64,000 nucleotides of DNA, taken from NCBI GenBank assembly GCA_965601925.1, contig OZ271854.1, positions 4,352,001 to 4,416,000 of the forward strand, in the 5' to 3' direction. The translations under genes and the position numbers were made by a program. The DNA comes from Alkalispirochaeta sp. (GTDB taxonomy: Bacteria > Spirochaetota > Spirochaetia > DSM-27196 > Alkalispirochaetaceae). Below, in pieces: positions 1-64,000 of this stretch (its first letter is position 1; every line of letters begins with the position of its first letter). The notes under the pieces are model-generated. The model was not told the DNA's origin. It was given only the letters and a program-made list of their open reading frames with translations, and made no database searches.

Positions 1-298
1 CTCGGGATTCACCGCCGCCATATCCGGATTGATCCTGTCGTCTCGTGTCATGTCCGGTAGTCCGGTGGCCGGCGTAGCGTATGAGCTCGACGCAATCGCG
101 GCGGTGGTTATCGGCGGGACGAGTCTTTCGGGAGGCGTCGGTTCCCTCATCGGCTCGTTCGTGGGGGCGCTCATGATCGGCGTTATCAATAACGGGCTCG
201 ATCTCCTAAACGTCTCCTCGTATTTCCAGCAGATAGTAAAAGGAGTAATCATCATCCTCGCCGTCGTCCTGGACCAAAGAAGCCATCAAAAGCAGTAG
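1..298 (+). CDS. Sugar ABC transporter permease (RbsC/BPD_transp_2 family), 5' end outside window
   Basis: Open frame from position 2. The C-terminal signature [22 protein letters not shown]...INNGL...QQIVKG is typical of CUT2 sugar permeases. Confidence 0.93.
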
Positions 299-366
299 CC
301 GCACGGAGTGGGAGAAAAGAACGTATCGTTGATACGTGAAAAACGACCTTGAACAAGGAGACGGGT

Positions 367-1299
367 ATGAGAAGGACAATGTTGTTGCTGCCGATCCTCG
401 TGTACGCATCGATGGCGGTGCTCGCGGGGGGGCAAGGAGAAGGCACCGATGACGACACCGTCAGGATTGGTGTCGCGTATCAGAACCTTCAGAACGAGTT
501 TATCATCAATATCCAAGATGGTATGCGTGCGAAGGCCGAAGAACTCGGCGTGGAACTACTCGAAGCCGACGGGCGCGGACAGGCGGAAAGCCAGATCTCT
601 CAGGTCGAACTGTTTCTCACGCAAGCCGTCGACGCGATCGTCCTTAATCCGTTTGATCGCGACGGGAGCGCTCCGGCGGTCGATCTTGCCGTTGAGGCGG
701 GTATACCGATCGTAGTGGTGAACGCTCTCGTATCCAACATCGATCGAGCGACCGCCTACGTGGGCTCAAACGACGTCGTAGCCGGCAGAATCGAGGCGCA
801 GTACATCGCGGACCTTCTCGAAGGCCAAGGAAATGTCGTTATTATCCACGGTCCATTCGGTCACTCCGCGGAAATTCAGCGTACCGAAGGAAACAGAGAG
901 GTGCTCGACCAATACCCCGGCATCGAGATCGTCGCGGAGCAAACCGCAAACTGGGACAGAGCGGAAGCGTTGGAGCTCACCGAGAACTGGTTGACCTCGG
1001 GTATGGAAATAGACGCCATTATCGCCCAAAACGACGAAATGGCTCTGGGAGCCTTTGTCGCCGTTGAAGCCGCCGGCCTCGCCGACGAGGTGTTCGTGAT
1101 CGGCATCGACGCGATTCCCGACGCCTTGCAGTCGGTAGGCCGCGGTGAGCTTGCCGCAACCGTATTCCAGGACGCGAGGGGGCAAGCGGCAGGCGCACTT
1201 GAGTTGGCGTACCGGGCTGCGATGGGCGAGGAGGTGCCGACATTGCTGGATATTCCGTTCATCCTCGTGACTCAAGAGAACCTCGCCGATTTCATGTAG
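367..1299 (+). CDS. Sugar ABC transporter substrate-binding protein (RbsB/Peripla_BP_4)
   Basis: SD AAGGAG 355-360 before ATG 367. Signal peptide ending LAGGQGE. Motifs AGIPIV, YVGSND, ANWDR, AQNDEMALGA, IGIDA, ATVFQD. Confidence 0.93.
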   Translation: MRRTMLLLPILVYASMAVLAGGQGEGTDDDTVRIGVAYQNLQNEFIINIQDGMRAKAEELGVELLEADGRGQAESQISQVELFLTQAVDAIVLNPFDRDGSAPAVDLAVEAGIPIVVVNALVSNIDRATAYVGSNDVVAGRIEAQYIADLLEGQGNVVIIHGPFGHSAEIQRTEGNREVLDQYPGIEIVAEQTANWDRAEALELTENWLTSGMEIDAIIAQNDEMALGAFVAVEAAGLADEVFVIGIDAIPDALQSVGRGELAATVFQDARGQAAGALELAYRAAMGEEVPTLLDIPFILVTQENLADFM

Positions 1300-1381
1300 A
1301 CGGGACGAACGAGCATAACAGTCAGCTGCCACTGACTGTTATGCCGCTCTTGAGAAACGACATTCGATACGGGGTATGTGT

Positions 1382-2590
1382 ATGAAACGTCAATCTCTCT
1401 CCGGAAAAGTAACCGGGGTGTTTAATCAGTTCAAGGGGATCTTCAGACTTATACCGAACTTCGTCCCCAGACGATTTGCCCGCTCGGGGCATCGACTAAG
1501 GCTCCATCCCCACGACTACTATGCGCTGGGAACGAAGCGGGGTTCCATCAAAGAGCGTTGGTTCTCGTCGGTGATTCCGGCGATGAACGGCCCTCTCGCA
1601 CCCGAAGACGAGGGGCTCAGCTATGTGTCCGCCTCGGACGATCCAACTGACCGGTTTCAGCTCCGCGAAGCGGTCGATATTTTGGGGGCCGAGCTGATCG
1701 GCGCCGAACTGTACGAGAAGTATGGAACGTGGCCGATGTACTCGAAGTTTTTCGACTACGGTACGCCGCTCTTTCATCACCTCCACTTGGACGACGCGAA
1801 AGCCGCGCTCGTCGGTCGGCTCGGCAAACCGGAGGCGTACTTTTTTCCACACCAGCTCAACAACCATCTCGGTGAGTTCCCCGTCACCTATTTCGGGTAT
1901 GATCCGTCGGTAAGCATCGATGAGGTGCGCAGACGCCTCTTGGCCTTCGAGGAGGGCGACAACCGCATTACGGAACTGTCCCGAGGCTATCGGATTCAAC
2001 TCGATACGGGGTGGTATACGCCGCCGGGAGTGGTACACGCGCCGGGCTCCGTTCTCACCTATGAGCCGCAATGGAACTCAGACGTCAACTCGGTACACGA
2101 AAACGTGGTTTCCGGCGAAGTGTATCCGTACGATTTTCTCGTCGAGAATGTACCGGAAGGTAAAAAGGAGAGTATCGAGTTCGTCATGGATCTCATGGAC
2201 TGGGATAAAAACATCGATCCGCACTATCGCGAGCACTACTTCCGGCCTCCGGTACGAATACCGAACGACTCCCCCGACATTCACGAAGAGTGGATCGTGT
2301 ACGGGAACGACTACTTCGGAGGCAAAAAGCTCGAAGTAATGCCGGGCAAGTCGGTGGTGGTCAAAGACGCAGTCGCCTTTGGTTGCATCGTCATTCAGAG
2401 CTACGGAGGCTTCGGTCCGTATCTCGCGGCTGCGGCGGGGACTTTACGCTTCGGAGGTCTCAGTAACGACGAGTATTTCGTCAGCGAAGCGACGGCGCGC
2501 GATGGTTTCACGATACGAAACGATAGTCCGTTCGAGCCTATGGTGATACTCAAACACTTTGGCCCGAACCACCCAGACATGCCGCGATAG
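1382..2590 (+). CDS. Uncharacterised cupin, distantly similar to class I mannose-6-phosphate isomerase; putative sugar isomerase
   Basis: Motifs LFHHLH, GKPEAYF, PPGVVHA and YEPQWNSD line up in order with the PMI-type SxQxH / KxE / PxGxxHA / ExQxxSD motifs. Sits between the sugar binding protein and the kinase. Start could be 1376. Confidence 0.7.
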   Translation: MKRQSLSGKVTGVFNQFKGIFRLIPNFVPRRFARSGHRLRLHPHDYYALGTKRGSIKERWFSSVIPAMNGPLAPEDEGLSYVSASDDPTDRFQLREAVDILGAELIGAELYEKYGTWPMYSKFFDYGTPLFHHLHLDDAKAALVGRLGKPEAYFFPHQLNNHLGEFPVTYFGYDPSVSIDEVRRRLLAFEEGDNRITELSRGYRIQLDTGWYTPPGVVHAPGSVLTYEPQWNSDVNSVHENVVSGEVYPYDFLVENVPEGKKESIEFVMDLMDWDKNIDPHYREHYFRPPVRIPNDSPDIHEEWIVYGNDYFGGKKLEVMPGKSVVVKDAVAFGCIVIQSYGGFGPYLAAAAGTLRFGGLSNDEYFVSEATARDGFTIRNDSPFEPMVILKHFGPNHPDMPR

Positions 2591-2621
2591 GGCACGGAGC
2601 GACACACATGGGGAAGCATCC

Positions 2622-4130
2622 ATGAATCATTGTATCGGCATCGACATCGGAGGAACGACCGTCAAGGCGTCGGTTTTCGACCTTGCGGGGACCGAGCTCG
2701 GAACCGCAAGCGCCCACACGCCCGTTGCGACCGACGAGGTGGGCAAGGTCGAGCGTGATCTCACCCTCACTTGGAAGGCTATTGTCGACGTCGTGATTCG
2801 GGCACGTGAACGCGCTCGCGTAGCGGCCTCCTCAATCGCATTTGTCTCAACGACGGGACACGGAAAAGGGGCATACCTCCGGTTCGCGGGCGACGAATGG
2901 CCCTCGGTTGGGATCGTTTCGAGCGACAATCGCGCCCGAGCGGTAGCGGAGCGTCTCGGCTCGACCGAGGAGTACAAGAAAACGATCCTCCCGAAGGTCA
3001 CGCAGCCGTTGTGGCCGGCCCACAGTTCCGCACTACTGGCGTGGCTCAGAACCGAACAGCCCGAACGCTATAAGCGCATAGATCGGGTCCTCTTTGCCAA
3101 GGATTTCGTCACGGCGATGCTTACCGGCCGCACGTGCACGGACTACACCGATGCCACGGGGAGCGGCCTTTACCGGACCCGTGACCATATGATCGATGAC
3201 AACCTACTCGATTACTTCGGCTTATCCGCGCTACGTAGCGCCCTTCCGACCGCCGTGCCCTCTCACGAGACCGTCGGCGGACTTCGAAAAGGGGCGGCGG
3301 ACGCAACGGGGCTTGTAGAAGGCACACCGGTCGTCGCGGGACTGTTCGACGTAAATGCCGCGGCGCTCGCGTCGGCCGTAAAGGCCGACGAAGAGTTGGG
3401 GTTGGTCGTCGGCACCTGGAACATTGCCGAGGCGCTCACGACGGCACCCGAGCGTTTCAGCCGTTCGTGGAATCGCATCGCGGTGCAGTCTCACTGTACT
3501 CCCGGTGAGTGGCTCATTCACGAAGGGAGTCCGACCTCGGCCGGAAACTTGGAGTGGTTTGTCCGCACCATGTTCACCAGGAGCGGAGAGAATATCTACG
3601 AGGAGATCAACCGACACGTTGAAACGACCGCCCGCGCGAGTGCCATGTTCTTTCCCTACATCTACGGAAGTCACGGTAACCTCGACGCATCGGGCACGTT
3701 TATCGGTTTGAAGTCGGGGACGACCACCGGTGAGGTTCTACGAGCAATATATGAAGGAATCACCTTTCAGCTGTACGAACACGCATCGCTCATCCGCGAG
3801 ACGGCTCCGGGCGTACGGCATCTTCGTCTCGCCGGCGGAGCAAAACGATCACGACCGTGGGTGCAGCTCATCGCCGACGTCTTCGGGCTTCCCGTATCCG
3901 TATCTCCGACCGAAGAGATCGGTGCTTTAGGAGCGGCCATGTGCGGCGCAGTCGGCGTCGGCGCGTATCGGAGCTACGCCGACGCTGTCCACGGCATGAC
4001 ACGTTTCAATGACCCGATTCAACCGAACCGAGCCGAATACGCAGCCCTCCAACGGCGCTATGAGCTGTTCCTCGCCGTGCGAGAGCGATTGTCGGATGTT
4101 TGGGAGACGTTCAATGCCTCGGTTGTCTGA
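2622..4130 (+). CDS. FGGY carbohydrate kinase, L-xylulose/3-keto-L-gulonate kinase (LyxK)-like
   Basis: IGIDIGGTTVKA, TGHGKGAY, SSDNRA, AKDF, TDYTD, GLFDV, AGGAKRS..WVQLIAD, GALGAA. The TGHGKG and GLFDV motifs are LyxK-like. Confidence 0.88.
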   Translation: MNHCIGIDIGGTTVKASVFDLAGTELGTASAHTPVATDEVGKVERDLTLTWKAIVDVVIRARERARVAASSIAFVSTTGHGKGAYLRFAGDEWPSVGIVSSDNRARAVAERLGSTEEYKKTILPKVTQPLWPAHSSALLAWLRTEQPERYKRIDRVLFAKDFVTAMLTGRTCTDYTDATGSGLYRTRDHMIDDNLLDYFGLSALRSALPTAVPSHETVGGLRKGAADATGLVEGTPVVAGLFDVNAAALASAVKADEELGLVVGTWNIAEALTTAPERFSRSWNRIAVQSHCTPGEWLIHEGSPTSAGNLEWFVRTMFTRSGENIYEEINRHVETTARASAMFFPYIYGSHGNLDASGTFIGLKSGTTTGEVLRAIYEGITFQLYEHASLIRETAPGVRHLRLAGGAKRSRPWVQLIADVFGLPVSVSPTEEIGALGAAMCGAVGVGAYRSYADAVHGMTRFNDPIQPNRAEYAALQRRYELFLAVRERLSDVWETFNASVV

Positions 4131-4983
4131 CTCCCCGCTCGGGGTATACGAAAAAGCGCTCATGGGCGGCTCGTGGCACGAGGTGTTCGAGCAAGTGAAT
4201 GAACTGGGTTTCGCCTTTATGGAAATGTCGATCGACGAGTCGGACGAGCGGCAAGCGCGACTTACATGGGGACCGGACGAATGCGCCGAGTTCGTCCGGC
4301 TCAAGATACAACACGGCGTCCGCGTTCCGTCGATGTGCCTCAGCGCGAACCGGGCCTTTCCCCTGGGAGCCGCCGATCGCACACAACGAGAGCGCGGTAT
4401 CGAAATCGTTGAGCAGGCGATCGCGCTTGCCGATACGATCGGCGTGCGGCTCGTGCAACTAGCCGGTTACGAGCGGTACTACGACGAGGAGAGCCCGGAC
4501 AACTCCCGGAACTACGTCGACTCCCTCACGCACTGTGTCTCATTCGCCGCGCGATACGGTGTTATGCTCGCCGTCGAGACGATGGATACGCAGTTCATGG
4601 GATCGATATCGCGCATCTTGTGGTCCCGAAGCCGCATCGACCCAACGCCGTGGCTCACGATTTATCCGGACTTAGGAAATCTGAGCGCATGGAACGACAA
4701 CCCGATACAGGAGCTCGAGTTGGGACTACGTACGGGCGTGATTCCCGCGATTCACCTCAAAGATACCTTACCGGTAACGTGTGAGAGCGACGGTCAGTTC
4801 CGGGACGTTCCGTTTGGAACGGGATGCGTGCAGTTTCAACCCCTCTTTCGTACACTCAAGCGACATAGTTACGTCGGGCCGTTTGTGATCGAAATGTGGA
4901 ACCGTGAGCGCAAAAACAACGATGCCGTTCGTGAAGCAAAACGTTGGATTGAAGCAATTATTGAAAGAGTCGATCGACACTGA
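4114..4983 (+). CDS. L-xylulose-5-P / L-ribulose-5-phosphate 3-epimerase (UlaE/SgbU family)
   Basis: LGVYEKAL, EMSIDESDERQARL, SMCLS, QLAGY, AVETMD, YPDLGN, IHLKDT, FRDVPFGTGCV, IEMW. Overlaps the kinase stop. Confidence 0.92.
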   Translation: MPRLSDSPLGVYEKALMGGSWHEVFEQVNELGFAFMEMSIDESDERQARLTWGPDECAEFVRLKIQHGVRVPSMCLSANRAFPLGAADRTQRERGIEIVEQAIALADTIGVRLVQLAGYERYYDEESPDNSRNYVDSLTHCVSFAARYGVMLAVETMDTQFMGSISRILWSRSRIDPTPWLTIYPDLGNLSAWNDNPIQELELGLRTGVIPAIHLKDTLPVTCESDGQFRDVPFGTGCVQFQPLFRTLKRHSYVGPFVIEMWNRERKNNDAVREAKRWIEAIIERVDRH

Positions 4984-5200
4984 GATGGGAATGTGTCGGG
5001 AAGGTCGATAGATGGTCCGCCGCACCCACGCACTCCTCGATATTCCCCGGTAAGGGACAACGCACGCTCATCACATTCGCAGCGCGATGTGAAGGCGTAC
5101 CACGGGTAGCGTCAATCTCCCACGGTGCGTGTTGCGGCTATCGACCGTGGCGGGAGTTTGTGACTCCCTCTCCGAGGCGTTTTCGAATAAAGAGTGACAC

Positions 5201-5229
5201 TTGTCGATTCCGGGGGACGGCACTACTTT
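5201..5229 (+). promoter_or_regulatory. Putative sigma70 promoter of tpx
   Basis: TTGTCG (5201-5206) - 17 nt - TACTTT (5224-5229). Confidence 0.5.
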
Positions 5230-5259
5230 ATGCGGAGAATTACCGCGAAGGAGTGCACA

Positions 5260-5766
5260 GTGGCACAGATTACCCTTAAAGGCCAACCGATTAACACCTC
5301 CGGAACGCTTCCGAAAACGGGGAGTAGCGCTCCCGATTTTCGCCTTACCACCTCGGAGCTGAGCGACGTGAGCCTAGACGACTACGCCGGGAAGAAGAAG
5401 ATTCTCAACATCGTCCCGAGTCTCGACACTCGCGTATGCGCGACCAGCGCGCGTAAGTTCGACAAAGAGGTTGCGGCGCTGAACGACACGGTCTGCCTCA
5501 CCATCAGCGCCGATTTGCCGTTCGCGTCGGACCGATTCTGCAAGACCGAAGGGGTCGCAAACGTTATCACCCTCAGTGAAATGCGCGACCGCGCCTTCGG
5601 CCGCGACTACGGGTGCGAAATCGCCGACGGTCCCCTCGCCGGACTCCTTAGCCGCGCGGTCTTGGTTCTCGACGCCGATAACATCGTCGTGTATGGCGAG
5701 CAAGTCCCGGAAATCGTGGAGGAACCCAACTACGATGCGGCGTTGGAGGCGGTGAGGAACGCCTGA
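5260..5766 (+). CDS. tpx: Thiol peroxidase (atypical 2-Cys peroxiredoxin)
   Basis: GTG start after SD AAGGAG. VPSLDTRVC (peroxidatic Cys), SADLPFA..RFC (resolving Cys), GPLAGLLSRAV, EPNY. Confidence 0.96.
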   Translation: MAQITLKGQPINTSGTLPKTGSSAPDFRLTTSELSDVSLDDYAGKKKILNIVPSLDTRVCATSARKFDKEVAALNDTVCLTISADLPFASDRFCKTEGVANVITLSEMRDRAFGRDYGCEIADGPLAGLLSRAVLVLDADNIVVYGEQVPEIVEEPNYDAALEAVRNA

Positions 5767-5775
5767 GGAGTTCGA

Positions 5776-5804
5776 TTGACAGCCGTCGGGGCGAAAGCTA
5801 CCAT
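5776..5804 (+). promoter_or_regulatory. Sigma70 promoter of the lacI-bioYMN operon (near-leaderless)
   Basis: TTGACA (5776-5781) - 17 nt - TACCAT (5799-5804), 8 nt before GTG 5813. Confidence 0.7.
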
Positions 5805-5812
5805 TGGCGGGC

Positions 5813-6826
5813 GTGACCGCCACTATCAAGGATGTAGCAAGAAAGGCGTGCGTCAGTACCGCCACCGTATCGAGAGTCGTAAACAACGATACTCGTATCT
5901 CGCCCTCGACCCGTCTCCGGGTGCAGAAAGCGATCGTCGACCTCAACTACAAGGTCAATACCGTCGCACGGAGCCTCAAGAGTAAGCGCACCCTCACCGT
6001 CGGGGTCGTAGCGCCGGAGATCGCCAATGTGTTCTTCATGCGCGTCGCCGAGGGTGTCGAGGACCGTCTGGGCGACGACGGCTACGCCATGATCGTCGTG
6101 AGCTCCCGAGAAAACTCGGACCGCGAAGCGCGCGCCGTGGAGTTGCTCCTCGAGAAGCAAGTCGACGGCGTCATCGTTATTCCCGCAAGCAATAAAGGCG
6201 ACCATTTGCAGGCACTTCACCGCGCCGGAGTGCCGACCGTCCTCGTCGATCGCTTGGTCGAGGGGTTCGACGCCGACGCGGTTCTCGTAGACAACGAGGA
6301 GGCGACCTATCGTGCGGTCCGGCGCCTACACGCCGACGGCCGCGACAACTTCGCCTTTATCGGCGGACAGCACACCATCACGACGGCCGCCGAGCGTTAC
6401 CGGGGATTTGTGCGGGCCCACCAAGATATCGGCCGTCCCGTGGAGGAGCGCAACGTCCGGTTCGGCGATTTTCACACTGAGAGCGGTTTTCGGCTCTTCG
6501 GAGAACTGGTCGCCCAGGACGATCCGCCGACGACGATAATGGTCGCCAACTACTTCATGCAGATCGGTGCGCTACGCTACGTGAGTCTACACCGAGACCG
6601 CGTGCCCGCGAATCTCTTCTTAGCAAGTTTCGACACGAGCGAGTTTTCCGCCGTCGCCGGCGTTCCCGGATTGTCGATCGCCCAACCGATCGATCGCATC
6701 GGACGACGCGCTGCGGAAGTCCTTCTCGGGAGAATCGGCGGCGGTCGGCACGGCCCGCCGCGTGTCGAGCGCCTTCCCACACGAATTGTACTAACCGGAG
6801 GACATAATGAGTCGTCACTCGAGTAA
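5813..6826 (+). CDS. LacI-family transcriptional regulator
   Basis: N-terminal HTH TIKDVARKACVSTATVSRVVN, hinge ARSLK, and a periplasmic-binding-protein-like effector domain. Confidence 0.95.
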   Translation: MTATIKDVARKACVSTATVSRVVNNDTRISPSTRLRVQKAIVDLNYKVNTVARSLKSKRTLTVGVVAPEIANVFFMRVAEGVEDRLGDDGYAMIVVSSRENSDREARAVELLLEKQVDGVIVIPASNKGDHLQALHRAGVPTVLVDRLVEGFDADAVLVDNEEATYRAVRRLHADGRDNFAFIGGQHTITTAAERYRGFVRAHQDIGRPVEERNVRFGDFHTESGFRLFGELVAQDDPPTTIMVANYFMQIGALRYVSLHRDRVPANLFLASFDTSEFSAVAGVPGLSIAQPIDRIGRRAAEVLLGRIGGGRHGPPRVERLPTRIVLTGGHNESSLE

Positions 6827-7385
6827 TACCCTGCATTACGCGATCCGCGTGCAAACCGGCGCATTGGCGATCGCGCTGATTACCGCCGGCGCGTTCGTCG
6901 CGATTCCCATTCCCGGTTCGCCGGTCCCGATCGTCCTGCAAAACATGTTCGTCGTTCTCGCCGGCGTGATCCTTCCGCCCGGCTGGGCGGCCCTCTCGGT
7001 AGGGGTCTATCTGCTTTTAGGGGCGGTAGGTCTTCCGGTGCTCGCCGGCGCCTCCGGCGGCCTGGCGCACTTTGCGGGACCCACGGGCGGTTTTCTGCTC
7101 GCCTTTCCACTCGCCGCCGCGCTTACCGCGGGGATCCTGCATCCGCGCGGCGTCGTTGCACCGCGCGCGATACCCGTTCTGCGGCGAATCGTTGCGATAG
7201 GAGCGGGATTCGCGGTCGTCTATCTTCTCGGCGTCCCGTGGCTCGCTCGCGTAACGAATCTCACGCTCAATCAAGCGATCGTGGCGGGGATGCTACCGTT
7301 TTTGCCCGGCGATGCAATAAAGGCGTTCGTTCTCCTCGCATTGATGCGCACGCTTCCCGATGCACTATGGCGCACCTTGTCGTAG
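6807..7385 (+). CDS. bioY: Biotin ECF transporter S component BioY
   Basis: PVPIVLQ, YLLLGAVGLPV, GPTGGFL, PFLPGDAIKA. Confidence 0.93.
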   Translation: MSRHSSNTLHYAIRVQTGALAIALITAGAFVAIPIPGSPVPIVLQNMFVVLAGVILPPGWAALSVGVYLLLGAVGLPVLAGASGGLAHFAGPTGGFLLAFPLAAALTAGILHPRGVVAPRAIPVLRRIVAIGAGFAVVYLLGVPWLARVTNLTLNQAIVAGMLPFLPGDAIKAFVLLALMRTLPDALWRTLS

Positions 7386-8074
7386 ATCGCCTCTCGGTAC
7401 GCCTGGGAGAGCCGCCGCGAACGATTCTTGAGAACGTCTCTCTCGATCTTCCACCGGGAACGATGGCCCTGGTGCTCGGCGCCAACGGAAGCGGCAAATC
7501 CGTTCTTCTACGATCGATTCTGGGCCTCCTACCTTCGTCGGACGGGGCGATCTATCTCGACCGCAAGCGACTCAAAGGGACCTTCGCCGCGCTTCATCGC
7601 CGCGCCGGCGTCTGTTTTCAGAACCCGGATATTCAACTATTCGGCGAGACGGTGGGCGAGGACCTCGCCGTCGCCCTCGGCGAAGGGGAGCGTCTTGACG
7701 ATGACCTCGTGGGACGCTTCGGCCTATCGTCGGTCTTGGACGCTCCCCCGTGGGAACTGAGCGGAGGAATGCGGAGGAGACTCGCCCTGGCCGGCGCCTT
7801 TGCCGCTCGTCCCGACGTGCTGTTCCTCGACGAGCCTTTCTTGGAGCTCGACTATCCCGCCGTCCGAGTGCTTGCGGCGGAGCTGCAACGACACTGCGGT
7901 CGGGGCGGGTCCGTCCTTCTCGCCTCCCACGACACGCGAGACATTTGGGAGATGTGCCACTGCGTCATTATCCTCAAGGACGGCGTCGTCGAATTTGCAG
8001 GCTCGCCCGGCGACGCAGCACGGTACGTGACGCCGGCGGTCGGGCTCAGACCGTTTGAGGTACACGTCGGATGA
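7367..8074 (+). CDS. ECF transporter ATPase (BioM/EcfA-like)
   Basis: Walker A GANGSGKS, FQNPD Q-loop, LSGG signature, FLDEPF, SHD. Follows bioY. Confidence 0.88.
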   Translation: MAHLVVDRLSVRLGEPPRTILENVSLDLPPGTMALVLGANGSGKSVLLRSILGLLPSSDGAIYLDRKRLKGTFAALHRRAGVCFQNPDIQLFGETVGEDLAVALGEGERLDDDLVGRFGLSSVLDAPPWELSGGMRRRLALAGAFAARPDVLFLDEPFLELDYPAVRVLAAELQRHCGRGGSVLLASHDTRDIWEMCHCVIILKDGVVEFAGSPGDAARYVTPAVGLRPFEVHVG

Positions 8075-8718
8075 ACCGCAGACGCCCCCTTTCGTCGAGT
8101 CGAGGTGAGGCAGCGGCGCTTCTCGTCGTGTTGACGCTCCAGGGAATCATCATTGCGGTCGACGAGGCGAGACTCACGGGCGGAGCTCTGGTTCTGTTGA
8201 TCGTCATAGCGCTCTCCGTTCGAGTCCCGTTGCGTAAGGTATACCGCGCCGGTCGCGCGATTCTCGTGATTCTGCTCCCGGTTCTCCTGTTGCGTCTTGT
8301 GGCCGATCCGTCCCTGCGTACCGCTGCGGAGTGGTCTATCTATCTCGCGCGCCTCCTTACGGCGGTGCTCATTGCCCTTCTCTATCTTCACCTCCGAGGC
8401 GGAATGGGGCTCCGCCGCGCGCTCTACACCGTCTTGGCTCCTCTTCCCGATGCGCTGCGTAGCGCAATAACGGATATGATCGCCTCCACGTTCCACCTCA
8501 CACCGATTCTCATACGCCGCCTCGCGGAGGCGCAAGGCGCCTCGCGCGTCAGACTTCGCAGGACGAGTCGCTTGCGTCCGTGGCGTCCGTATGCTGCCAT
8601 GGTTCGATCGTTTCTCATCTCCGTCGGCACCCTCCCCAGGGCGCGCGCCGAGGCGATGGTGGTTCGCGGGCTCATCGGTCGGCACGCACATGCGGAGGGC
8701 TTCGATGAGACCGCATGA
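8071..8718 (+). CDS. ECF transporter T component (BioN/CbiQ-like)
   Basis: Hydrophobic N-half with C-terminal AQxxR and AMxxRG Arg motifs. ATGA overlap with the ATPase. Confidence 0.75.
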   Translation: MNRRRPLSSSRGEAAALLVVLTLQGIIIAVDEARLTGGALVLLIVIALSVRVPLRKVYRAGRAILVILLPVLLLRLVADPSLRTAAEWSIYLARLLTAVLIALLYLHLRGGMGLRRALYTVLAPLPDALRSAITDMIASTFHLTPILIRRLAEAQGASRVRLRRTSRLRPWRPYAAMVRSFLISVGTLPRARAEAMVVRGLIGRHAHAEGFDETA

Positions 8719-9193
8719 CCGGACGATCGCGGTCGTGCTTTACCAACCGGAGATTCCACCCAATACGGGAAACATCGCGCGCACGTGCGCCGCCGTGGGT
8801 GTTCCGCTGCATCTCATAGAGCCGCTGGGTTTCTCGATCGAGGACCGTATGGTGCGACGCGCAGGATTGGACTATTGGTCGTCGCTCGATTTGACCGTGC
8901 ACGAGGACTGGGAGTCTTTTGTACGCACCGAGAAGGTCACCGAGCCGGCGCTCATAACAACCAAGGGTACCCGCGCGTACACGACCATCGAGGCACCGGC
9001 GGATTCGTCGCCGCTGCATCTCATATTCGGGCCCGAAACACGCGGTTTGCCGCCGGAGATTCTTGATCGGTGGCCCGGGCGCCGATATCGTATACCGATG
9101 CGGCCGGGGTTACGGTCTCTCAACTTGGCAAACTCCGTCGCGGTCGTCGTCTACGGCCAGCTTGCACGGCACGGTTTTCAGGGATTGACATAA
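8705..9193 (+). CDS. trmL: tRNA (cytidine/uridine(34)-2'-O)-methyltransferase
   Basis: VLYQPEIPPNTGNIAR, LIEPLGF, RRAGLDYW, FGPETRGLP, RSLNLANS. Confidence 0.95.
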   Translation: MRPHDRTIAVVLYQPEIPPNTGNIARTCAAVGVPLHLIEPLGFSIEDRMVRRAGLDYWSSLDLTVHEDWESFVRTEKVTEPALITTKGTRAYTTIEAPADSSPLHLIFGPETRGLPPEILDRWPGRRYRIPMRPGLRSLNLANSVAVVVYGQLARHGFQGLT

Positions 9194-9230
9194 CGACCCG
9201 ACGGTTTGTCGGGAGCAGAGGAGATATGAG

Positions 9231-10025
9231 ATGCGACAGATCGGAATAATGGGATTGGGCTTCATGGGTTCGGCAATCGCCAGGGCGATACGGCGGCGCT
9301 ACCCCGATCTGCGTATCGGTGTGGTGGAGAAAGATGCGTCCCGACGAGCAGCGGCCGTTGCCGAGCTCGAGGCGGTCGACTACAACGCTTCTCCGGCCAA
9401 ACTCGTCTCCTCCTCCGAGGCGCTCGTGGTAGCGATCAAACCGCAGGACATCGCCTCGTTCTCAGAGACCGTCGGCGCCGTTCCCGCCGACCGGTTGCTC
9501 ATCTCGGTACTGGCCGGGACGTCAATTGATCGCGTCGGCGAGTTCACCGGCTCACAGCGCGTGGTCCGCATCATGCCCAATCTCGCCGCCGACGTCGGTC
9601 GTTCCGTGGTCGGTGTCACGTTCGCCGACGGTATCGGTGACGAGGAGCGGAAATCGGCCCTCGACCTCCTAGATGGACTCGGGACGCTGCTGGAAATTCC
9701 CGAGCGTCTGATGGCCGCGATCACGGGGCTCGCCGGGAGCGGAATCGCCTTCGCGTTCGACTTCATTCACGCCTTGGCGATGGGCGGCGTAGAACAGGGA
9801 CTCCCCTACTCTCAAGCGCTGACCGCGGCGTTGGAGGTGGTAGAGTCGGCGGCAATCCTCATTCGTCACAGCGGCACTCACCCCCAAGAGCTCGTCTCCC
9901 GTGTGTGCTCACCGGCCGGTACGACCGTGGCGGGTATACGCGCACTGGCCGCCGGCGGTCTTCAGGAAACGGTGATGGATGCCGTCGGAAAGGCCGCCGC
10001 GCGTTCCCGAAAGCTCGAAGGATAA
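9231..10025 (+). CDS. proC: Pyrroline-5-carboxylate reductase
   Basis: GLGFMG Rossmann motif, AIKPQ, RIMPN, GSG.A, VCSPAGTT. Confidence 0.94.
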   Translation: MRQIGIMGLGFMGSAIARAIRRRYPDLRIGVVEKDASRRAAAVAELEAVDYNASPAKLVSSSEALVVAIKPQDIASFSETVGAVPADRLLISVLAGTSIDRVGEFTGSQRVVRIMPNLAADVGRSVVGVTFADGIGDEERKSALDLLDGLGTLLEIPERLMAAITGLAGSGIAFAFDFIHALAMGGVEQGLPYSQALTAALEVVESAAILIRHSGTHPQELVSRVCSPAGTTVAGIRALAAGGLQETVMDAVGKAAARSRKLEG

Positions 10026-10109
10026 TCACCGGAGAGAGTGGCGGCGCGCTCGCCTCCCACCGCACATCCCCGCTTGTTGCGACAATCGAGCTCGGGTAAG
10101 ATTCGCACC

Positions 10110-11399
10110 ATGCTCGACTTGAAATATGTGCGTGAAAACCCCGACGTAATCCGCGAGAACGTCCGCCGCCGTAACGTTGCGGCCGATGTCGATCGCGTCA
10201 TCGATCTCTACGACCGACGTCTCGAGGCGATCAAATCGGTTGAGGCCCTCAGGGCGGCGCGTAACGAGAACGCACGCTCGATGAAACAAAAACTCTCCGA
10301 CGAGGAACGGTCGCGCTACGTGGAGGACGGTAAGCGTATCAAGAGCGACATCGCGGCGAAGGAGGAAGAGCTCCGTGCCGTCGAGACGGCGCTCAAAGAG
10401 GCGGCTGAGGCTCTGCCCAATCTGACCCATCCCGACACGCCGGTTGGGAACGACGAGACGGCCAATCGGGAGCTCGAGATCGTCGGCACCGTGCCGCAAT
10501 TCTCCTTTGCCCCGCGCGACCACCTTGACTTGGGACAGTCGCTCGATGTGGTCGACTTTCAACACGCGGCAACCGTGTCGGGGGCGAAGTTTTACTACCT
10601 GCGCAATCAGGGCGTCTATCTCGAGTTGGCTTTGGTCCGATTTGCGCTCGACATCCTTGCCGAGCGCGGGTTTACACCGATGATCACGCCGGACATCGCC
10701 CGAACGGACGTCGTCTCCAATATCGGATTCAACCCCAGAGGTCCGGAATCGAACATCTATAACATCGAGGGTGAAGAGACCAGTCTCGTCGGTACGGCGG
10801 AGATCACCCTCGGAGGATACTACGCCGGCCACACGTTGGACCGCGCGGAACTTCCGATCCGAATGGCCGGCCTGTCACATTGCTTTCGACGCGAGGCGGG
10901 TTCGGCGGGTCAGTTCTCGCGCGGTTTGTATCGAGTGCACCAGTTCACAAAGGTCGAGATGTTCATCGTCGCCCATCCCGATCAATCGGAGGCGCTCCAC
11001 GACGAGATGCTCACCATCGAAAAGGAAATCTTTTCTCGTCTGGAGATTCCGTTTCGTGTGCTCGATATCTGCACAGGCGACCTCGGCGGCCCGGCCTACA
11101 GAAAGTTCGATCTCGAGGCGTGGATGCCCGGTCGCGGCGAGGGCGGAGAGTGGGGAGAAATCACCAGCACTTCAAATTGCACCGACTTCCAGAGCCGCCG
11201 CTTGAACATACGGTACTCGGGAACTACCGACGAGGGCAAAAAAGAAAAGGGATACGCGCATCTGCTCAACGGGACGGCGGTCGCCGTCTCACGAGCGATC
11301 ATCGCGATCCTCGAAAACTTTCAACGGGAAGACGGCTCGGTCGTCATTCCGAGCGCACTTCAGCCCTATACCGGATTCGAGAGGATCCACCGGGAATGA
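10110..11399 (+). CDS. serS: Seryl-tRNA synthetase
   Basis: MLD start, N-terminal coiled coil, GTAE, CFRREAG..RGLYRVHQF.KVE, SNCTDFQSRR, NGT. Confidence 0.97.
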   Translation: MLDLKYVRENPDVIRENVRRRNVAADVDRVIDLYDRRLEAIKSVEALRAARNENARSMKQKLSDEERSRYVEDGKRIKSDIAAKEEELRAVETALKEAAEALPNLTHPDTPVGNDETANRELEIVGTVPQFSFAPRDHLDLGQSLDVVDFQHAATVSGAKFYYLRNQGVYLELALVRFALDILAERGFTPMITPDIARTDVVSNIGFNPRGPESNIYNIEGEETSLVGTAEITLGGYYAGHTLDRAELPIRMAGLSHCFRREAGSAGQFSRGLYRVHQFTKVEMFIVAHPDQSEALHDEMLTIEKEIFSRLEIPFRVLDICTGDLGGPAYRKFDLEAWMPGRGEGGEWGEITSTSNCTDFQSRRLNIRYSGTTDEGKKEKGYAHLLNGTAVAVSRAIIAILENFQREDGSVVIPSALQPYTGFERIHRE

Positions 11400-12523
11400 A
11401 CGTTATGTCGCCGCGCATCGTAGCGGAGATCGGCACCGCCCATGAGGGCGATCGTGAGCGCGCCCGTGCGCTCGTTGAGGCGGCGCGGGAGGCGGGAGCG
11501 GATACGGTGAAGTTTCAGCTCGTCCGTTCGGACGAGATTTTACACCCTCGATCCGGAACGGTTCACCTACCGGGGGGGCACGTCCCGCTCTACGACCGAT
11601 TTCGCGAACTTGAACGCAGCGAAGAGTTCTATACCGACCTTAAACGTATATGCCGCGAGGCCGACATTCGGTTTCTATGCACACCCTTCGGCATCGAGAG
11701 CGCACGGCTTTTGCGCCATATGGAGGTCGAAGAGATCAAGATCGCCTCCCCCGAGCTCAACCATATCCCGCTCCTGCGTGAGGTATCGACCTACCAAAAG
11801 CCGCTCATTTTATCCGTGGGAGTGGCGACCGTAAGCGACATCGACGAGGCGCTGTCGGTGGTACCGTCGAACGCGGTCACCTTGCTACAATGCGTCACCG
11901 CCTATCCGGCGCCCGAGGAGGAGTACAACCTTCGCGTCATCCCGTCGATGCGAGACCTCTTCGGCGTGCCCGTCGGGGTGTCGGACCACTCCCTCGATCC
12001 GGTCATCGTGCCGACGCTGGCCACACTCATGGGCGCCTCGATGATCGAAAAACACATCACATTGAGTCGCACCGACAACGGTCTTGACGATCCTATCGCC
12101 TTGGAGCCCGACGACTTTGCGACGATGGCCAGGGAAGTTCGCGACATTACGGAGCGACTCGCCGACGCCGGCGAAAAGGGCTCGATCGAGTATCATCGCG
12201 CACGGCTGACGATTGAGGAGCGCGCAAAGAGTCGACACGGCTCCGCTCGCGTAGAAAAGGTCTTGGGAACCGGTGTGAAGAGGCTTGCTCCCAGTGAGCA
12301 GCGTAACTACGGGTACACCAACCGCAGCATACACGCCCTCTCGAATCTCTCGGTAGGGCGTACGGTGACGAAGAAAAACACCGCAATCCTGCGCTCCGAG
12401 AAAAATCTTTCACCGGGCCTCCATCCTCGCTACTGGGACTCGATTCTCGGAGCCCGTCTCACGCGCGACATTGCGGCCGGCGACGGCGTTACCTGGGACC
12501 ATCTCCTTTCACGCGACCAATGA
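11396..12523 (+). CDS. N-acetylneuraminate synthase family protein (NeuB/SpsE-like) with C-terminal SAF domain
   Basis: AEIG, VKFQ, TPF, KIASPE, C..AYPAP, SDH and IEKH metal ligands, PGLHP SAF tail. ATGA overlap with the serS stop; the longer ORF from 10880 is an artefact. Confidence 0.9.
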   Translation: MNVMSPRIVAEIGTAHEGDRERARALVEAAREAGADTVKFQLVRSDEILHPRSGTVHLPGGHVPLYDRFRELERSEEFYTDLKRICREADIRFLCTPFGIESARLLRHMEVEEIKIASPELNHIPLLREVSTYQKPLILSVGVATVSDIDEALSVVPSNAVTLLQCVTAYPAPEEEYNLRVIPSMRDLFGVPVGVSDHSLDPVIVPTLATLMGASMIEKHITLSRTDNGLDDPIALEPDDFATMAREVRDITERLADAGEKGSIEYHRARLTIEERAKSRHGSARVEKVLGTGVKRLAPSEQRNYGYTNRSIHALSNLSVGRTVTKKNTAILRSEKNLSPGLHPRYWDSILGARLTRDIAAGDGVTWDHLLSRDQ

Positions 12524-12584
12524 AGGGACCCAATCCGTGGCGACGCAACGCACTCTGCGGATTGCGCAATACCGTTGACGAAAT

Positions 12585-12627
12585 AAAAAACCGGGAGCGC
12601 CAAAATCCCCAAAAAAGCGCTCCCGGT
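12585..12627 (-). terminator. Intrinsic terminator downstream of acnA with an unusually large 16-nt loop
   Basis: 11-bp stem ACCGGGAGCGC/GCGCTCCCGGT. The + strand A-run 12585-12590 gives a U-tail on the minus strand. Confidence 0.8.
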
Positions 12628-12704
12628 GACGGGAAAAGAGCGGCAACGTATCGTTACCTAACACGATAAAAAATAACTACATCATGGACGAGTCGTCGAC
12701 CACA

Positions 12705-15419
12705 TCAGGCGACAAATTTCCGTAGTACCGTATGGAGAATTCCTCCGTTGCGGTAGTACTGCACCTCTACCGGCGTGTCGATTCGACACAACGTCGTGAA
12801 GCTGAACGTCGAGCCGTCCTCCTTCACGACATCCACGCGTACCTCTTGGCGCGGTTGCACCCCGTCGTCGATATGCACGGTAAAGGACTCGAAACCGGTC
12901 AGCCCTAAGCCGGTCCGCGATTCGCCGTTCGTGAACTCGAGCGGAAGGATACCCATACCGACCAAATTGCTCCGGTGGATTCGCTCGAAGCTCTCTGCAA
13001 TTACGACCTTGATCCCGAGGAGTTGCACACCCTTCGCGGCCCAGTCGCGAGACGAACCCATTCCGTAGTCCTTACCGGCGAGCACGACGGTCGGAATACC
13101 CTCAGCCTTGTAGCGCTCCGCAGCGTCGAAGATGCTTACCACCTCACGCGTCGGGGTATAGGTCGTCACCGATCCCTCGGTGCCCGGGGCGAGGAGATTA
13201 CGAAATCGAATGTTCGCGAAGGTGCCGCGCGTCATGATACGATCGTTTCCGCGACGGCTACCGTAGGAGTTGAAGTCTTTGCGCTCTACGCCCCTGTCGA
13301 CGAGAAACTCGCCGGCGGGACTATCGGGTGCGATCGCTCCCGCGGGGCTTATGTGGTCGGTCGTAATGCTGTCCCCGGCGACGACGAGAACCCGCGCGTC
13401 CTTGATCGGCTGAATCGCACGTACATCGAGCCCCATGTCCGTGAAAAACGGCGGTTCCTGAATGTAATTCGAGTCGGCGTTCCAGTCGTACAACGCCGAG
13501 CCGTCGGAGGGAATAGCGTTCCACTCCGGGTTCGAGTCCTCCAACCCGGCATAACTCTCGATGAATGCGTCGCGGTCGAGGGCCTGCCGCACGAACTCAC
13601 CCAGCTCTTCGGTAGTCGGCCAAATCTCCTTGAGGTAGACCGGCTTGCCCCCTTTATCGACGCCGATGGGATCGTTCGCAAGATCGATATCGACGGTGCC
13701 GGCGATCGCATACGCCACGACCAACGGCGGAGACATGAGAAAATTGGCCTTTGTATGCGGATTGATGCGCCCCTCGAAGTTGCGGTTGCCGGATAATACA
13801 CCGGCGACGACCAAGTCGCCCTCCTCGATCCCCTTCGCTACGTTTTCCGGAACGGGCCCGCTGTTACCGATACAGGTCGTGCAGCCGTACCCGACCAGAT
13901 AGAACCCCATCTGCTCGAGATAGGTCATAAGCCCGGTGCGTTGCAGATACTCGGTAACGACCATCGACCCCGGTGCAAAGCTCGTCTTGATCCACGGCTG
14001 TCGGTGCAGTCCGCGCTCGACGGCGTTTTTTGCGAGCAGTCCTGCGCCCAGGAGCACGCTCGGGTTACTCGTGTTGGTACAACTGGTGATGGCGGCAATA
14101 ACCACGTCGCCGTGGGTGAGCTCCTTGGTACCACCGTCGTCCAGCGTGATGGTCGCGTGTCGTGCCTTCTCTTCATCGCTCAACGCATACCCGCGCTCCT
14201 CTACGGGAGCCGCCAGCCCGCGCTGCCACTCGTCCTTTACATCGTTGATCGTAATACGGTCCTGCGGACGCTTGGGACCGGCGATGCTCGCCTCGACACT
14301 TCCGAGATCCAACTCAAGGACGGCCTCAAACTCCGGGTCGGGCGTATCGTCGGTACGGAATACCTCTTGCTCGCGGGCGTACTGTTCGACCGTCTTGATC
14401 AACTCCTCGCTTCGACCGGTCGACCACATATAATCGAGGGTCTGTTGATCGATGGGAAAGTAGCCGACCGTGGCACCGTACTCGGGCGCCATATTCGAGA
14501 TTGTGGCGCGGTCTGGAACGGTCATATGGCTGAGGCCGGTACCGAAGAACTCCACGAACTTGCCGACCACGCCGTGTTCGCGCAGCATTTGCGTTATTCG
14601 CAAGACGAGGTCGGTGGCGGTGATGCCGGGCCTGAGTGCGCCGGTAAGCTTGACCCCGACGACGTCGGGCGCGAGAACGTAGATCGGTTGTCCAAGCATG
14701 GCGGCCTCGGCTTCGATACCGCCGACGCCCCATCCGACGACGCCCAGGCCGTTTATCATCGGCGTATGGCTGTCGGTACCGACCAAAGAATCGAAGTATG
14801 CGACGGTACGTCCGTCGACCTCGCGCACCTGTACACACTTTCCAAGGTATTCAAGGTTCACCTGGTGGCAGATACCGCTGGCCGGCGGTACCACGGAGAA
14901 GTTCTCGAACGCACCCTGTCCCCAACGTAAAAACTCATATCGCTCTCGATTCCGTTGGAACTCGATCTCGGCGTTACGCTTGAGCGCATCGGAGCTGTTA
15001 AAAAAGTCTACCTGTACCGAGTGATCGATGACGAGATCGACGGGTAACTGCGGATTGATCTTCGCCGGATCGCCTCCGAGGCGCGCCATGGCGCTGCGCA
15101 TCGCGGCGAGGTCGACGACACTGGGTACCCCGGTGAAATCCTGTAGCAGCACCCGCGCCGGCTTAAAAGGTAGTTCGACCTTCTTCGGTGAGGCGGGATT
15201 GTACCGACCGATCGACTCCACGTGGTTTCGGGTGACTTCGTATCCGTCTTCGTTTCTGAGAATCGATTCGAGGAGTACACGAATCGAGAAGGGGAATCGT
15301 CGTATCTGTTCGAACCCCTGTTCGGAAAATGCCCGCAGGCTGAAGTACTCCACCTCGCCGAGAGGCGTCGCCATGTGCTTCTTAACGCCGAAGCTGTTTT
15401 CTCGAGACACGTCGCTCAT
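12705..15419 (-). CDS. acnA: Aconitate hydratase A
   Basis: [80 protein letters not shown] before ATG 15419. Confidence 0.97.
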
Positions 15420-15484
15420 CAATTGCACTCCTTTGGGGCTCAATATACCGTTCGCGAAAGGTGGTCGACTACCTTTTTCCTTAC

Positions 15485-15493
15485 TGGTATAGT
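15485..15493 (+). promoter_or_regulatory. Extended -10 promoter of the E1-lipoyl-KASIII fusion gene
   Basis: TGgTATAGT, followed by SD GGAGG 15501-15505 and ATG 15510. Confidence 0.55.
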
Positions 15494-15509
15494 CGCCAAC
15501 GGAGGTCAT

Positions 15510-18500
15510 ATGGAAACAGGCACGATCAAAAATACCGGCACACTCCGACAACTATACCGAACGATGGTTACCGCTCGACAGATGGACCAGATCGAGCAGA
15601 GTTACACGTCTCGCGGAGAGGCTTTTTTCCACGTTTCGGGCGCCGGTCACGAAGGATCGATAGCACTCTATCCTCACCTGAAGGACGGGGATTGGCTTCA
15701 CTGTCACTATCGCGACAAAGCGCTCATGTTGGCTCGCGGCATCTCGCCGGAGATGTTTTTCATGAGCCTGTTCAATAAAGACGCCTCCCACTCCCGCGGA
15801 CGCCAGATGAACGCCCATATGAGTGCACCTGAGTTGAACATTCTCAGCATCGTGGGACCGGTGGGCAACAGCGCGCTTCAGGCCGCCGGCGTCGCCGAGA
15901 TGGTCAAGGATTACGCCGATAATCCGATCGTGCTGTGCTCGATCGGCGAGGGCACGACGCAGGAGAGCGAGGTCATAGAGGCGATCGGACATGCGGTGCG
16001 CGAACAGCTGCCCGTCCTCTTTTTGGTTCAAGACAACTCGTTTGCCATCTCTACAAAGACGCGAGGACAAACCTTTTACTCACGGCCGTCGGGCGAGGCG
16101 GACTCGTTCTACGGCATTCCCATTACGAGGATCGACGGCCGCCACGTTACGGCGGCCATCGATGCCTTCGGTCCGGTCGTCGAGACGATACGCCGCGATC
16201 GCACCCCGCAGATCATCGTTTTTTCGGTAGAACGCTTGCACAACCATACCAACGCCGACGACCAGCGCGCCTATCGCAGCGCCGACGAGATCGAGGAGGT
16301 TGCCCGCACGAGCGATCCGATAGCCCTCCTTCGAGGCGAGTTGACCGAGGCCGGTATATCGGCCGACGAGTTGGACAAAGAAGCGGAGGAGATTCGCTCC
16401 GATCTTATAGAGAGTGCCCGAGCCGCCCAAATGAGCGCCGAACCCGAGCCCTTTCCCGACGCCAAAGCACCGCTACCCGCCCGGCTGACCTCACCCGAGA
16501 GCGAGTATACCGGCTCCGGCGAGGGTGAGCTTGTAATGCTGGAGGCGATCCGGGAGGTCCTTGACGCACGTTTGGCCGGGGACGAACGGGTGACGCTCTT
16601 CGGCGAGGATCTGGAGGATCCCAAGGGAGACGTCTTCGGCATCACCCGCGGTTTGACCCAGAAGTACGGTCGACGGGTGCGCAACAGCCCTTTGAGCGAG
16701 TCGTTGATTCTCGGCGTCTCCATCGGACGCGCCTTAGCCGGCGGACGTCCGGTCGCCTTTTTGCAATTTGCCGATTTCCTGCCTATCGCCTACAACCAGA
16801 TTTTTGCCGAATTGGGGAGCATGTTCTGGCGAACCGACGGGAAATGGAGCGTCCCGGTAATCGTCATGATCACCGCCGGGGGGTACCGTCCGGGCCTCGG
16901 ACCCTTCCACGCTTCCACGTTGGAGGCGCTGGTTGCCCACACACCGGGAGTCGACGTATTCATGCCCTCCAGCGCCGGTGACGCGGCGGGATTGTTGAAC
17001 GCCGCCTTTGAGTCCGAGCGCCCGACGATTTTCTTTTACCCCAAAAATCAACTCAACGACCGATCACGCGCTACCAGCCGCGATACGGCAAAACAGCTCG
17101 TACCCATCGGCCGCGCGCGCCACGTGACGCGCGGTGAAGACATCACCATCGTCGGCTACGGCAACACGATTCCTCTGGCCGCCCGGGCGGCCGCCGTACT
17201 GGAAACGCACGGCGTCGGCGTCGACCTCATCGATCTACGCAGCCTCGTGCCCTGGGATGTGGATACCGTGGTGGCCAGTGTCGAGCGGACCGGCCGTTTG
17301 ATCGTCGCCCACGAAGACAACCATACGGCAGGATTCGGTGCGGAGGTCGTCTCCACCATCGCCGAGAAGAGTCGTCGTCACATTGCGGCGACGCGCGTGA
17401 CGCGGCCGGATACGTATGTGCCGTGTAACTTCGGTAACCAGCTGGAGATTCTCCCGTCGTACAAACGCATTCTCGAATCGGCGGTCGAACTCCTCGGCGG
17501 TTCGATCACGTGGAAAAAGCAAAACGGCGCCGAAACCGGTGTGTTCGATGTAGAGGCGATCGGATCCAGCCCGTCGGACGAGTCGATCTCGATGGTGGAG
17601 TGGATGGTCAAGCCGGGCGATTCGGTGGACGAGGGAGATCTCTTAGCCGAAGTCGAAGCTGACAAAGCGGCCGCGGAGCTGAAATCGCCGGTAGGCGGTA
17701 CGATAGCGGAGCTCTTGATACAGGTCGGAGACTCGGTCCCGGTCGGCACGCCGATCGCGCGGATCGACACCGGTGATAGACCGGTGCACGTCAAACCGCT
17801 GACGCGCGAGGATCCGGGCGAGCCGATCATTACCGGACTTGCGGACTTCGGTGCGGCGGACGTCCACTCGACGGCGGCGCACCAAGGCGGCACCAGACGG
17901 AGCATCGCGCCGGCGGCCACCGACACGTGTTTGATCGCCGGCGTCGCCTCGCGACGCGGTTCACGGATCGTCGAGAACCGGGAAATCGCCGACATGTCTT
18001 CCGATTGGGATGGAGAGGAAATCAAAAAGCGGATCGGTATCGAACGCCGCCCGTGGGTCGCCGACGGAGAGGATACGTTGAGTCTCGCCGTCGATGCGTC
18101 GCGCTCGGTTCTCTCCCAAACCGGCGTATCGCCGCAGGAGATCGACATGGTCATCTTCTCGACCGGTACGCCGACCAGCATCACCCCCTCGATGGCGACC
18201 CTCCTACAGTTCGAGCTCTCGAAAGACGGACCCGAGGTCCGTGGTACCGCGTACGATGTAAACGCGGCGTGCTCGGGATACATATACGGTCTCCAGCAGG
18301 CGTGGGATTTCTTGAGTAACTCCCCGACCGCAAAGGTACTCCTCGTAACGAGTGAGGTATTGAGCCCGCGTCTCAACATGCAGGATTTCGGTACCGCACC
18401 GATCTTCGGGGATGCCGCGACGGCCACCATTCTGGGCGGTGCCGACTCGTCCGTCGCCTCGCGCTCCCTCGCGTCCGTCGACCGCCCGGTAACGTCGGCG

Positions 18501-18890
18501 AAGGGAGAATCCGGCGATTCCCTGCGAGTACCGCAGGATGAGAGCCTTCCCATCACAATGGACGGGCCGGCGGTATATCTGGAAGCGATCAAGGCGATGA
18601 TGGATACCCTCACGTCGAGCGCCGAGGCGGCCGAAGTGAGGCCCGACGGGTTGGACCTGTACATCCCCCATCAAGCCAACCAGCGCATTATTAACGCTAT
18701 ACGCCAGCGCATGAAGCTCGCGCCCGAAAAGATGTACAGCAACATCGCCGATAACGGCAACACCTCATCGAGTACCATTCCGTTGTGTCTCGACGAGCTC
18801 CTGCCGACGCGAAAGCCGGATCAGCTGTGGGGTCTCACGGCCTTCGGTGGCGGATTCACCTTCGGTGCGGCGATCGTGAGAACGCGCTAA
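15510..18890 (+). CDS. Four-domain fusion: 2-oxoacid dehydrogenase E1alpha + E1beta + lipoyl domain + 3-oxoacyl-ACP synthase III (FabH-like), 1126 aa
   Basis: E1alpha: GHE, HYRD, SRGRQM, ThDP motif GEG..N, HTNADD. E1beta: GED, PLSE, QFADF, GPFH, DLRSL. Lipoyl domain: EVEADKA (Lys 17664-17666). KAS III triad: AACSG (Cys 18270), PHQAN (His 18669), GNTSS (Asn 18759), and FGGGFT. One uninterrupted frame. Confidence 0.92.
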
Positions 18891-18912
18891 GAGGGGATCG
18901 GCGAATAGGGAC

Positions 18913-18953
18913 AAAAAAAGCCCCGGGGCAAAGGAGGTGAAAATCCCCGGAGC
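18913..18953 (-). terminator. Intrinsic terminator downstream of msrB; 16-nt loop contains an anti-SD sequence
   Basis: On the minus strand: GCTCCGGGG - ATTTTCACCTCCTTTG - CCCCGGGGC - T7. The stem is fully paired (one G-U) only on the minus strand. Confidence 0.8.
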
Positions 18954-19031
18954 ATGTTGTGATATTCCGTCTCGCTGTCACTATTGAGAACAACGACCGG
19001 GACGATCGGTTACACTACTCTCCGTGTTTTG

Positions 19032-19691
19032 TTACACGCCCGCGGTGAGCGTTTCGGTAATCAACGCCGGTGGCGTCTCTCCATCGGGGACGAAGACGAG
19101 CGCCGCGGAGTTGATGCAGTATCGCAGTCGCGTCGGGCCGGGCCCGTCGGGAAAGACGTGACCCAAGTGAGATCCGCTCATACTGTCTATGACCTCGATT
19201 CGTACCATGCCGTAGCTGGTATCCACTCGATACCGGACCGCGTCTGGCCGGATCGGCTCAGTGAAACTCGGCCACCCGGTGCGGCTGTCGTACTTCGTCT
19301 CGGATCGAAAAAGCGGTTCACCGGTAGCCGCCGAGTAATAGGTGCCGGTTCGAGCGTTATCCAGGAGCTCTCCGGTGAACGGACGCTCGGTACCGTGTTG
19401 TCGCAGCACGAAAAACTGAAAATCGGTGAGTCGCGCCCTCCACTCCTCCTCCGACAACTCAACGGGAAACGCATCGGGAGCCGGATACGACGTAACCAAG
19501 TCGCGCTCGTACGATGTAAGACGCGCCAGGAAACGCTCATCGACAGCGGCGGTCGAGTGTGCGCCCGGATCAGCGCTCGTATCGACCATAAGTCCGCTTT
19601 CCTCTTGAGCTCCTCCGGCAAACACGGCGGAAACACCCACGACCACTAGCACGATAAGACTCAGGGGAATCGATCGCGTACTGAATGACAT
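19032..19691 (-). CDS. msrB: Peptide-methionine (R)-S-oxide reductase with N-terminal signal peptide
   Basis: [31 protein letters not shown]. Hydrophobic leader ending [17 protein letters not shown]. Confidence 0.95.
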
Positions 19692-19781
19692 TCGCTACCT
19701 CCTACGATATATGTAAATACACGCGTAATATCCGACTTATTATGTAAGAAATAACGCACTTCGCGTAAAAATACAAGTCGC

Positions 19782-22229
19782 TTACGCCGACACGGTAGAG
19801 AAGTCGAACGCCGAGACGAAGCGCTCAAAGCGGCGCGCCTCGTCCCGCAGGGGCGAGAGAAGGGTATGCGCGGCCTCTCCGTCCTCGGCAACACACGCGT
19901 CCTCGACCGCCTTGGCCGCCTCGCCGAGGTCGGGACTACTGAGGTTCCACGCGCCGCCCTTTATCGCGTGGGCCACAATACGGGCGTCGGTTATGCGTCC
20001 GCTGCGCAGGTGCTCTTCCACTTTATCTATCTGCGTCTCCAGGCTTGCGGCAAACTTGCGTACAATCCTCTCGACGGTCGCTATGTCTCCCATAAATGCA
20101 TCGATCGTTGCGGAAACATCGATCGGTATCGTCGACTCCGAGTCGGCCGATGTCTGCGTACTCACTATCGCGCCGGTGTCGACCGAAGCGTGCGGTTCGT
20201 CCGTCGGCATCGTCTGCCTCAACCCGTGTCCCGCCTCGAACGCACCGGCCTTCCTCAGCCGCGATAGAACCGCCTCGATGTCGGCGTTTTTGAACGGCTT
20301 CGCCATGTAGTCGTTCATTCCGACACGAATACAACGCTCGCGATCGCCGGACAGTGCATTTGCCGTTACCGCAACAATCGGCGTAAGGATACCGAGTCTC
20401 CGTACCTTCGTCGTTGCATCGAAGCCGTTGAGATTCGGCATCTGCACATCCATGAAGATGAGTCCGATTTCGGGATGGTTGCGAATGATCTCCACCGCCT
20501 CGACGCCGTCGGACGCGACAAAGGTACGGAATCCCTTCTTCTCCAGAATGGTGCGAAACAACTCCTGATTGACGAAATGGTCCTCGGCGACGAGAACGGT
20601 GTGTGGTAAATCTGACTCCCCCGACCATACCGACGTGTCGTCCGGCGCCTGATCACCGTCTATCGCCTCGAGCTCTTCGATATCGGATGAAAAGACCTCC
20701 TCGAACGCCGATGCCAACTCCCGTTGCTTCACCGGTTTGTTGATGTACGCATCGAACCAGTGGAGGAGCTTCATTTTCGCATCGCGGGTACTGAGGCCGG
20801 TCAGACTCATCAGAACGAGAGGCGTCTTCTCCAAGAGGGGATCGTTTCGAATTTCCGAGGCCAGTTGCCAGCCGTCCATATCGGGGAGGCGCAGATCGAT
20901 CAGCGTCAGATCGAACGCCGCATCGGAGCTCACCGCTTCGCTCATCGCGGCAAGGCCCGCCGAGGCGGAACCAACCGCGGTCGTGTCGATCTTCCAGCGC
21001 TCGAGGTAGGTGGCGATCGTCGAGGCACTCTGCCGGTTGTCATCGATCAAAAGGACACGGAACCCGTCGGTGATCACCTCGGGTCTAGAGACTATCGCCG
21101 TACTGAGGCTCGGCATCTCGATCGGCACGGTGAACCAGAAGTTCGATCCGACATCGGGTTTACTCTTTACCCCGATCCGGCCGCCCATCATGTTGACGAG
21201 ATCGCGCGAGATGGAGAGTCCTAAGCCGGTACCGCCGAACTTGCGCGTCATTGAGGCGTCGACTTGCGTGAACGGCTTGAATAGGACGGCTTGGCGCTCC
21301 TTGGGAATGCCGATGCCGGTATCTTTCACCTGCACGATCATACGTCGCACGCCGCGTTGATTTCGCAACTCCGCGCCGACCCGAATGGACCCTTTATCGG
21401 TAAACTTCACCGCGTTGTTGACGAGATTGACGAGGACCTGCCGCAACCGGCTGGGATCTCCCTTCATTCTCCGCGGCAGTCGATCATCGGTATAGAGCAC
21501 GACCTCGAGCCCCTTGCGATGAGCCTGCATACTGACCATGTCCACCGCGTCTTCGATCATCTCCACCGGATCGAACTCTATCGACTCCAATTGAAGACGT
21601 CCCGCTTCTATCTTTGAAAAGTCCAAGATATCGTTGATCAGGCCCAAGAGCACTTCGTTGGCAAATTGAATCTGATGGAGATACTCCAGCTGCTCCTCGT
21701 CGAGGTTCGTCTCCCGCAAAAGCTCGGCCATACCGTTGATTGTATGCAACGGGGTACGAATCTCGTGGCTCATATTGGCGAGGAAGGCGCTTTTGGTGCG
21801 CGTCGCCGCCTCTGCGAGATCCTTGGCGCGCCGCAGCCGCTCCTCGTCGTTTTTTTGAGACGTGACGTCGTCTACGACGGCGAGGATGAAGGGGCTTCCG
21901 TCCGATATCCTGACGGCTCGCATATCGACTCGCCACCACGCGATGCGATCTCTATGGACCCTGCACCGGGAAACCAACTGAAACTCGTCACGCTCTCCTT
22001 CGACTAACTCCGAAAAAAGCGTTTGGAAGAACTCGAGATCTTCTTCATATGCGAAAGAGGCTAAGAGCTCACCGGACAACTCGTCTTCGTCGACACCGAG
22101 AAAGGCGCGGACGGCGGTATTGGCGTATTGGATGATACCTGTCGCCTCCATGACGACGATACCGATAGGAGAATGCTCAAAAATGACGTGGAATCGCCTG
22201 CCCGACGAGCTCTCACTCACAATATGCAA
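19782..22229 (-). CDS. Cytoplasmic hybrid sensor histidine kinase PAS-HisKA-HATPase-REC-REC-Hpt
   Basis: FLANMSHEIRTPL H-box, NLVNNAVKF, DTGIGI, GGTGLGL, two receivers (LIDLRLPDMDG; FMDVQMPNLNG), Hpt AHAIKG. Confidence 0.94.
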   Translation of the reverse strand: MHIVSESSSGRRFHVIFEHSPIGIVVMEATGIIQYANTAVRAFLGVDEDELSGELLASFAYEEDLEFFQTLFSELVEGERDEFQLVSRCRVHRDRIAWWRVDMRAVRISDGSPFILAVVDDVTSQKNDEERLRRAKDLAEAATRTKSAFLANMSHEIRTPLHTINGMAELLRETNLDEEQLEYLHQIQFANEVLLGLINDILDFSKIEAGRLQLESIEFDPVEMIEDAVDMVSMQAHRKGLEVVLYTDDRLPRRMKGDPSRLRQVLVNLVNNAVKFTDKGSIRVGAELRNQRGVRRMIVQVKDTGIGIPKERQAVLFKPFTQVDASMTRKFGGTGLGLSISRDLVNMMGGRIGVKSKPDVGSNFWFTVPIEMPSLSTAIVSRPEVITDGFRVLLIDDNRQSASTIATYLERWKIDTTAVGSASAGLAAMSEAVSSDAAFDLTLIDLRLPDMDGWQLASEIRNDPLLEKTPLVLMSLTGLSTRDAKMKLLHWFDAYINKPVKQRELASAFEEVFSSDIEELEAIDGDQAPDDTSVWSGESDLPHTVLVAEDHFVNQELFRTILEKKGFRTFVASDGVEAVEIIRNHPEIGLIFMDVQMPNLNGFDATTKVRRLGILTPIVAVTANALSGDRERCIRVGMNDYMAKPFKNADIEAVLSRLRKAGAFEAGHGLRQTMPTDEPHASVDTGAIVSTQTSADSESTIPIDVSATIDAFMGDIATVERIVRKFAASLETQIDKVEEHLRSGRITDARIVAHAIKGGAWNLSSPDLGEAAKAVEDACVAEDGEAAHTLLSPLRDEARRFERFVSAFDFSTVSA

Positions 22230-22231
22230 TC

Positions 22232-23488
22232 CTAAAAATTGAGCTGTAGTATCTCAGACGCTTTGATCCTGATATCCTGAGGTCGTAACGGCTTTATTAT
22301 GTAACTCGATACCCCCATTTTCAGCACCTCTACGACGGTATCACGCTTTGAAAGCGCTGACAATACGATGATCGGAATTTTAATTCCTTTTTGATTTATT
22401 TTTTCAAGCACTTTAAATCCATCCATTTCTGGCATCATGAGATCGAGGAACACGAGGTCCGACTTCATAGCCTCCGGATCATCGATAAACACTCTCCCGT
22501 TGCCGTACGTCTTTATGCGTACCTTCGTATCGGAAAAGGATGCCCTGATAAGCTCTTGAATCACTTGATCGTCGTCGACGATTGCTATTTGCACCGAGTC
22601 GCCAAGCTCGCTCAGATTGAATCCCGTCGGACGCTCCATGTGGAACCGCATATCGATCGTCTCGCTTTTTCGCTTCTTCGGCGCGCTGCGGCCGACGACG
22701 TCCTCTCGGACATCGGGTGTCTGTAGAATGGGACCGCCGACCGGTTTTTCCATCAAACCGTCCATCGCCCGTTCCAAACTGTCGGTCACCTCGATTCCTG
22801 AAAAATCGCTGCGCTTCTCGAGAAACGTCTTGATGTAATCGCTACGAGTAAGGACTTTCGTGTAACGCTTCATGGCGCCGGTCGCTTCAATGATCGAGGT
22901 GAAGAGCGCCGACAGTTTTATCGAATCTACGGTAGAGACTTCGATACTCGTCATAAGAATCATGACCTTGGGACTCTTCAGATCGTACAAGTCGAGTAGT
23001 TCTCCGATCTTGTAACGCAACAGATCGATCTTTTCGAGACTGAGGCCCTGGGCGATCTCTATGAAGAGAATGTCCTCGTTTACGTGGGCCTCCACGATAC
23101 ACGGGGTCGTGTCGATGGAAACCGACACATCCAGCGCTTCGCTCACGGCGTTGAGAAGTGCATCGATCCGTATCGGCTTGGTAAGAAACCTCGTGACGTT
23201 GTACGGGGCCACCTCCACCAGCGCCTTGCGATCGACCTTCGGAGAGACGATGATGACCGGAATATCGCGGATGTTCGTGTTGTCGTGTTTTTCCCGGAGG
23301 AGTTCCAAGAGGGGCTTTCGTGTCAGATGGTAGTCGGTGATGAGCAAGTCCGGCGCGACACTGCGCAGTTTACCGGCGCCGTCGAGCCCGCTCATCGCCG
23401 TCGAGACATCGAACCCGTAACTCTTCAGTCTTTTTGTTAAGTAGTCCCTAAACAACGGTGATTCATCGATTAATAGCACTTTTTTCAT
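22232..23488 (-). CDS. Response regulator with two receiver domains flanking a STAS-like domain; no DNA-binding domain
   Basis: REC1: LLIDE..LLITDY..TKPI. REC2: IVDDD..FLDLMMPEMDG..IKPL. The central region has a beta-alpha pattern and a VDS motif like SpoIIAA/STAS. Confidence 0.82.
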   Translation of the reverse strand: MKKVLLIDESPLFRDYLTKRLKSYGFDVSTAMSGLDGAGKLRSVAPDLLITDYHLTRKPLLELLREKHDNTNIRDIPVIIVSPKVDRKALVEVAPYNVTRFLTKPIRIDALLNAVSEALDVSVSIDTTPCIVEAHVNEDILFIEIAQGLSLEKIDLLRYKIGELLDLYDLKSPKVMILMTSIEVSTVDSIKLSALFTSIIEATGAMKRYTKVLTRSDYIKTFLEKRSDFSGIEVTDSLERAMDGLMEKPVGGPILQTPDVREDVVGRSAPKKRKSETIDMRFHMERPTGFNLSELGDSVQIAIVDDDQVIQELIRASFSDTKVRIKTYGNGRVFIDDPEAMKSDLVFLDLMMPEMDGFKVLEKINQKGIKIPIIVLSALSKRDTVVEVLKMGVSSYIIKPLRPQDIRIKASEILQLNF

Positions 23489-23544
23489 AGTAGTTTACTC
23501 TCCGCCGATTATCCTCGGCACATCTGCCAAAAATCAAGGTGTGT

Positions 23545-23553
23545 TGCTATAAT
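23545..23553 (+). promoter_or_regulatory. Extended -10 promoter (TGcTATAAT), leaderless configuration; back-to-back with a divergent TTGATT-N18-GATAAT promoter on the minus strand
   Basis: Perfect TATAAT 23548-23553, 6 nt before ATG 23560, with no SD. Confidence 0.7.
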
Positions 23554-23559
23554 CGCCCC

Positions 23560-25476
23560 ATGGATGAAATCGATAGAGAGGTCAGCTCTGCCGATGCGCG
23601 GGAAGAGGCCCTGCGCTCCATGGTTCTCTCCCCTTCGGGGTGGCGGGGTGTCTTCGGTGGAAGCGACGAATCGCTGGACCGATCAATATCTACGACACAC
23701 CGCGATCTTGTCGCTTTGGCGGCGGAGCTGTTTGCGGACACGGTAGTCGACCGCGGAGACGCCGGTGCGATCACGATCGTCGTTGCGATCGATACGCGAC
23801 CCACCGGCGCCGCAATCGCCGATACGGCGATGCGCGTCTTTGTATCGCGATCCCTCCAAGTGCGTTGGCTCGGTGTCGCCGCCGCGCCGGAGATCATGGC
23901 CTACACCGGCGGGGACGGCGCATGCGACGCTTTCTTTTTCATTTCCGCAAGCCACAATCCCCCGGGGCACAACGGACTCAAGATGGGCTTCTTCGACGGG
24001 GCGGTCATGAACGGTACGGTCGCCCGTCCCATGATCGACGAGTTCCGCAAGCGTTCGGCCGACCAGGATCGGATGCGTCGTTTGGTCGCGAAGGTGAGTA
24101 CCGTTTCACCGGCCGCGCTCGCTCGGATCGACGCCGAGCGCGAAGAGTACAAGACCGCCGCCCTCGATGCGTACGCTCGGTTTACGCTGCGCGTTGCGGC
24201 AAGAGAGGTCACGAACTTAGGAGCCGGCGACGACGGCGCAATCGGTCATTTTCGCACGCGGTTGAAGCGCGCCCTGGAGACGCGCCCCGTCGGGATCGTT
24301 GCGGAGCTCAACGGAAGCGCCAGATCGGACTCGATCGACCGGAGCTTTCTTCCCGATTTGGGTATACGAGTCGCTCTGTACAATGATCGCCCCGGAGTGT
24401 TCGCCCACCAGATTCTACCCGAAGGCGCGGGTCTCGCGGATGCGGCGCGCCTCTTGGAGCGCCACCACGCCATGGATCCGGCATTTACGATGGCCTATGT
24501 ACCGGACAACGACGGTGACCGGGGAAATCTCGTCTTTGTGGATCGAGACGGCGGCTCGGCACCCCTCGACGCCCAAACGGTATTTGCATTAGTCGTCATG
24601 GTCGAGCTTACCTGGCTCCGCGAACGGGAGCGTGAGGCCGGCGTCTCATCGTCGCCGAAGGTCGCCGTCGTGGCGAACGGCCCGACGTCGTCGAGGATCG
24701 ACGATCTCTGCGCGGCGTTGGGGGCGCACATCTTCCGCGCTGAGGTCGGCGAGGCCAACATGGTATCGCTTGCCGACCACCTGCGTTCCGAAGGTTGGAC
24801 GATCGCCATCATGGGAGAGGGGTCCAACGGCGGTAACATCACCCCACCCTCAAAGGTGCGCGATCCGATGAGTACGCTCCTCGCAATGGTGAAGCTCCAC
24901 GCATTCTCTCTCATGCGCGTATGGAATGACGTGCGAGACGGAAAACGCGCACTATCGGCGGAGATTCGCGAAGACGGTGTCGAGCGTGCCGTCGAATCCT
25001 CCTCTCGCCCCGGCGAGGCGGATTTTCTTTCGGTGGCACAATCGTTACCGCGTTTTACGACGATCGGGACCGACGACCGGCGCGCCAAGATGTCGATCGG
25101 CGAGACGTCCCACAAGGCGCTCAAGGCGGCCTATGAACGCGCCCTGCCGGAACGCGTCTCGGCCGTTCTTCCCGACTTGGAAGAGACGTACGGGACGCCG
25201 ATCTCGTGGCGCGTGGAGAACTATGAGGGAATCGAGACGCGTCTAGGAGTCGGCAATCGAACGGGAAGAGAGACCGGGGGCTTACGCGTGATATTCTCCG
25301 ACTCCTCGGACCGCGTTGCGGCGTCCGTTTGGATGCGCGGTAGCGGGACCGAGCCGATATTCCGCGTCTTGGCCGATTGCCGCGGAGAGGCGTCGCCCCT
25401 AGTCGACCGCCTAATCGAGTGGCAGCGCGAGATGGTAGAGTCAGCGGCCGTCGCCGGAGCCGCTGCCGAGCGCTAA
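23560..25476 (+). CDS. Phosphoglucomutase/phosphomannomutase family phosphohexomutase
   Basis: Phosphoserine loop SASHNP, metal loop DNDGDR, EVGE, GEGSNGG, RGSGTEP..R. Confidence 0.88.
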   Translation: MDEIDREVSSADAREEALRSMVLSPSGWRGVFGGSDESLDRSISTTHRDLVALAAELFADTVVDRGDAGAITIVVAIDTRPTGAAIADTAMRVFVSRSLQVRWLGVAAAPEIMAYTGGDGACDAFFFISASHNPPGHNGLKMGFFDGAVMNGTVARPMIDEFRKRSADQDRMRRLVAKVSTVSPAALARIDAEREEYKTAALDAYARFTLRVAAREVTNLGAGDDGAIGHFRTRLKRALETRPVGIVAELNGSARSDSIDRSFLPDLGIRVALYNDRPGVFAHQILPEGAGLADAARLLERHHAMDPAFTMAYVPDNDGDRGNLVFVDRDGGSAPLDAQTVFALVVMVELTWLREREREAGVSSSPKVAVVANGPTSSRIDDLCAALGAHIFRAEVGEANMVSLADHLRSEGWTIAIMGEGSNGGNITPPSKVRDPMSTLLAMVKLHAFSLMRVWNDVRDGKRALSAEIREDGVERAVESSSRPGEADFLSVAQSLPRFTTIGTDDRRAKMSIGETSHKALKAAYERALPERVSAVLPDLEETYGTPISWRVENYEGIETRLGVGNRTGRETGGLRVIFSDSSDRVAASVWMRGSGTEPIFRVLADCRGEASPLVDRLIEWQREMVESAAVAGAAAER

Positions 25477-25570
25477 GTCGAAACGTACGCCCGCGTTCGG
25501 AGCGACCGCGGGGCGCGGGTCGGACGACGGCACCCTATCGCGGCGGGTGCGTCTCCCGACGGTAGAGTCC

Positions 25571-26443
25571 TCAATCCTCGATGGACCAACGGCCGTCGGA
25601 TGAGACTCGAACCAATCCCTCGTGCCGCATACGCTCCAAAACGGCGCGCACCCGGTCGGCGGCAAAGCCGGTATATTCCGGCACCTCCTCGGCGGCGATG
25701 GTGCCGCGCTCGGTAAGGGCGCGCAACACGCGGCCGCGCAACTGACGATCGCTGTCCTCGAACGGTTTCTGCCGCGTGTAATGGGCGCTTCGCCGATTGG
25801 AGTTGCCGGTTCGGCGCGCGAGCTCCACACCGAAATCCATGAGCGCCCAGTACCATTCCCGTGGGTTGTCTCGAGGAAGGGTGCGTTCGATGAGCGGGAA
25901 AATGCGCCGATCATGCACCTCCTCCTCGCCGGGGAAAAAGAGGTGGAGAAAGACGCGGCGAATGTTGGTCTCGATGAAGACGACCGGCCTGTTGTACGCA
26001 AAGGCCGCGATCGATCCCGCGGTATTGACCCCGATACCGGGAAGGGTGCGTAGCACCTCCGGGTCGTCGGGAAGAGTGCTTGCGTGCTCATGGACGATGG
26101 AAGTTGCGGAGCGATGCATGAACTTGGCACGACGATTGTATCCCAAGCCCGACCAATGGATGAGAATCTCGGAGAAGGACGCCGAAGCGAGTTGGACAAA
26201 GTCGGGAAAGCGTTCTACGAAGGGCGGAAACTTCTGCATGACCCGCGAAACCTGCGTCTGCTGCAGCATGATTTCCGAGACGAAAACCCAGTACGGGTTA
26301 GGATCGTCCCGCCACGGCATACGCCGCCCCGCCAAGCGGTAAAAGTCCCAGATCAACGCCGAGAACCGCTCCCTGTCGGGTGCGCGATCGGGATCGTATC
26401 CGACCGCGCTTATATCAAGGTCGAGAAAGAGATCACCTTCCAC
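25571..26443 (-). CDS. mutY: A/G-specific adenine glycosylase, MutY-like, short Fe-S-less form
   Basis: MPWR, PYWVFVSEIMLQQTQV, WSGLGYNRRA, HhH LPGIG..TA, WALMDFG with no Cys cluster. GTG start overlaps the trpS end. Confidence 0.85.
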   Translation of the reverse strand: MEGDLFLDLDISAVGYDPDRAPDRERFSALIWDFYRLAGRRMPWRDDPNPYWVFVSEIMLQQTQVSRVMQKFPPFVERFPDFVQLASASFSEILIHWSGLGYNRRAKFMHRSATSIVHEHASTLPDDPEVLRTLPGIGVNTAGSIAAFAYNRPVVFIETNIRRVFLHLFFPGEEEVHDRRIFPLIERTLPRDNPREWYWALMDFGVELARRTGNSNRRSAHYTRQKPFEDSDRQLRGRVLRALTERGTIAAEEVPEYTGFAADRVRAVLERMRHEGLVRVSSDGRWSIED

Positions 26444-27509
26444 TACCGGCGGCGCTCTTTTCTCGTTTGCGGGCGACCTGTTCCGCCTTACGGCGGATTC
26501 GATTCCATACGCCGGCGATGCCCATCGCCTTGCGCACCTCACCGAGGGTTGCACGCGCTTCCTCGCGCATCCTCTGCGTCCCCTCAAAGATTACCTCATC
26601 TACAAGCCCCGACTCGCCGGCAAAATAGGCGCGACGCTCGCGCATAGGCGCGAGAAAACGATTCAAGGCGGCCGAAAGCTTCTGTTTGACCTCGACGTCT
26701 CCGACCCGCCCTTCCCGATAGCGCGTCTTGAGGTCCTCAACCTCGTCGCGATCGGTATTGAATACGTCGTGATATACAAAGACGGGGTTCCCTTCGACGG
26801 TCCCGGGAATGTCCGCACGCACGCGCTTGGGGTCGGTGTACATGCCGCGCACCTTCTTCTCTATCGTCGCCGCATCGTCGGAGAGCATGATGGTGTTACC
26901 GAGCGACTTCGACATCTTCTCGCTTCCGTCCACTCCTACAAGGGTCGGCACCTCGCCGACCATGACGTCCGGTACGGGAAAGACCTCGCCGTAGAGATGG
27001 TTGAAACGTCGCGCGATCTCGCGTGTCAGCTCGACGTGCGCCTCGTTGTCCTTGCCTACCGGGACCAAATGCGCTCGGGGTAGGAGAATATCGGCGCTTT
27101 GTAACACCGGGTACCCAAGAAGGCCGAAGGGCATCTCCGCCAGATTGCTGCCCCGTGCCATGTCCTTGAGGCTCGGAAGGCGTTGGAGACGCGGCACGGT
27201 CACGAGCATTTCAAAGATGAGATTGAGCTCGTAGATCTCGGGAACGGCACTCTGCAGATAAATGACCGATTTCTGCGGATCGACACCGGCGGCGAGATAG
27301 TCGAGCACGATTTCACGCGCATTGTCGGCGATACCGTCTATCGATAGCTTATCCGGCCTCGTGGTAAGGGTATGGAGGTCGGCGATAATGAAGAAGCACT
27401 CGTACTCGTCCTGGAGACGCACACGGTTCTTCAAAGAACCGACATAATGCCCGAGATGTAACGCTCCCGTCGGTCTATCGCCGGTCAGTATTCGCTTTTT
27501 ATCACCCAT
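26433..27509 (-). CDS. trpS: Tryptophanyl-tRNA synthetase
   Basis: TGDRPTG.LHLGH (HIGH), YPVLQSADIL, VPVGKD, KMSKS. Confidence 0.97.
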   Translation of the reverse strand: MGDKKRILTGDRPTGALHLGHYVGSLKNRVRLQDEYECFFIIADLHTLTTRPDKLSIDGIADNAREIVLDYLAAGVDPQKSVIYLQSAVPEIYELNLIFEMLVTVPRLQRLPSLKDMARGSNLAEMPFGLLGYPVLQSADILLPRAHLVPVGKDNEAHVELTREIARRFNHLYGEVFPVPDVMVGEVPTLVGVDGSEKMSKSLGNTIMLSDDAATIEKKVRGMYTDPKRVRADIPGTVEGNPVFVYHDVFNTDRDEVEDLKTRYREGRVGDVEVKQKLSAALNRFLAPMRERRAYFAGESGLVDEVIFEGTQRMREEARATLGEVRKAMGIAGVWNRIRRKAEQVARKREKSAAGSGR

Positions 27510-28620
27510 TGGAGTCGGCCTCCGCCCGTTTGTTCTTTCGTAACGATTTGATATTCCCCGTACCCATCAGGATACTGAAGGCCTCCAGGCCCGGGATGTT
27601 TTCAAAGGCAATCTTCAACACTACCGTGAGCGGGACGGCCAAAAAGAGCCCTGCGGTGCCCCACAGCCACCCCCACAAAAGCAAGGAAAGCAAAATCACC
27701 ACCGGCGAAAGGTTGAGCCTATCACCGAGCATCATCGGATCGATGACGTTCCCGATGAAAAACTGCGCTCCCGCCATACTGGCAAAGGCCGCAATCACCG
27801 GATTCCAGTCGGGCAAAAACTGTACAAGGGCGAAAATGCCGCTGATGAAGGTAATTGCCACCGAACCGATACTGGGTATGAAATTGAAGAGGAACGTCAA
27901 CACGCTCCATATGAAGGGAAAGTCCACACCGATAATCGAAAAGGCGATGTATACGACGACCGCCGTGAGGGTGCTGACGAAGAGCTTCACCGCGACGTAG
28001 CGACCGACCTGCGTCGTGATGTGGAGAAGCACGCGACTCAACATCCGCGTCGTTTCGTCCCGCATCGCCATGGTAAACTTACGTCTTGCGTACGGCTTCT
28101 CCATCAGAAGAAAGAGTAGAAAGATCATCACGACGATAAAGCCGCTGACGAACGACATGAAGTTGCCCGACAGGGATAGCAAGGTGTTACCGATGGTACG
28201 CGTGATCTGAAGCTGGCTCGTGATGTCGGCAGGAAGGTCGAAGCGCGCAATCAGGTCCTGCAACATGATGGAAAAGCGCTCCTGGTAAGCGGGGAACTCC
28301 CTGAGCAGGCTCTGCAAGCTCGAGTAAACAATCAGGGCGATCAAGAAACCGCTTGCGAGAAAGAGAATCAACACAAAGGTGATCGCGACGAAACGCGGAA
28401 TCTTCCGTCTCACCAGGAAGGTGACGACCGGCGAAAAGACGAATGAGAGCAAAATCGCAATTACGAAGGGGACGAAAATGTGTCCGGTTAACCGTAAAAC
28501 GGCCCCAACCGCAACGAGGGCGATAACCATGAGATATACGGTATTCGCTCGTACGACTCCGGCGGGTAGCCGCAGTTGTCGCACGGGGCGTTTACGGTGA
28601 AGTCCCGACTGATCATCCAT
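27502..28620 (-). CDS. AI-2E family (UPF0118/PerM) membrane transporter
   Basis: Multi-TM protein. Motifs PF..A.LL..P, NFIP.IG, GN...P..LG..L.LSP, W..LWG..G..LAVP. Confidence 0.9.
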   Translation of the reverse strand: MDDQSGLHRKRPVRQLRLPAGVVRANTVYLMVIALVAVGAVLRLTGHIFVPFVIAILLSFVFSPVVTFLVRRKIPRFVAITFVLILFLASGFLIALIVYSSLQSLLREFPAYQERFSIMLQDLIARFDLPADITSQLQITRTIGNTLLSLSGNFMSFVSGFIVVMIFLLFLLMEKPYARRKFTMAMRDETTRMLSRVLLHITTQVGRYVAVKLFVSTLTAVVVYIAFSIIGVDFPFIWSVLTFLFNFIPSIGSVAITFISGIFALVQFLPDWNPVIAAFASMAGAQFFIGNVIDPMMLGDRLNLSPVVILLSLLLWGWLWGTAGLFLAVPLTVVLKIAFENIPGLEAFSILMGTGNIKSLRKNKRAEADSNG

Positions 28621-28714
28621 GGTGGGTAACACTACAGGCTCGGCAACTCTTTGGCAAGCCGGAAATTATCCCAGCGGATCGACTGCCGGTCGACGAGCCG
28701 GCGACCTCGTGCGT

Positions 28715-28751
28715 ACGCGATTCCGGCTTCGACGGAAGTCCGGAATCGCGT
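28715..28751. terminator. GC-rich stem-loop just downstream of lpdA (possible terminator or processing site)
   Basis: ACGCGATTCCG (28715-28725) / CGGAATCGCGT (28741-28751). No clear U-tail. Confidence 0.45.
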
Positions 28752-28760
28752 GGTGAAAAA

Positions 28761-30152
28761 TCAAATGTGAATCGCCCATCCCTCGGCGGCGCGAGCCCCT
28801 TCCATAACCGCCTCCGAGAGAGTCGGATGCGCGTGGATCATACTCGCGAGATCCTCGGGTAAGAGCTCGGCCTTCTTGGCGAGCAGTAACTCGTGGATGA
28901 GCTCGGTCGCGTTGTATCCGGCGACGTGAGCCCCCAGAATTTCCCGCGTATCCTTGCGAAATACGATCTTCACTACTCCGTCGCTCTTCTCGACCGCTAC
29001 CGATTTACCGGCGCCCCGATACGGGAAGATCGCCGTTTCGAAGTCGAGCCCCGCTTCGCGTGCACGCTTCTCGGTAAAGCCGAAGCTCCCGATCTCCGGC
29101 TCGCAGTAGACCGCCGAGGGAATCGTATCGGGATCAACGTGGGTCTCGGGATGGTGCCCCGCCATGTGTTCGACGGCGATCTCGCCCTCCTTACTCGCGA
29201 CGTGGGCGAGAAGCGGAGACGGTGTGACGTCACCGATAGCGTAGATGCCCTGCGTGCTCGTCTGATAGTAGTCTCCGAGGACGACGAACCCGCGGTCGGT
29301 CTTCACACCGACGTTCTCGAGACCCAACTCCTCGGTGTTGGGCGCGCGTCCGACGGCGACCAGGAGTAGATCGGCCTTGAGGGACTCTTCGGCTCCGTCG
29401 CTCTTCTCGACGACGAGGGTGACGCCGCGCCCCTTCGTGTCGACGCTTTTGGCCTTTGTTCCGGTCATGGTGGTGACGCCGTAGCGCTTAAACGCTTTCG
29501 CGATAACGTCGACCGCATCGGCATCTTCGATCGGAAGCAGTTGGTCGAGCATCTCAATGACGGTGACATCCACACCGAAGGAACTCATTACGTAGGCAAA
29601 CTCCATCCCGATTGCACCGGCGCCTAGAATGAGGAGCTTCTTCGGGAGTTTCGTGAGACTCAGCATGTCGCGGGACGAGAGAATCTTCTTCCCGTCGAAC
29701 TCGAAACCCGGTATCTCGCGGGGACGCGAACCGGTTGCGATCAGAATATTCTTAGCGGTTACCGTCTGCTTTTCGTCGATCGACACCTCGTGGGGGCCGG
29801 CGAAGCGCGCCGTTCCGTCGATATAGGCTATTTTGTTTTTCTTCAGCAGAGCCTGCACGCCCTTCGAGAGCTTGTTTGCCGCGTCACGCGACTTTTGGTG
29901 CACCTTACCGTAATCCAACCCGGCCGTGTCGACCGCTATGCCGATTTTGCGCATGTCGTCGGCGTAATGCGCGATCTCGGCCTGATGGATCAACGCCTTG
30001 GAAGGGATACATCCCCAGTTGAGGCACACCCCACCGGGCGCCTCTTTTTCTACGACCGCGGCGCTCATTCCCAGCTGGGAGGCGCGAATCGCGGCGACAT
30101 AGCCGCCCGGTCCCGCGCCGATCACCAGCAGATCATAATCGTAATTCGCCAC
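28761..30152 (-). CDS. lpdA: Dihydrolipoyl dehydrogenase (E3)
   Basis: GAGPGG, GGVCLNWGCIPSK, GAGAIGME, AIGD, HAHPTLSE. Confidence 0.97.
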   Translation of the reverse strand: MANYDYDLLVIGAGPGGYVAAIRASQLGMSAAVVEKEAPGGVCLNWGCIPSKALIHQAEIAHYADDMRKIGIAVDTAGLDYGKVHQKSRDAANKLSKGVQALLKKNKIAYIDGTARFAGPHEVSIDEKQTVTAKNILIATGSRPREIPGFEFDGKKILSSRDMLSLTKLPKKLLILGAGAIGMEFAYVMSSFGVDVTVIEMLDQLLPIEDADAVDVIAKAFKRYGVTTMTGTKAKSVDTKGRGVTLVVEKSDGAEESLKADLLLVAVGRAPNTEELGLENVGVKTDRGFVVLGDYYQTSTQGIYAIGDVTPSPLLAHVASKEGEIAVEHMAGHHPETHVDPDTIPSAVYCEPEIGSFGFTEKRAREAGLDFETAIFPYRGAGKSVAVEKSDGVVKIVFRKDTREILGAHVAGYNATELIHELLLAKKAELLPEDLASMIHAHPTLSEAVMEGARAAEGWAIHI

Positions 30153-30161
30153 ATAAACCTC

Positions 30162-31463
30162 CTAAAAAATCATCCGTACCGGCTGTTCCATCATCTGCTG
30201 TAGATCGTGGATGAACCGTCCGCCGGCTGCGCCGTCGATCACTCTGTGGTCGCACGAGAGCGTCATCTTCATGATGGTACCAACGCCGAGCGCGCCGTCG
30301 GGCTTTACGACCGGTGTCGCCTTACTCGCTCCTAAGGCCAGGATCGCCGAGCCGGGAGGATTGATGATCGCGGTGAACTCCTCCACCCCGAACGACCCGA
30401 GGTTGCTGATGGTGAAGGTCGCGCCGTTATACTCTTCCGGCTTAAGCTTCCCTTCTCCCGTCTTTCGAATGAGCTCCTGCAGATCGCCGTCGATATCGAC
30501 GATACCGCGGTTTCCACAGTCGCGCACTACGGGAATCATAAGCCCGTTCCCCAGATCGACGGCCAACCCGATGTCGATACTCCCGTACTGCACGATCTTG
30601 TCGTCCTGCCACGACGAGTTAACCACGGGATGACGCTTCAGCGCTTCGGCCGCAAACTTGATGAAAAAGGCGTTGAGGGAAACTTTCGTCGGCAGCGCTT
30701 CGTTCAACATCTTGCGAGCCGCAATGATGTTCGTCATTTCTACCGACGTCTTCACGTAGAAGTGGGGGGCGCTGAACTTACTCGCTACCACGCGGCGCGC
30801 AATGGCGACTCGTTTTCCCGCAACGGGAATGACCTCATCCTCACGTGCCGGCGACGAGACGAATGCCCCGGACGCGGGCGAAGCGGCGACCGCTGCGGAG
30901 GAGACGCCGCGGAAGCTTTCGATATCGCGCTTCACGATACGTCCCGCCGGGCCGCTCCCTTTTACCAGCGCGAGATTGATATTACGCTCCGCCGCTAACT
31001 TGACCGCCAAGGGGCTCGCCTTTACGTGAGTGCCGGTCGCTGTTTGGGCGACGCGCGCCGGCTCGCTCGGGGTACGGTCGGCGGCCGGCGCCTCTTCTCG
31101 CGGCGGCGCCTCGACGGCGGGGGGAGGCGTCTCCGGCGGCGCTTCCGGCGCCGGAACGGCAGCTGAGGATGGCCCACCCGAGCCCTCGTCCGCGATCTCT
31201 TTCTCGATCGCCGCAAGGTCTTCGCCCTTCTCGCCGAAAATCGCAATCGTCTGTCCGACTCTGGCGTTACCGCCTTCGCCGACGACGATCTTTACGATCG
31301 TGCCGTCTTGCGGCGATTCATAATCCATAGAGGCTTTATCGGTCTCGACCTCACACAGTACGTCGCCCGCGGAGACCTCGTCACCCTCTTTGACGTTCCA
31401 ACTGGTTATCGTGCCCTCCTCCATCGTGGGGGAGAGGGCGGTCATCGGTATCTTTTCAGCCAT
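30162..31463 (-). CDS. pdhC: Pyruvate dehydrogenase E2 dihydrolipoamide acetyltransferase
   Basis: Lipoyl domain ETDKA, Pro/Ala linker, E3-binding ASPLA..GSGP.GRI, catalytic DHRVIDG. Confidence 0.95.
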   Translation of the reverse strand: MAEKIPMTALSPTMEEGTITSWNVKEGDEVSAGDVLCEVETDKASMDYESPQDGTIVKIVVGEGGNARVGQTIAIFGEKGEDLAAIEKEIADEGSGGPSSAAVPAPEAPPETPPPAVEAPPREEAPAADRTPSEPARVAQTATGTHVKASPLAVKLAAERNINLALVKGSGPAGRIVKRDIESFRGVSSAAVAASPASGAFVSSPAREDEVIPVAGKRVAIARRVVASKFSAPHFYVKTSVEMTNIIAARKMLNEALPTKVSLNAFFIKFAAEALKRHPVVNSSWQDDKIVQYGSIDIGLAVDLGNGLMIPVVRDCGNRGIVDIDGDLQELIRKTGEGKLKPEEYNGATFTISNLGSFGVEEFTAIINPPGSAILALGASKATPVVKPDGALGVGTIMKMTLSCDHRVIDGAAGGRFIHDLQQMMEQPVRMIF

Positions 31464-31467
31464 CGTC

Positions 31468-32448
31468 CTACTCCTTGTAACTCACTCGCTTCGCGGCATG
31501 TACGATTTTTTCTACCGACGGCTGGATCGCCAACTCGAGGGTATGGTTATACGGCATGGGAACGTCTTCGCTGTGTACCAACTCCACGGGCGCATCGAGA
31601 TCGTCAAAACAGTTTTTGCTGATCAACCACGCCACGTGAGAACCGACACTGGCGATCGGCCACGCCTCGTCGACGACGACGGCACGATTGGTTTTGCGCA
31701 CACTGGCGTAGATCGTCTCCTCGTCGATCGGACGCAAGGACCGCAGATCGACGATTTCGGCGTCCAAGCCGATGTCGGCGAGTCGGTCCGCCGCCTCCTC
31801 GACCATGCGCAAAGGCTTGCCGAAACCGATCAAGGAGACATCTTTTCCGGTTCGTTTCACGTCGGCCTTCCCGATCGGAACGAGATACTCCTCCTCGGGC
31901 ACCTCGCCGGTCCAGGCGTACGCGAGTTCGCTCTCGAGAAAGACGACGGGGTTGTCGTCGCGAATCGCCGACTTCAACAGCCCCTTGGCGTCGTACGGCG
32001 TGTACGGTGCAACGACCTTGAGGCCGGGAATGTGTGCAAAGTAGCTCTGGAGCGCCTGAGAGTGCTGGCTCGAAAGATACTCCGCCGGGCCGTTGGGTCC
32101 TCTAAAGACGATCGGCACATTCAATTGTCCGCCGGACATGTGCCTCATTTTGGCGGCGTTGTTGACGACCTGGTCGAGGGCCAACAGCGCAAAGTTAAAG
32201 GTCATCCACTCGACGATCGGCCGCAGACCGACCGACGCTGCGCCGACGGCCAAGCCGGTAAATCCGAGCTCCGCGATCGGCGTATCGAGTATACGCTTCG
32301 GACCGTACTTATCCAGGAGCCCTTTGCTAACCTTGTAGGCTCCGTTGTACTCGCCGACCTCCTCGCCGAGAAGAAAAACCTTCTCGTCTCGAGCCATCTC
32401 CTCGTCCATCGCCTGACGAAGGGCGTCACGCATTTGAATCTCTGGCAT
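31468..32448 (-). CDS. pdhB: Pyruvate dehydrogenase E1 beta
   Basis: GEEVGEYNGAYK, DTPIAE, MTFNFA, RGPNG, QHSQ, LRSLRP. ATG 32448 after SD AGGAGAGG. Confidence 0.95.
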   Translation of the reverse strand: MPEIQMRDALRQAMDEEMARDEKVFLLGEEVGEYNGAYKVSKGLLDKYGPKRILDTPIAELGFTGLAVGAASVGLRPIVEWMTFNFALLALDQVVNNAAKMRHMSGGQLNVPIVFRGPNGPAEYLSSQHSQALQSYFAHIPGLKVVAPYTPYDAKGLLKSAIRDDNPVVFLESELAYAWTGEVPEEEYLVPIGKADVKRTGKDVSLIGFGKPLRMVEEAADRLADIGLDAEIVDLRSLRPIDEETIYASVRKTNRAVVVDEAWPIASVGSHVAWLISKNCFDDLDAPVELVHSEDVPMPYNHTLELAIQPSVEKIVHAAKRVSYKE

Positions 32449-32473
32449 CTTACCTCTCCTATCGTCCAGGGCC

Positions 32474-33448
32474 TCAGGCCAGGATATCCTCGTACATCGT
32501 GTGGAGCGCCGGCTCTTCACTCTTCTCGGCGAAGTCGACCGCCTCTTTGACCTGTTGCTTGACCTCTTCGTCGAGCGCCTTGAAGTCCTCTTCACTCATC
32601 ATCTTCGCCTCGATCATCTGACTTTTGAGCTGTACGATCGGATCCTGTTTTTTGTACTGCTCCAATTCGTCCTTGGTCCGATACTTTCCGGGATCACTGA
32701 TCGAATGGCCCTTGTAGCGGTAGGTTTTGAGGTCGACGAGGCACGCAGTGCCCGTCTCGCGTGTCTTTGCGATGATCTCGCCGAGACGCTCGTACACTTC
32801 GATGAAGTCCATTCCGCTTATCTCGTACCCCGGTAGATCGTATCCCGCAGCCTTTACGGCGAAATCCTCGACACCGGAGATGCGGTGCACCGCGGTTCCC
32901 ATACCGAAATGGTTGTTCTCCACGATGTAGACGACCGGCAGGTTCCAGATCTTGGCCAGGTTGAGACTCTCGTGAAAGGCTCCCTGGTGGATCGCTCCGT
33001 CGCCGAAAAAACAGAGCGTCACCCCGCCGTCCTCGTCGTACATCTGCTTGAAGGCGACCCCCGTCGCGATCGGTATCTGCGCGCCGACGATTCCGTTGCC
33101 CCCGAGAAAGTGGCGTTCGGCGTCGAACATGTGCATCGACCCACCCTTGCCGCGCACGCATCCGGTGATCTTACCGAAGAGTTCCGCCATGAGGCTCTTC
33201 GGGTCCATACCCACGGCGATGGCGTGGCCGTGATCGCGGTAGGAGGTCAACATGTAGTCCTTCGCCAGATCGATCGCGGCGACCGCGCCGACCGCCACCG
33301 CCTCCTGTCCGTTGTAGAGGTGCAGAAACCCTCCGATTTTACGGAGACCGTACATCTGGGCCGCCCGCTCCTCAAACCGACGAATCAGCAGCATGTCGCG
33401 CAACGCCGGCTTGAGAAACTCCGGCTCGTATTTGCTTACATCACTCAT
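32474..33448 (-). CDS. pdhA: Pyruvate dehydrogenase E1 alpha
   Basis: GFLHLYNGQEA, YRDH, GKGGSMH, FGDGA..N, YRYKGHSISDP. Confidence 0.96.
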   Translation of the reverse strand: MSDVSKYEPEFLKPALRDMLLIRRFEERAAQMYGLRKIGGFLHLYNGQEAVAVGAVAAIDLAKDYMLTSYRDHGHAIAVGMDPKSLMAELFGKITGCVRGKGGSMHMFDAERHFLGGNGIVGAQIPIATGVAFKQMYDEDGGVTLCFFGDGAIHQGAFHESLNLAKIWNLPVVYIVENNHFGMGTAVHRISGVEDFAVKAAGYDLPGYEISGMDFIEVYERLGEIIAKTRETGTACLVDLKTYRYKGHSISDPGKYRTKDELEQYKKQDPIVQLKSQMIEAKMMSEEDFKALDEEVKQQVKEAVDFAEKSEEPALHTMYEDILA

Positions 33449-33487
33449 ATTGCTTTTATTCTCCTTGAATGTTGAAGCGAACGCGTC

Positions 33488-33925
33488 TCAAGCCGTGGCG
33501 TGTGAACGTTCGCCTTTCATAGGCTGGAAATACTGAACGGCCTCGACGATCGTCTCGATGACTACCAGTTCGGTCTCGCCGGCGTTGACGGTCCAAAAGG
33601 TCGTCAGGTTGTGTCCCAACGCCTCCAGGACGTCCGATGTGAGCGAAGGGTTATCGACTACGTGCGCTGAACCGTGCACGTGGACGATCTCGTCGAGCGC
33701 CTTCGATTGGATCAACCACGATACCCGAGCGTGCGAATTGATCTGCTTGACTTTTTCAAAATCGGGCGATGTGACGGCGTACAGGCTCCCCCGGGGGCCG
33801 CGCAGAACGGTGGGGACCATCCAGCGGCTGTGGGGTCGTCCCTCGCCGTCGACGGTCGTCAGGATCGCGGCGTGGGAGCTATCCAGAATGCGTTCCATCA
33901 CATCCAGAAGTGTATTAAGGTCCAT
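33488..33925 (-). CDS. Pyridoxamine 5'-phosphate oxidase-like FMN-binding split-barrel protein
   Basis: LTTVDGEGRPHSRWM, TS....KVKQI....VS. SD GGAGGAGG before ATG 33925. First gene of the PDH operon. Confidence 0.8.
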   Translation of the reverse strand: MDLNTLLDVMERILDSSHAAILTTVDGEGRPHSRWMVPTVLRGPRGSLYAVTSPDFEKVKQINSHARVSWLIQSKALDEIVHVHGSAHVVDNPSLTSDVLEALGHNLTTFWTVNAGETELVVIETIVEAVQYFQPMKGERSHATA

Positions 33926-34078
33926 CAATTCCTCCTCCGGGTCCACTGCAACGAGTTATACTTTTACGCGTTCCCGGCTAATGTAATAAATGAGTCGGAC
34001 TTTGGGTAACCCTCGCCGATTACCCCTACCAACACACTGAATTGTTGACTAAAATGACTGTACTTTAAAGACCCCTGT

Positions 34079-34087
34079 TGCTATACT
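34079..34087 (+). promoter_or_regulatory. Extended -10 promoter of the Nqr-like operon
   Basis: TGcTATACT in an AT-rich divergent intergenic region. Confidence 0.55.
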
Positions 34088-34155
34088 TCACCGAAGAGAT
34101 AAATATGTATCTATAAAAAGGCTTAGATTTGTTCCGGGAAAAAGAAGGAGGGCTT

Positions 34156-35193
34156 GTGTTCCAGAAGCAGGACATTATGAGGCGGGTCATGTACTCGCTC
34201 GCTCCCATGTTTCTGTTTGCGATATTTCTGTACGGTTGGCGTATCATCGTAACCACGGCGTTCGTGTTTGCGTTCGGAATCGTCACCGAGTACATCTTTG
34301 AAAAGAGTCGTAAAAAGAAGGTCAGCGAAGCGGTGCTCGTAACGTGTGCACTCTATTCGCTGTCGCTACCGCCGGTCACACCGATCTGGATCGCCGTAGT
34401 CGGCATCGTCTTTGCGGTCGCAATCGCGAAAGAGGTCTTCGGCGGGTTCGGCCGCAACGTCTTCAATCCGGCGATAACGGGCCGTCTATTTATTTACATC
34501 ACGTTTCCGACCGTCCTTACGACGGCGTGGATGGTACCGGCACTGACCGATGTCGCCGGCGCAGCGGGGTTGACCGGCGCGTTCGGTACCTCGGGAGTGA
34601 CTCACGTCGACGCGATCTCCGCCGCGACACCGCTGGCGTTGATGCGTTCCGGCGAGATGCCCAACTTGTGGAACCTCTTTCTCGGATTCCGATCGGGATC
34701 GATGGGTGAAAGCAGCATCGTCCTAATCCTCGCCGCCGCGGTATATCTCATCTATACCAAGACGGCGAACTGGAAGTTGATCCTCTCGACCTTTTTGAGC
34801 GCGCTCTTTTTTACGGTGTTGTTTTACTTTGCCGACTGGATTCCCGGCGTCAGCCCCGCAAACTTCAACGGTACGAGTCACCTCATACCGATTGCCGCCT
34901 ACATGATGAGCGGCAGTATCATGTACGTCGCGGTGTTCATGGCTACCGACCCGGTCTCGGGCCCCAATAAACCCGGGGCGCAGTGGGCCTACGGCATCCT
35001 TATCGGCGGCGTATCTATGGCCGTTCGTACGTTCAGCGGCTTTCCCGAAGGCACCAGCTTCGGCATCATGATCGGAAACACCTTCAGCGCCCTTCTTGAT
35101 GAGATCTTTCCCAAGAAGAAGAAAAAGAAGAAGACGATCAAGAAACCGGTGAAGCCGGCGACCGAGAAACCGGCACAGGAGGTATCGGCATGA
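34156..35193 (+). CDS. NqrB/RnfD-family membrane subunit (short form)
   Basis: KEVFGGFGRNVFNPA, FMN site DAISAATPL, GSMGES, FMATDP. GTG start after SD AAGGAGG. Confidence 0.9.
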   Translation: MFQKQDIMRRVMYSLAPMFLFAIFLYGWRIIVTTAFVFAFGIVTEYIFEKSRKKKVSEAVLVTCALYSLSLPPVTPIWIAVVGIVFAVAIAKEVFGGFGRNVFNPAITGRLFIYITFPTVLTTAWMVPALTDVAGAAGLTGAFGTSGVTHVDAISAATPLALMRSGEMPNLWNLFLGFRSGSMGESSIVLILAAAVYLIYTKTANWKLILSTFLSALFFTVLFYFADWIPGVSPANFNGTSHLIPIAAYMMSGSIMYVAVFMATDPVSGPNKPGAQWAYGILIGGVSMAVRTFSGFPEGTSFGIMIGNTFSALLDEIFPKKKKKKKTIKKPVKPATEKPAQEVSA

Positions 35194-35795
35194 ACAAGCA
35201 AAGCTTGATATATACCGTCATATTCACCTTCGTCGTTTCATTCATCTTCGTAGCGGTGCTCGCCGTCGCAAATGAGGGCACGAGTGACCAGGTCGACCTC
35301 AATCAACAGCTCAGTCGCCAACAGGCGGTTCTCAACGCCATCGGCATTCCCTATGCCGGACCCGACGAGGTCCAACAGCGGTTCGCCGCCGTCCAAGAGA
35401 TAGATCGAGACGGTACCACGCTCTACCGCACCGAGATCGACGGCGAGGTCGTCTTTGCGAAGGAGTTTTCCGGGAGCGGTCTGTGGGGCATGATCACCGG
35501 TGTACTGGCCGTCACCGAGGACCTCGATCGGACCGTCGGCATGGAAATCATCACCCATAACGAAACACCCGGTCTCGGCGGCCGTATCGACGAGGATTGG
35601 TTTAAGGCGCAACTCCGTGACGAGCGTATCGTCGACGGCGGTATCACCGTCTCGAGCGCCGGCGACGGCGATACCGATATGAATAACGGTGCGATCGACG
35701 CGGTGACCGGCGCCTCGCGCACCAGCGACTCCATGCAGGTCATCTTCGACACCGAACTCTCGGCATTCGCGTCGCTTTTGGGGGGTACCGAATGA
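35190..35795 (+). CDS. NqrC/RnfG-family FMN-binding subunit
   Basis: N-terminal TM, GLWG.I, HNETPGLG, flavinylation motif DAVTGAS. Confidence 0.88.
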   Translation: MNKQSLIYTVIFTFVVSFIFVAVLAVANEGTSDQVDLNQQLSRQQAVLNAIGIPYAGPDEVQQRFAAVQEIDRDGTTLYRTEIDGEVVFAKEFSGSGLWGMITGVLAVTEDLDRTVGMEIITHNETPGLGGRIDEDWFKAQLRDERIVDGGITVSSAGDGDTDMNNGAIDAVTGASRTSDSMQVIFDTELSAFASLLGGTE

Positions 35796-36397
35796 GCAGT
35801 CCCGGACAGATTCTCAAAGAGAACCTTTGGTCCAACAATCCGATATTCATGCAGGTACTCGGTATCTGCTCCGCGTTGGCGGTTACAAACCTGTTGACCA
35901 ACACGATGATTATGACTCTCGGCGTTACCTTCGTCACGGCGATGTCGAGTTTTACGGTCTCGGTTATCAAGAGCCTGATACCGCGCAAGGTGCGTATGAT
36001 CGTACAGACGCTCGTCATCGCCTTCTACGTCATTATCGTAGATATCTTGCTGCGGGCGTATCTGCCCGATATCAGCCGCTCCCTGGGTCCTTACGTGGGT
36101 CTCATCATCACCAACTGTATCATCATGGGACGCGCCGAGGCGTTTGCACAAAGTAACCCGCCGCTCATCTCGGCGTGGGACGGCGCGACCAGCGGATTCG
36201 GCTACATGGCGGTACTCCTGACGATCGCGTTCTTTCGGGAGTTACTCGGCTTCGGCACCCTCTTCGGCGTTCAGGTACTTCCCGATTCGTTCGTACCGTG
36301 GACGATCATGGTTACCGCGCCGAGCGCCTTCTTCTTTCTCGGAATCATCATTTGGGTCGGTAAGAGCATCATGAATCGCGAAGGAGCACCGGCATGA
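35792..36397 (+). CDS. NqrD/RnfE-family membrane subunit
   Basis: NNPI..QVLGICSALAVT, GLIITNCIIMGRAEAFA, RELLG.G. Confidence 0.92.
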   Translation: MSSPGQILKENLWSNNPIFMQVLGICSALAVTNLLTNTMIMTLGVTFVTAMSSFTVSVIKSLIPRKVRMIVQTLVIAFYVIIVDILLRAYLPDISRSLGPYVGLIITNCIIMGRAEAFAQSNPPLISAWDGATSGFGYMAVLLTIAFFRELLGFGTLFGVQVLPDSFVPWTIMVTAPSAFFFLGIIIWVGKSIMNREGAPA

Positions 36398-36993
36398 GCG
36401 CGGCACCGTTGATCAGCCCCTTTTCCCTGTTTTTCGCCTCGATCTTCACGAGTAACATTCTGCTCGCGAACTTCCTCGGCATGTGTTCGTTCATATCGAT
36501 CTCCAAGGATATGAAGTCGTCCAACGGCCTCGGCATGGCGGTTACGGTCGTTCTCACGCTGACTACCGCCCTCAACTGGGTCATTCTCAACTACGTGCTT
36601 ATCCCGTTGGGCGTCGAGTACTTGCGGTTCATCGTCTTCATTATATCGATTGCGGCCGTCGTACAGATGTTGGAGATGATCATCGACCGCGTTTCTCAAT
36701 CGCTCTACATGAGTCTGGGAATTTTCCTGCCCCTCATCACGGTAAACTGCGCGATTCTCGGTGTGTCGCTTTTTATGGAGATCCGAGATTACACCTTCAT
36801 TCAGTCGATAGTGTACGGCCTCGGCTCCGGCCTCGGATGGTGGCTCGCGATTATGGCCCTGTCGGCAATCAGGAAGAAGACCGATAAATCGCCGGTCCCC
36901 GCCGGTCTCAAGGGCCCCGGTATCACGGTGATTACGATCGGTCTGATGGCGATGGCGTTCATCGGGTTCTCCGGGATGCTGTCGGTACAGTAA
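36394..36993 (+). CDS. NqrE/RnfA-family membrane subunit
   Basis: FLGMCSF, FLPLITVNCAILG, GSGLGW, MAFIGFSG. Confidence 0.92.
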   Translation: MSAAPLISPFSLFFASIFTSNILLANFLGMCSFISISKDMKSSNGLGMAVTVVLTLTTALNWVILNYVLIPLGVEYLRFIVFIISIAAVVQMLEMIIDRVSQSLYMSLGIFLPLITVNCAILGVSLFMEIRDYTFIQSIVYGLGSGLGWWLAIMALSAIRKKTDKSPVPAGLKGPGITVITIGLMAMAFIGFSGMLSVQ

Positions 36994-37006
36994 GGAGTTG
37001 CAGACT

Positions 37007-38131
37007 ATGGACTTGATTTTCTTTATTGCGCCGGCGGCCATCGGCGGCATCTCCGCCGGACTGGCCGCGCTGATTTCGATCACCGATAAGATCGTCAATA
37101 ACTACGGCGACATTAAGATCGATATCAACGACGGAAAGAAGGAGTTGATCGTTAAAGGCGGCCAGCCTATGCTCTTCGGTCTTTCCGGTGAAAGCATCTT
37201 CATTCCCTCGGCGTGCGGCGGTCGCGGGAGCTGCGGCGCCTGTAAAGTAAAGGTCAAAAACGATATCGGACCGGTCATGCCGACGGAGATCCCCTATCTC
37301 ACGAAGGAAGAGCTTGCCGACGACATCCGTTTGTCGTGTCAAATCAAACTCAAGCAGGACGTTGAGATAGAAATTCCCGAGGAGCTGTTCAACGTTCAGG
37401 AGTACGAGACGACGATCGAACGAATCGTAGACGTCACCCACGACATCAAAGAGGTCTACTGCAAGCTGCCGGAGGGCAAAGAGGTCACCTTCGTCTCCGG
37501 TCAATATGGACAGTTCGAGGTGCCGTCGTACGACAAAATCAAAGAGCCGACGATGCGCGCCTACTCCATGTCATCGGCGCCGAGCGACACGAAGCACTTG
37601 GAGTTCCTCATCCGTCTCGTTCCCGGCGGAATCGTGACCAGCTACGTGCACACCTATCTTAAAGAGGGACAAAAGATCAGAGTCGTCGGCCCCTTCGGCG
37701 ATTTCCAAGTTAGAGACACCCCGGCGGCGATGATCTGTGTAGCCGGCGGTTCCGGTATGGCGCCGTTCAAGAGTATCTTTCAGGACATGTTGGACAAGGG
37801 CACCTTGGACGACCGCGACATCTGGTACTTTTTCGGCGCCAGAACCAAGAAGGATGTGTTCTATCTCGATTGGCTTTATAAACTCGATGCCGAGCACGAA
37901 CGCTTCCACTTCATCCCCGCTCTGAGCGAACCACAACCGGAGGACAACTGGGACGGTCCGACGGGACTCATTACCGAGGTCCTCGACGGGTATCTCAAAA
38001 ACGAGATCCCGACCGATAAGGACAAAGAGGGGTATCTGTGCGGGAGCCCGGGTATGTTGGACGCGTGTATGGTCGTCATGGCCGATAATGATATGAAGTC
38101 GGAGGATATTTTCTTCGACAAGTTCGCGTAA
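37007..38131 (+). CDS. NqrF-like membrane-anchored [2Fe-2S]/FAD/NAD(H) oxidoreductase
   Basis: N-terminal TM, SACGGRGSCGAC..RLSCQ, RAYSM, GPFG, GGSGMAP, FFGAR, YLCGSPGM, FDKF. Confidence 0.92.
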   Translation: MDLIFFIAPAAIGGISAGLAALISITDKIVNNYGDIKIDINDGKKELIVKGGQPMLFGLSGESIFIPSACGGRGSCGACKVKVKNDIGPVMPTEIPYLTKEELADDIRLSCQIKLKQDVEIEIPEELFNVQEYETTIERIVDVTHDIKEVYCKLPEGKEVTFVSGQYGQFEVPSYDKIKEPTMRAYSMSSAPSDTKHLEFLIRLVPGGIVTSYVHTYLKEGQKIRVVGPFGDFQVRDTPAAMICVAGGSGMAPFKSIFQDMLDKGTLDDRDIWYFFGARTKKDVFYLDWLYKLDAEHERFHFIPALSEPQPEDNWDGPTGLITEVLDGYLKNEIPTDKDKEGYLCGSPGMLDACMVVMADNDMKSEDIFFDKFA

Positions 38132-38146
38132 GGTGAGGATACAGTC

Positions 38147-38599
38147 ATGAAAATGTCGCCCGAGTACACCAAAGCTCAACAGAACATGCAACCCGGTGTT
38201 ATTACATCGGACGGATTCCTGGGAGACGACGCGCGGAACATCGTCGATATCATCGAGGCCGACGAGGAGGAGTTCGCACGGCTCGGTTTGGACTTCGACC
38301 ACGTCGTCTCCACCCTACGAAACCTCCTGGAGGCGGGACGCAAAGGTCTGGGCGAGCCGGTCACCATCGATGATAGGTGGATCGTCACCACGAGCGAGGC
38401 GAGGGGCCATCTAGCATCGCCCTTCGAGGACGGTATTTTTCGCAAAGTCAACGCGTTGATCCGGAATACCGCGAGCGAGAGCGAGCTGTTGGTGAGCGAT
38501 CTCTCGCTTCATCTCATAGAAAAGAATCATTTCCTCCAGGGAAAGGGAGCTCCTTTCCGCATCGAACCCGATATGATCAAAAAGGTGCTGGAGCTATAG
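38147..38599 (+). CDS. Hypothetical soluble protein, last gene of the Nqr-like operon
   Basis: 150-aa ORF with SD GAGG, 15 nt after the nqrF-like stop. Motifs PG.I...GFLG.D and H....HF.QG.G.PFR.EP. No family recognised. Confidence 0.75.
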   Translation: MKMSPEYTKAQQNMQPGVITSDGFLGDDARNIVDIIEADEEEFARLGLDFDHVVSTLRNLLEAGRKGLGEPVTIDDRWIVTTSEARGHLASPFEDGIFRKVNALIRNTASESELLVSDLSLHLIEKNHFLQGKGAPFRIEPDMIKKVLEL

Positions 38600-38666
38600 C
38601 TCCGGCATCAGTATTTCGTTCAATTGATTTTTTTTACGCCGGTAGCTATGCTGATGAACGAACCTC

Positions 38667-40712
38667 ATGCCCGAAGCACGCGTACTGATTGTCGAAGACG
38701 AAAAGATCATTGCTCTTGATCTGCAACGACGCCTGGAGAAATTCGGATACACCGTCGTCAGTCTTGCCTCCACCGCCGACGAGGCGATAAAGGCCGCCGA
38801 GCGCCACCAGCCGGATATCATTTTGATGGATATCATGCTTAACGGTGAGCGCGACGGAGTAGATGCGGCGGTCGAGATCAAGGAACGATCGGACGTCCCG
38901 ATCGTCTTTCTCACCGCATACGCCGACGAGAGAACGGTAGAGCGCGCCAAAAAAGCCGAGCCGGTCGGGTACGTGCTCAAACCCTTCAAAGAGCGCGAGC
39001 TCCAGACCACGATCGATATAGCGCTTTATAAGGCGCGCGTCGATCGCCAAATGAAGGAACAGGAGCAGCTCTTCGAGGCGCTTCTTAACAGCATCAACGA
39101 CGGCCTGATCGCCTATTCGTCGAATCGCACGATTCGGTTTCTCAACCCCGTTGCGCAAGATCTCACGGGGTGGTCCGAGGAGCGGGCGATCGACCAGGAT
39201 CTTCAGGACGTATTTTCGCTCTTCGAAGAAAACAGCGAGCTCGCGGCTACCGTCCCCTTCTCCCTCGTCGAGGAGGGTAAGGATTTCGATTTTGAAAACG
39301 TATACCTTCTTACGGATCAAGGCGGGCGTGTAAGCGTCGCCGGATCGATCACGCCGATCCGCACATCCGCCGGTATCGACGGTGGGCTCATTACGTTTCA
39401 CGACGTAACCGACATCAAAGAGATGTCACAGATCATCGAGTACCAGGCGAGCCACGACTCGCTCACGGGCCTCATGAATCGCGAGGAGTTCTTCAGCCGC
39501 CTGCAGGAAATTGCGCGCGAGGCGCAGGAGCAAGAAAAGGGGCACAGCTTCATCTACATCGATCTGGACCAGTTCAAGATCGTGAACGACGTATGCGGCC
39601 ACCTCGCCGGCGACGAACTGTTGCGACAAGTATCAAACGATTTGAGCAAGCTCATGGAGAAGGAGCTCCATATATCCGCTCGCCTCGGGGGCGACGAGTT
39701 CGGCGTACTCCTGTTCGACACGCCGCTCGCCCGCGGCATGTCGGTCGCACGGACGCTCCTACGGAGTCTCAATCGCAAGTTCATATGGCAGAAAAACGCC
39801 TTTCATATCACCGCAAGCGTCGGGTTGGTCCCCGTCACCGGCCTCAGCACCGATGGTTACAGCATCCTGGCCGCGGCGGACGACGCGTCGTACCTGGCCA
39901 AAGAGGCAGGTGGTAACACGATCAAGGTCTATGAGACCGCAGACTATAATTTTCTCAAGCGCCGCGGCGAGATGCAATGGATCTCTCGTCTCAACCACGC
40001 ACTGGAGGACGATCGCTTTGAGTTGTGGGGGCAGCCGATCATTCCTACCGACTCCCACGAGCCGGAGCATCTGGAGATTCTCATTCGTATGCTCGATAGC
40101 GACGCCTCGCTCATCGACCCGGCCGATTTCATTCCGGCGGCGGAAAAGTACAATCTCATGCCCGCCGTCGACCGATGGGTGCTGACACGCGCGTTCGAAC
40201 TGTTGGCTCAGTTTGCCGAACGGGGGCGCAACCCGATATTCAGCATTAACTTAAGTGGAGCGTCGATCGCCGACGAGCGCGTTTTGGAGTACATTCGCCA
40301 CCTCCTCCAGACCTCGGCTATCGACCCGACGCAAGTCTGCTTCGAAATCACCGAGACGACCGCGATCGCCAATATGAGTCGCGCGACCTCGTTCATCCGC
40401 CGTCTCAAAGATATCGGGGTCTCCTTCGCCCTGGACGACTTCGGCAACGGTTTTTCGTCGTTCTCGTACCTTAAGCATCTGCCGGTCGACTATCTGAAAA
40501 TCGACGGATCCTTCGTGCGCGGTATCGCCGACAACCCGATCGACTTCGCCCTCGTCGCCTCAGTTAATAACATCGGACATGTGATGGGAATGAAAACGAT
40601 CGCCGAATACGTAACCGACGAAAAGACGCGTGCGAGCCTCGAACAGATCGGTGTGGACTACCTGCAGGGCTACGAAATCGCGCGGCCGTCCCCGATAAAA
40701 GTCGTCGATTGA
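38667..40712 (+). CDS. c-di-GMP enzyme REC-PAS-GGDEF-EAL
   Basis: REC (VEDE, LMDI, KPF), PAS, HDSLTGL, DLDQFK..ND..GH..GD, RLGGDEF, EIL.R, FEITE, DDFG.G, KIDGSF, AEYV, QGY. Promoter TTGATT-N17-TATGCT upstream. Confidence 0.95.
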   Translation: MPEARVLIVEDEKIIALDLQRRLEKFGYTVVSLASTADEAIKAAERHQPDIILMDIMLNGERDGVDAAVEIKERSDVPIVFLTAYADERTVERAKKAEPVGYVLKPFKERELQTTIDIALYKARVDRQMKEQEQLFEALLNSINDGLIAYSSNRTIRFLNPVAQDLTGWSEERAIDQDLQDVFSLFEENSELAATVPFSLVEEGKDFDFENVYLLTDQGGRVSVAGSITPIRTSAGIDGGLITFHDVTDIKEMSQIIEYQASHDSLTGLMNREEFFSRLQEIAREAQEQEKGHSFIYIDLDQFKIVNDVCGHLAGDELLRQVSNDLSKLMEKELHISARLGGDEFGVLLFDTPLARGMSVARTLLRSLNRKFIWQKNAFHITASVGLVPVTGLSTDGYSILAAADDASYLAKEAGGNTIKVYETADYNFLKRRGEMQWISRLNHALEDDRFELWGQPIIPTDSHEPEHLEILIRMLDSDASLIDPADFIPAAEKYNLMPAVDRWVLTRAFELLAQFAERGRNPIFSINLSGASIADERVLEYIRHLLQTSAIDPTQVCFEITETTAIANMSRATSFIRRLKDIGVSFALDDFGNGFSSFSYLKHLPVDYLKIDGSFVRGIADNPIDFALVASVNNIGHVMGMKTIAEYVTDEKTRASLEQIGVDYLQGYEIARPSPIKVVD

Positions 40713-40713
40713 G

Positions 40714-41295
40714 ATGCGCCGTGACACCGATATCGCCTTTACCGGCCTTAAGCACAGTGGGAAGACGACCCTCGCCCGCCGATTGAGCCGAAGACTCGCC
40801 TACACGTTTCGCGATCTCGACCATGAGATGGTCCGCGCCGCGGAGCACGACGGCCGGTTCTCGCGCTCGTCGGAAACCGAAGGTGACCGGAATCCGATTC
40901 GTTCGCTCTATCGCGCCGTCGGCGGAGATCGGTTTCGATCGTGGGAGACGGAGGTGCTGACGCGTATCACCGCCGCTCGCACGGGCGACGATCCTGCGGT
41001 TCGCCCCGTTCTCTTGGCAACGGGAGGCGGAATCTGCGACAATCGCGAGGCAATGGGCATTCTCGGCGAGCACTACTATGTGCTTTACCTCCGAAATGAC
41101 CCGTTGGTATTGTATGAGAGGATCGCGGCGCGGGGGATACCCGCCTTTCTCGATCCGTCGAGACCGCGCGATCACTTCTTAGAGATCGCCGCTGGACGCG
41201 ACACATTGTATCAACGGAGCGCTCGCGAAGTTGTCGATCTATCGGGTCTCACCCCCGAAGAGGCGTTTCGCGAACTCCTGAACAGATTGGGGTAA
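40714..41295 (+). CDS. aroK: Shikimate kinase
   Basis: GLKHSGKTT P-loop, DLD, FR..E, ATGGG, R..LY. Adjacent to aroC. Confidence 0.88.
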   Translation: MRRDTDIAFTGLKHSGKTTLARRLSRRLAYTFRDLDHEMVRAAEHDGRFSRSSETEGDRNPIRSLYRAVGGDRFRSWETEVLTRITAARTGDDPAVRPVLLATGGGICDNREAMGILGEHYYVLYLRNDPLVLYERIAARGIPAFLDPSRPRDHFLEIAAGRDTLYQRSAREVVDLSGLTPEEAFRELLNRLG

Positions 41296-41301
41296 CACGC
41301 A

Positions 41302-42384
41302 ATGCCGGGCAACAGTTTTGGTCAGGATTTTCGGATAACCACCTTCGGGGAATCTCACGGGGGTGCCGTCGGTGTCATCGTCGACGGGGTGACTCCCGGG
41401 GTCGAACTCGCAGTCGAGGACGTTCAAAAACAGCTGGATCGCCGGAAGCCCGGCCAGTCGTCCATCACGACGCCGCGCAAGGAGCCCGATACGATTCACA
41501 TTCTTTCCGGGTTATTCGAAGGCAAGACGACGGGTACACCCCTCATGATGATTCTCTACAACGCCGACGCAGATCCGTCGGCGTACGACGACATCAAAGA
41601 GAAGTTTCGCCCGGGGCACGCCGACTACACGTATCTGAAGAAGTACGGGATTCGCGACTGGCGCGGCAGCGGTCGCGCGTCGGGCCGCGAAACCTCGGGA
41701 CGCGTCGCCGCGGGTGCGTTGGCGCGCAAAATCCTGGAGCGGCAAGGCGTTACGATCATCGCCTACACCAAACGCGCTGCGGGAATCGAATGCGAACGGT
41801 TCGATCCCGATGTAATCGAGCAAAATGCGCTACGGGCGTGCGATGCCGATGCGGCTGAGCGCATGCTTGAGAAGATCAACGCGATCAAGGAGCGTGAGGA
41901 TAGCGTCGGTGGTGTAATCGAGTGCCGCATCGCCGGCGTAGAGGTGGGTCTGGGAGAACCGGTCTTCGATAAGCTCGATGCCGAAATTGCGCGTGCCATG
42001 CTCTCCATCGGATCGGTGAAGGGCATCGAGTTCGGCGCCGGCTTCGCAGCGGCGGATATGACCGGCAGCCAACACAACGATCAGATGGGCGGCGACGGCT
42101 TTCTGACGAACAATGCGGGGGGAATCATCGGCGGTATCTCGACCGGCGATGAGATCATCTTTCGCATCGCGGTCAAGCCGACGAGCTCCATCGCTCGAGA
42201 GCAGCAGACCGTCGACATTCACGGAAGGAACAGTACTATCCGCACCGAGGGGCGTCACGATGCGTGTATCTGCCCGAGAATCGTACCGGTCGTGGAGGCG
42301 ATGGCGTGTATCGTCTTGGTCGACCACCAGAAGCGACAACGTGCAATGCTCCACGGCGGCGCCGAGTTGGGGGGCGCCTCATGA
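41302..42384 (+). CDS. aroC: Chorismate synthase
   Basis: TFGESHG, RPGHAD, GRASGRET, GEPVFDKLD, NNAGG..GGIS, KPTSSI, GRHD.C. Confidence 0.97.
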   Translation: MPGNSFGQDFRITTFGESHGGAVGVIVDGVTPGVELAVEDVQKQLDRRKPGQSSITTPRKEPDTIHILSGLFEGKTTGTPLMMILYNADADPSAYDDIKEKFRPGHADYTYLKKYGIRDWRGSGRASGRETSGRVAAGALARKILERQGVTIIAYTKRAAGIECERFDPDVIEQNALRACDADAAERMLEKINAIKEREDSVGGVIECRIAGVEVGLGEPVFDKLDAEIARAMLSIGSVKGIEFGAGFAAADMTGSQHNDQMGGDGFLTNNAGGIIGGISTGDEIIFRIAVKPTSSIAREQQTVDIHGRNSTIRTEGRHDACICPRIVPVVEAMACIVLVDHQKRQRAMLHGGAELGGAS

Positions 42385-42782
42385 CCGAAGCGGCCGTCTA
42401 TTCCCCGATAGCGGTATGGGTCGCCGATACGTTCTATTGGGTGTTCATCGCAGTTCTCGTCGTCAATCTCACGCAGCGGCGACATCAGAGCAAGGCTGAG
42501 AAAAAGCGTTTCGCGACACTCTACCTGGGGTTGGCGGTGTTCGTGTTTTTTATTCTGGCGCAGTTGATCGTGCGCTTCGGCGGTAGTGACTGGATGTTGA
42601 TACCCTCCGTCCTCCTCATTGTGGCGACGGTGTATGTGCTGCGCGAACACACCTTTCCGTTTCGCCTCTATTCTCCGGTCGACGGTCGGCGTCTGACGTT
42701 TCAGGAGATTCTATACGACGACAACCATGGTGACGCACCCTCGGAGACCTCCGATGATGCCGAGGACGACGGCGGCGAGTAA
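42381..42782 (+). CDS. Hypothetical membrane protein (3 TM)
   Basis: ATGA overlap with aroC. Three hydrophobic stretches and an acidic tail. Confidence 0.7.
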   Translation: MTEAAVYSPIAVWVADTFYWVFIAVLVVNLTQRRHQSKAEKKRFATLYLGLAVFVFFILAQLIVRFGGSDWMLIPSVLLIVATVYVLREHTFPFRLYSPVDGRRLTFQEILYDDNHGDAPSETSDDAEDDGGE

Positions 42783-42815
42783 CCGCCTCGCCGCGCTTCA
42801 TTACGTCCGTCGTCC

Positions 42816-43328
42816 CTACTCTTCTCTGTGGTCGGATCGCCGTCCGGCGGCGAGCATCAGTATTCCGATGACCACCAAAAGGGCGGGCCACCAATCGACG
42901 ACAACGTCCGCCAAGCTCGCTTTGATTATGCCGAGACTGAAGAGAAGAAAGACGAACGAGATCGCAACGATCGCGAGGCCCGGTACGATTAAGGTATAGT
43001 GGTACTCGCGCCCCTTTTTGCACCCGTAGGCAACGAGGGCGACACCGCCGATGGTCATGAAGACCGGCCATACCGAGCCCGTCTTGGCCGCCGGAAGCGC
43101 CGACTCCCACAAGAGCCAGAATCCCCCGGATAGTCCGAGAAAGGTGCCGGCAAAGACGTTGCCCTCACGACCGCCGGGACGAAATGCGCGCCAAAACAAC
43201 ACGATACTTACGACGATGAGCAACAGCGGCGGCAATAGCGACCCGACCGTAACCGTCCCGGTGGTGATCAATAGGAGCGCCGCCCCACCCACGGCCAAGC
43301 TCAAACCAAACGGTACCCTTCGATTCAT
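42816..43328 (-). CDS. Hypothetical multi-TM membrane protein (LiaF/DUF5668-like WP..L...G repeats)
   Basis: About 6 hydrophobic segments with WPVF and WWPALLVVIG motifs. Confidence 0.7.
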   Translation of the reverse strand: MNRRVPFGLSLAVGGAALLLITTGTVTVGSLLPPLLLIVVSIVLFWRAFRPGGREGNVFAGTFLGLSGGFWLLWESALPAAKTGSVWPVFMTIGGVALVAYGCKKGREYHYTLIVPGLAIVAISFVFLLFSLGIIKASLADVVVDWWPALLVVIGILMLAAGRRSDHREE

Positions 43329-43677
43329 CGCCACAGCTTATCCCATATGGGCGATAATGGCATCTCCCAATGTACTCGTTGCCCGTCGGTGTACGCCTCG
43401 GCCTCGAGTCCCGCATATGCATCTTCGGTACTCTCTCGGAACACTACCGTATCGATTGACTCGCGCTTGCGAGTCGGAGAGGGTATGAGATATAGGCGTC
43501 CGTCGAAGGCAGACAGACCGATCGAGATGCCGTCTGAGGGCGACATTCAAGCTCCGCATTCCGCCTCCGACGGCGTGGTCGGAGGTCCCTACCGGTGACC
43601 CGCCCGTCCGGTTCGGTCAAAGGTGAGCGTACGGGCCGATATTGCCAACGCGCCGTTCGAACGGCTATGCTGTCGAT

Positions 43678-44703
43678 ATGAAGCGGTTGAAACGCACTCT
43701 GATTCTTACCGTGCTCATCGTGCCGGTAGCGATACTCGCCATGTCGCTGACGCGTCTGGGTCAGACGGAACCGCTCCCGTTACGCAACTATCGCGAACGG
43801 GCCGAGGCGGCCCCCCCCGGTTTTCCCGTCGTCGAGCGGGCGGCGCAGACGGCCCGGGAGACGTCGGGAGACGAAGAGATGGTTCGTTTTCTCACCGCCC
43901 ACGTCCAACACTTTCCCTTCGATCCCAATAACGGCTACTACCTGACCATCGTCGGCGACATGTACCGCGAGAGCGGCGCGACGGCGGTGGCACGACAATA
44001 CTATCGTCGATCCCTCCTCACCTTTCCCGATGTACGTGTCCGCTCAATATCGACCCACCGCGTGACCATTAACCGCCTTCTCGAGATTGTAGAGGAGCCT
44101 GCCGAACGTCTTGATTATCTCTACCATCTCCGTGATCGCTTTGCCGACGAGATCGACAACGGCGTCGTCGCCTACTATCTCGGCAAAGCGTACGAGGAGG
44201 CCGGGTTGTGGGAGGAGGCGTACGCAAGTTATCGACGATTTCTCGCCCTCCCTACTACAGAAATACCGGGCGAGCCGGATGCCCGCGAAACGGTTTCGCG
44301 ACGCCTCGTCTTTTATGACTCGCCGAGGAACTGGACGCGTCGCGACTTGGGAGAGCTGGTTACACTGATAAAAAACGCCTTGTGGGCCCAGAATCCGAGC
44401 GCCCTTTTACGCCACCGCGCACACGAGAACTTCTTCACCATGTCGTGGCAACAGGATCAGGGAGACGCCAACAGCGAAATTCCGACGTTCGACATTGCGG
44501 CGTTTCTCAGGCGCTCGAGAGTGCGTTTTGCCCAAGAGTTGGACCTCTCTTCGAACGCGAGCGAGGCATATTTGGAGACGTGGGGATGGTCGCACCGAAT
44601 TCCGACGTGGTACCTCTACTTTCGTCGCGTCGACTTTCCTGCGGACCCGGAGATACACGGGAGCTGGGAGTGGGCCGGCATTCTCTTCGGCGAGGCGCTG
44701 TAG
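43678..44703 (+). CDS. Exported or membrane-anchored tetratricopeptide-repeat protein
   Basis: N-terminal hydrophobic leader. TPR-like helices YLTIVGDMY...A..YY and YYLGKAYEEAG..EEA...Y. Confidence 0.75.
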   Translation: MKRLKRTLILTVLIVPVAILAMSLTRLGQTEPLPLRNYRERAEAAPPGFPVVERAAQTARETSGDEEMVRFLTAHVQHFPFDPNNGYYLTIVGDMYRESGATAVARQYYRRSLLTFPDVRVRSISTHRVTINRLLEIVEEPAERLDYLYHLRDRFADEIDNGVVAYYLGKAYEEAGLWEEAYASYRRFLALPTTEIPGEPDARETVSRRLVFYDSPRNWTRRDLGELVTLIKNALWAQNPSALLRHRAHENFFTMSWQQDQGDANSEIPTFDIAAFLRRSRVRFAQELDLSSNASEAYLETWGWSHRIPTWYLYFRRVDFPADPEIHGSWEWAGILFGEAL

Positions 44704-44762
44704 CCCGCGGCGAGCACGCGCATATCTCCTTTTCCAACGGGTAAAAGGCGTCGACAATAAGA

Positions 44763-45635
44763 ATGATGCGTGCATTTCTCGTTTCCGTGATGATCGCTTG
44801 CTCACTCTTATCGCCTGCACTCGGCGCAGCCGAGGAGATCGTCGTCGCCGTAGAAACGACCTTTCAATGGCAGACCGGCACGCTCGAGATGGATCTCTCG
44901 GCAGTCGTGGAGGACCGAGGTGTTAACGCTCCCGCCGGCCTTCACCGAGCGCAGCAAATCATCGAACGGGAATTTGCCGCGCAACTCTTTTCCAGCCTGT
45001 TGCCACTGCGTCTCGACTCCATACGCCTCGTGGAGGACGCGGTACGGGACGACCCCGCGCTGGCGGCGCAGATCTCCGAGCTGGCGCGCCGCGCCGAGCG
45101 CGGTCTTCCGCGCCCCGACCCCGACCTACGCGGAATCAGTCGTACCTATCGTGTTCCCGTGTTTCCGGATCTTACGCAACTGTTCGTCGGTCATTCGATT
45201 CCGTTTCGCATGGAGCGTGTCATCGAGTGGGTGCCGACCCGCAACTTTTCGGGAATAGTGATCTACGCCGCCGAGCCGCTGCCCCTCCACGGGACCGACG
45301 AAGAGGTTCTTCTCGCGCCGGCTCTCCTTCCGGAGATCTACGACACGAATCTGCGTCCGATTCTCGAACAGGACATGCTCGACCCCGCCGCCATCGATCG
45401 GTGGGGCGTCGTCGCTTACACCGAGACGGCCGACGAGGATCAGTGGCGACAACGCATCGGTACGAGTCCGTTGCGCATTATGGCACGCCAAGCCTTCGGA
45501 ATTCTCCCGACTGATATCATCATCGGCGAGGAGGATGCAAACCGCCTGTTGGCTTCCCGCCATAATCGCGAGCTCTTGCGCCAAGGCCGTATCTTGGTCA
45601 TCCTCGCCGCTGACAGGACGACGGTCTCGGACTGA
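44763..45635 (+). CDS. Hypothetical secreted protein
   Basis: Signal peptide ending PALGA. 290-aa ORF co-oriented with its neighbours. Confidence 0.72.
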   Translation: MMRAFLVSVMIACSLLSPALGAAEEIVVAVETTFQWQTGTLEMDLSAVVEDRGVNAPAGLHRAQQIIEREFAAQLFSSLLPLRLDSIRLVEDAVRDDPALAAQISELARRAERGLPRPDPDLRGISRTYRVPVFPDLTQLFVGHSIPFRMERVIEWVPTRNFSGIVIYAAEPLPLHGTDEEVLLAPALLPEIYDTNLRPILEQDMLDPAAIDRWGVVAYTETADEDQWRQRIGTSPLRIMARQAFGILPTDIIIGEEDANRLLASRHNRELLRQGRILVILAADRTTVSD

Positions 45636-45697
45636 CGGACCGACGCGCCGCATCGCGGTTGACACCCACCGACGGCCATGCTCAAATACGGCGAGTG

Positions 45698-46984
45698 ATG
45701 AACCAGCTCTTTTCGCGACTGCTCGTAATCGCGTGTACGTTGCTTTTTTTCGGTGCCTGCACAAACCGCTCCATCGGCTACGCAGTCGTTCTGTGGCCGC
45801 AGCCCGACTCCGGCCTCCAAGAGGGTACGGTATTGAATCTTGTCGCCGCATCCGAGGCTGCAAACACGGTGACGCTACGTTTACCCGACGGCCAGGAGAC
45901 GGTCTCCGGGTGGCGCGTCATTCGATTTGACGATCGTGATCAGGCCGAGACGTTTCGCGAACGGTTCGCCCCCTGGCAGGATCGCTATGCGCGCAGCCTG
46001 CGCACCGCTTTGCCGGTGCGGGAGCGCGCCGACCGCATGAGTACGCGCGTGTATCGGCTACGCGACGGAGAGGTCGTCAAAATTATCTCTCGACTGGACG
46101 AGCAATCCGATGAGGCGGGTCTCGTCGACTATTGGTACGAGGTCCTTACCGGCGAGGGCATCACGGGCTGGGTATTCGGCTACCATCTCCAAATCACCGG
46201 CGCGAGCGGACGCCCCGTAGAGGCCGGCGACGATCTGGACGAAACCGATCGTCTCGTCGCGGATATCGCGTCGGTGGCGTGGCGTCCCGCCTATTTCGAG
46301 GCAATGATTACCAACGGCCGGATACAGTTCGACCGTTTCGGACCGCGCTTCGGCCTCTTCGGCGACGTCGAAAACGGTCGATTCTCCGTCATTTTGCCGG
46401 GGTTGGAACGGACCTTTGAATATGATGGGTACTTTTCCCCGGTGCGCAATACGATCGAGTTCGAAGGTACGTCCCTCACCCTCGCGCTGGTGGGTGAACG
46501 ACGAGTCGAGGCACAGTACAACGTGAACGGAAGGGTGCGCAGCACCACATTCGTGCAAATCGACGAAGATCTCGGCGAGGTAATCGACGCCGAACGGGAA
46601 CGCCGACGGCAACTACTCGACCAAATTCTCAGTCGCGGAAACGGCCTGATCAGCACCGCATATGGAACGGTCCAACTCGGAGAGCGCGGCACCATTTCCT
46701 GGACCGGATACGAGCGGCTGGTTCCCTCGGTACTGCCGACGACCTTCGACGGCACGGCGAGTTTGGAGTTTTCTCTCCACTTGGCCGACGAGCTGCGCGG
46801 ACGCTACGATGGTGGGCTTCGCATGGTCTTGGGAAACAATGAAACGGTGGCGTTTCTCTACAATTTACTGGATGACGGACTTCGCCTGGTTTACGTCCCC
46901 GATACCCTCATCGACGATGAACACCTCGTTGAAGAGGAGCCGATTTCGGCGGTCGTGATGTTTTACCGCTTCATCTCCAGCTAA
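45698..46984 (+). CDS. Putative lipoprotein with SH3b-like domain
   Basis: Lipobox-like FFGAC. SH3b-like segment LPVRE...RL.DGEVVKI...WYEV....G..GWVFG. Start may be GTG 45695. Confidence 0.75.
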   Translation: MNQLFSRLLVIACTLLFFGACTNRSIGYAVVLWPQPDSGLQEGTVLNLVAASEAANTVTLRLPDGQETVSGWRVIRFDDRDQAETFRERFAPWQDRYARSLRTALPVRERADRMSTRVYRLRDGEVVKIISRLDEQSDEAGLVDYWYEVLTGEGITGWVFGYHLQITGASGRPVEAGDDLDETDRLVADIASVAWRPAYFEAMITNGRIQFDRFGPRFGLFGDVENGRFSVILPGLERTFEYDGYFSPVRNTIEFEGTSLTLALVGERRVEAQYNVNGRVRSTTFVQIDEDLGEVIDAERERRRQLLDQILSRGNGLISTAYGTVQLGERGTISWTGYERLVPSVLPTTFDGTASLEFSLHLADELRGRYDGGLRMVLGNNETVAFLYNLLDDGLRLVYVPDTLIDDEHLVEEEPISAVVMFYRFISS

Positions 46985-46995
46985 GGCCGTGCGCG

Positions 46996-48978
46996 ATGCT
47001 CTCGGCGACCGACCTTTCCCTCTCCTACGGCGGGCAGACGATTTTGGACGGCGCCAGCCTCACCTTAGAGACGCGCGCCCGAGTGGGACTCGTCGGTGCG
47101 AACGGAAGCGGCAAGACCAGTTTGCTCCGGATCCTCGCCGGCGAGACCCACGCTGAAGCGGGAAGCATTACCCTGGGTCGAGACCTCACACTTTCGTATC
47201 TCTCGCAACAAAAGCCGGCCTCCTCCGCGCAGACGGTATACGAGCTCGCCGAGGAGGGATTTGTCCGGGAGCATACGCTCGCCGGTGAACGCACCTCCTA
47301 TGCGGCGATTCTGGAGCGGGACCCCGGCGATACTCACGCCCTCGCTGAGGTGGCGCGAATCGACGACGCGCTGGAGGAGCGCGAGTACTTTCGCCGTGAC
47401 GGGCGCATCACCCGGGTGTTATCGGGTTTGGGATTCTCCCCCGAGGAGATGCACCGACCCCTTTCGCAGTTCAGCGGCGGGTGGCAGATGCGTGCTGCGC
47501 TCGCCCGGACACTGTTGACGCGCGCCGATTTTCTCCTGTTGGACGAACCGACGAACTACCTCGACTCGGAGACGCGACAGTGGCTTTCACGCTTCATTGC
47601 AGGCTATGAAGGCGGCGTCATGCTCGTCTCTCACGACCGAGCCTTCTTAGACGATACGATCGAGGTCGTGTTGGAGCTGTTCCTCGGCCGACTCCGCCGC
47701 TACCGCGGTTCGTACTCGGTGTACGAGCGACAACGCAGGGAGGAGCTGCAACAGCTCATCAAGGCGTGGGAGCTCCAACAGCGCGACCTGAAGCGTCAAG
47801 AGGACTTCATTCGACGGTTCCGTGCCACCGCCAGTAAGGCCAAGCAGGTCAAGAGTCGCGTTCGCGCGCTTGAGAAAAGCGAACGGATCGAGATTCCGCC
47901 CCATATTCGCCCGGTACACATCACTCTTCCACCGGCTCCGCATAGCGGACGCATCGTGTTGGAACTCGACGGCGTCACCAAGCGATACGGTGAGCGCACG
48001 GTACTGGAAGAGCTGGAGCTGACGATCGGGCGCGGTCAACGACTGGCCGTGGTGGGGTTAAACGGTGCGGGAAAGTCCACCCTCCTGAGGACCCTCGCCG
48101 GCGTCGAGGAGCCCACGGCCGGGCGAGTTGTCGCCGGCTCCGGCGTCCTCAAGGCGTACTACGCACAGGACAGCGCGGATACGCTGCCGGCCGGGGAGAC
48201 GGTTGAGGAGTACGTCGCTACACGCGCTTCCGCCGACGCGCTATCGCGCACACGGGACATCCTGGGCGCGTTCCTGTTCGACGAGGAGGGCGTGGCCAAA
48301 CCGCTGAGCGTTCTCTCAGGCGGTGAGCGAAGTCGGTTAGTTATGGCGAGTCTTCTCACGCGGCCGGCTAACCTTCTCATCCTCGACGAGCCGACCAACC
48401 ATCTGGATATGACGAGCCAGGAAGTTCTCGCACGCGCGTTGGCGAGTTATGACGGCACCGTCGTCTTCGTCTCCCACGACCGCGACTTTCTGCGACACGT
48501 AGCCACCGACGTTCTTGCGCTATGGCCCGAGGAGGTAGCGCGCCCCGACAAAGGGTGGCGGAGCTATCCCGGTACGTTTCGCGAGTTCGAGGCAAGCCAC
48601 TGGGGCGGCGTCTTCTCGAGCGCCGAGACGGATGACGATACCCGTCGCGGTCCGCGCATGCGCCCGTCGCAGACCGGCGGGGCTGCCGATACGGACGACG
48701 ACGCCAAGCGCACCTATCGCGCACAAAAGGCGAGCCGCGCGGCACTCAGGAAGGCGGAACGCGTCGAGACGGCGCTCCTCACCCGCCTGGACGAGTTGGA
48801 GGAGGACCACCGTCGCATTCAGGAGGCGATGGCGGCGGCGGAAAACTACACCGATCCGCAGCGTATCCAAAGACTCAGCGCGCAACTCTCCGCGAACGAA
48901 ACGGCGCAACGGGATACTACCGCGGAGTGGGAGCGCGTTAGCGCGGAGCTGGAAGAATTGCAAAACTCTTCTCGATAG
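46996..48978 (+). CDS. ABC-F family ATP-binding protein (ribosome-associated type)
   Basis: Two NBDs (GANGSGKT/FSGGW/LDEPTN; GLNGAGKS/LSGGE/LDEPTNHLD), interdomain linker, C-terminal coiled coil, no TM. Confidence 0.93.
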   Translation: MLSATDLSLSYGGQTILDGASLTLETRARVGLVGANGSGKTSLLRILAGETHAEAGSITLGRDLTLSYLSQQKPASSAQTVYELAEEGFVREHTLAGERTSYAAILERDPGDTHALAEVARIDDALEEREYFRRDGRITRVLSGLGFSPEEMHRPLSQFSGGWQMRAALARTLLTRADFLLLDEPTNYLDSETRQWLSRFIAGYEGGVMLVSHDRAFLDDTIEVVLELFLGRLRRYRGSYSVYERQRREELQQLIKAWELQQRDLKRQEDFIRRFRATASKAKQVKSRVRALEKSERIEIPPHIRPVHITLPPAPHSGRIVLELDGVTKRYGERTVLEELELTIGRGQRLAVVGLNGAGKSTLLRTLAGVEEPTAGRVVAGSGVLKAYYAQDSADTLPAGETVEEYVATRASADALSRTRDILGAFLFDEEGVAKPLSVLSGGERSRLVMASLLTRPANLLILDEPTNHLDMTSQEVLARALASYDGTVVFVSHDRDFLRHVATDVLALWPEEVARPDKGWRSYPGTFREFEASHWGGVFSSAETDDDTRRGPRMRPSQTGGAADTDDDAKRTYRAQKASRAALRKAERVETALLTRLDELEEDHRRIQEAMAAAENYTDPQRIQRLSAQLSANETAQRDTTAEWERVSAELEELQNSSR

Positions 48979-49070
48979 CGTTGGTCGTCCGCGCATTCGT
49001 TCATTACCTTCAAGGTGATGATAATAGCTCTAGGCACCGCGGTGACGCGGGGGTCACGCCGGGTACTTGG

Positions 49071-49715
49071 ATGACGCGCCTGCCGATGTTTCCCCTCGGG
49101 TTGGTACTCATGCCCCGTATGCCGCTCCCGCTGCATATCTTCGAGGATCGCTACCGCGCCATGATCGGACGCTGCCTGGACGAGAAGTTGCCCTTCGGTG
49201 TCTTGCTCCATACCGGCTCGACGGTACAGACCGTCGGATGTCTGGCGTCCATCGACAGCGTAATCAATACGTACAAGGACGGGCGAATGGATATCCTCAC
49301 CGTGGGAACCGAGCGCTTTCGTGTCGGGGCGATGCACGAGGCCAAGTCATATCTTGAAGCCGATGTCGAGGTGTTTCACGACGAGACGATCGACGGCGAC
49401 CAACAGACACGCATCGGCGAGCTGGCGAAAGCAGCGATCGACGATTTGATCGAGTTTGCACACGAGGCGGGGTACGATGTCGATGTGACCCTCCTGGAAC
49501 AGTTGAGCTATGAGGAGCTTTCGTTTCTCTTGGCGACGACCGACGTATTTAGCACCGAGGAGAAGCAACACTTGATCGAACTAAGGTCCACGGCCGATCG
49601 CATGCAACGCGCCGCGCGGGCGATCGACGCGGGACGCGAAAAGCGCTCGATGACGCGCCGTATTAAGACGATGCTGGGTAAAGACGACGAGGACATTACC
49701 CATCTATTCAACTAA
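49071..49715 (+). CDS. Stand-alone Lon N-terminal substrate-binding domain protein
   Basis: LPMFPL..VL.P...LPLHIFE.RY..MI, FGV, VGC.A, DGR..I...G..RF. Confidence 0.88.
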   Translation: MTRLPMFPLGLVLMPRMPLPLHIFEDRYRAMIGRCLDEKLPFGVLLHTGSTVQTVGCLASIDSVINTYKDGRMDILTVGTERFRVGAMHEAKSYLEADVEVFHDETIDGDQQTRIGELAKAAIDDLIEFAHEAGYDVDVTLLEQLSYEELSFLLATTDVFSTEEKQHLIELRSTADRMQRAARAIDAGREKRSMTRRIKTMLGKDDEDITHLFN

Positions 49716-49883
49716 ATCGAGATAGCGGCGCGGCGTAATCCTTGAGCATGGTTCCTGAGCGAAGCGCACCGAGAGACGCCGCTACCGTCTCCACTCCGGG
49801 ACGCTGCATATCTCCCGCCACCGGCCGTTTCGCTTCGGCATCCGTGTTGATCGACACCGACCGACTCCGAAGGAAACACTTAC

Positions 49884-50612
49884 ATGCGCATCACAATCGA
49901 CGGTTTGAATAAGAGCTTCGGCGGTCATCACGTTCTGAAGGATATCGCTTTGGAGGTCGATAGCCATTCTCTGGTTATCGTCGGCCCCTCAGGGGGCGGT
50001 AAAACGACGTTGCTGCGCGTCATAGCCGGCCTCGAGCGGGCGGAATCGGGTGAGTTGTCGGTAAACGGCCGCGAAATTCACTTCGAAGAGACCGCGCTCC
50101 GGGAGTATCGCAAGCGGATCGGGATGGTCTTCCAAGCGTACAATCTGTTTCCGCACTTGACGGCCTTAGCCAACATCACGCTTCCCCTGGAGAAAGTTCA
50201 CCGCAAGAGCCCCGGAGAGGCGCGCCACATCGCCATGGGACTCCTGGAGCGTTTTCAACTGGCGGACCACGTGCACAAGAAGCCGGGGCAGCTCTCGGGA
50301 GGTCAAAAACAGCGAATCGCCTTGAGCCGTGCGATTGCGATCGGACCGGAGTTCCTCATCCTCGATGAACCGACCAGCGCCCTGGATCCCGAGTTCACCG
50401 CAGAAGTTCTCGACATGATCGAGGAGTTGCGAGAAGAGGATAAGCACCTCATCTTGGTCACCCACGAGATGGGGTTCGCGCGCCACGTCTCCGACTACGT
50501 GCTCTTCATCGACGATGGAACGGTCATCGAAGAGGGGTCGCCGGAAGCGGTCTTCGACAACCCTCGGCACCCCAAAGTGCGGAAGTTTTTCGACCGCGTG
50601 TTAAAATACTGA
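49884..50612 (+). CDS. Polar amino acid ABC transporter ATP-binding protein (GlnQ-like)
   Basis: GPSGGGKT, VFQ.YNLFPH, LSGGQKQR, DEPTSALDPE, VTHEMGFA. Confidence 0.93.
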   Translation: MRITIDGLNKSFGGHHVLKDIALEVDSHSLVIVGPSGGGKTTLLRVIAGLERAESGELSVNGREIHFEETALREYRKRIGMVFQAYNLFPHLTALANITLPLEKVHRKSPGEARHIAMGLLERFQLADHVHKKPGQLSGGQKQRIALSRAIAIGPEFLILDEPTSALDPEFTAEVLDMIEELREEDKHLILVTHEMGFARHVSDYVLFIDDGTVIEEGSPEAVFDNPRHPKVRKFFDRVLKY

Positions 50613-50685
50613 AAACATCGTATGCGCCCTCGACACGACCCCAACCTGTGGTACTATCCTCTTGCATTACGGACAGGAGTGCACT

Positions 50686-51813
50686 ATGGCTGATTATGGT
50701 AAACGGATTCGCGAGCTGACGATCGTTCGTTCTCAAACGATTCAGGAGTGTAACGATCTTCGTCTGTCGATCGGAGCAAAGGTCGTCGAGCTCAATGAGT
50801 CGGAACGTCCGAGCGGCGTGGAGGAGCTCGTTCGTCGATATCGCGAGGCGACCGAACGGGCCGAGTCGGCGAGCAACGCGATCGAGCGTATGATACAGAT
50901 CGACGATCGCCAATCGGATATCAGAACGAACATGAAAGCGTTCCAGAAGGAGCGCGATGAGCTCAGCAAAGGACTCGACAGCGTGTACGAGCAAATAGGC
51001 GGCGTCGCGTTTCGTCTCTTTCGTGAGCATCCCTTGGTGGACACGAGCTACTCCTCGGCCTTTGAGAATCTTGCTCGATATCAGGACGATATCCGTAGTA
51101 TCGAGGCGCGCCTCGAGCAGCTCAACGTAGCGGACCACGGTTCCTCGCGCTCGGTCCTGGAGCGAATCGGCACGCGGGGACGCAGTATCTTTCTTCGGAA
51201 CCGCCGCACGGTACGGGAGAATCAACTTCCCCGCCTACTCCAAGAGACGGGACGCAAACTCACCGACGGCGACTTTATCGAACAGGTCTCCGATCCGGAG
51301 CTCACTCGCGTCTCCGAGCCGATTCGGGAGGCGGATCGACGGCGCGATGAGATCGACGCGGAGCTCGCACGGCTGAAGGAAGAGTCGGGACGACTCGTTG
51401 AGGAGTTTAACACCCTCACCGAGGGGGAAAAGACGACTCGGGCGAGGGAACACTGGCAAAAGGAGATCGACGAGGCGAAAACGCTCCTCAATAGCACACT
51501 TCTCAGTCTCGGGCGCGCCGCGGAGCACGATCCGACCGAGGCCCTTTCGCAGGAACTCGATACCCTCGCAACCTCGGAGTCTCGCCGGGCACACTTCGAC
51601 GCCCTCATTGAGCGGCTTCAGGCCGGGTTACGATCCCAGATACTATCGAGTGAACTCAAGGAAAACGAGCGGAGACATGAGGCGACGAGCGCCGAGATAG
51701 ATAGGCTTAAGGCGCGCCTCGCAGCTCTTAAGGACGAGGCCAAAAAAAAGAGCGCCGAACAACAACACCTCATCGAGGTGCGGGGCGACGAGTCGGAGCT
51801 CTTCGACGACTGA
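50686..51813 (+). CDS. Hypothetical coiled-coil protein
   Basis: E/R/L-rich heptad pattern throughout. SD CAGGAG and extended -10 TGgTACTAT upstream. Confidence 0.72.
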   Translation: MADYGKRIRELTIVRSQTIQECNDLRLSIGAKVVELNESERPSGVEELVRRYREATERAESASNAIERMIQIDDRQSDIRTNMKAFQKERDELSKGLDSVYEQIGGVAFRLFREHPLVDTSYSSAFENLARYQDDIRSIEARLEQLNVADHGSSRSVLERIGTRGRSIFLRNRRTVRENQLPRLLQETGRKLTDGDFIEQVSDPELTRVSEPIREADRRRDEIDAELARLKEESGRLVEEFNTLTEGEKTTRAREHWQKEIDEAKTLLNSTLLSLGRAAEHDPTEALSQELDTLATSESRRAHFDALIERLQAGLRSQILSSELKENERRHEATSAEIDRLKARLAALKDEAKKKSAEQQHLIEVRGDESELFDD

Positions 51814-51820
51814 AGACGGC

Positions 51821-53995
51821 GTGGATTTGGGACTGGACGGCGAGCGGCTCCCGCTGGCCGCGCGAATGCGACCGCGCGCGCTCGACGAATTTGTGGGGCA
51901 GGAACATATCCTGGCTCCGGGGAGACTGCTACGTCGCGCGATTGAGGCGGACCAACTGCGCTCAATCATCCTCTCCGGACCGCCGGGAACGGGTAAGACG
52001 ACTCTCGCCCGTGTAATTGCCGAGCACACAGAAAGCCAGTTTCTCTCGGTAAATGCCGTACTCAGCGGCGTCAAAGACCTCAGGGAGGCGATCGAACGCG
52101 CCAAGACCTTCAGGGACTCCCACAATCGACGGACGATTCTCTTTGTCGACGAGGTCCACCGTTGGAACCGGAGCCAACAGGACGCGCTTCTACCGTGGGT
52201 GGAGGAAGGCCTCTTCATTCTTATCGGGGCGACGACCGAGAATCCCTTTTTCGAAGTTAATCGCGCGCTCCTCTCCCGTAGTCGCGTTTTTCTTCTTACA
52301 CCTCTCGGCGAGGAGCACCTTGAGGCGGTCCTTGCCGGCGCCCTCGCCGACCGAGAGCGCGGCTACGGGCGCTACACCGTCACACTCACCGATGATGCGC
52401 GAGAGCATCTCATCCGCACCGCCTCCGGGGACGCCCGGACACTCCTGAACGCGTTAGAGCTCGCCGTGGAGACGAACCACTCCGGCTTTCCGCCCCCTCC
52501 GGGTGAGACGATCGCCGTCGACTTGGCGGTGGCGGAGGAGAGTATCCAACAGCGAGCCGTCTTGTACGACAAGGACGGCGACTACCACTTCGACACCATC
52601 AGCGCGCTCATAAAGTCGGTGCGCGGCTCCGACGCCGACGCCGCGCTCTATTGGTTGGCAAAGATGATAACCGCCGGTGAGGACCCTCGGTATATCCTGC
52701 GTCGGCTGCTCATTCTGGCCGCCGAAGATATCGGTCTCGCCGATCCGCACGCCGTCTCGGTCGTGCTCTCCTGTGCCCAAGCGTTCGACCGCATCGGCAT
52801 GCCCGAGGGACAGTTTCACTTGAGTCAGGCGACGCTGTATCTGGCGAACACCCTCAAGTCGAACAGCACACTCGCCTATTTCGACGCCGTGGAGGCCGTC
52901 AAGCGAGGAATGAACGATGAGGTTCCCGTGCACCTGCGCGACGCACATCGTGACGGCGAGGATCTCGGGCACGGTAAGGGATACCTCTATCCCCATGCAT
53001 ATCGCGACCATTGGGTCGCGCAACAGTATCTTCCCGCCGCTATTCAGGGCCGCACCTTTTACAGCCCCGGTGAGCTCGGATGGGAGGGAATACAGGCCGA
53101 GCGTCTTGAAAACCGTCGACGCATTCAACTCGCGGCGATACGCGAGGAGGAGTCGACCCATTGGTCGGTGGCGCCGAAGCGCGGCGTCGATAGTTGGATA
53201 CACCGCGCCGACGGCGCCATGGTCGACGAGCTTGCTCGGTTGCGCGACGAGCTATTGGGACGTCTCGACGTCAAAGCGACCGACCGCGTTCTCCTCACCG
53301 GGGACGCCGTCCAGTTCCTCGTGTGGGAAAGTCTCCGCCGCGCGCACGGCGGACTTACCGCCGTATGGACCGACGCCGCCGCAGCACAGACGCTCCGCCA
53401 CACGCTGAAGGAGCGTGAGAGCGACGTCGATGCGCCGCAGATATATACGGTCGACTCTGCGGGTCACGTCCCCGAGAACGACGGACCGCTGCACGCGGGT
53501 CCCTTTGAGCGTATCGTATGCAGAGACTACGGGCACGGAGATCCCGGTACGCTGGTGAGTGATCTACTATCGCTATTGACGCCCGACGGACGAATCGTGA
53601 TTTCCGACATCGAACCGCACGGAGGCACGCGCCCCTCCTCCATTCTCTCCCTGTCCGACGACGATCGCGCGACTCTGCGAGACGCCGAGCGCGTCGCGTA
53701 TCCCTCACGCGTCGAGATGTGGTCCTCGCTGGCCGACCGCTACGCGGCGAAGGGCGCTCTCGACGTCTCGGTTGAGACGATACAGACGACGCTTTTCCGT
53801 ACCGTGCGCGGCGGCCACATGGAGCGGTGGCTCGAAGCGTCCGCGCCGGTAGGGAGAGCCTTGGATCGCAACGCCGACCGTTCCGCCGTGGAGCGTATCA
53901 GATCGGCGGCGCGCCAATGGAAGGAGCGCGAAGTTCACTGGCAACGGACGCATCTGGCGATAACTATCACCCGGGGCGATCATCATCCGTCGTGA
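51821..53995 (+). CDS. rarA: Replication-associated recombination ATPase RarA/MgsA with C-terminal methyltransferase-like extension
   Basis: [61 protein letters not shown], followed by about 280 extra aa. Confidence 0.9.
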   Translation: MDLGLDGERLPLAARMRPRALDEFVGQEHILAPGRLLRRAIEADQLRSIILSGPPGTGKTTLARVIAEHTESQFLSVNAVLSGVKDLREAIERAKTFRDSHNRRTILFVDEVHRWNRSQQDALLPWVEEGLFILIGATTENPFFEVNRALLSRSRVFLLTPLGEEHLEAVLAGALADRERGYGRYTVTLTDDAREHLIRTASGDARTLLNALELAVETNHSGFPPPPGETIAVDLAVAEESIQQRAVLYDKDGDYHFDTISALIKSVRGSDADAALYWLAKMITAGEDPRYILRRLLILAAEDIGLADPHAVSVVLSCAQAFDRIGMPEGQFHLSQATLYLANTLKSNSTLAYFDAVEAVKRGMNDEVPVHLRDAHRDGEDLGHGKGYLYPHAYRDHWVAQQYLPAAIQGRTFYSPGELGWEGIQAERLENRRRIQLAAIREEESTHWSVAPKRGVDSWIHRADGAMVDELARLRDELLGRLDVKATDRVLLTGDAVQFLVWESLRRAHGGLTAVWTDAAAAQTLRHTLKERESDVDAPQIYTVDSAGHVPENDGPLHAGPFERIVCRDYGHGDPGTLVSDLLSLLTPDGRIVISDIEPHGGTRPSSILSLSDDDRATLRDAERVAYPSRVEMWSSLADRYAAKGALDVSVETIQTTLFRTVRGGHMERWLEASAPVGRALDRNADRSAVERIRSAARQWKEREVHWQRTHLAITITRGDHHPS

Positions 53996-54081
53996 AGACC
54001 GCGGTAATCGGCGACACGCCGCCCGCATTCCTTCCCTCATAACTAACCGGCGTTCTCGGACGCGGCAGCTGCCTCAAGAGG

Positions 54082-54154
54082 GCGGGTGGCGGCGGCGGAT
54101 GCGGCTTCTGACCCGGAGGGTCTGCACGAGCATCCGACGCCGCCATCCACCCGC
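54082..54154. repeat. Long imperfect GC-rich inverted repeat between rarA and the tRNA promoter
   Basis: GCGGGTGG/CCACCCGC, GGCGGCG/CGCCGCC, GGATGC/GCATCC and GACCC/GGGTC nested arms. Confidence 0.65.
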
Positions 54155-54202
54155 ATTCACTGTTACAACACGCGCCCCCGCACAACGCGCGACCCTGCGA
54201 TC

Positions 54203-54231
54203 TTGACAAAAAACTCATTTAGCGGCATAGT
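54203..54231 (+). promoter_or_regulatory. Sigma70 promoter of the tRNA cluster
   Basis: TTGACA (54203-54208) - 17 nt - CATAGT (54226-54231), followed by a GC-rich discriminator. Confidence 0.75.
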
Positions 54232-54245
54232 TCGCGGGCACTTGC

Positions 54246-54318
54246 GGTGGATGTAGTTCAATGGTAGAGCACCAGATTGTGGTTCTGGTTGTTGCGGGTT
54301 CAAGTCCCGTCATCCACC
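54246..54318 (+). tRNA. tRNA-His(GTG), including G-1
   Basis: Acceptor GTGGATG/CATCCAC, anticodon arm CCAGA-TTGTGGT-TCTGG, T-loop TTCAAGT, G-1:C73. Confidence 0.95.
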
Positions 54319-54324
54319 CATCGA

Positions 54325-54398
<74 letters not shown>

Positions 54399-54410
54399 CG
54401 AGTAAACAGT

Positions 54411-54483
54411 GGGCCGTTAGCTCAGCTGGTAGAGCAGCAGACTCTTAATCTGCGGGTCGAAGGTTCGATCCCTTCACGGCTCA
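54411..54483 (+). tRNA. tRNA-Lys(CTT)
   Basis: Acceptor GGGCCGT/ACGGCTC, GCAGA-CTCTTAA-TCTGC, TTCGATC. Confidence 0.95.
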
Positions 54484-54559
54484 CCTAACGCGTTGTTGGA
54501 CGCGAGTGAGGCACTGTTCCTGCAGTGCTTGACATATTGGTACTCCTGGAGTACTCTAA

Positions 54560-54641
<82 letters not shown>

Positions 54642-54696
54642 CGAGAAGGGTCGAATTGTTTCATAACCGGTTTCGCCACAATCGATCCTGGTTTTC

Positions 54697-54768
54697 GCGA
54701 GAGTAGCTCAGTGGTAGAGCTCCACCTTGCCAAGGTGGATGTCGCGGGTTCGAATCCCGTCTCTCGCT
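54697..54768 (+). tRNA. tRNA-Gly(GCC)
   Basis: Acceptor GCGAGAG/CTCTCGC, CCACC-TTGCCAA-GGTGG, U73. Confidence 0.95.
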
Positions 54769-54779
54769 CTTCTTCTTTG

Positions 54780-54813
54780 AGGCGATTCGGGTAGTCCCGG
54801 ATCGCCTTTTTTT
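54780..54813 (+). terminator. Intrinsic terminator after the tRNA cluster
   Basis: AGGCGATTCGGG-TAGT-CCCGGATCGCCT stem with a T7 tail. Confidence 0.85.
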
Positions 54814-54845
54814 GACGATCATACTGGTAGTGAAAGGCTGTAACG

Positions 54846-56207
54846 ATGGTACAAGACAAAAAACTTGAAAAGCTCGAGAACTCAGCAGTCAAGTTGACCC
54901 TTACGATTCCCTCCGCTGAGGTGCAGTCGGCGTACGACGACTTGGTCAAGAAATACTCAAAAAGTGCGCAGATCAAAGGATTCCGCAAGGGTAAAGTGCC
55001 CCGCGCAATTCTGGAGCGCAAGTTCGGTGAAGCCTTTCGCGCCGAGACTATGCAGGAGCTTATGGGCAAGGCCTTGGAAGAGGCTCTCGAGAACATCGAT
55101 GAGCGCCCCCTTCCCTACGCGCGCCCCTCTCTCGTTGAGGAGGATCAGGACCTCACTCTGGACACGGAGTCCGACTTTATCTTCAGCGTAACGTACGACG
55201 TCTTTCCGGAAATAACCCTCGGCGAGTACCGCGGTCTGGAGGTCGTCGAACCGAGCGTCAAAATTACCAAAGCCGACGAGGACCGCGACCTCGAAGACAT
55301 GCGCCAGCGCAACGCACTGGTGATCGAGAAAGAGGACGGTGAAGTCGCCGAAGGTAATATCGTGACGATGACCTTTGAGGAGATAGACGAGGCGGACGAG
55401 GCGATCGCCGAAACGCGACGCGAAGACTTCGTCTTTACCGTCGGCGAGGGTCACAACCTCTATCATCTGGATACCGAACTCATCGGTATGAAGAAAGATG
55501 AGACGCGCATCGTCGAAAAAGAATACCCCGAGGACTTTGAGCACGAAGAGCTGGCGGGACGGGAAAAGCGCCTCCGCGTTCTGGTAACGCTCATCAAAGA
55601 GCGCGATCTTCCCGACCTCGACGACGAGTTTGCCCAAGATATTAGCGACGACTTCGAGACGCTCGACGACTTGCGTAAAGATGTTCGCAAGCAGATCGAA
55701 CGAAACGCGGAAGCGCGCATACGTTCACGCAAGATAGACGGCATTATGGAGCAAGTCGTCGCCTCCTCCACCGTCGAGGTGCCGCAGACGATGGTTAACA
55801 CCGAAATCGAATCGCGGTGGCAAAATCTTGCGCAGCAGTATCGCGTCACGAGCGAACAGCTGATGCAACTCCTGTCGATGCAAGGCAAGACACAGGAGGA
55901 GATCTTCGAAGAGTGGCGCCCGGCTGCAATCCAGAGCATCAAGCGCAGCCTCCTCGTACAAAAGATGATCGAAGTCGAGAAGATCGAGGTCACCGAGGAC
56001 GATGCCGAGGAACAGATCAAGAGCGACGCGGAGGAACGCAAAGCCGACGCGGATCAGATCCTCGAGTACTACAAGAAAAATGGGATGCTCGCGTATGTCC
56101 AGCAGGAGATCGCCGAGCGTCGCATGTTCGATGCCGTCATCGAATCGGCTACGATAAAGAAGGGTGATAAGATCGCCTATATGGACTTGCTCAACAAGAA
56201 TGATTAG
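54846..56207 (+). CDS. tig: Trigger factor
   Basis: Ribosome-binding signature GFRKGKVP, central FKBP-like domain, LDDEFA. Lies upstream of clpP-clpX. Confidence 0.95.
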
Positions 56208-56217
56208 GTTTGGCGCT

Positions 56218-56815
56218 ATGAACGTGCAGAACAATACCTTAGTGCCGATTGTGGTCGAACAGACCGGAATCGGCGAGCGCTCCTACGACATATTCTCGCG
56301 TCTGTTAAAAGATAGAATCGTCTTCCTCGACGGTCAGATCAACGATGTGACGGCGGATCTCGTAGTTGCCCAGCTTCTCCTCTTGGAGAGCCAGGACCCT
56401 GAAAAAGACATCAATCTCTATATCAACAGTCCGGGTGGATCGGTGACCTCGGGTCTGGCTATCTACGACACGATGCAGCATATCAAGCCGGATGTCTCGA
56501 CGATATGCATCGGGCAGGCCGCATCGATGGCGGCACTTCTTCTCACCGCCGGTGCGGAGGGCAAACGTGTCGTGCTACCGTCCTCCAGAGTGTTGGTTCA
56601 TCAACCGTGGGGCGGCGTACAGGGGCAGGCCACCGATATCGGCATCCAAGCGCGAGAGATCGTACGCCTCAAGAAGATGCTCATCGACTATTTTGCGCTC
56701 CACACCGGCAAAACGACCGAGCAAATCGCCACGGACTTGGAACGAGACTATTTCATGTCTGCTCAGGAGAGTGTAGAATATGGAATAGTCGACGATATCC
56801 TGGTTCGGGGAGCAC

Positions 56816-56835
<20 letters not shown>
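56218..56835 (+). CDS. clpP: ATP-dependent Clp protease proteolytic subunit
   Basis: [24 protein letters not shown] (Ser), HQP (His), ERD (Asp). Confidence 0.97.
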
Positions 56836-58053
<1,218 letters not shown>

Positions 58054-58057
<4 letters not shown>

Positions 58058-60387
58058 GACTCTTTCAACAGAAAGATGAGTCTTTGCACCTTCCGGTTCT
58101 TCCGGTAAAGGGTATCGTACTGTTCCCCGGCATATCTCTCCCCGTTCTCGTCGCCCGCGAGGGCGACAGACGGGTTGTCACCGCGGCGGCGGAGTCGGGT
58201 CGGCGTATCCTGGTCGTAACACAGCGAGGAGATACCGATCCGGCATCACCCGATGCACTCTACCCCGTAGGGACCGTTGCTCGCATTCTGCAGACCGTAA
58301 AGGCACCGGGAGGTGCTGTACGAATCGTGGTCGAAGGTCAGGACCGCGCTGAGTTGGGCGAGCTACACATCGAGAGTGAGGGAATCAGCGCGGACTATCG
58401 GATTATCGAGGCCGACCGCACCGATACGCAAGGAGATCTGCCGCGTCTCGCTCGCGTCGTCCAAGACGCGTTTGCGCAGTATGTCGTCCTGTCGGCACCC
58501 GTCAACCCGGAGGTGCGGCGGAAGATCACTCAGGCCGACGGTGCCGACCGCCTCGTCAACCTCGTGGCGACCCACATTCCTCTCCAGACCGCGCGAAAAA
58601 TTGAACTCCTCTCCATTGCCGGTACGTTGGAACGCACGCGGCTCCTCGCCGAAACGTTAGACGGCGAGGTAGAGTTGTTGTCCCTGAAGAGAACGATTCG
58701 CGATCGCGTTCGTAAACGGATGGAAAAGGGGCAAAAGAGCGTCTTTCTTCAGGAGCAAATCAGGGAGATTAACCGTGAACTCGGGAACGACGAGACTGCG
58801 GACGAAAACGACGATCTTGCAAAGCAGCTAACCGAGACCGTACTTCCCGAAGAGGTGCGCGATCGCGCCGAAAAAGAGTTGGCGCGACTCAAAAAACTGC
58901 CGCCGGTCAACCCCGAATCGGGGATCATCAGGACGTATCTCGACTGGCTCCTCGATCTCCCGTGGAGCCGCGCGACTCCCAAACGCGCCGATTTGGCGCG
59001 TGCCCGCGAAATCCTCGACGAGGATCATCACGCGATGCACAAGCCCAAAGAGCGTCTCTTAGAGTACATGGCGGTTCAGACGCTCAACCCCAATCTGAAA
59101 GGACCGATTCTCTGCTTCGTCGGTCCGCCCGGCACCGGCAAGACGTCCTTGGGTAGGTCGATGGCCAGGGCGTTGGAGCGGGAGTTCGTACGCCTCTCCC
59201 TCGGTGGCGTACGCGACGAGGCGGAGATTCGCGGTCATCGTCGGACCTATGTCGGTGCCATGCCGGGCCGAATCATACAGGCGATACGACGTGCCGGGAC
59301 GCACAATCCGGTTATACTTCTCGACGAAATAGACAAGCTCGGCGCCGACTATCGGGGAGATCCGTCGGCGGCCCTGCTCGAGGTACTCGATCCGGAGCAG
59401 AACTTCACGTTTTCGGACCACTACATAGAGTTACACTTTGATCTGTCCCAGGTCACCTTTCTTACCACCGCAAACTCGCTCTCCGGAGTTCCGCCGGCGC
59501 TCCGCGACCGCTTGGAGGTGATCGAGATTCCAGGCTACACGGAGGGTGAAAAGCACTGCATCGCCGAGGAGTATCTGATTCCCGAAGAGCTCGAAGAAAA
59601 CGGTATGCCCGCCGATACCGTACGTTTCCGACGCGATGCGGTCGACCGACTCATCCGAGACTACACGTCGGAGAGCGGGGTTCGAAATCTTAAGCGGAGT
59701 ATTGCGACGGTAATCCGTAAACTTGCGAAGGAGATGCTGGAAAAGGGCGTATCGCCGGAGACGACTCGACGATCGGTCACCTCACAGACGGTCGGCCGCC
59801 TCCTCGGTCAACCGCGATATCGCCTCATTCCGCACCGGGATGAAATGCTTCCCGGACTTGCCCGCGGAGTCGCCTGGACCGAACACGGCGGCGTCGAACT
59901 TACCGTAGAGGTAGCCGTGTTCGACGGGACGGCAGAGCTTGTACTTACCGGAAGTCTCGGCGAGGTGATGAAAGAGAGTGCGCAGGCGGCACTGAGTCTT
60001 CTCCTTTCGCGCAAGGAACGCTTGGGATTTGAGTTCGACCGAAGCTCGCGGACGATTCACATTCACGTCCCCGCGGGCGCGATTCCTAAGGACGGCCCCT
60101 CCGCGGGCATTACTCTATACGCGGCGCTCCTCTCTCGCCTGACCGACCGTCCCATCAGGGCCGATCTGGCGATGACCGGCGAGCTGACCCTTACCGGACG
60201 CATCCTACCGGTGGGCGGTATTAAGGAGAAGGTGCTGGCGGCGCGCCGCAACGCGATCGACGCGGTAATTCTCCCGGCGGCCAACAAGGGCGATCTCGAT
60301 CTGCTCCCGCGTGATGTACGGCAGTCCATGCGGTTTTTCCCGGTGAGTCACGTAGACGAGGCGGAACCGCTTCTCTTTTCACCGTAA
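58054..60387 (+). CDS. lon: Lon ATP-dependent protease
   Basis: N-domain, [33 protein letters not shown] (Ser), GGIKEK (Lys). Confidence 0.96.
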
Positions 60388-60639
60388 ATAGGTATGTCGG
60401 CGCGGTGAACGCGAGCATGCCGAAGCCTCGTCCCGGTTGCCGCCGCGGATGACCGCGAATACAACAACGTGAAGGCGGGTCGCGCCTCACCCTACCGATC
60501 GCGGTCGCAATGAGACGCACTCGTTCTTCGAGGAACGTTTGTTACCCAACGCGCCGATTTCGATCGGGGCAGGCATCACACGTACGGATCGCGGCACCTA
60601 CGCTTGTAACGTTGCGACGCGCGTAGTAGTATTTGATAC

Positions 60640-61053
60640 ATGAAGATCAGTCGTCTCCTGATCGCCTTTGCGCTCTTGGGAGTGTTCGCACCCATGATAG
60701 CTTCGCAGGAGCAAAACGGCGAGGATGTGCCAATCCAGGCTGTGACCGTCTACGTCCAGCGTGTATTCCCTCACAGACTCGGTTACGTGGTTATCTACAA
60801 CCGTAGCGACTTGTACCCCGGCGAGGTATATCTACCGAACCGTTGGTTTACCGACGCCGCCGGACGAGGGGAGATTATCCGCACGTTACATCAGAGTGCG
60901 CCGTATATGACGGTCTTTTACATGAACGGCGAGTTCAGCCACGTGCGCTTGTTCGTTCACGATAATCCCGCTCATCGCTCGTGGGGAGCCCTTCCCAGCG
61001 ACGCAGACCTCACCGATGAGTTCGCGGCTGAGACCATCAACATCGTCTACTGA
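60640..61053 (+). CDS. Hypothetical secreted protein
   Basis: Signal peptide MKISRLLIAFALLGVFA. 137 aa, beta-rich. Promoter TTGTAA-N17-TAGTAT 7 nt upstream. Confidence 0.75.
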   Translation: MKISRLLIAFALLGVFAPMIASQEQNGEDVPIQAVTVYVQRVFPHRLGYVVIYNRSDLYPGEVYLPNRWFTDAAGRGEIIRTLHQSAPYMTVFYMNGEFSHVRLFVHDNPAHRSWGALPSDADLTDEFAAETINIVY

Positions 61054-61075
61054 TCATTCGAGCGATTTCATCACT

Positions 61076-62041
61076 GTGAGTACTCCCATCGAGACGCCGG
61101 AACCATTGATTGATTTTATCCGGCGTTACGATGGTTTTGTGCTCCTGGGCCATCTGGAACCCGACGGCGATTGCGTCGGGAGCGAGCTTGCACTGTCGAG
61201 CGCGTTGCGGCGCCTGGGCAAGACGGTGCAGCTGCTCAATCCCGGCCCGTTCGATCGTCAGGAGATTGCCGGGTTCGAGTCACACTTCGACCTCTATTAT
61301 GATGCGGATGCGCTCCCGGACAACCACGCGGTAATCGTGGTCGACTGTTCGAGCGAGGATCGCATTGAGCGTTTCGCGTCTCAAATTCGCCACCTGGAGA
61401 TGGCGGTTATCGATCACCACCGGACGGGAGAGCCCTTCGGCGATGTGCGGTTTGTGCGACCCGATATACCGGCGACGACGATTATCATTACATACTTGAT
61501 AGAGCAGTTGGGCCTTCGACTCACCACGGACGAAGCTACCTGGCTCTTTTTGGGACTCGTTACCGATACCGGTTTCTTTCGCTTTCTCGATACCGATCAG
61601 TCCGTTGCATTTGAGGCGGCCTCTCGCCTGACCCGTGCCGGCGCCTCCCCCCGGACGATCGACCGCATCATAAACGGCGGGCGCTCTTACGAGAGCCGAC
61701 TCCTCATAGCGCGCGTACTTGACCGTATGGAGCGTCTCGGTGACGGTTCGGTCATTCTAACCCACCAAACGCGCCGCGACGAGCTGGAGCTGGGGACGCG
61801 CCGCGATTCCGATGCGCTGTATCGTCTTCTGTTGGCGATCGAGGGTGTTCGCGTAATCGCCGTTGCAAAGGAGAAAGAGAACGGCTGCACCGTCAGCTTC
61901 CGATCGGTTGACGACACCGACGTGTCGCGCCTTGCGGCGCAGATAGGAGGCGGTGGCCATCAACGCGCCTCGGGGGCCTTCACGTCGCTTCCGTTGGAGA
62001 AGTTTCTCCCCTCCCTGCGCAAACAGCTTTTGACATTGTAA
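61076..62041 (+). CDS. nrnA: DHH/DHHA1 phosphoesterase (NrnA-like oligoribonuclease/pAp phosphatase)
   Basis: H..PDGD, VVDC, IDHH, TDTG.F, SFRS, GGGH..ASG. Confidence 0.88.
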   Translation: MSTPIETPEPLIDFIRRYDGFVLLGHLEPDGDCVGSELALSSALRRLGKTVQLLNPGPFDRQEIAGFESHFDLYYDADALPDNHAVIVVDCSSEDRIERFASQIRHLEMAVIDHHRTGEPFGDVRFVRPDIPATTIIITYLIEQLGLRLTTDEATWLFLGLVTDTGFFRFLDTDQSVAFEAASRLTRAGASPRTIDRIINGGRSYESRLLIARVLDRMERLGDGSVILTHQTRRDELELGTRRDSDALYRLLLAIEGVRVIAVAKEKENGCTVSFRSVDDTDVSRLAAQIGGGGHQRASGAFTSLPLEKFLPSLRKQLLTL

Positions 62042-62122
62042 CCGAGTGTAACGCCGGGACGCCTCTTTGCCGTACCGTAGCCATGGCATGAGTTTTGCTG
62101 TGGGTACACCGGAGGTTACCGT

Positions 62123-62965
62123 ATGTCAACACTTAGCGTCGCCTTTCGGCAATTTCGACAGAACTCCATGTCCTGGTCCGACTTCTTTACGATTGCGTGC
62201 TCACACGTGGACCGCATCCTTATAAAGAAGTTTCGCTTTGCGACCGATACGCGCTTGGAAGTGATCGCCGACTTCTATCCCAAGTTCACTCGCATGTGCC
62301 GCGACTACACCGAATGCGGCGCCAGCTTCGAGGCGTATCTGTACACATCGCTCTATTTCTTTTGCAAATCGTGGTGCCGGCGTCAATCGGACCGGTGGGA
62401 TCGCGAGTTCCTGGTGTCCGACGACTACGACGATTTTTTCACGATGTCCGAAGATCCGACGGAGCGTCTCGACGGATATCGTGACGACGCTTCGGGGGTA
62501 CTCGCGAACAGTCGGCGGCGTGATACCGTCCGACGACAACTTCTGATATGCCTCTGCAAAAACATCCCAATGTTGAGTCACGACGAGGCGCTACGCTACG
62601 CGGCCACCTACGACATACCGCCCTCGACGGTGTACCACGTCGAGGCGTACGCCCATCGTAAACGGGAACGAGTATCCCGCGACCGCGCCTACTACCGGGA
62701 GTTACGCGACCGCCACTACGCTGCGATGCTCCGCCACGAAGGGGAAGTTAGACGCTCCTCGGCGCGACACGCAAAAGAGGCTGCCGACGGGATGTACGCG
62801 TTTCATCGCCGTCGCTGGAAGCACTACCGCCACAGACTGGCACATCAAACGCTTCACCTCTCGAACCGGGAGGTCGGGACGCTCCTCGGTATTCCCAAGG
62901 GATCCATCGACAGCGCCATGGCCGGACTCGCACGCCGGCTTGCAAGCCTCGTGAGTCAACGCTAA
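62123..62965 (+). CDS. Hypothetical protein with sigma70-like region 2 and region 4 HTH features
   Basis: N-terminal Y.....SFEAYL.. (region 2-like) and C-terminal LSNREVGTLLGIPKGSIDS (region 4-like HTH). SD GGAGG. Confidence 0.55.
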   Translation: MSTLSVAFRQFRQNSMSWSDFFTIACSHVDRILIKKFRFATDTRLEVIADFYPKFTRMCRDYTECGASFEAYLYTSLYFFCKSWCRRQSDRWDREFLVSDDYDDFFTMSEDPTERLDGYRDDASGVLANSRRRDTVRRQLLICLCKNIPMLSHDEALRYAATYDIPPSTVYHVEAYAHRKRERVSRDRAYYRELRDRHYAAMLRHEGEVRRSSARHAKEAADGMYAFHRRRWKHYRHRLAHQTLHLSNREVGTLLGIPKGSIDSAMAGLARRLASLVSQR

Positions 62966-62975
62966 TCTCCGAGGT

Positions 62976-63677
62976 ATGCATACCGTTCTTCTTGCATCCA
63001 ACAACGATCACAAACGCCGTGAGATGGAGGGGATTCTCCGCCAGCTCGACGCCGCCGTGACGATCGTTCAGCCTCGCGACGTGGGGTTTCGATACGATTG
63101 TGACGAAATCGGCGACACCTTTTCCGCCAACGCGTGGCTGAAGGCGTGGGGGTTGTTCCGACTCATACGCGGAGCCGCCGAATCCCACATCTCCGTCGAC
63201 GAGGACCCGCGGAAGATCGCGGAGCGCGTTCACGATACGTTCGGGAGCGAACTGCCACCGGTGTTAGCCGACGATTCGGGCATCTGCGTCCACGCTTTGG
63301 ACAACCGCCCGGGCGTCTTCTCCGCCCGATTCGGGAGCGAGCAGGGTCGTCCCGATCTCGGCGATGAGGGGCGTAACGATCTACTCTTGGAGCGCATGCG
63401 AGGGATCGATGAGCGCTCGTCGCACTACGTGTGCAACGCATGTCTCATCCAGGACGAGGATCGCCACATTCAGGTGCAGGAGACGTGGTACGGGACCATT
63501 CTGAGCGAACGCAAGCCGGGGGATACAGGATTCGGATACGATCCGATCGTATGGCTCGCCGACTACGAGTGCTCGGTCGCACAGTTACCGAGTGCTCAAA
63601 AGGACCGAATATCGCATAGGGCGAAGGCTGTACAGTCCGTCGCCGTGGCAGCGGGTTGGCGTACCGACGGGCCGTGA
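62976..63677 (+). CDS. rdgB: Non-canonical purine NTP pyrophosphatase (RdgB/HAM1)
   Basis: ASNN.HK..E, E...TF..NA..KA, ADDSG, PGV.SAR, FGYDP, K..ISHR. Confidence 0.9.
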   Translation: MHTVLLASNNDHKRREMEGILRQLDAAVTIVQPRDVGFRYDCDEIGDTFSANAWLKAWGLFRLIRGAAESHISVDEDPRKIAERVHDTFGSELPPVLADDSGICVHALDNRPGVFSARFGSEQGRPDLGDEGRNDLLLERMRGIDERSSHYVCNACLIQDEDRHIQVQETWYGTILSERKPGDTGFGYDPIVWLADYECSVAQLPSAQKDRISHRAKAVQSVAVAAGWRTDGP

Positions 63678-63752
63678 CCGTTTTTGCGCCGCAATCGGTA
63701 TCGACTTGTCGGTGTTCTTGACACGTGCGTGATTGTCGGCCTAGCTTCTGCC

Positions 63753-64000
63753 ATGAGCGTTATACCGGAACGAACTGATATCCCGACCGAACACAAATGG
63801 AATCTCTCCAAGCTCTATACCGACTCGTCGCTGTGGGACGAGGGCTTGCGGCTCTTGGCCGATTACAACGAACGGATCGAGTCGTATCAGGGGCGCCTCG
63901 CGGAATCCGCGGCCGCGCTACGGGAGTACTTGGACCTCTCAGTCGAGGTGGGATTGCTGGAGGAACGCCTCGGATACTACGCGATGTTGCGACAATCGGA
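63753..64000 (+). CDS. pepF: Oligoendopeptidase F (M3B), 3' end outside window
   Basis: My translation: MSVIPERTDIPTEHKWNLSKLY....W...YQGRL....ERLGYYAML, matching the PepF N-terminus. Promoter TTGACA-N18-TAGCTT just upstream. Not in the ORF track because it runs off the window. Confidence 0.85.
   Translation, partial: MSVIPERTDIPTEHKWNLSKLYTDSSLWDEGLRLLADYNERIESYQGRLAESAAALREYLDLSVEVGLLEERLGYYAMLRQS

Follow-up and report, generated by a model that had tools for sequence, protein, structure and literature searches.

The gene under study encodes in a single chain the E1α and E1β parts of a 2-oxoacid dehydrogenase, a lipoyl domain and a FabH-type ketosynthase (KAS III), and it belongs to a conserved protein family found in several phyla. 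We consider it probable that this fusion primes iso-branched acyl chains from branched 2-oxoacids with no acyl-CoA intermediate. About evenly balanced in our judgement is a wider reading, that of a second, CoA-independent entry into FAS II on a portable gene that converts branched 2-oxoacids to branched 3-oxoacyl-ACP by direct lipoamide-to-ketosynthase transfer, is the source of the signature iso-C15:0 3-OH of the Rhizobium tropici clade and has spread iso-branched lipids laterally to spirochaetes, planctomycetes, verrucomicrobia, Devosia and Accumulibacter. A literature search by title and start of abstract, with most subscription journals outside its coverage, found no description of an E1-lipoyl-KAS III fusion or of a ketoacid-fed priming route.

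Architecture and locus of the fusion gene

In the window, that is the whole stretch of 64,000 nucleotides of Alkalispirochaeta sp. DNA analysed, the gene forms one stop-free frame of 1126 aa with an RBS-like GGAGG at 15501-15505 before its ATG (Table 1). The product matches the Pfam families E1_dh (aa 16-313, 1.7e-42), Transket_pyr (343-516), Transketolase_C (534-645), Biotin_lipoyl (692-752), ACP_syn_III (915-979) and ACP_syn_III_C (1039-1124), with no match to 2-oxoacid_dh (PF00198) or E3_binding (PF02817), both of which were matched in the same run by the E2 of the window's own PDH. Pfam thus agrees with the sequence-only reading, which had described one frame of these parts without an E2 core or an E3-binding domain, and the lipoyl lysine and Cys-His-Asn triad that it reported are all present as K719 (codon at 17664), C921 (18270), H1054 (18669) and N1084 (18759). 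The linker before KAS III carries a partly conserved K..TRE.PG.P motif and then an Ala/Pro/Ser-rich stretch of variable length.

The same six Pfam families occur in all 120 homologues among the matches listed (56-94% identity, 898-1189 aa), so that the combination of E1_dh, Transket_pyr, Transketolase_C, Biotin_lipoyl and ACP_syn_III proposed earlier as a search is common to 120/120 and a frameshift or assembly chimera is excluded; an E2-core or E3-binding family was found in none of them. The active centres are conserved together in the 263 full-length members, with the lipoyl lysine in 262, C921 and H1054 in 263, N1084 in 262 and the E1 catalytic residues H246, E397 and H467 in all 263. Loss of the lipoyl lysine in distant members is ruled out by this alignment.

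Table 1. Features of the fusion gene and its surroundings in the window
Feature	Coordinates	Strand	Basis
Aconitase gene acnA, divergent neighbour	12705..15419	-	Pfam; gene layout
Candidate σ70-type promoter TCGACT-17-TATAGT, TG before -10	15465..15493	+	90-bp gap shared with acnA
E1α-E1β-lipoyl-KAS III fusion gene	15510..18890	+	ORF translation and Pfam
E1α domain, aa 16-313	15555..16448	+	Pfam E1_dh, structure relatives, conservation
E1β domains, aa 343-516 and 534-645	16536..17444	+	Pfam; E397, QFADF (419-423), H467
Lipoyl domain, aa 692-752; lipoylation Lys K719 at 17664-17666	17583..17765	+	Pfam
Lipoyl-KAS III linker	17781..17921	+	Alignment; no E3-binding domain
KAS III (FabH-type) domain: C921, H1054, N1084, R1059	17922..18884	+	Pfam, FabH alignment
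Candidate small RNA	18912..19014	-	Sequence boxes, GC stem and U run
Canonical PDH operon: E1α, E1β, E2 (E3-binding and catalytic domains), Lpd	28761..33448	-	Pfam

Both neighbours of the gene lie on the minus strand, and the aconitase gene is syntenic with it in 25 of 27 spirochaete loci, which does not imply a functional tie. The gene had been called monocistronic with its own promoter; the layout bears out the first part, but the candidate promoter is one σ70-like site found against 1.5 expected and hence not above chance. Downstream, the candidate small RNA shows TGTAAC-N14-GTTGTT (18989-19014) followed by about 70 nt (18912-18985) that finish in a GC stem with an ACCTCCTTTG loop and a U run; it had no match in Rfam, and it probably also closes the 3' end of the fusion gene. 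No E2 gene adjoins the fusion gene in the window, the spirochaete loci or 16 non-spirochaete loci, the last of which, read by eye, hold no conserved biosynthetic neighbours and no dedicated ACP. A biosynthetic cluster is ruled out by these loci.

Branched-chain E1 and altered ketosynthase

The best solved relatives of the E1α are Thermus 1um9_A (137 bits) and human BCKDH α (114 bits), with PDH α at 86 bits or below, and its residues F40, Y67-R68, GRQM..H (97-103), G[DE]G..N176 and H246 are of the branched-chain type. F40, Y67, M100 and H103 align with the branched-substrate pocket of the Thermus enzyme, and we take these and the GRQM positions to have that role here; across the 263 members the signature is kept as G in 263, R in 261, Q in 255 and M in 253. 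By these residues the E1 is assigned to the branched-chain 2-oxoacid dehydrogenase type, an assignment for which NCBIfam has no curated counterpart. The E1β scores lie close together (BCKDH β 200 bits, Bacillus-type PDH β 187 bits). The sequence-only reading had reached the same substrate class partly from GEG in the ThDP motif; the class stands on the structure relatives and GRQM, but the GEG argument falls because most members have GDG (D in 208 and E in 55 of 263), and GEG is ruled out as a substrate marker.

The fused KAS III scores 251 bits against the curated fabH model NF006829 (cut-off 249) and 227 bits against TIGR00747 (cut-off 292). We take W32 and R151 of E. coli FabH to stack the adenine of CoA and R249 to bind ACP. 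The first two positions are E837 and F960 in the fused domain, and R249 is R1059. Among 259 distinct fused domains W occurs at position 32 in two and R151 in one, against 120/120 for both in stand-alone FabH from spirochaetes, a control set of one related group; R249 is retained in 257. In the ACP-binding basic patch, which in E. coli FabH also has K256 and K257, position 257 is R or K in 251 and position 256 is mostly Gln; H244, N247 and N274 are nearly invariant. This pattern indicates that the CoA-adenine clamp has been lost and the ACP-binding arginine retained. W32 is kept in the representatives P0168 and P0169. The spirochaete branch has a conserved Trp, W833, four residues upstream of the W32 position in 174 of 192 copies, which BLAST places against W32 across a gap and which might partly stand in for it; the Rhizobium, Devosia and planctomycete copies have no W833 either.

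Ordinary FabH was found in all six carriers checked, with two copies in this genome and a presence in 5/5 others. The expectation that carriers would have no stand-alone fabH is thereby excluded, and the fusion would be an extra starter beside ordinary FabH, not its replacement. Carriers had likewise been expected to have no branched-chain E2: E2 cores are in general present (four in this genome, each with its own E1, and 2-6 across carriers), but five of the six have no canonical branched-chain E1 and the fusion is their only one of the GRQM type, Marinobacter halodurans having a canonical BCKDH besides. In R. lusitanum P1-7, which has no other branched-chain dehydrogenase, and in Devosia insulae the E2 cores are only those of PDH and OGDH, with the fusion as the sole GRQM-type E1. 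A second fused E1, with no substrate assigned, is present in many Martinezella genomes and in one genome (G002) has an E2 beside it. Genes for lipA and the LplA/LipB family are present in this genome.

Distribution and iso fatty acids

Of 57 genomes of the order, 11 yielded no fusion gene, two of these being of the same genus, and genome G701 has a broken copy; the gene is dispensable in places. Devosia carriers number 19 of 121 family genomes. Plasmid carriage was rejected, as none of 136 matching plasmid records reaches 80% query coverage. Matches in the ESM Atlas are clusters of the fusion family itself only (130 and 53 members), and database entries annotate its proteins simply as FabH or simply as 2-oxoisovalerate dehydrogenase.

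Within the GTDB genus Rhizobium the gene is present in 32/32 genomes of the tropici-rhizogenes clade (Martinezella), taken as those with SucA at least 95% identical to that of R. rhizogenes and exactly the 32 close carriers, against one of 89 others, which has a divergent copy. None of 299 other scored Rhizobiaceae genomes has it. C15:0 iso 3-OH amounts to 1.1-14% in R. dioscoreae, R. miluonense, R. hainanense, R. multihospitium and R. tropici, with none detected in R. leguminosarum (PMC7656272 Table 3); four of these type strains are named carriers, but the named loci do not include CIAT 899 itself. The same acid is listed in the description of Martinezella and absent from those of Arminella and Gillisella (PMC13077888). 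The iso acid of Martinezella is mostly the 3-OH form, and iso-C17:0 also occurs in carriers (PMC7656272). R. leguminosarum USDA 2370 has 1.2% C17:0 iso (PMC7656272), and plasmids of the R. leguminosarum group carry a canonical Bkd operon. As it reflects a single gain in one clade, the Martinezella link is one data point. Iso-C13:0 and iso-C15:0 are major acids of Oceanispirochaeta (PMC11129491), which includes carrier MAGs, a match at genus level only; for Devosia insulae the literature listing gave no fatty-acid data.

The ornithine-lipid genes olsE and olsC lie close to the fusion gene in Rhizobium and tie it there to membrane lipids: olsE is directly upstream in 39 of 40 loci, the 40th beginning inside the gene, and in 37 of the 40 olsC follows downstream at a distance of no more than 5 kb. 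The passages of PMC3557214 available to us treat olsC and sycA and make no mention of the fusion gene. No ols genes were found in the Devosia or planctomycete loci, and the fusion gene could ride along with olsE.

Proposed route, alternatives and known systems

We infer the chemical steps, the substrate and the absence of CoA in the following scheme. The E1 with ThDP would decarboxylate a branched 2-oxoacid, the likeliest being leucine-derived 2-oxoisocaproate, and acylate lipoamide on K719, giving isovaleryl and so iso-odd chains. The lipoyl domain would offer the acyl-dihydrolipoamide to KAS III for transfer to C921; the lipoyl-lysine arm is shorter than phosphopantetheine and may fall short of that cysteine. 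Malonyl-ACP, from host FabD and ACP, would then dock at the R1059 patch, H1054 and N1084 would decarboxylate it, and the branched 3-oxoacyl-ACP would enter FAS II, with a free host Lpd reoxidising the arm in trans. The fusion would in this way be a dedicated branched-primer channel beside ordinary FabH. KAS III in place of E2, the lipoyl arm as donor, a branched product and an E3 in trans had all been suggested before, and three independent observations support the idea: the lost CoA clamp, the exchange of the acceptor domain and the iso-C15:0 3-OH match in Martinezella. The E3 partner that had been named, LpdA of the window (28761-30152), is not supported and amounts to a guess, since at least three Lpd genes lie within 2-oxoacid dehydrogenase operons of this genome. 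As to the exchange, this E1-lipoyl chassis terminates in an E2 core in 11 representatives, in a thioesterase in P0151, in E2 and ACP in P0204 and in an E2-ACP-KS-NRPS line in P0186; the C-terminal slot behaves like an acceptor for the acyl group on the lipoyl arm.

CoA might nevertheless take part, either because KAS III moves the arm's acyl group onto CoA as a substitute for E2 or because a host E2 makes acyl-CoA in trans for the fused KAS. Acylation of FabH by acyl-CoA is reversible, carriers do have their 2-6 E2 cores, W833 might replace W32 in spirochaetes, and with the fusion as sole GRQM-type E1 in 5/6 carriers no other enzyme is an obvious candidate for a catabolic role. We think this unlikely: of 259 domains only one keeps R151 and only two keep W32, with W833 missing from the Rhizobium, Devosia and planctomycete copies, each E2 of this genome stands with its own E1, and a pure transacylase would not need the retained H244/N274 and R249. 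A related proposal, to which we give very little probability, makes KAS III a lipoyl:ACP transacylase that charges holo-ACP with the branched acyl group, the first condensation falling to FabF. FabH has a side transacylase activity, and R249 is retained. QncN/QncL-type systems deliver to ACP without CoA in the passages of PMC6335953 available to us, but the near-invariance of H244, N247 and N274 is what malonyl decarboxylation would lead one to expect.

The channel could also be CoA-free and yet use pyruvate or 2-oxobutyrate (acetyl or propionyl, straight chains) or a broad range, the iso-acid link being a coincidence. The close E1β scores (187 against 200 bits), the missing NCBIfam assignment and a phenotype argument borne by one clade speak for this, and the E1α, clearly nearer BCKDH with F40, Y67, M100 and H103 retained, speaks against it, as do the iso acids that mark carriers and the PDH and FabH that already serve acetyl priming there; it seems to us quite unlikely. 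Equally improbable as the transacylase is a product other than bulk fatty acid, such as a 3-hydroxy acyl group confined to ornithine lipid or lipid A, a precursor of ether lipids, a polyketide starter or another dedicated acyl chain or small metabolite. The place of the gene between olsE and olsC, the mostly 3-OH form of the Martinezella iso acid and the KR and ACP domains of P0135 would suit it, but the 16 non-spirochaete loci are devoid of conserved biosynthetic neighbours and a dedicated ACP, those of Devosia and planctomycetes have no ols genes, and carriers contain iso-C17:0 too. Its chemistry is the same as that of CoA-free priming.

In the textbook view branched fatty acids need BCKDH, acyl-CoA and a permissive FabH. 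If CoA-free priming by the fusion is true, the lipoyl arm as acyl donor to a ketosynthase connects two classic enzyme systems in a new way, and the R. tropici clade, to which the main bean inoculants belong, gains a testable gene for its iso acids, lying beside lipid genes tied to acid tolerance. The reading of iso fatty-acid biomarkers would change for sediments and sludge, the home of many carriers, and a single gene priming branched chains without a CoA drain would be of use in engineering E. coli to make branched fatty acids.

Among known systems, the branched-chain dehydrogenase complex (E1α2β2, E2, E3) feeds FabH in Bacillus and Staphylococcus. The fusion shares with that pathway (structures 1um9, 1dtw, 1zow) the branched-type E1α/E1β with ThDP and catalytic residues, the lipoyl domain, the Cys-His-Asn KAS III and likely the same net branched 3-oxoacyl-ACP; it differs in being one chain without E2 core or E3-binding domain, and so presumably without E2 cage or acyl-CoA step, and in a KAS that lacks W32/R151 and coexists with ordinary FabH. 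As far as the available passages of PMC6335953 go, QncN/QncL/QncM (quinocarcin) and SclQ1-4 (scleric acid) similarly have E1-like ThDP and lipoyl domains that pass an acyl unit toward a carrier protein in a biosynthetic line, but with a ketose phosphate donor, a glycolyl unit, an E2-type acyltransferase domain, a dedicated ACP and NRPS clusters. In the fusion a condensing enzyme would be the acceptor, and the gene is solitary, with no E2-type acyltransferase and no dedicated ACP. Single-chain E1αβ-lipoyl-E2 proteins (P0155, P0183, P0187, P0196 and others), recorded in databases, have the same N-terminal chassis and branch closest to the family in the E1 tree, but end in E2 cores with an intact DHR..G motif instead of KAS III. 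With stand-alone FabH (TIGR00747, NF006829) the fused KAS shares the fold, triad, R249, F304 and GFTxG tail, at 31% identity to E. coli FabH, and it differs in the changed positions T28, W32, R151 and N210, with F87 mostly Thr and V215 mostly Glu.

Gene layout and host background

The sequence-only reading had described one uninterrupted 1126-aa frame devoid of an E2 acyltransferase core and an E3-binding domain. Translation bore out the frame, which has a GGAGG upstream of its ATG, and Pfam found neither E2 catalytic nor E3-binding domain in it, while both were recovered from the PDH E2 of the window in the same search. The spirochaete host genome (G000) is a single 5.05-Mb contig, 96.7% complete, and the nearest fusion homologues among the matches listed are labelled Alkalispirochaeta.

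Features of the window, of the host genome (G000) and of the related genome G701
Feature	Position	Strand or orientation	Remarks
Fusion gene	window 15510-18890	+	Pfam, N to C: E1_dh, Transket_pyr, Transketolase_C, Biotin_lipoyl, two ACP_syn_III domains
Aconitase	window, start 15419	divergent from fusion gene	gene layout and Pfam
msrB	other flank of fusion gene	convergent	gene layout and Pfam
Candidate small RNA	window 18912-19014	-	conserved in spirochaete relatives
NeuB/SAF-family synthase gene	window 11399-12523	+	straight after seryl-tRNA synthetase; kept in 18/27 spirochaete loci
Third KAS III-like gene	G000:C1:2447033-2448169	-	Cys and His present, tail divergent; adjoined by flavin monooxygenase-like ORF
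Two further 2-oxoacid dehydrogenase-like operons	G000:C1:3594947-3600980 and 243780-247219	-	one with 819-aa fused E1, Lpd, E2 and DeoR-like regulator; other with acetoin-type E1α/E1β/E2
Fragmented fusion gene	G701:C1 813834-817290 and 1146697-1148323		with stop, plus more partial copies; single-contig genome of host's order

The branched-chain assignment of the E1 part held for E1α, by bit scores (top matches Thermus and human branched-chain E1α, with 137 and 114 bits against no more than 86 for any PDH α) and by conserved residues; the E1β comparison was less decisive. Among 263 distinct full-length members, F40, Y67, R68, GRQM, H103, N176, H246, E397, QFADF and H467 are invariant or nearly so and align with the residues that form the substrate pocket and act in catalysis in the Thermus enzyme. 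GEG had been put forward as a branched-chain marker and failed as one, as 208 of these members carry GDG. GRQM is absent from all other E1s of the host genome, namely PDH, acetoin-type, OGDH and the 819-aa fused E1, each of which has its own E2.

A check had also been proposed of whether carriers lack a stand-alone FabH. They do not: the host encodes two with W32 and R151 (E. coli FabH numbering), one adjoining fabD-fabG-fabF, and FabH is kept in 5/5 other carriers, so the fusion would be an added starter. The host further encodes lipA, LplA/LipB-family genes and FabD, and at least three of its Lpd genes are located in dehydrogenase operons; the H and L proteins of glycine cleavage offer a precedent for a lipoyl arm that is reoxidised by a free Lpd. 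Only one ACP-like match was found, distant from the fabH-fabD-fabG-fabF cluster, and E. coli PlsX had no match in the genome (tblastn, E 1e-6). By eye, the tail of the third KAS III-like product looks DarB/StlD-like.

Relatives of the candidate small RNA occur at the spirochaete loci L016-L019, L020-L026, L029, L042, L077 and L079. In 13 aligned sequences an upstream motif, TGTAAC-N14 to 16-GTTGTT, presumably resembling an ECF-sigma promoter, is followed by about 70 nt terminating in a 9-bp GC stem, an invariant ACCTCCTTTG loop that may be anti-Shine-Dalgarno-like, and a U run, with compensatory change in 2/9 stem pairs. The candidate is single-copy in the host genome, has no match in Rfam and reaches a folding z-score of only -1.06, and the genome holds two occurrences of its promoter motif, where about 0.6 would be expected by chance.

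CoA contacts of the fused KAS III domain

In FabH, W32 and R151 hold the adenine of CoA by stacking, and R249 is an ACP-binding residue. When 259 distinct fused KAS III domains, many of them close kin, were compared with E. coli FabH, C112, H244 and N247 were kept in 259/259, N274 in 258/259 and R249 in 257/259, while W32 was kept in 2/259 and R151 in 1/259. Both clamp residues were retained by 120/120 stand-alone FabH controls, all relatives of the host's own FabH and from one clade. Judged from these alignments, the CoA-only contacts are selectively lost, the pattern to be expected of an enzyme with a protein-bound thioester as donor and malonyl-ACP as acceptor. The representatives P0168 and P0169 retain W32 and lie on a separate branch of the E1 tree. 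The spirochaete branch conserves W833 of the fusion, four residues before the W32 position and paired with it by BLAST across a gap; this Trp is absent from Rhizobium, Devosia and planctomycete copies. Between the end of E1β and the lipoyl Lys the spacing hardly changes (73-81 residues, median 75, across 186 sequences with a motif match), while the stretch from this Lys to the KAS Cys differs in length (191-224, 5th-95th percentile); the arm may thus be kept close to E1 and the KAS on a flexible tether.

Distribution, neighbourhood and fatty acids

The fusion is a real and widespread family with a patchy distribution. Its six Pfam families are common to 120/120 homologues among the matches listed, and of the best 150 hits when 50%-identity representatives were searched with a profile, 38 matched end to end. 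Named loci belong to Spirochaetota, Planctomycetota, Verrucomicrobiota, Lentisphaerales, Fibrobacterales, Xenococcus, Accumulibacter, Syntrophobacteraceae, Hydrogenedentota, Marinobacter halodurans, Devosia and Rhizobium. The gene occurs in 46/57 genomes of the host's order (43 with a single top-scoring frame, G596 intact in two pieces of one frame, G752 divided between contigs and G701 broken), in 8/301 of a phylum-wide sample and in 19/121 Devosiaceae. In Marinobacter halodurans (L090), which also encodes a canonical BCKDH, GC content is 46% within the gene and 53-55% on either side; the gene lies downstream of a transposase-like ORF and is likely a recent arrival.

Within GTDB genus Rhizobium, 33/121 genomes hold an intact copy. 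The 32 carriers with 87-100% identity coincide, genome for genome, with the 32 whose SucA shares 95% identity or more with that of R. rhizogenes; the remaining 89 include one carrier, G311, with a 60% copy. No fusion was found in 299 other scored Rhizobiaceae genomes (the unpublished G082 counted as a non-carrier, one genome outside scoring), and every named Rhizobium species matched by a Rhizobiales query belongs to the tropici-rhizogenes clade (Martinezella). In 39/40 Rhizobium loci olsE directly precedes the gene in the same orientation, and olsC lies within 5 kb in 37/40; both neighbours score above NCBIfam cut-offs. The Martinezella order is olsE, fusion, olsC, ClC channel (sycA-like), e.g. 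L145:3735-10935, with ClC next in some loci and about 4 kb of other genes before olsC in many strains. Outside Rhizobium, no conserved neighbour was found except aconitase and local synteny in spirochaetes.

Table 3 of PMC7656272 gives C15:0 iso 3-OH for R. dioscoreae S-93 (3.3%) and S-62 (1.1%), miluonense (5.7%), hainanense (2.9%), multihospitium (7.8%) and tropici CIAT 899 (14.0%); in the same table R. leguminosarum USDA 2370 has none detected and 1.2% C17:0 iso. Among the profiled strains S-93, HAMBI 2971, CCBAU 57015 and HAMBI 2975 are named carriers, and CIAT 899 is linked at species level only. Of the descriptions in PMC13077888, that of Martinezella names iso-C15:0 3-OH, and those of Arminella and Gillisella do not. 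In the leguminosarum group a canonical Bkd operon is carried on plasmids, yet the profile cited above shows no 3-OH iso acid, whereas in R. lusitanum P1-7 the only E2 cores are those of PDH and OGDH and the fusion is the sole GRQM-type E1. Iso-C13:0 and iso-C15:0 are major acids of the Oceanispirochaeta isolates covered in PMC11129491, which match the carrier loci L087, L095 and L096 at genus level. Taken together, the phenotype evidence amounts to two clade contrasts, the first strong and the second weak.

Proposed reaction, acceptor variants and known systems

We consider it probable that E1 would use a branched 2-oxoacid to acylate the lipoyl arm, that the acyl group would pass directly to KAS III and be condensed with malonyl-ACP, and that Lpd would reset the arm. 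Continued participation of CoA is improbable beside the near-general clamp loss. A straight-chain substrate, for which the E1β comparison leaves room, is quite unlikely beside the E1α scores. Transfer to holo-ACP only, for which retained R249 would serve equally, and a dedicated lipid or metabolite as product, towards which the ols genes would point, are both very unlikely.

Direct condensation by KAS III would be one use of a C-terminal acceptor slot that appears swappable. Among 30 odd-length representatives scanned, 11 join the same E1α-E1β-lipoyl chassis to an E2 core. P0204 continues with E2 and ACP, P0186 (2895 aa) with E2-ACP-KS-MT-C-A, a KS-methyltransferase-NRPS line, P0135 (1942 aa) carries KR and ACP after KAS III, P0151 ends in a thioesterase and P0148 in a GNAT-like tail (E 0.27 only); these five are possibly 2-oxoacid-fed loading modules of PKS/NRPS lines. 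In a midpoint-rooted FastTree of 84 E1 parts with many weak nodes, most E2 forms fall outside the main KAS clade; P0155 (E2), P0151 and P0148, in clusters of 1-2 sequences, nest within it and could be chimeras. The Streptomyces plasmid matches H1 and H4 have a fused E1α/β gene annotated adjoining a non-ribosomal peptide synthetase.

We found no publication on the fusion in a literature search with little coverage of subscription journals, and its chemistry has a fair chance of being a new way to initiate fatty-acid synthesis. The predicted manner of working is that of BCKDH plus FabH, but the fusion has neither the E2 and E3-binding domain of BCKDH nor the CoA clamp of FabH. The closest precedent for lipoyl-to-carrier delivery is QncN/L/M and SclQ1-4, which retain an acyltransferase and a dedicated ACP (PMC6335953), unlike the fusion.
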